A DNA stretch of 20,191 nucleotides from Promethearchaeia archaeon (GCA_029856155.1 JAHQWL010000080.1:1-20191); one strand, 5' to 3'. Shown: positions 1-20,191, counted from the first letter of the stretch. Notes: generated by a model not told the origin, from the letters alone. Made by a program: numbers and translations.

Positions 1-764
1 AAGCAATGCCTGTTATGTTTACAAATGGTCAATTTCTTACAGAAGAAAACGTTGGCAAACTGGCTGATGCGGGGCTCTATTCGTTATTCTTGAGTATAGA
101 TTCACCTGATGCTGAAGAACATAACAAATTAAGAGGTATGCCAGGTCTTTTTGAGACTGCTATAGAAGGAATTAAGAGAATACAATCAACTGAGATCTTT
201 GCAGGATTTTCTGGTTATGCAACTCGCTCTGGAACAGAAAAAGGAATGTATAAGAAACTGCATAAATTAGCTATGGATCTTGGTCTAAAAAATATAATTT
301 ATTTTGATTGTGTACCTACCGGAAATATGCTGCACGATACAAGTGAATTGTTGACTTTCACTTTACGAGAAGAACTTCATAATTATTCTGCTGAAGCTTT
401 TAGGAGAAAGATTGTACCTCCTCTGTCCTCTCAATCGTGGCAGAATTCTGTGGAAGCCTATCTTTCTGGGATAGGATGTTTAGCAGCAAATATTCAATTT
501 TACGCTTCTGCTTATGGAGATATATCTCCTTGTGATTTTTCACCACTTTCTTTTGGAAATGTACATAATGAATCCTTGAAAAAGATATGGATGCGAATGG
601 TCAAACATCCCGCTTACAATCACCGAAGTCCATTCTGTCGTATGCAAGATAAAAACTTCCGACACTTTTATATTGATCCAATTCCTGATGACGCTTATTT
701 ACCTTACCCAATTAGTAAACTCCCTCGGGTAGACTATCGGAATGCAGTTATTTCTAAAACATGA
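1..764 (+). CDS. Radical SAM protein with C-terminal SPASM/twitch domain, 5'-truncated by the window edge
   Basis: Frame is open from the window start. It has the radical-SAM core motifs FTNG and SIDSPDAEEHNKLRG, plus SPASM-like CLAA...GDISPCDF...GNV...SLKKIW...FCR. The CxxxCxxC motif is absent, so it probably lies upstream of the window. Confidence 0.85.
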   Translation, partial: AMPVMFTNGQFLTEENVGKLADAGLYSLFLSIDSPDAEEHNKLRGMPGLFETAIEGIKRIQSTEIFAGFSGYATRSGTEKGMYKKLHKLAMDLGLKNIIYFDCVPTGNMLHDTSELLTFTLREELHNYSAEAFRRKIVPPLSSQSWQNSVEAYLSGIGCLAANIQFYASAYGDISPCDFSPLSFGNVHNESLKKIWMRMVKHPAYNHRSPFCRMQDKNFRHFYIDPIPDDAYLPYPISKLPRVDYRNAVISKT

Positions 765-808
765 ATTAAAGACATAGAATATCCTTATCTTTTATAAAAA
801 CCTATCTA

Positions 809-2609
809 TTAATTTTCTGACTTCTTTAATTTTTTACCAGAAGTTTTATATTTAGTTTTATCTTCATCAAGGAAAAAGGATTTAACAGGTTTTGAACTAT
901 CAATGGGAGTATTACATACCCAACAAACATTTTCCAAATCACTCAACGCTCGTGCGCAATTTTCACAATAAATCGCATTACATTTACAAATATATGAAAA
1001 ACCTAACACTTCTCCTTTGCACACTATGCAAACTTTTTTATCTTTATGTACTGTAACCGTTTCTTCACTTATTTGAGTGGATACACTTAATCCTTTATGG
1101 ACAATACGTTTAATTTGATTGTTTAATTGACTTAATTCTATACGTTCACTAATAGGTGCTTTAATTTTTTTTAATCGTTTCCACGTGTCTAATTTGTCAA
1201 TCAATTCTTCATGCTCGTTTAAAATTATTTCAGCTAACCTCCTAAGATCATGTCTTTTCGCTATTTGATGAGCTTGAATTAAAAACCTACGGGTTTTCTT
1301 TATATCAAAAGTTAATAATGCTATTCTAGCTTGTAATAGATAAGTTTCGCATAATAAAGGATAGGATTGGTTTTTTTCAGCGAACTCTAGGAGTTGGTCA
1401 ATATATGGTTGTATTTCATCCAAAATCTCAAGATCATTAGTTATGCGGAGTTCGATTAAAAATAGATCACAGAGGTGTATTATAGCACTTAGATTCAATT
1501 GAGAAGAAATCTTATCTTCAATAATTTGTTTTAATAATTCTTCTGACTTTGCCCTATTGTGAGTTCGGGTACTTGTTTTGAGTACTAAAGCTAAACAAAA
1601 GTGATAAGAAGCATTAGCATAATCATTATTTATTTGGCTGTTGAATCTCTGGAACTGCTCTAAATAACTCTTTGCTTGTGGGATATCACCAATTTCAACA
1701 AGAATTTGAATTAAATTACAAAAAGCTATACTTATATACCAAGGATTTCCGAGTTTTTCTTGAACTTTCAAAACTTTCTTAGAGGTATCTAAAAATTGCT
1801 CAATTTCACCCTGTTCGAGATATATAGCAGATATATTACCTAAAGCTACTGTCATGTATTCATTATCGTTCAATTCCTCGCAGATTGATAAAAAGTCTTT
1901 ATAATATTTAAGAGCATGATCATGTACACCTTTCTGAGAGTAAATATTTCCAAAATTAACAAGATTCATTGCTAAGGGAAAGCGAACGCTCTTCACATTA
2001 ACTTCTTCTATGAGTGCTTTGCAACGCTCAGCAGACTTTAAACCTAAATCTAAATCACCTTTATAAAACGTATAAATGTTTCCTATATAACTAAGCGATT
2101 CAATTATTTCCTTCTTGTTTCCCAGTTCCTCACGCAATATTAAGCTTTGCTCCACATACTTCAATGCATTATCACCATCACCTTTGTAAAAAAAAACATA
2201 CCCTTTAACAACAGCAAGAGACGCTTCTCTTTGTCTAAGCTCATGTTGTGATAAATGTTCTATTGTTTTTAACACTCTTTCACCTTGTAAAATTATATAA
2301 AAAGACTCATCTAATTTTTGAAGTCTTGCTAACGCTTTGCCCATAAGAATAGATGCATCAACAGAATAGAGAACTAATCCTAATTTTTTACTCTTTTGAT
2401 AAGCTTTTTCTGCGAACTTATATCCTTTCATTAAATTGGGATAAATTAATTAAAAGCAAACTCTTAAGGAGGAAGTATGAGAGTTGATCATTATCATTAA
2501 GATCATTTTTTTCCTCAATAGAATTCAAAAGTTGAAGAGCTTCTTCAAAATCCCCTTCTTCTGTCAATTTTTCTGCTAAAATTAAGTCGCCATGTTTCGC
2601 ACTAGTCAT
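809..2609 (-). pseudogene. TPR-repeat protein with C-terminal 8-Cys RING-like zinc finger, split by a one-base insertion (ORFs 2418..2609 and 809..2431); real lesion or sequencing error
   Basis: TPR-like helices (e.g. LVNFGNIYSQKGVHDHALKYY, LGNISAIYLEQGE) and C-terminal C-x2-C-x10-C-x-C-x4-C-x2-C-x10-C-x2-C. Removing one T from TTT at 2426-2428 fuses ...SQFNE to GYKFAEKAY..., giving a 599-aa ORF. Confidence 0.8.
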
Positions 2610-2822
2610 TTAATGATCCTCATGGTCATGAGTTTATTAAGCTTGAAAACCTGTATAGATAAAAGTTAAATTTAATGGACTTGCTTAGCATGCATTTATT
2701 ATATCTAATTAAAATATTAAGATTTTAGTTATAATAAATTTAATGAAATAATAGTATGGAGTATTAACTAAACTTAATATTGAAAGGGTGCATTTAAATC
2801 TATAATTTTCATTACTAGAAAT

Positions 2823-3638
2823 ATGAGTAATGCTACCCAGCACTTTGAAATTTCAAAACATAAGGACTATTTATTTGTAATTAAAGAGAATATTTCTCTT
2901 GTCCATCCCGTTTATACTAATGATCCCCTTAACATGTATTTGCTTTTAGGATCTCATACTGCTCTTTTACTTGATACGGGATGTGGGCTTTTCCCTATAA
3001 AGCCAATAGTAGATGATTTGATAGGTAAAAGAAAACTCATAGTTTTCAATACTCATTATCATTGGGACCATCCTTTAGGTAATGTAGAATTTGGAGAGGT
3101 CTTCATTCATGAAAATGAAGTTGATTTTGTTTCGAAACCTTATGATGTTTCATTCTTTAAAGATTCTCCTAATGATATTGTAAAAGTATATGAAGACCAA
3201 AATTTTTTAATCCCTCCAGCAAAATCAATTAAGTCTTTAAAAGATGGAGATGTATTTGATTTAGGTGAAATAGAGGTAAAAGTTATTCACTGTCCCGGAC
3301 ATTCTCCAGGCTCTATATGTTTGTTGACATCTACGGGCGAACTTTTTACTAGTGATGTCGCTTATTACGGAGATCAATTCTTACCTAAAAGAGAAAATTT
3401 TTCAGAAGTTCTTGAAACTCTTTCTAAATTGATAGATTTATGTGAAAAACAAAAAGATCTTGAACTTTATCCATCACATAGAGAATATCCATGTGATAAA
3501 ACTCTTTTAACAGATCTTTACAATGGCATTGAAAATATAAAGAATCTATGGCATACTAAGAAAGCTTTTGATTTTTTTGAAGCATGGCAAATTGATGATG
3601 ATAGTGGAAAATTCAGATATTACATTTCAAGATCATGA
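2823..3638 (+). CDS. MBL-fold metallo-hydrolase (glyoxalase II-like)
   Basis: LLDTG, HxHxDH (THYHWDH), PGHSPGS, FTSD and YPSH metal-binding motifs. Confidence 0.92.
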   Translation: MSNATQHFEISKHKDYLFVIKENISLVHPVYTNDPLNMYLLLGSHTALLLDTGCGLFPIKPIVDDLIGKRKLIVFNTHYHWDHPLGNVEFGEVFIHENEVDFVSKPYDVSFFKDSPNDIVKVYEDQNFLIPPAKSIKSLKDGDVFDLGEIEVKVIHCPGHSPGSICLLTSTGELFTSDVAYYGDQFLPKRENFSEVLETLSKLIDLCEKQKDLELYPSHREYPCDKTLLTDLYNGIENIKNLWHTKKAFDFFEAWQIDDDSGKFRYYISRS

Positions 3639-3662
3639 AATATCGAACTATCAGGAGTATTT

Positions 3663-4010
3663 TTATGATGATATTTTTTTGAATTTAAGTTTATAAATTT
3701 TAATCCAAGTATTAAATTCTTCTTGAGTTATTAAATGAAGTTCAAATGGATGGCTAAGAGGTAATCCAGCATTTTCTTCGATTTTTGCAATCAGTTCTGC
3801 CCTTAATAAGTGCTTTTTTGGGACATCTGCAACTATGAGAATATCTATATCACTTCCAGCTACTAGATTCTCTTCGAGTATACTTCCAAATAAAAAAATT
3901 TGAGAATCCCTTAAGATAGTCTTTATACTATCCTCAATCTTTTTTAGAAATTTTTTGTAATTTTTAATTATTTCATTCGTTCTTATCATTTCTTTTAATA
4001 ATTTCGACAA
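3663..4010 (-). CDS. Minimal nucleotidyltransferase (MNT), partner of the HEPN protein
   Basis: LFGS-x8-SDIDIL pol-beta-type NTase motif. About 110 aa and overlaps the upstream HEPN gene. Start may be TTG 4010 or ATG 3989. Confidence 0.88.
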   Translation of the reverse strand: MSKLLKEMIRTNEIIKNYKKFLKKIEDSIKTILRDSQIFLFGSILEENLVAGSDIDILIVADVPKKHLLRAELIAKIEENAGLPLSHPFELHLITQEEFNTWIKIYKLKFKKISS

Positions 4011-4365
4011 TATCTTTTACCTCTTCTGCAATTTTTAAAGCCTCTTTAGCATCTTCTTTCTCATAAATAAAACTAAAATATCGTGAATTTAAATAAGCAC
4101 TTTCGAGAAAGATAAGTGCTTTTCTATCATAATTAAATATATCATTTTTAGTTAATTGATATAAGATTCCAAATAATTTCCTAATTGAATGCGTTTTGGG
4201 AATTTCACCACCCTTTTCTAAAATTGTAGCTTTTAGTAAAATTTGAACATATTGTTCTGCCATAAAACAAGTTAAATCCCAATCTTCTTTCTGGAATCTT
4301 TCTTTCGCTCCATCCAAAAAATTACTTGCTCGTTTTAGAAAAAGCTCTACTTCTTCTTTATGCAT
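3973..4365 (-). CDS. HEPN domain protein (archaeal-type HEPN of a HEPN-MNT pair)
   Basis: FMAEQ...LLKA...PKTHSIRKL...YLNSRY...EDAKEAL pattern typical of stand-alone HEPN proteins. 130 aa, coupled to MNT. Confidence 0.88.
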   Translation of the reverse strand: MHKEEVELFLKRASNFLDGAKERFQKEDWDLTCFMAEQYVQILLKATILEKGGEIPKTHSIRKLFGILYQLTKNDIFNYDRKALIFLESAYLNSRYFSFIYEKEDAKEALKIAEEVKDIVEIIKRNDKNE

Positions 4366-4571
4366 ATATAATAACTTTATTTTTTTTAATATATAATTTT
4401 ACGTTATATTAAGGCTAAATTTTTGTCAATCCAATGATTTCTAAAAATTGTCTTAATCTTGATTTATAAAAAAGTGATTCTATTTTAATCAGTATCTATT
4501 AAGAAATAAGACTAAAAAAATTCGTCTTGTAATAAAAGAAAGAAATAACCAAATCTGGGACTTGTTCTATT

Positions 4572-4793
4572 TTATTCTTCTCTAAATTTGATAAAAGGCA
4601 TTTCTGAATCCAATTTACGGGAAAGTTTTTCAGGATCAGCATAAACTACAACAACTATTAAGTATACTCCGATCATAACACCTCCACCTATATAGAATAT
4701 CATTGTAGGTAATAATCCAAATAAACCTTTAATAAATGCTCCGTTAAAATTAAAGCTAAAATGGAAGATGATCGTAGAGTTAAAATCCTTCAA
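4572..4793 (-). CDS. Small hydrophobic ORF, possibly the C-terminal remnant of a membrane protein
   Basis: One TM-like stretch (MIFYIGGGVMIGVYLIVVVVY) and a charged tail. TTG start with no clear RBS. Confidence 0.3.
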   Translation of the reverse strand: MKDFNSTIIFHFSFNFNGAFIKGLFGLLPTMIFYIGGGVMIGVYLIVVVVYADPEKLSRKLDSEMPFIKFREE

Positions 4794-4893
4794 GGATAAA
4801 TTTTTAATATTTTACATCCTTATTCAATACTGTTTCTAAAAAAGATAAAAAAAAAATAATAATTAATCTTACTTTTCTTTTTTAAATAAATCT

Positions 4894-5550
4894 TTAGGAA
4901 CTACTTGCGGCAGGTCTAATTTTTTCTCTTTCTGATAATTTTTCTGAGAGTTCCTTCTTCAAATCAGCTAATTTATTCTGTTTTCCAACTAAATTTTTAT
5001 TTATTTCCATTGCATCAATTTCAAACTTAGTTAAACCTTTCTGCATTTTAAGATAAGCCTCTTCTGCTTTAGAAATCTTCTCACTAGGAGCATTAGTATT
5101 TACTAGTTTTACATAAGCTTGTTGCTTTTTTGCTAGATTACCTCTTTCTTTAGCTTCATCTAACTTCTTATTAGCAAGTTTTACTTTTACTTCAGCCATT
5201 TCAGATTCAACATTCGCAAATTTTGCCTGAATTTCAGCTATCTTTGTTTGAACTACAGCAACTTTTTCATTGTATATCGCTTGACTTTTCTCCACTTTTA
5301 AAATATCATCACCAAATTTCAAAAGTTCTTTTACTTTTTCTTTTCTTTCAACTAATTTCTTACTTTTCTCAGCTAGTCTCTCTCGTATTTTTGCTAGTTC
5401 AATTTCATTCTTAACAAGCATTTCCCTAGCTTTTGCTCTTTTTACTATTTGTTTGGCTAAAGCTTTCATTTCGCTAGCAGATTCTTTTTCACTTTTCGCA
5501 ATATTAGAATTTTCTTCGGCTAATCTTTCAATATTTTTAATCTCTTCCAT
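4894..5550 (-). CDS. Uncharacterised all-helical/coiled-coil protein, paralog A (218 aa)
   Basis: K/E/A-rich with Ala every 7 residues. GGTGA RBS precedes ATG 5550; the track's GTG 5559 lies inside that RBS. Aligns end to end with 6801..7469. Confidence 0.9.
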   Translation of the reverse strand: MEEIKNIERLAEENSNIAKSEKESASEMKALAKQIVKRAKAREMLVKNEIELAKIRERLAEKSKKLVERKEKVKELLKFGDDILKVEKSQAIYNEKVAVVQTKIAEIQAKFANVESEMAEVKVKLANKKLDEAKERGNLAKKQQAYVKLVNTNAPSEKISKAEEAYLKMQKGLTKFEIDAMEINKNLVGKQNKLADLKKELSEKLSEREKIRPAASSS

Positions 5551-5587
5551 ATAAATCACCTATTTTTTTATTTTATAATCTATCAGA

Positions 5588-5755
5588 CTAACTATAAATT
5601 TCATCGGAATTCTCTAACTTTTCTTCCTCATCCTCAAAATCCGAATCATCATTTTCATCAGAATCATTAAATTCGTTATCTCCCTCATTTTCATCATCGT
5701 AATCATCATATTCATAATCATATTTCTTCTTCTTTTTTTTGGGGTCTCCTTTCAT
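5588..5755 (-). CDS. 55-aa microprotein with a basic N-terminal patch and highly acidic body (not in the ORF track)
   Basis: Hand translation: MKGDPKKKKKKYDYEYDDYDDENEGDNEFNDSDENDDSDFEDEEEKLENSDEIYS. ATG 5755, TAG 5588-5590, GAGG about 13 nt upstream. Ends 37 nt before paralog A on the same strand. Confidence 0.75.
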   Translation of the reverse strand: MKGDPKKKKKKYDYEYDDYDDENEGDNEFNDSDENDDSDFEDEEEKLENSDEIYS

Positions 5756-5807
5756 TTTAATTGATTTTCCTCTTTATTTTTTTAGTTAGTATAGATAATT
5801 TATTATA

Positions 5808-5836
5808 ATGATAACATAATATTTAAATGTTATCAT
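5808..5836. promoter_or_regulatory. Perfect 10-bp inverted repeat ATGATAACAT-N9-ATGTTATCAT, candidate operator
   Basis: Arms at 5808-5817 and 5827-5836, in the divergent intergenic region next to the RHH gene. A TTTAAAT TATA-like element overlaps the spacer. Confidence 0.55.
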
Positions 5837-5863
5837 ATGAAAATAATAGGATCAATCGACAAC

Positions 5864-5902
5864 TTTATATACATATAAAAACATTTTATATATATATATA
5901 AA
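5864..5902. promoter_or_regulatory. Palindromic TATA-like elements and (TA)7 tract, candidate bidirectional promoter
   Basis: TTTATAT-AC-ATATAAA at 5864-5879 and the 18-bp palindrome TTTATATATATATATAAA at 5885-5902, about 50 nt upstream of ATG 5952. Confidence 0.4.
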
Positions 5903-5951
5903 TAAGTTTTTGAGAAATCACTAATAAAGAAAAAAGAGAGAAATTTTTAAA

Positions 5952-6527
5952 ATGGCAAAAAAACCACCAAAGAAAAAAGACAACTTTCTTGGCTTTAGAC
6001 TTTCAGAAGAAGTACTTAATAAATTAGATATTATTGCAAAACAAACCAATAAAACTCGTGGATTGGTTGCGAAAAATGCCATTGAACAATGGCTTAATCT
6101 GGAATTATTTAATCAAAATAACAACTTGATTATGATATCTAAAATTGCATTCTCTAAAATTTTATCCAAAATGAATAGTGAAGATTTAAATATCCTAGCT
6201 AATGAAGTTTCTTCCCTATATTCTGACCTAATGAAATTCATAGTAGCTAAACCTATGAATAACGATTCATTGAAGCATTATGCTGCCTTTTCAATTAATT
6301 TATATGGAAAAAATGGATTAAAATGGTTTAATACTATCGATATTCAGATTCGAGATAATATCTTTATCTTTAGGGGTTTGCATGATCTAGATGAAATTTT
6401 TTCTAATTACTTTTCATTGTTATATAAAAATCTGTTATCCGAATATTTTCAGTTAGAATTTATAACAACAACCGAAGAAAAAACCTCAAATTTAATTCAT
6501 TTAGAGTTTAAACTTAATAAAAAGTGA
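5952..6527 (+). CDS. Ribbon-helix-helix (CopG/MetJ/Arc-like) transcription regulator with an uncharacterised C-terminal alpha/beta domain
   Basis: N-terminal FLGFRLSEEVLNKLDIIAKQTNKTRGLVAKNAIEQWL fits beta-strand/helix/helix RHH. The C-terminal ~140 aa may be a ligand-binding domain (inference). Confidence 0.75.
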   Translation: MAKKPPKKKDNFLGFRLSEEVLNKLDIIAKQTNKTRGLVAKNAIEQWLNLELFNQNNNLIMISKIAFSKILSKMNSEDLNILANEVSSLYSDLMKFIVAKPMNNDSLKHYAAFSINLYGKNGLKWFNTIDIQIRDNIFIFRGLHDLDEIFSNYFSLLYKNLLSEYFQLEFITTTEEKTSNLIHLEFKLNKK

Positions 6528-6669
6528 ATAAAAAGCAGAAAATTTCAAAAAAGTCAAATAATGAAGATATCATTAAAAAGAGGAGAATAAAATAGCTTCT
6601 TTAAAAGATGAACTATCATTAAAATTAAATAAGCAAGAAAAAATTAAACACACTAATATTTTTTCTTAA
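6528..6669 (+). pseudogene. Decayed 3' remnant of a third helical-protein paralog
   Basis: 6583-6669 translates to ENKIASLKDELSLKLNKQEKIKHTNIFS*, matching the C-termini ENKLADLKKELSLIFAEREKIRH (B) and QNKLADLKKELSEKLSEREKIRP (A). The preceding EDIIKK is in another frame, and this frame has no start codon. Confidence 0.75.
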
Positions 6670-6800
6670 TAGATTTGAATGTAAGACGTGTCTAAAAATC
6701 AAAGTAATAATTATAACAAATTAAATTTAAATACGATTTTAACTAGCTAAAATATGTTTATAAATTCATTTTTTACATCCCATTTTAAAGGTAAAAAGAT

Positions 6801-7469
6801 ATGGAAAATTTAACGCAAATTGAAAAGGAAGCTCAACACAATCGTAAAATAGCTCACTCTGAAAAAGAACTAGCCCAAAAACAAAAAACTAATGCTTTAA
6901 CTGAAATTAAAAAAGCAAAAGCTAGAGAAACTTTATTAAAAATTGAATATGATCTCGCTGATATAAAAAAAGATTTAGCGATTAAAAGAAAAGTTTTGGC
7001 GGAAGAAAAAACAGAAATTAAAAAAAATCATATTTTAGATTTTTCGGATGAAGAACTAAGAATTGAAAATAATTATGCAATTTATAATGAGAAGATAGCA
7101 AAAAATCAAAAGGAAGTTGCTGAAATTAATAAAAAAATTGCCTTAGTAGAGAAACAAGTTGCTGAGCAAAAATTAAAATTAGCTAAAGAAAGATTGGAGC
7201 TTGCAAAAGTACGAGAAAAATTAGCTAATAAGCAAACTACGTATTTAAAAGTTGCTCGAGCAAACGCTTCTGAAGATAAAATTTTGAAAGCCAAAAATAA
7301 TGCAGATAACCAAAAAAAGATACTATTAAAACAGAAAAATGAGGTAATGGAAAAGGAAAAAGATGTAAGAAAAAAAGAAAATAAACTGGCAGATTTAAAG
7401 AAGGAACTTTCATTGATATTTGCTGAAAGAGAAAAAATTAGACATCCTGGTGTTGTCATTGCGGGATAA
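6801..7469 (+). CDS. Uncharacterised all-helical/coiled-coil protein, paralog B (222 aa)
   Basis: Shares IAxSEKE, AKARE, AIYNEK, NKLADLKKELS and EREKIR with paralog A. Collinear with one 2-aa gap. Confidence 0.9.
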   Translation: MENLTQIEKEAQHNRKIAHSEKELAQKQKTNALTEIKKAKARETLLKIEYDLADIKKDLAIKRKVLAEEKTEIKKNHILDFSDEELRIENNYAIYNEKIAKNQKEVAEINKKIALVEKQVAEQKLKLAKERLELAKVREKLANKQTTYLKVARANASEDKILKAKNNADNQKKILLKQKNEVMEKEKDVRKKENKLADLKKELSLIFAEREKIRHPGVVIAG

Positions 7470-7512
7470 ATTATATAAAGTTATTATAGAAATAAAAAAA
7501 AAATTGATATAA

Positions 7513-8316
7513 TTGATTTTTCAAAATCTTTTCGCTGTCTTTTTAAGAGACACCTTTTTTCCTCTTTTTCTTTCAATATTAGCAATTTTTATAGGATATA
7601 TTATTTATTTACTGGTTAAAAGGCAACTCTTCAAACTTGTTAAACATGAGAAATTAGAGCTAACTACGGCAAAGAATATCTCAAAATTAATTAAATATCT
7701 CGTTGTTTTGATCATTTCGACGGCTATTCTCGTACAATTCGCGGAGAGTTTAGGTTTTATCACAGCATTATTCACTCTTGTTGGGGGGACTATAATAGGT
7801 TTTGCTGCTATGAATACTTTGGGTAATATGATAGCAGGTATTATTATAATGGTAAGTAGACCTTTTACTGTTGGAGATCGAATATTATACGATGGTAAAA
7901 TCGCTGATATTGTCGAAATAAAATTGATCTATACAACTTTGATTGATCTTGATAATCTTAAGATTTCAGTTCCTAATCAGATGTTATTATCGCAAGAGAT
8001 TTTTGACTTTGGGAAAAAGGAGATAATTAGAAGACATGTGACCATAACCCCTGGATTTGAAGAAGATAGGAAAAAAGTTGAAGAGGTTTTATTAGAGGTT
8101 GCTGGTAAGGTAAATCAGGTATTGGAAGACCCTAAACCGTATGTTTGGATAAATAGTTTTCAGAATTATGCAGTTGAATATAGATTATATGTTTTCATAA
8201 AAGATATCAAAGATTTACCTCGAATTGAATCTGAATTACATAAAGCTGTATTGGATGCTTGTAAAGAAAATAAGATAGATATTAGGACGCCTCTTTTACA
8301 TAAAGGAATTAATTAG
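7513..8316 (+). CDS. mscS: Small-conductance mechanosensitive channel, MscS family
   Basis: Three TM helices, Gly/Ala-rich TM3 (GGTIIGFAAMNTLGNMIAG), RPFTVGDRI, VPN, and a canonical cytoplasmic C-terminal domain. Confidence 0.92.
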   Translation: MIFQNLFAVFLRDTFFPLFLSILAIFIGYIIYLLVKRQLFKLVKHEKLELTTAKNISKLIKYLVVLIISTAILVQFAESLGFITALFTLVGGTIIGFAAMNTLGNMIAGIIIMVSRPFTVGDRILYDGKIADIVEIKLIYTTLIDLDNLKISVPNQMLLSQEIFDFGKKEIIRRHVTITPGFEEDRKKVEEVLLEVAGKVNQVLEDPKPYVWINSFQNYAVEYRLYVFIKDIKDLPRIESELHKAVLDACKENKIDIRTPLLHKGIN

Positions 8317-8338
8317 AAAAAAATTATTTACAGCTATT

Positions 8339-9469
8339 TTATATCCATTTTTTTCTTTTAAAGAAATACAACATAACAAGAACTATTGAAACCATTATCA
8401 TTATTAGGATTGGATATGCAAAGGGTTGAGTTAGTTCAGGCATATGAAGGAAGTTCATACCATAAAAACCTGCTAAAAATGATAATGGGATAAAAATTGT
8501 TGAAATGATTGTTAAAACTTTCATAATGTCATTCATCCTATTGCTAACACTTGATAAATACATATCTAACATTCCAAAAATTATATCCCGATAATTTTCT
8601 AACAGATCACTAATTCTAAAAATGTGTTCATATATGTCTCTTAGATAGATCTGTAATTCATCACCGATTAGATTTGATGGTTCACGTTGCAATTTATTGA
8701 TTACTTCTCTTATGGGCCATATTGATTTTCTCAACTCAATAGAAGATCTTTTCAATCGATAAATACTTTGTAGTGTTTCTGGTTCAGGATTCTTTATTAA
8801 AATGTCTTCAATGTTTTCTATATCCTCTCCTACTTTTTCTATTACAATAAAATAATCATCAACTATAATGTCAATTAAAACATAAAATAGGTAATCAGCA
8901 CCCATTACTCGAACTTTTCCTTTTGGAACTTGAATTCTCTCGTAAATAGGATTAAAAAGGTTAGTATCCCGCTCTTGGAATGAAATTACATAATTATCTC
9001 CTAATATTAAACTTATTTGTTCATATTCAAAATCTTGTTGTTCTTGATTCCAACTCAACTTTTTTAGAACTGCAAAAATATAATTCCCAAAATCCTCTAA
9101 TTTAGGTCTTTGATTTGGGCTTAAAATATCTTCTAGAACAAGAGGATGTAAATTAAATTGATGACCAATCTCTTCAATAACTTTTATTTGTGTAAGACCG
9201 TATATGTCAATCCATTTAATGAAAGGCTTTTCAATTTTAGTAAGGTCCATCTGAATCTCTTTAAATTCCTCTGAATTAAAACGATCGGCATTATATTCAG
9301 TTACTTTAATTTTAGTTTTTTCTTTTACTTTATCTCCTGTATAAATTAGAGTTCCTGGAGGAAGACCAACCTTCCTTTTCTTTTTACTTGAAGGAATTGC
9401 ATTTCTTAGAGGTTTAGAAAATCTCCTCAAATTATCCCACCTAAACAATATGAAGTTATTTTTAACCAA
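8339..9469 (-). CDS. corA: Magnesium/cobalt transporter CorA
   Basis: GLPPGTLIYTG N-terminus, LHPLVLEDI...QRPKLE, MNDIMKVLT, YGMNF and MPEL signatures, two C-terminal TM helices. Exact start uncertain. Confidence 0.96.
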   Translation of the reverse strand: MVKNNFILFRWDNLRRFSKPLRNAIPSSKKKRKVGLPPGTLIYTGDKVKEKTKIKVTEYNADRFNSEEFKEIQMDLTKIEKPFIKWIDIYGLTQIKVIEEIGHQFNLHPLVLEDILSPNQRPKLEDFGNYIFAVLKKLSWNQEQQDFEYEQISLILGDNYVISFQERDTNLFNPIYERIQVPKGKVRVMGADYLFYVLIDIIVDDYFIVIEKVGEDIENIEDILIKNPEPETLQSIYRLKRSSIELRKSIWPIREVINKLQREPSNLIGDELQIYLRDIYEHIFRISDLLENYRDIIFGMLDMYLSSVSNRMNDIMKVLTIISTIFIPLSFLAGFYGMNFLHMPELTQPFAYPILIMIMVSIVLVMLYFFKRKKWI

Positions 9470-9571
9470 TTATTTATTAAACCAACTTTTAAAATAAAAG
9501 TTTTCTTATATTTTTTTTAAATAAAATTTAAATTTCAAGATAATTAAAAAATTGGAAACAGATGTTTACGT

Positions 9572-10468
9572 ATGAAAAGAATTTATAGAATACTTATATG
9601 GATATCATTTATTGGAATGTTTGTCTTAATATATTTTTATTCTGGCTTTGAGCAATTATTATTGAATCTAATACTTTTAAATCTGGTCGCCTATGTTTTG
9701 AGATCAATATTAATTGATATATTTCAAAGTTTAATTAAAAAATTATTAGTTCGTTATGTACTCCTGTTAATTATAAATATCATTTGGTTAATATTTCCTT
9801 TTTGGCTGATTGCTAGTTATAATCCTGATTACTTTGTGGCAATTATTTCTTTTCTGGTTGTAGCAATATCATTAACCTTTCAAAACACTATAAATAATGT
9901 TATTAGTGGAATATTATTATTATTTTCAGGGGGATTTGAAGTAGGAGATTTAATTCAAATTAATAATATTGATGGAATAATAAAAGAGATCACATTAAAT
10001 CATATAAAATTAGTAGATTTTGATGGAAGTATCACATATATTCCAAATCGAGTTGCATTTAATTCATCGGTCACTAGATTCACTCATATTGAATTAACAA
10101 AATTTGATAAAATAAATTTTGGATCTATGATAAAAAAAATGAAAAAAACCTTTACTGGGAAAGAAAAATTAACAAGGTATACTAAAGTTGTAGAACTTTT
10201 AGGAACAGTTAATGGGGAAAGAATTGATGAAATTTTAGAACCTATTCTTAAAAAATATGAACCTCATTTTGGGATTAAGCCTTATTTTTATGTGAATAAT
10301 ACTGTTGCTGATCGTTTAAGCATTACATTTCAGATATTATCAAGAGTTCCAAATTTAATTTTAGAATATTTAGATTCTTTTCTTAAAGATGTTCTTTTTC
10401 AAATATATCACAATGAGATTTACTTTGATTGGAATCAAAAAAACCAAGCAAAAAATTCGGTGATATAA
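9572..10468 (+). CDS. MscS-family channel, divergent C-terminal domain
   Basis: About 4 TM helices, FQNTINNVISG, and the FEVGDLIQINNIDGII...DGSITYIPN middle beta-domain. Confidence 0.85.
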   Translation: MKRIYRILIWISFIGMFVLIYFYSGFEQLLLNLILLNLVAYVLRSILIDIFQSLIKKLLVRYVLLLIINIIWLIFPFWLIASYNPDYFVAIISFLVVAISLTFQNTINNVISGILLLFSGGFEVGDLIQINNIDGIIKEITLNHIKLVDFDGSITYIPNRVAFNSSVTRFTHIELTKFDKINFGSMIKKMKKTFTGKEKLTRYTKVVELLGTVNGERIDEILEPILKKYEPHFGIKPYFYVNNTVADRLSITFQILSRVPNLILEYLDSFLKDVLFQIYHNEIYFDWNQKNQAKNSVI

Positions 10469-10470
10469 AG

Positions 10471-11373
10471 TTGGTGGCAATATTTAGAACAGATTTCGAG
10501 GCTCTTGTTTATTTAATTATAATAGGAATTGGAATATATTTAATAAACAAATTTATATCATCTATAGTAGGGCATATTAAAAGAATTCCATTAAAAGAAA
10601 AAATCATTGTTAAGTTTTTATTAAAAATCATCTCTATTTTCGTAATCATATATTTTATAACTGCAGGTTTTCCAAGTTTTGATGATATACCACCAGAATA
10701 TGTAGCCATTTTGACAAGTTCAATAAGTATTGCTATTGCTTTTGCATCCAGTGGAATTTTCACCAATTTAATATCAGGAATGGTTTTGATGATTATACGT
10801 CCTTTAGATGTCGGAGATCTAGTTAAGATTGAAAATGATAAAGGTATAGTAAGATCGATAGGGTTAACAAAAACTATACTAGAGACTTTTGATAATATTT
10901 TAATTGAGAAATCAAATTCTCAAATAATTTCTGCTACTATTGTGAATTACACAGTCAAGCTTGGTAGAAGAAAAAGTTTTGAAGATTTCAAAAAAAAAAT
11001 TCTTGTACCTCAAGATAAAGGAATTTTAAAAATTCAAGAAACTCTTGGTGATAAAGACTTAGAACGTGATTTAAGAGAAGCTTATGATAAACTTCATTCT
11101 AAACTTTATCCAAACCTCTATAACTATTCATTTAGAATGACATTTCCCTATAAAAGGTTTCGATTGATAATAGACAACATAGAGGCGCTATGTTTGAAAT
11201 ATAAAGAAAGTGGTATTTTTCGACTTAAACCACGATTTGATATTGTAGATTTTGGTTTTAGAATAACAGTAAAATTCCGTATTTTAACATTTACTCCTCA
11301 AAAAATATTTGATTTCCAACCAAAATTTGCTAAAGAAGTATATAATATAATTTATAAATATAGCGATAAATAA
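10471..11373 (+). CDS. MscS-family channel, divergent C-terminal domain with a charged insertion
   Basis: Three TM helices, IAFASSGIFTNLISG and RPLDVGDLVKI. GGTGA at 10459-10463 favours TTG 10471 as the start, 2 nt after the upstream stop, rather than 10429. Confidence 0.85.
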   Translation: MVAIFRTDFEALVYLIIIGIGIYLINKFISSIVGHIKRIPLKEKIIVKFLLKIISIFVIIYFITAGFPSFDDIPPEYVAILTSSISIAIAFASSGIFTNLISGMVLMIIRPLDVGDLVKIENDKGIVRSIGLTKTILETFDNILIEKSNSQIISATIVNYTVKLGRRKSFEDFKKKILVPQDKGILKIQETLGDKDLERDLREAYDKLHSKLYPNLYNYSFRMTFPYKRFRLIIDNIEALCLKYKESGIFRLKPRFDIVDFGFRITVKFRILTFTPQKIFDFQPKFAKEVYNIIYKYSDK

Positions 11374-11515
11374 AAAGAAATAAGGATATTTAATTGAATT
11401 TTTTATATAATCTAGTAGAATTACTCATATGGAAGATATTTTACAATTTTTGCAGATTAATAAGAAGAAAAACCCTTCTAATATTTAATAATGTCTAATA
11501 AAAAAGTAAAATATC

Positions 11516-12151
11516 TTAAATAGCTACAACAATACCATAATTCTTAAGATCTTCTACTAATTTTTCTGTGTAGTAATAATGGATTCCTTTAAAACCTAAA
11601 GATCGAGCAATCTTTATGTTTTTCTTCTCATCATCTATTAATATTGCTTCTGATGGCTCACATTCTATATGCTTGATTAATTCTTCATAGAATTCAATAT
11701 CATCTTTATTTTTTTGATAATCAAAGCTGAATACAGTATCATCAAAATATTTTAAAAAATCACATTTTTTGTCCAGATATTCAATACGTTCTCTCACATT
11801 TCCACTGAAAATTAGTAATCTATATTTTTTTTTTAATACTTTTATTAAATCTTCAATACCATAATGAATACAATAAGATCCAAACCATATATATCGAGTA
11901 TGTTTTTTTTCTTTTTTGTTAATTTCTAATTTTGTAAATAATTTGTCTTCAAACTCATCAATAGTCATTAATCCCTTCCTTAACAAATTGCCTTCTGAAT
12001 TTGGTTTATCACTAAAAATTTCGCGAAGTAATTTTTCATTTTTAATATCATAGATTTCTCTAATTTTCTCGATTGCCAAAAAAGATCCTGGTGTAAAATA
12101 GACTCCTCCTAAATCAAAAATTATTGTCTTAATATTGTTCATTTCTGACAA
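11516..12151 (-). CDS. HAD-superfamily hydrolase (subfamily IA, YihX-like)
   Basis: Motif I IIFDLGGV, motif II FSGN, a motif III Lys region and motif IV LIDD...NIKIA...G. Confidence 0.88.
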   Translation of the reverse strand: MSEMNNIKTIIFDLGGVYFTPGSFLAIEKIREIYDIKNEKLLREIFSDKPNSEGNLLRKGLMTIDEFEDKLFTKLEINKKEKKHTRYIWFGSYCIHYGIEDLIKVLKKKYRLLIFSGNVRERIEYLDKKCDFLKYFDDTVFSFDYQKNKDDIEFYEELIKHIECEPSEAILIDDEKKNIKIARSLGFKGIHYYYTEKLVEDLKNYGIVVAI

Positions 12152-12299
12152 ATCTCATACTTTTCATAATTCAAATTCTAAAGAATTCATAAGAAAAGAT
12201 AATGTTTATTATTTTAAGAACAAGATTAATTCTTATTCGTCTACATTATGTTTATAATATATATTTTCTAAATATAAAAATAATTAATAACAGATTTAC

Positions 12300-12947
12300 T
12301 TAAACATTTTTCTTTCTTCTCTTAATTCTCTTTAAATATTTCGGTTTTTGTTGTGCTAACGGTTTTATGTACCCTAGTAAATCGTCAAAAACTATTTTTT
12401 GCTTTAATTGTGGACGAAAAACAAACTTAAAATATTTTTTTTTCCAATAGAAACGTAAACTATTAAGATATACTAAAATTTCTGTAATTTGTTGGGGGTT
12501 AATTTCTGTATATGAAGTTATTATATTTTCCTCGGTATTAGATTCAATATTTCTCTTTAATAAACTGCCATCCGTTTTCAATATATAGATTGTTCCATTT
12601 AAATATGCATCATTTTCTTTATTATGAGTTAATCCGAGATACCGTGCGTATAAATTAAAATATTGATTAATCTTAGCATATAGATAATTTTTCTGTATTA
12701 CATCACGATTCTTATTTTTTATTAATGTCTTTAGTTCTTGGTCCTCCATTTCTCCTGTGCTAGTTTGGAGTATTTCATAATATTTCACTTGGAGGTTGGT
12801 AAATATTAGCATCTCTATATCCCTATAAAAATCCTGAACTTCAACAGATAAAATCCTGTCATCTTTGAGGTGATCCCAGATTAATAAGAAAAGTACTGCA
12901 ATTGAAACCCCTAGACTAACATATACAATGATATCCTGAGGATTCAT
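12300..12947 (-). CDS. Hypothetical protein with a single N-terminal TM anchor and basic C-terminal tail
   Basis: Hydrophobic IIVYVSLGVSIAVLFLLIW. 215-aa ORF with ATG start, ending KRIKRRKKNV. No family recognised. Confidence 0.7.
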   Translation of the reverse strand: MNPQDIIVYVSLGVSIAVLFLLIWDHLKDDRILSVEVQDFYRDIEMLIFTNLQVKYYEILQTSTGEMEDQELKTLIKNKNRDVIQKNYLYAKINQYFNLYARYLGLTHNKENDAYLNGTIYILKTDGSLLKRNIESNTEENIITSYTEINPQQITEILVYLNSLRFYWKKKYFKFVFRPQLKQKIVFDDLLGYIKPLAQQKPKYLKRIKRRKKNV

Positions 12948-13335
12948 TATTTTTGAATATTTTCTTGTTTTTAAATTAGTATATAATGTGACTTAGGTAA
13001 TTATATATACTTTTATTATTAAATTTATCATGAATTCTTTAGACATTCTTATAAGATTGGATAGAGAGATTCTCATTTTAAAAAAATTCACTCTGAATAT
13101 TCTATTTTTTTAACAAATTTGATGGAAAATTTATATCGATAAAATCGATTACGTTAAATCAACCAATAAGAAATAACTTTCCTATAAAGACGAATTAAGA
13201 TCGTTCCTGCATTTTAATTTTTTATTAATTTAATATCTTCTAATCTAAAAGCTATTAAAATTAATACTCTACTGAACCCAAAACCTTGAGTGAGAAAAAA
13301 CCATACATAAATTTTAAAAAAAAGTAATTTTTAAT

Positions 13336-13899
13336 TTATTTTTTGAATTTTTCTTTTCCTGTAAAGCCAACTAAAAATCTAGCAAAACCACTCAGAAACA
13401 TAGAAATAGCGAACATAGAAAAAACCATTGAATTACTTAAGGATGGTGCAAACAGTACAATTAATGATAAAACGACTACAACAACACCTATAATGAAGAG
13501 GAGTATTCGATACCATTTCAAATAATTAGCACCTGCTAGTCCTATAAAGATTCTCGAAATTCCTACGATTAATATAATAATCGAATATATAAAAATTATT
13601 AATGCTACTGAAAATGTAGGATTTGAAAATACAGCAATTATCATAGAAATTGAAACTACAATTAAGATAATCCCAGATATAAATTTAACAATTGCACCAG
13701 CACCAGTTAGTTCTTCATTTGAGAATGCATTAAATATTCTTCCCATACCTGATAATATTAAAATTGCCGAAAACAATAGGATAAGTAATAAAATTGCAGC
13801 ACCAGAATAAAAGAATATTGTAATAGCAAGTATCATTATTAATAAACCGTTTGTTATATTTGATGCATTTAGTCCCTTCTCAACTGATTTTTCACTCAT
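13336..13899 (-). CDS. HdeD/DUF308-like integral membrane protein
   Basis: Six TM helices in a repeated pattern (ILSGMGRI / IVGISRI / LSGFARF), 187 aa. Confidence 0.7.
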   Translation of the reverse strand: MSEKSVEKGLNASNITNGLLIMILAITIFFYSGAAILLLILLFSAILILSGMGRIFNAFSNEELTGAGAIVKFISGIILIVVSISMIIAVFSNPTFSVALIIFIYSIIILIVGISRIFIGLAGANYLKWYRILLFIIGVVVVVLSLIVLFAPSLSNSMVFSMFAISMFLSGFARFLVGFTGKEKFKK

Positions 13900-14069
13900 A
13901 ATAATACCACAATTGTATTTTTTTATTAAAAATTTTTGAAATTGAATCCAGATATGTAATATATTAACTCAAATTTATTTATAATTTTAACTTACAATTT
14001 ATAAATTTAAGTTCTATTCTTCGAATACACTTTTCTAACTTAATTTTTTGAAGAATTATTTGAAAGTAA

Positions 14070-14459
14070 AGAAAAATTTTAATTGCTTTACTCGCAATAG
14101 GGATTTTTGGCAGCCGATTAGAATCTCGTGTTGAAGTGATCGTTTTTAGCTGCGGTCATTTCTTGCCAATTTGTATAACTCTACTTATCGAAAGATTATT
14201 GATTAAAGACGCCTTTTTCTTAATGATAGGAGGGATTTTATTCATTATGATTTATTATGCGGAATTTAAACGTGTTAAGAGTAAAAAGAGAAAAAAGCCT
14301 TAAGTGTGTTTTATACTATAAATTTCTAAATATGGATTATTCATAGAAGCAATAGAACTCTCAAATATCCCTGTTTTTCATAGTATCGAAGAAGCAGTTT
14401 AATTAGTTCAAGCTCTTAAAATATTAACGAGAAGAAATAAATTTAAAAATTGGAAGTAA
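14070..14459 (+). pseudogene. Probable gene debris: a hydrophobic ORF fragment plus a fragment resembling an acyl-CoA ligase (ADP-forming) domain end
   Basis: 14070-14303 is an open hydrophobic frame ending LMIGGILFIMIYYAEFKRVKSKKRKKP*. 14325-14459 reads ...IELSNIPVFHSIEEAV*LVQALK with an internal TAA at 14400. Confidence 0.3.
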
Positions 14460-14538
14460 TAAAATAATTTAATAAATTAAATCTAACAATTAATCATGTT
14501 TAAAAACATATATTTAAACAAAGTAAATCTAATTAAAA

Positions 14539-15805
14539 ATGTCTGATATATCCAATGCTAAAGCGCTATTCGATAAAGATCATATTTATGATTATATCAC
14601 CACATTTGATTTTCCTCGTCTTGCAGGAACTGAGGGAGAGAAAAGAGCAGTAGAGCTTTCTAAAGAAGCTTTTAAAAATATTGGATTTGAGAAAAATCAA
14701 ATAATAAACCAACCCTTTAAATTCTCAAACTTTTATTCTGAAATACTTATAAAGATTCTTATCCTAATCAATCTAATTTTTGTAATAATTGTTTTTTTAA
14801 TCAAATATATATACTTTCTTAACTATTGCTATAATTGTAACTTTTATTCTTGTTTTTCTTTTAATGATTAAATTGTTAAGATATCCTGAACTTAATGAAT
14901 TTTGGGAAAAGCATTTTGGAAAAATTTATGAAGCCACAAATGTTTTTGTAAAAGTTCCATCTAAAAGCATTAAATCAGAAAGATCTGGAGATATTATTGT
15001 ATCTGCTCATTTAGACTCAAAATCACAGACATTTAAAACAATTTGGAGAGTAATATTTTCAAGATCTTGGTTATTTGGCGATATTGGTTTATTAATTCTC
15101 TATACTTTTTTTTTAGTTGATTATCATAATCTTGTGAATTTTAAACCATTTCTTATAATAATTGAACTAGGGATAATTATTTCAACTTTTTTAATTATTT
15201 TATCCAATATTTATCTATTATTTCTAAAAACCGAAAATAAATCACCGGGTTCATTGGATAATGCTTCTGGAATGGCAATCGTTTTTGAACTGGGTTCATT
15301 TTTTAGAAGAAATCCTTTAGAAAATTACAATCTATGGTTTTGTCAATTTTCAGCTGAAGAGAGAGGAACTATGGGATCTCGAAACTTTCTTGATGTCTAT
15401 GAAAATGAATTTCTTACAGATTCAAATTTTCAATTTAATTTTGATATGGTATCAATATCAGAAAGTAAGAGGAATCAGGTTGAATATATTAAATCTTATG
15501 GTATTTTACCTCGAAAAAAAATTTCGTCAAAAATAAGCAAATACGTTCATAAAGCAGCTACTGAAGAAAATATTAAGTTACATAGTTTCCATGTTTCAGT
15601 TGGTGCTCATACAGATTCATTACCTTTTCATTTAAGAAAATTCAATTCAATTGATTTTACAACTTATGCCGCAGCAAAATTTACCCATAGTGAAAATGAC
15701 ACCCCAGAAAAAGTGGATCCACAGATTTTACTTGAGACTTGTCTAATTGCCCTAAAATCAATTTTGTTTCTCGACAAAGATTTTAATAAGCTCTCTAATA
15801 ATTGA
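14539..15805 (+). pseudogene. Membrane-embedded M28-family zinc peptidase split by a frameshift (ORFs 14539..14871 and 14864..15805); real lesion or sequencing error
   Basis: N-part has PRLAGTEGE; C-part has SAHLDS, GSLDNASG, SAEERG, NFDM and THSENDT. The frame changes near 14805-14815, where the downstream frame already encodes a TM helix (TFLTIAIIVTFILVFLLM). Confidence 0.85.
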
Positions 15806-16112
15806 GTTTTACATTCCTCTTATATAAAAAAAATCTAAACTCCTTAGTTTGTTATTGAACTTTAAAAGTGTCTTTTAAAATATAATCAAATTATTAATAT
15901 TTAATTATGTTGACACCAAATTTATAATTAGAACTCATCATTTCTTTAATAAATATGAATTTTAATAATCAAGTGAAGAAATCATAAATCTAAAGAGCCG
16001 ATTATCATCTATTAAGGATAAGTTACATCAAAAACTTACATCGTTCTTTAAAGAAGAGGTTGATAGTAGAGATCTGAAAAATCTTGAGAAAATTATACTC
16101 TTAATCATAGTC

Positions 16113-17759
16113 TTGATTTTTACACTTATAGGTTTAGATTTTAATAAATCTCAAAGTTATAATAAATATGAGAGAGTGCAATTTTACTCGGCGGGAGCGA
16201 CATTATATGCGAATTTATATTATCCTGCTAAATCTTTATCCTTTCAAGAAAAGAGACCATTGATTATTTATTGTCACGGAATTGGAAGTCAGCGTGATTT
16301 CGATCTTAGAATACCTATAGAATTCTCTAAACGTGGTTTTTATGTTGCTGCTCTGGATTATCATGGACATGGCGAAAGTGGTGGTACTATTAATGATATT
16401 GACACGACAACTAATATACCTGCTCTTGCTGAAGATTGTACAAAATTATTAGAAAAGCTCAAGACTTTATCATTTTTCTCAGACGTTAATATTTCTCAGA
16501 TTGGATTAATTGGTCATTCACTGGGAGGAATGGTAGTTCTCATGAATCAAGCTCTAAATTCAGAATTTAAAGCAACCGTTGCATGGGCTCCTCTTGTAAA
16601 TTTCACACCACCTAAATTTGGGCTTGGATGGCAAGGTTATGAGCAATATATACCTGCTAATTTAATTAATGCTACAAATTCTGAAAATCTACTAATTATT
16701 ATGCATGTAAATGATGAAGCTTTAGATTATTCTGAAAATGCATTAGTTGCAAATAAATTGACAAATTGTTCTGTAATCAATGTAACAAGGCCCCTAATTG
16801 GAGGTGGGCATCAATTATTTTCAGACCAAGTTCTTATTGATTCAATTCAATACTTCGAAACACAGTTTTTTAATTCCGAGAGCATAAATGGTCCAATTAC
16901 AATAACTTACATTTGGAATTATATATTAATTTTTGTAAACTTAGGGCTACTTATCACAATAATATTCCTACTTATTTCATATAGTTCAAAATTTTTTCGA
17001 ATAAATTCAAAATCAAGCAATCTACTTAGTAAGAATGAAAATAAACGCTTCTCTAAAATGAGAAAAATTAGTAAGATTGTATTAATATTTTTTTTCTCTT
17101 CGATTTTTCTCTTAAATTGGCAGTTTTTTGCCTCCGTTTTTGGATTAATCGGAATATTTATTGCATCTCTTCTTTTTAGTTTCTTCTACTTAGTAATCAA
17201 ACTACTTAGATATTTTATAGGATTTAAAAAACTAAAAGTTGAATCTAAGTTAAGAGAAATAAAAAATCACATTAAAAAAGAATTAGATATGAGAGTTCTT
17301 ATTTATTCAACGATTTGTGCCTGGTACTTTATTGTTATTTATTTAATTTTTACCTACTTTTATCCATTCGCCTTTATATGGCCTTCGAATATATTAAGCA
17401 TATTCATTTCGATATTATTTTTTCCAGTTTATTATTCAATTGAAATTTTATTTAGAAAACTTATATACCCTCAATTAAGTTTTGTAAAATCAGAAAAAAC
17501 TAAAGCAAAACTAATTATACTCTATGCATTTATGATTTATGGAATCTTAATGATTTTTGCTCAAAATTTCTCCTATTTACCTTCAGTTTTGTTTACTTTC
17601 TTAATTTTACTTATAGTTACTGTGGGTAACACTATTATTTTTGAACACACTAGACGATTTAGTGCAGTATTATTGAGTTCTTTTAATATAATCATATTAT
17701 TCTTCTCAGCAATAATTTCAAATGTAATAGGAATAGGTATTGTTGGTCATTTGTTCTAA
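16113..17759 (+). CDS. Alpha/beta-hydrolase fold enzyme with C-terminal multi-pass membrane domain; true start probably upstream (ATG 15955 via a frameshift)
   Basis: HGIGS oxyanion loop, LDYHGHGES, GHSLGG nucleophile elbow, candidate Asp (NDEAL) and His (GGGHQ), then about 8 TM segments. The frame stays open upstream to 15969. Confidence 0.85.
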   Translation: MIFTLIGLDFNKSQSYNKYERVQFYSAGATLYANLYYPAKSLSFQEKRPLIIYCHGIGSQRDFDLRIPIEFSKRGFYVAALDYHGHGESGGTINDIDTTTNIPALAEDCTKLLEKLKTLSFFSDVNISQIGLIGHSLGGMVVLMNQALNSEFKATVAWAPLVNFTPPKFGLGWQGYEQYIPANLINATNSENLLIIMHVNDEALDYSENALVANKLTNCSVINVTRPLIGGGHQLFSDQVLIDSIQYFETQFFNSESINGPITITYIWNYILIFVNLGLLITIIFLLISYSSKFFRINSKSSNLLSKNENKRFSKMRKISKIVLIFFFSSIFLLNWQFFASVFGLIGIFIASLLFSFFYLVIKLLRYFIGFKKLKVESKLREIKNHIKKELDMRVLIYSTICAWYFIVIYLIFTYFYPFAFIWPSNILSIFISILFFPVYYSIEILFRKLIYPQLSFVKSEKTKAKLIILYAFMIYGILMIFAQNFSYLPSVLFTFLILLIVTVGNTIIFEHTRRFSAVLLSSFNIIILFFSAIISNVIGIGIVGHLF

Positions 17760-17841
17760 AAATTAAATGGTTTGGTTAATTATTATAACTATATTTTATT
17801 AAATTACATAAGTATAATTTGCTAATTAACGTGATTTAAGA

Positions 17842-19518
17842 TTGTTTGATAAAAATTATTTGGATAAAGTTAAAGAAGAAAAAGAAAAATGGGATAAACT
17901 ATATGAAAGTTTGAAAGAACGAGATGTAAAATTTGTTACTGATTCAGATATTCCTATTAAAAACCTATATACCCCTTTAGATATAAAAGATAAAGACTAC
18001 ATAAATGAAATCAGTTTTCCAGGGGTTGCTCCTTATACTAGAGGAGTCTATCCCTCTATGTATAGAGGTCACTTATGGACTATGAGATTATTTTCAGGTC
18101 ATGGAACTCCTGAAGAAACCAATAAACGGTGGAAGTTTCTTTATGAAAATGGTGAAACTGGGTTTAGTGCTGCAGTAGATGCATTAACTTTCAACGGAAT
18201 TGACCCAACAGAACCCGACGGGGCACCAGAGGTTGGAACATCTGGCGTACCACTTTATTGTATTGACAGTCTCTTTGCATTAACTGAAGATATTCCAATA
18301 GACAAAATTAGTGTAGCTTTAGTAGTAGAACCTTTCACTTCTGCTCCCGTTTGCTCTATGTATTTTAATATGGCAAAAATGCGGGGTTATGATATTAAAA
18401 ATTTGATGGGAACAACTCAAAATGATATATTGACCATGACGGTAGGGTATATCCCATATAAGAATAGTCCTCCTAACCATATACTTCGCTTAGCATGTGA
18501 TTTTATTGAATGGACAGTAGCTCAAAAAAATGTCCCTAAATGGCATCCGATAAATTTCACTGGCTATAATTATAGAGAAGGAGGAATTGATGCTGTTCAG
18601 GAATTAGCCTTTGTATTTGCAAGTGCGTGTTCTCATATTGATAATTTAATTGAAAGAGGATGGAAAGCTGATGATTTTGTAGGACGTTTAGCATTTCATT
18701 TAGCTGCACACAAGGATTTTTTCGAGGAAATTGCTAAATTCAGAGCGGCTAGGAGAATTTGGTATAAATTAATGAAAGATAAATATGAAGTTAAGGATCC
18801 AAGGAATTTCGGTTTTCGTTTCCATGTACAGACTGCGGGATCTTCTTTAACAGCACAATCGCCTAAAATCAATATAGTAAGAACCGCAATTCAAGCCTTA
18901 GAAGCAAACTTGGGAGGATGTCAGTCGTTACATACGAATTCATATGACGAAGCTATTTGTTTACCTTCTGAAGAAGCAGCTTTAGTTGCTTTAAGAACTC
19001 AACAAGTAATATCAGATGAATCTAGAATCCATAATACAATTGATCCTCTCGCTGGGTCATACTTTATCGAATGGTTAACAGATGAAGTAGAAGATAGGGT
19101 ATGGAAATATATTGACAGAATCCAAAAAGTTGGTAATATTGATAAGGCTCTCTCTACAGGCTTTTTATATAAAGAAATGAGGGATGCTTTTCATAGACGG
19201 CGAATGAAACTTGAGAATGGCGATGAGATAATGCTTGGTGTAAATAAATATGCAGTACCTTATGATACAGTCACAGACGTTTTTAGAACTAATAAAGGGG
19301 CAATAGATATTGAAGTCCGTCGAATTGAAAAACTAAAAGCTCGAAGGGATAATACAAAATTAGAGAAAATTTTAGATAAGTTGCGAGATGTCTGTGAGAA
19401 AGAAGAAAATGTGATGCCGGTAGTTATGGAAGCAACAAGGGAAGGAGCAACTGTCGGAGAAGTTTGTAATATTTACAGGGAAATCTGGGGAACTTGGGAT
19501 CCTCCATTGGCAATCTAA
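17842..19518 (+). CDS. B12-dependent acyl-CoA mutase, large (substrate-binding) subunit, methylmalonyl-CoA mutase family
   Basis: FPGVAPYTRG, WTMR, GTTQNDIL, FFEEIAKFRAARRIW, FHVQTAG, QSLHTNSYDEA and DPLAGSYFIE. No fused B12 domain. Confidence 0.95.
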   Translation: MFDKNYLDKVKEEKEKWDKLYESLKERDVKFVTDSDIPIKNLYTPLDIKDKDYINEISFPGVAPYTRGVYPSMYRGHLWTMRLFSGHGTPEETNKRWKFLYENGETGFSAAVDALTFNGIDPTEPDGAPEVGTSGVPLYCIDSLFALTEDIPIDKISVALVVEPFTSAPVCSMYFNMAKMRGYDIKNLMGTTQNDILTMTVGYIPYKNSPPNHILRLACDFIEWTVAQKNVPKWHPINFTGYNYREGGIDAVQELAFVFASACSHIDNLIERGWKADDFVGRLAFHLAAHKDFFEEIAKFRAARRIWYKLMKDKYEVKDPRNFGFRFHVQTAGSSLTAQSPKINIVRTAIQALEANLGGCQSLHTNSYDEAICLPSEEAALVALRTQQVISDESRIHNTIDPLAGSYFIEWLTDEVEDRVWKYIDRIQKVGNIDKALSTGFLYKEMRDAFHRRRMKLENGDEIMLGVNKYAVPYDTVTDVFRTNKGAIDIEVRRIEKLKARRDNTKLEKILDKLRDVCEKEENVMPVVMEATREGATVGEVCNIYREIWGTWDPPLAI

Positions 19519-19535
19519 CTAATGAGGTGCTTAAT

Positions 19536-19934
19536 ATGAGCGAGAGAAAAATAAGAGTTTTAATGTCTAAACCAGGTATTGATGGCCATTGGCGGGGAGG
19601 AATCGTAGTTTCAAGAGCAATTAGAGATGCTGGGATGGAGCTTATCTTCGGAGGATTTCAAAATGTAGAACAAATTGTTGAATCTGCAATCCAAGAGGAT
19701 GTCGACGTGATAGGGCTAAGCATTCATTCTGGAGCTCACTTTGCCTATACACAACAAGTTATTGATCTTTTAAAAGAAAAGGGAGTTCTAGGTAATATCA
19801 TGATACTTGTTGGTGGAGTAGTTCCCGCAAAAGATTTTTCAAAATTAAAAGAAATGGGTGTTGCGAATATATACGGTCCAGGCTCAATGACATCGGATAT
19901 TGTCGAATTTATTAAAACGCATGTCAAAAAATAA
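19536..19934 (+). CDS. Cobalamin-binding small subunit of the acyl-CoA mutase
   Basis: KPGIDGHWRG (DxHxxG), IGLSIHSG and VGGVVP. GAGGTG RBS at 19524-19529 supports ATG 19536 rather than 19494. Confidence 0.95.
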   Translation: MSERKIRVLMSKPGIDGHWRGGIVVSRAIRDAGMELIFGGFQNVEQIVESAIQEDVDVIGLSIHSGAHFAYTQQVIDLLKEKGVLGNIMILVGGVVPAKDFSKLKEMGVANIYGPGSMTSDIVEFIKTHVKK

Positions 19935-20004
19935 AAAAGACATGTAATATTTTTTTTATCAAATTTTAATTTTACAACTATTTCTCGTTGAGGAATGTAT
20001 TTCG

Positions 20005-20191
20005 TTGAAAGTTGCTTTTGATCTTGATATTTTAATTAATAGGTTTAAAAATAAAGATAAAATTGCTTTAGCTAAGTTAATTACTATTATAGAAAATGAA
20101 CCAGAAAAAGCACATGAGATATTTAAGCATTTTGAAGATATAACTCATGATTCATATATAATTGGAATTACTGGGTCTCCTGGTGTTGGAA
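20005..20191 (+). CDS. meaB: MeaB/ArgK-family GTPase metallochaperone, 3'-truncated by the window edge (not in the ORF track)
   Basis: Hand translation from TTG 20005: MKVAFDLDILINRFKNKDKIALAKLITIIENE...IIGITGSPGVG(K), i.e. the ALAKLIT motif plus a P-loop. GAGGA RBS at 19990-19994. Lies directly after the mutase genes. Confidence 0.9.
   Translation, partial: MKVAFDLDILINRFKNKDKIALAKLITIIENEPEKAHEIFKHFEDITHDSYIIGITGSPGVG

Follow-up and report, generated by a model that had tools for sequence, protein, structure and literature searches.

A Loki-type Asgard locus pairing BAR-like three-helix proteins with a dedicated regulator and MscS and CorA channels suggests a membrane-stress system

The window analysed here, a stretch of 20,191 nucleotides, belongs to the genome (4.1 Mb, 97% complete) of an uncultured Loki-type Asgard archaeon. 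An ORF check of the window recovered all genes of the first-pass annotation at the coordinates it had assigned. Two divergent units flank a central intergenic region. On the left, the minus strand carries a gene for an acidic microprotein (5588-5755, 55 aa) followed by paralog A (4894-5559, 221 aa; the true start is probably the ATG at 5550, judging by orthologue comparison), a member of the three-helix family here called HX (family profile E 6.5e-84). On the right, the plus strand carries a gene for a one-component regulator (5952-6527, 191 aa), a relic of a lost third paralog (6577-6660), paralog B (6801-7469, 222 aa) and, 43 nt past B, just as first measured, a gene for an MscS-family channel, MscS1 (7513-8316). 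Beyond these lie the gene for the CorA Mg2+ channel (8339-9469) and two more plus-strand MscS-family genes, MscS2 (9572-10468) and MscS3 (10429-11373), which overlap by 40 nt and are kept as a tandem pair in relatives. The gene content and order of this right arm stand as originally described, with one exception: the minus-strand gene corA converges on MscS1 and so lies outside any rightward operon. Two further minus-strand genes of the window recur in the surroundings of HX genes, one for an uncharacterised 215-aa protein (12300-12947), in 15 loci, and one for a membrane protein assigned to DUF308 by Pfam (13336-13899), in 17.

All three MscS proteins matched PF00924 (E 6e-12, 2.8e-15 and 7.9e-14; 45.9, 56.6 and 52.0 bits against a curated cut-off of 20.2), and the N-terminal halves of their translations are hydrophobic; among the three, only MscS1 matched the C-terminal domain PF21082 (3e-11). 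CorA (PF01544, E 1.7e-73, 247.9 bits) contains the sequence YGMNF with the GMN motif. These are the only PF00924 genes and the only PF01544 gene in the host genome, all located in the window cluster, and two of the three HX paralogs of the genome lie within 3 kb of them, so this proximity is more than would be expected by chance. The host paralog on contig C77, like several others, is distant from any channel.

Paralogs A and B, presented earlier as two homologous genes of about 220 aa around the central region, are 47% identical over 217 aa (E 7e-45). Both are basic (pI 9.5 and net charge +12 for A, pI 9.6 and +15 for B); charged residues make up 40% of the two proteins, helix content is high, and the tail of B contains a conserved EREKIRHPGV motif. 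The proposed relic was borne out by tblastn, as its 28-aa translation shares 57-61% identity with B-type proteins at their residues 191-218; in some relatives, as at locus L043, an intact extra paralog occupies the same position. A Pfam search at E 0.1 matched neither A nor B. Among 41 family members, profiles of BAR, Vps5, Arfaptin, Pil1, IMD and FCH, as well as PspA_IM30 and Snf7, gave no match at E 1, while PF09325 (Vps5) and PF03114 produced sub-threshold noise alone in the host genome and its relatives (60 relatives for PF09325). Neither a membrane-targeting helix nor a DNA-binding motif was found in A or B. One homologue is labelled ‘chromosome segregation ATPase’ in its source database, an automatic label.

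The microprotein has a net charge of -17. Of 20 related loci, 19 keep its ORF, whose ends are fixed (MKGDPKKKKKKYDYE... at the start and ...DEIYS at the end), the N-terminal Lys run and the C-terminal (Y/F)DEIYS being conserved. Such conservation indicates that this is a real gene, placed, as had been noted, on the same strand as A and ahead of it.

The identification of the regulator as a ribbon-helix-helix (RHH) protein was upheld by its AF2 model, in which the N-terminus forms a beta-alpha-alpha unit (strand at about 12-15, helices at 19-32 and 36-56), and by VIA, which aligned residues 10-57 to RHH antitoxins, PutA-RHH, SvtR and TraM (Z 4.5-5.5). Matches at the sequence level were weak: aCcr1 at E 0.005 (16.7 bits, the cut-off being 60), RelB-like at E 0.025 and, in PDB, a CopG regulator at E 0.11; no Pfam match was found, V4R included. 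The C-terminal domain (residues ~60-190, pLDDT ~90) was matched by VIA to BcsD (Z 10.4 over 113 aa, rmsd 2.9), the TRAPP core (8.3), PoxR (8.0), H-NOX (7.6) and the V4R protein MJ1460 (7.4), and Foldseek matches of the model include H-NOX, BcsD and Bet3. By its predicted structure, the regulator is thus a ribbon-helix-helix DNA-binding domain joined to a V4R/Bet3/H-NOX-like ligand-binding domain. Sensor domains of the V4R/Bet3/H-NOX fold are found in MJ1460 V4R and in the transcription factors PoxR and DmpR (Podar et al., 2008, PMC2253512). For the latter two, small-ligand binding and transcriptional control are functions of the V4R-fold domain; the C-terminal domain of the regulator shares this fold (Z 7.4-10.4), but here it is joined to RHH instead of a sigma-54 activator module and is unmatched by the Pfam V4R model.

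A palindrome of the kind expected beside an RHH gene is present in the divergent intergenic region. This candidate operator (5828-5845) is an 8-2-8 palindrome with the consensus TGTTTTCA-NN-TGAAAACA, here TGTTATCATATGAAAATA; when up to two mismatches are allowed, 25 of 26 loci have it, at 66-131 nt ahead of the regulator gene, and it is conserved across genera in an alignment of the 26 orthologous upstream regions. The whole 4.1-Mb genome contains eight matches at that stringency. The palindrome is located between two TATA-like boxes: TATTTAAA (5820-5827), conserved in the same alignment, whose minus-strand reading faces the microprotein-A operon as a putative promoter, and the conserved plus-strand block TCGACAAC-TTTATATA (5856-5872), likely, by comparison with the archaeal promoter consensus, the BRE/TATA of the regulator-B operon. 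A half-site, GATAACAT (5810-5817), belongs to the same conserved block as TATTTAAA. The gap between the regulator gene and B is 2-18 nt in several genomes, and within the genus the orthologous regulator is confined to genomes having the HX family (27/27). The operator was seen at the microprotein-A/regulator-B promoter alone and was not found at those of CorA and MscS2/3. Between the divergent genes CorA and MscS2, the intergenic region has a palindrome/TATA element of its own, AACTTTTAAAATAAAAGTT (9484-9502), which is conserved in most of 16 aligned regions and unique in the window, with zero matches expected by chance. The operon structure supports co-regulation of microprotein-A with regulator-B-(MscS1) and goes no further. 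The co-regulation of the entire gene set envisaged in the first-pass annotation is thus supported for the two divergent units, which share the candidate operator, but not for CorA, on the other strand, or for MscS2/3.

A single-chain AF2 prediction for B (pLDDT 94, pTM 0.78) gave an ordered, packed bundle of three long antiparallel helices (2-75, 83-153 and 158-211). The best seven Foldseek matches were all BAR domains, with TM up to 0.60 (Lsp1 0.59-0.60) and weak E-values of 1.5e-3 or worse. The best eight matches in VIA were likewise all BAR-type, namely arfaptin (Z 13.0, rmsd 5.2, 191 aa), SNX5 (12.3), FAM92A1 (11.9) and Lsp1 (11.7) among them, values to be read with the program's own warning that Z below about 13 may be generic for helical bundles; the three-long-helix bundle is a simple fold for which high scores come easily. 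The confident prediction for A and B is therefore a bundle that resembles a BAR-domain monomer in size and topology. The BAR-based analogy drawn earlier is accordingly matched by the predicted fold, with BAR domains heading both lists, whereas for the parallel analogy to Psp/ESCRT-III no sequence or fold signal stood out: CHMP3, at rank 50 with Z 9.1 over 112 residues, was the sole ESCRT-III protein among the best 50 VIA matches listed, a list whose length still leaves room for such a fold.

Like domains of the eukaryotic BAR superfamily (arfaptin 1i49, SNX1/SNX5 8a1g, FAM92A1 8ceg, Pil1/Lsp1 3plt/8qb8, endophilin, APPL1), A and B have about 200-220 aa, three long antiparallel helices, with matches covering nearly the whole protein, and a net basic charge; like Pil1/Lsp1 or SNX1/SNX5, they come as a paralog pair. 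They differ in showing no similarity to any Pfam BAR family, the likeness being that of a monomer model, in lacking PX, PH or SH3 domains, and in their setting, a prokaryotic stress operon with a dedicated RHH regulator. With PspA, Vipp1 and ESCRT-III they share a length of about 220 aa, an all-helical composition, a stress-linked operon with a dedicated regulator and, conceptually, the same kind of response, but the B model has three near-equal long helices in place of a hairpin with short helices. Eisosome BAR proteins are linked to membrane-tension responses, which fits the MscS context of A and B. Homologues termed ‘Vps5-BAR’ are described from Asgard archaea (Eme et al., 2023, PMC10307638). 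BAR-domain proteins were also recovered in a Lokiactin pull-down from Lokiarchaeum ossiferum (PMC13716822); linkage to MscS or CorA is not mentioned for either group in the excerpts available of these two papers. The HX family appears separate from Vps5-BAR, since the Vps5 model gave only sub-threshold noise in the host genome and the 60 relatives and HX was not found in 14 genomes of the sister family. Prokaryotic BdpA, for which membrane shaping via a BAR-like coiled coil has been proposed, is comparable to this view of A and B but is set apart by acting on bacterial outer-membrane extensions, in another context and under other regulation.

The HX family is small and limited to one Asgard class. 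Of 53 genomes examined in the genus, 16 lack it, which makes it accessory, and no member was detected in 14 sister-family genomes (three of them closed) even at E 0.1. Neighbourhoods were compared for 91 HX genes, most of the sampled loci being orthologous within one family-level clade, so that linkage may in part be inherited synteny. The three commonest neighbours are CorA, MscS and the regulator, and the arrangement with regulator, MscS, CorA and microprotein is recurrent, not one-off. CorA or MscS lies within 5 kb of 60 of the 91 genes. CorA and HX genes are convergent neighbours in 16 loci. In one HX subfamily an SPFH/Band-7 gene comes next after the HX gene at 4/4 loci, once together with Usp and a second CorA. 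No published description of this gene combination was found in the literature searched, in agreement with the initial impression that it had not been described as a system.

Taken together, these observations suggest a membrane-stress system containing A and B, apparently undescribed, whose function we infer. Our preferred reading, tentative and given somewhat less than an even chance, is that Loki-type Asgard archaea have here a stress-inducible module, lineage-specific and self-regulated, that would provide a membrane-associated scaffold. The regulator would bind the palindrome and repress both divergent units, which would be released when a small ligand, possibly hydrophobic or lipid-derived, binds the sensor domain. 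As dimers, A and B could thereupon attach to the membrane on its anionic cytoplasmic face, stabilise or sense its curved or stretched regions and buffer membrane tension beside the MscS solute-release valves and CorA, while the acidic microprotein might hold the basic A and B soluble or inactive until needed. The BAR-like fold, the basic charge, the linkage to channels and to SPFH and Hsp20 genes, and the conserved regulator with its palindrome support this reading. It is weakened by the missing sequence matches to the BAR clan, Vps5, PspA and Snf7, by the simplicity of the fold, by the weak Foldseek E-values, by linkage that may in part be inherited synteny, by the convergent corA, by the missing operator at the CorA and MscS2/3 promoters, and by an accessory family some of whose paralogs (on C77 and others) are off channels.

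Other readings of the locus were weighed. A rather unlikely one makes A and B soluble proteins of the stress response, chaperone-like or resembling LEA or PspA coiled coils, instead of membrane-curvature scaffolds; they would protect proteins or other cell contents and would accompany the channels only because all share a loose stress and ion-homeostasis island. Hsp20 genes found 22-49 nt from A-type genes in five loci and Usp in one D-type locus would suit such a role, as would the abundance of charged residues, the high helicity and the lack of a membrane-targeting helix or BAR sequence signature; however, the B model is ordered and confidently packed, not disordered, PspA_IM30 and Snf7 were unmatched even at E 1, and by far most of the neighbouring genes encode membrane proteins (MscS, CorA, SPFH, DUF308, CitMHS transporter).

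Also unlikely is an explanation by inherited synteny, in which the real unit is microprotein-A/regulator-B with a cytoskeletal, structural or other role unrelated to membrane tension. Despite many rearrangements of gene order around HX, CorA and MscS are still the commonest neighbours, and the association is found in most deep clades of the HX tree and, within the class, in further taxonomic families (L045, L046). Second CorA copies adjoin an HX member in L050 and L056, and at eight loci from three HX clades an HX gene is followed on the same strand by MscS, with gaps of 39-117 nt. These patterns speak against mere synteny, which is favoured by the operator confined to the divergent promoter, the strand of corA, the separate conserved element of CorA-MscS2, the 31 of 91 HX genes with no channel within 5 kb and a C-type paralog adjoining FrhB-like and RagA-like genes. 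The opposite charges of A and B (+12 and +15) and of the microprotein (-17) would fit a reading that we regard as very improbable, namely that A and B are basic coiled-coil nucleic-acid binders acting in nucleoid or RNA organisation, with the microprotein as a titrating nucleic-acid mimic. The automatic label of one homologue and weak SMC coiled-coil matches lean the same way, but the latter (13 bits against a cut-off of 567) are typical coiled-coil noise, no DNA-binding motif was found, and the neighbourhood consists of membrane proteins.

The preferred reading, a stress module with a membrane-associated scaffold, has a bolder form, decidedly unlikely in our judgement, in which HX would be a true, very divergent BAR homologue: an eisosome-like, stress-induced membrane reservoir or curvature scaffold coupled to mechanosensitive channels and governed by a lipid-sensing RHH-V4R (Bet3-like) switch. 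If so, the HX family would represent a prokaryotic forerunner of BAR-based membrane-tension control.

All genes named by the first-pass annotation were found as open reading frames in the window of this 4.1-Mb genome (97% complete, ~27% G+C). Paralog A (4894-5559, minus strand) and the acidic 55-aa microprotein ORF (5588-5755, minus) are followed by the 191-aa regulator (5952-6527, plus), paralog B (6801-7469, plus), MscS1 (7513-8316, plus), CorA (8339-9469, minus), MscS2 (9572-10468, plus) and MscS3 (10429-11373, plus). The homology of A and B is clear (47% identity, E 7e-45), and the relic of a third paralog was likewise recovered: positions 6577-6660 correspond to the C-terminal 28 residues of HX, the family of A and B, at 57-61% identity, a position occupied in some relatives by an intact extra paralog. 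The assignment of corA to the rightward arm had to be corrected, as the gene is encoded on the other strand and converges with MscS1. The three MscS genes and the CorA gene of the window are the only ones in the whole genome (PF00924 and PF01544 searches). MscS2 and MscS3, a tandem pair in most relatives, overlap by 40 nt (9572-11373, plus) and match the MscS beta-domain only, without the C-terminal domain model; they may form a heteromeric or atypical channel.

Around this set, a 540-aa TPR-repeat protein is encoded at 809-2431 (minus); its C-terminus gives a weak, sub-threshold match to a RING finger (zf-C3HC4_3, E 9e-4). Genes for a HEPN protein (3973-4365) and a minimal nucleotidyltransferase (3663-4010), overlapping by 38 nt (3663-4365, minus), form a pair of the MNT-HEPN toxin-antitoxin type; it sits where most relatives have a CitMHS-type transporter and a 210-aa unknown gene beside paralog A, and in one relative (L024) is found elsewhere in the locus. 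A small membrane ORF downstream of A (4572-4793) was rejected as part of the module, being present in one relative only. A methylmalonyl-CoA-mutase-type enzyme is encoded at 17842-19934 (plus) by genes for a large subunit of 558 aa and a B12-binding small subunit of 146 aa, which overlap by 25 nt; in many relatives both genes keep synteny with the locus.

Membrane dynamics in eukaryotes characteristically involve BAR-domain scaffolds. The AlphaFold2 model of B, built from a 41-sequence alignment (pLDDT 94, pTM 0.78), consists of three long helices (residues 2-75, 83-153 and 158-211), and its top seven Foldseek matches are BAR domains, including SNX1-SNX5, Lsp1, arfaptin, SNX1 and endophilin, with TM up to 0.60, yet E of only 1.5e-3 to 7e-3. 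In a structure search independent of Foldseek, which itself warns that Z below ~13 is common for long-helix bundles, nearly the whole chain of B was covered by each of arfaptin (Z 13.0), SNX5 (12.3), FAM92A1 (11.9), Lsp1 (11.7), APPL1 (11.0), Mvp1 (10.9) and Vps5 (10.6); the best non-BAR match was an SMC coiled coil (Z 10.5), and CHMP3 reached Z 9.1 over 112 residues. Because the Foldseek E-values are weak and such Z-scores are common among helix bundles, we read the model as a BAR-like topology and leave descent from BAR domains aside. A BAR-like protein, BdpA, has been described in a bacterium.

A match to a well-characterised unrelated family would have counted against the first-pass proposal; neither A nor B matched a Pfam or NCBIfam family beyond sub-threshold SMC/coiled-coil noise, and none of the 41 aligned HX members was recognised at E 1. 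The HX profile retrieved only designed coiled coils from the PDB sequences, the ESM Atlas gave unnamed bacterial clusters below a meaningful level (top score 0.79), and with the Vps5 and BAR Pfam models no match in the genome and its relatives passed the cut-off. Among 1.84 billion representative proteins, the profile search yielded, besides fragments, 37 members at E < 1e-30; the remaining matches were all long coiled-coil proteins, and no fused forms appeared. The depositor label of the named homologue closest to B is 'Candidatus Hermodarchaeota archaeon'; together with the TPR-RING protein, the Gtr1/RagA-type GTPase and the closed genomes of the sister family, it suggests that the host is a Loki-type Asgard archaeon. 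In a survey of 400 genomes of the phylum, 79 of 134 from the taxonomic family to which the window belongs carry HX, as do 5 of 9 from three other families of the class; HX was found in none of 14 sister-family genomes and none of ~240 elsewhere. Closed genomes of the sister family include ones of 4.4 and 6.0 Mb, and in three closed genomes of that family the HX profile and a deep-branching member found nothing, even at E 0.1. HX is an Asgard-specific family with a predicted BAR-like fold. Of the three HX copies of the genome, A and B lie in the window and the third on contig C77. This full-length paralog (C77:19706-20344; L004:9704-10345, minus) has no channel nearby; its neighbours, an FrhB-like protein, a Gtr1/RagA-type small GTPase, an alpha/beta hydrolase and a legumain-like peptidase, recur in two other loci (L053 and L054).

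The predicted structure of the regulator begins with a beta-alpha-alpha element that matches RHH antitoxins, the PutA RHH domain, SvtR and TraM (Z 4.5-5.5 over ~45 residues). Its C-terminal domain (pLDDT ~90) resembles BcsD (Z 10.4), the TRAPP/Bet3 core (8.3), the phenol sensors PoxR (8.0) and DmpR (7.6), H-NOX (7.6) and the V4R protein MJ1460 (7.4). Since the N-terminal matches are of RHH type and the C-terminal ones of V4R, Bet3 and H-NOX type, the protein is, on its model, an RHH plus V4R-like one-component regulator, in line with its initial naming as an RHH regulator, with weak sequence matches for the RHH part. The regulator profile, like HX, has matches in this one class only. Among genomes of the genus, the orthologous regulator (E < 1e-90) occurs only in HX-bearing ones (27/27), and 11 genomes have HX without it. 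Of 20 loci, 19 retain the acidic ORF in the interval from A to the regulator, and because its ends are fixed (MKGDPKKKKKKYDYE... and ...DEIYS) around a variable acidic middle, it appears to be a real gene.

Alignment of 26 orthologous regions upstream of the regulator revealed a block conserved across genera: GATAACAT (5810-5817), TATTTAAA (5820-5827), the palindrome TGTTTTCA-NN-TGAAAACA (5828-5845), ~24 variable bases, and TCGACAAC-TTTATATA (5856-5871). A palindrome had been expected near the RHH gene, and this candidate operator, with up to two mismatches, lies 66-131 nt upstream of the regulator gene in 25 of the 26 loci; the fetched loci, 1.0 Mb in total, contain only six further matches, and the entire genome contains eight. 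The two A/T boxes are putative divergent TATA boxes; sigma-70-type promoter scans were uninformative, the host being an archaeon. Short gaps in several genomes (regulator-B 2-18 nt, B-MscS1 39-43 nt) fit a single regulator-B-MscS1 transcript; in the window, co-transcription of B and MscS1 is not certain, because the 43-nt spacer holds a TATA-like run. The divergent CorA-MscS2 intergenic region contains a perfect palindrome, AACTTTTAAAATAAAAGTT (9484-9502), around a TATA-like core, kept in most of 16 aligned relatives and distinct from the regulator's operator. A possible second operator at the MscS2 start (9563-9580, three mismatches) was excluded as evidence: 16 of 100 shuffles gave as many matches in the window, and the coding sequence ATGAAAAGA makes up half of the site. 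In five relatives, related sites with two mismatches occur at this position. As CorA-MscS2 has its own palindrome and the MscS2 site is within chance, co-regulation, which had been proposed for the whole set, is supported for micro-A and regulator-B-(MscS1), and not for CorA or MscS2/3.

Across 62 fetched loci with 91 HX genes, the proposed neighbourhood recurs: 60 HX genes have CorA or MscS at no more than 5 kb, 51 have the regulator within this distance, and 31, including the C77 paralog, have no channel nearby. Unsupervised clustering of all neighbours ranked CorA (32 loci), MscS (30) and the regulator (26) as commonest, followed by the unknown 210-aa protein (26), the CitMHS/ArsB-type transporter (22), DUF308 (17) and the 215-aa protein of 12300-12947 (15), counts that overstate independence because most loci are related by descent. 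Adjoining pairs were convergent CorA/HX (16), regulator->HX (8) and HX->MscS (8). One HX subfamily is followed on the same strand, after 183-232 nt, by an SPFH/Band-7 gene in 4/4 loci (L056:9869-13442, L050, L055, L063), and in L056 further by Usp and a second CorA; each of the four loci also has a TFB gene 1.6-3 kb away. In five loci an Hsp20 gene absent from the window is located 22-49 nt from the A-type gene, in the microprotein's arm of the divergent unit (L034:6882-7328, L039:13745-14311, L040:7764-8321, L059:8339-8905, L069:8636-9199). With so much shared descent, synteny with channels could be inherited without a shared function; we consider this unlikely, as the HX-channel association spans most deep clades of the HX tree and other taxonomic families (L045, L046) despite repeated rearrangement.

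The best-supported reading is a stress-inducible module within the cell's channel and ion-transport island. The presumably ligand-sensing RHH regulator would control both divergent units. Their products would be the basic BAR-like bundles and an acidic partner peptide, joined in many genomes by an MscS channel. From the fold, the neighbours and the net charges (A +12, B +15, microprotein -17) we infer that A and B may bind membranes, dimerise and buffer tension. The highly helical proteins might instead be soluble chaperone-like coiled coils, a role that the membrane-protein neighbours make somewhat doubtful, and nucleic acid binding by these basic proteins seems quite improbable. No description of HX or of its link to MscS, CorA and an RHH-V4R regulator was found in the literature searched, and the gene combination, unrecognised at first pass, matched no published system there.

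The proposed module combines a presumably ligand-sensing regulator of its own with a conserved operator, and it stays linked to the only tension-gated channels of the cell. It is a small testable system of few genes and one operator, and a concrete test case for whether BAR-type management of membrane shape and tension already existed in archaea near the eukaryotic ancestor. If the fold resemblance is merely convergent, the locus would still represent a stress regulon of archaea that has not been described before, with RHH plus V4R regulators as a new class.
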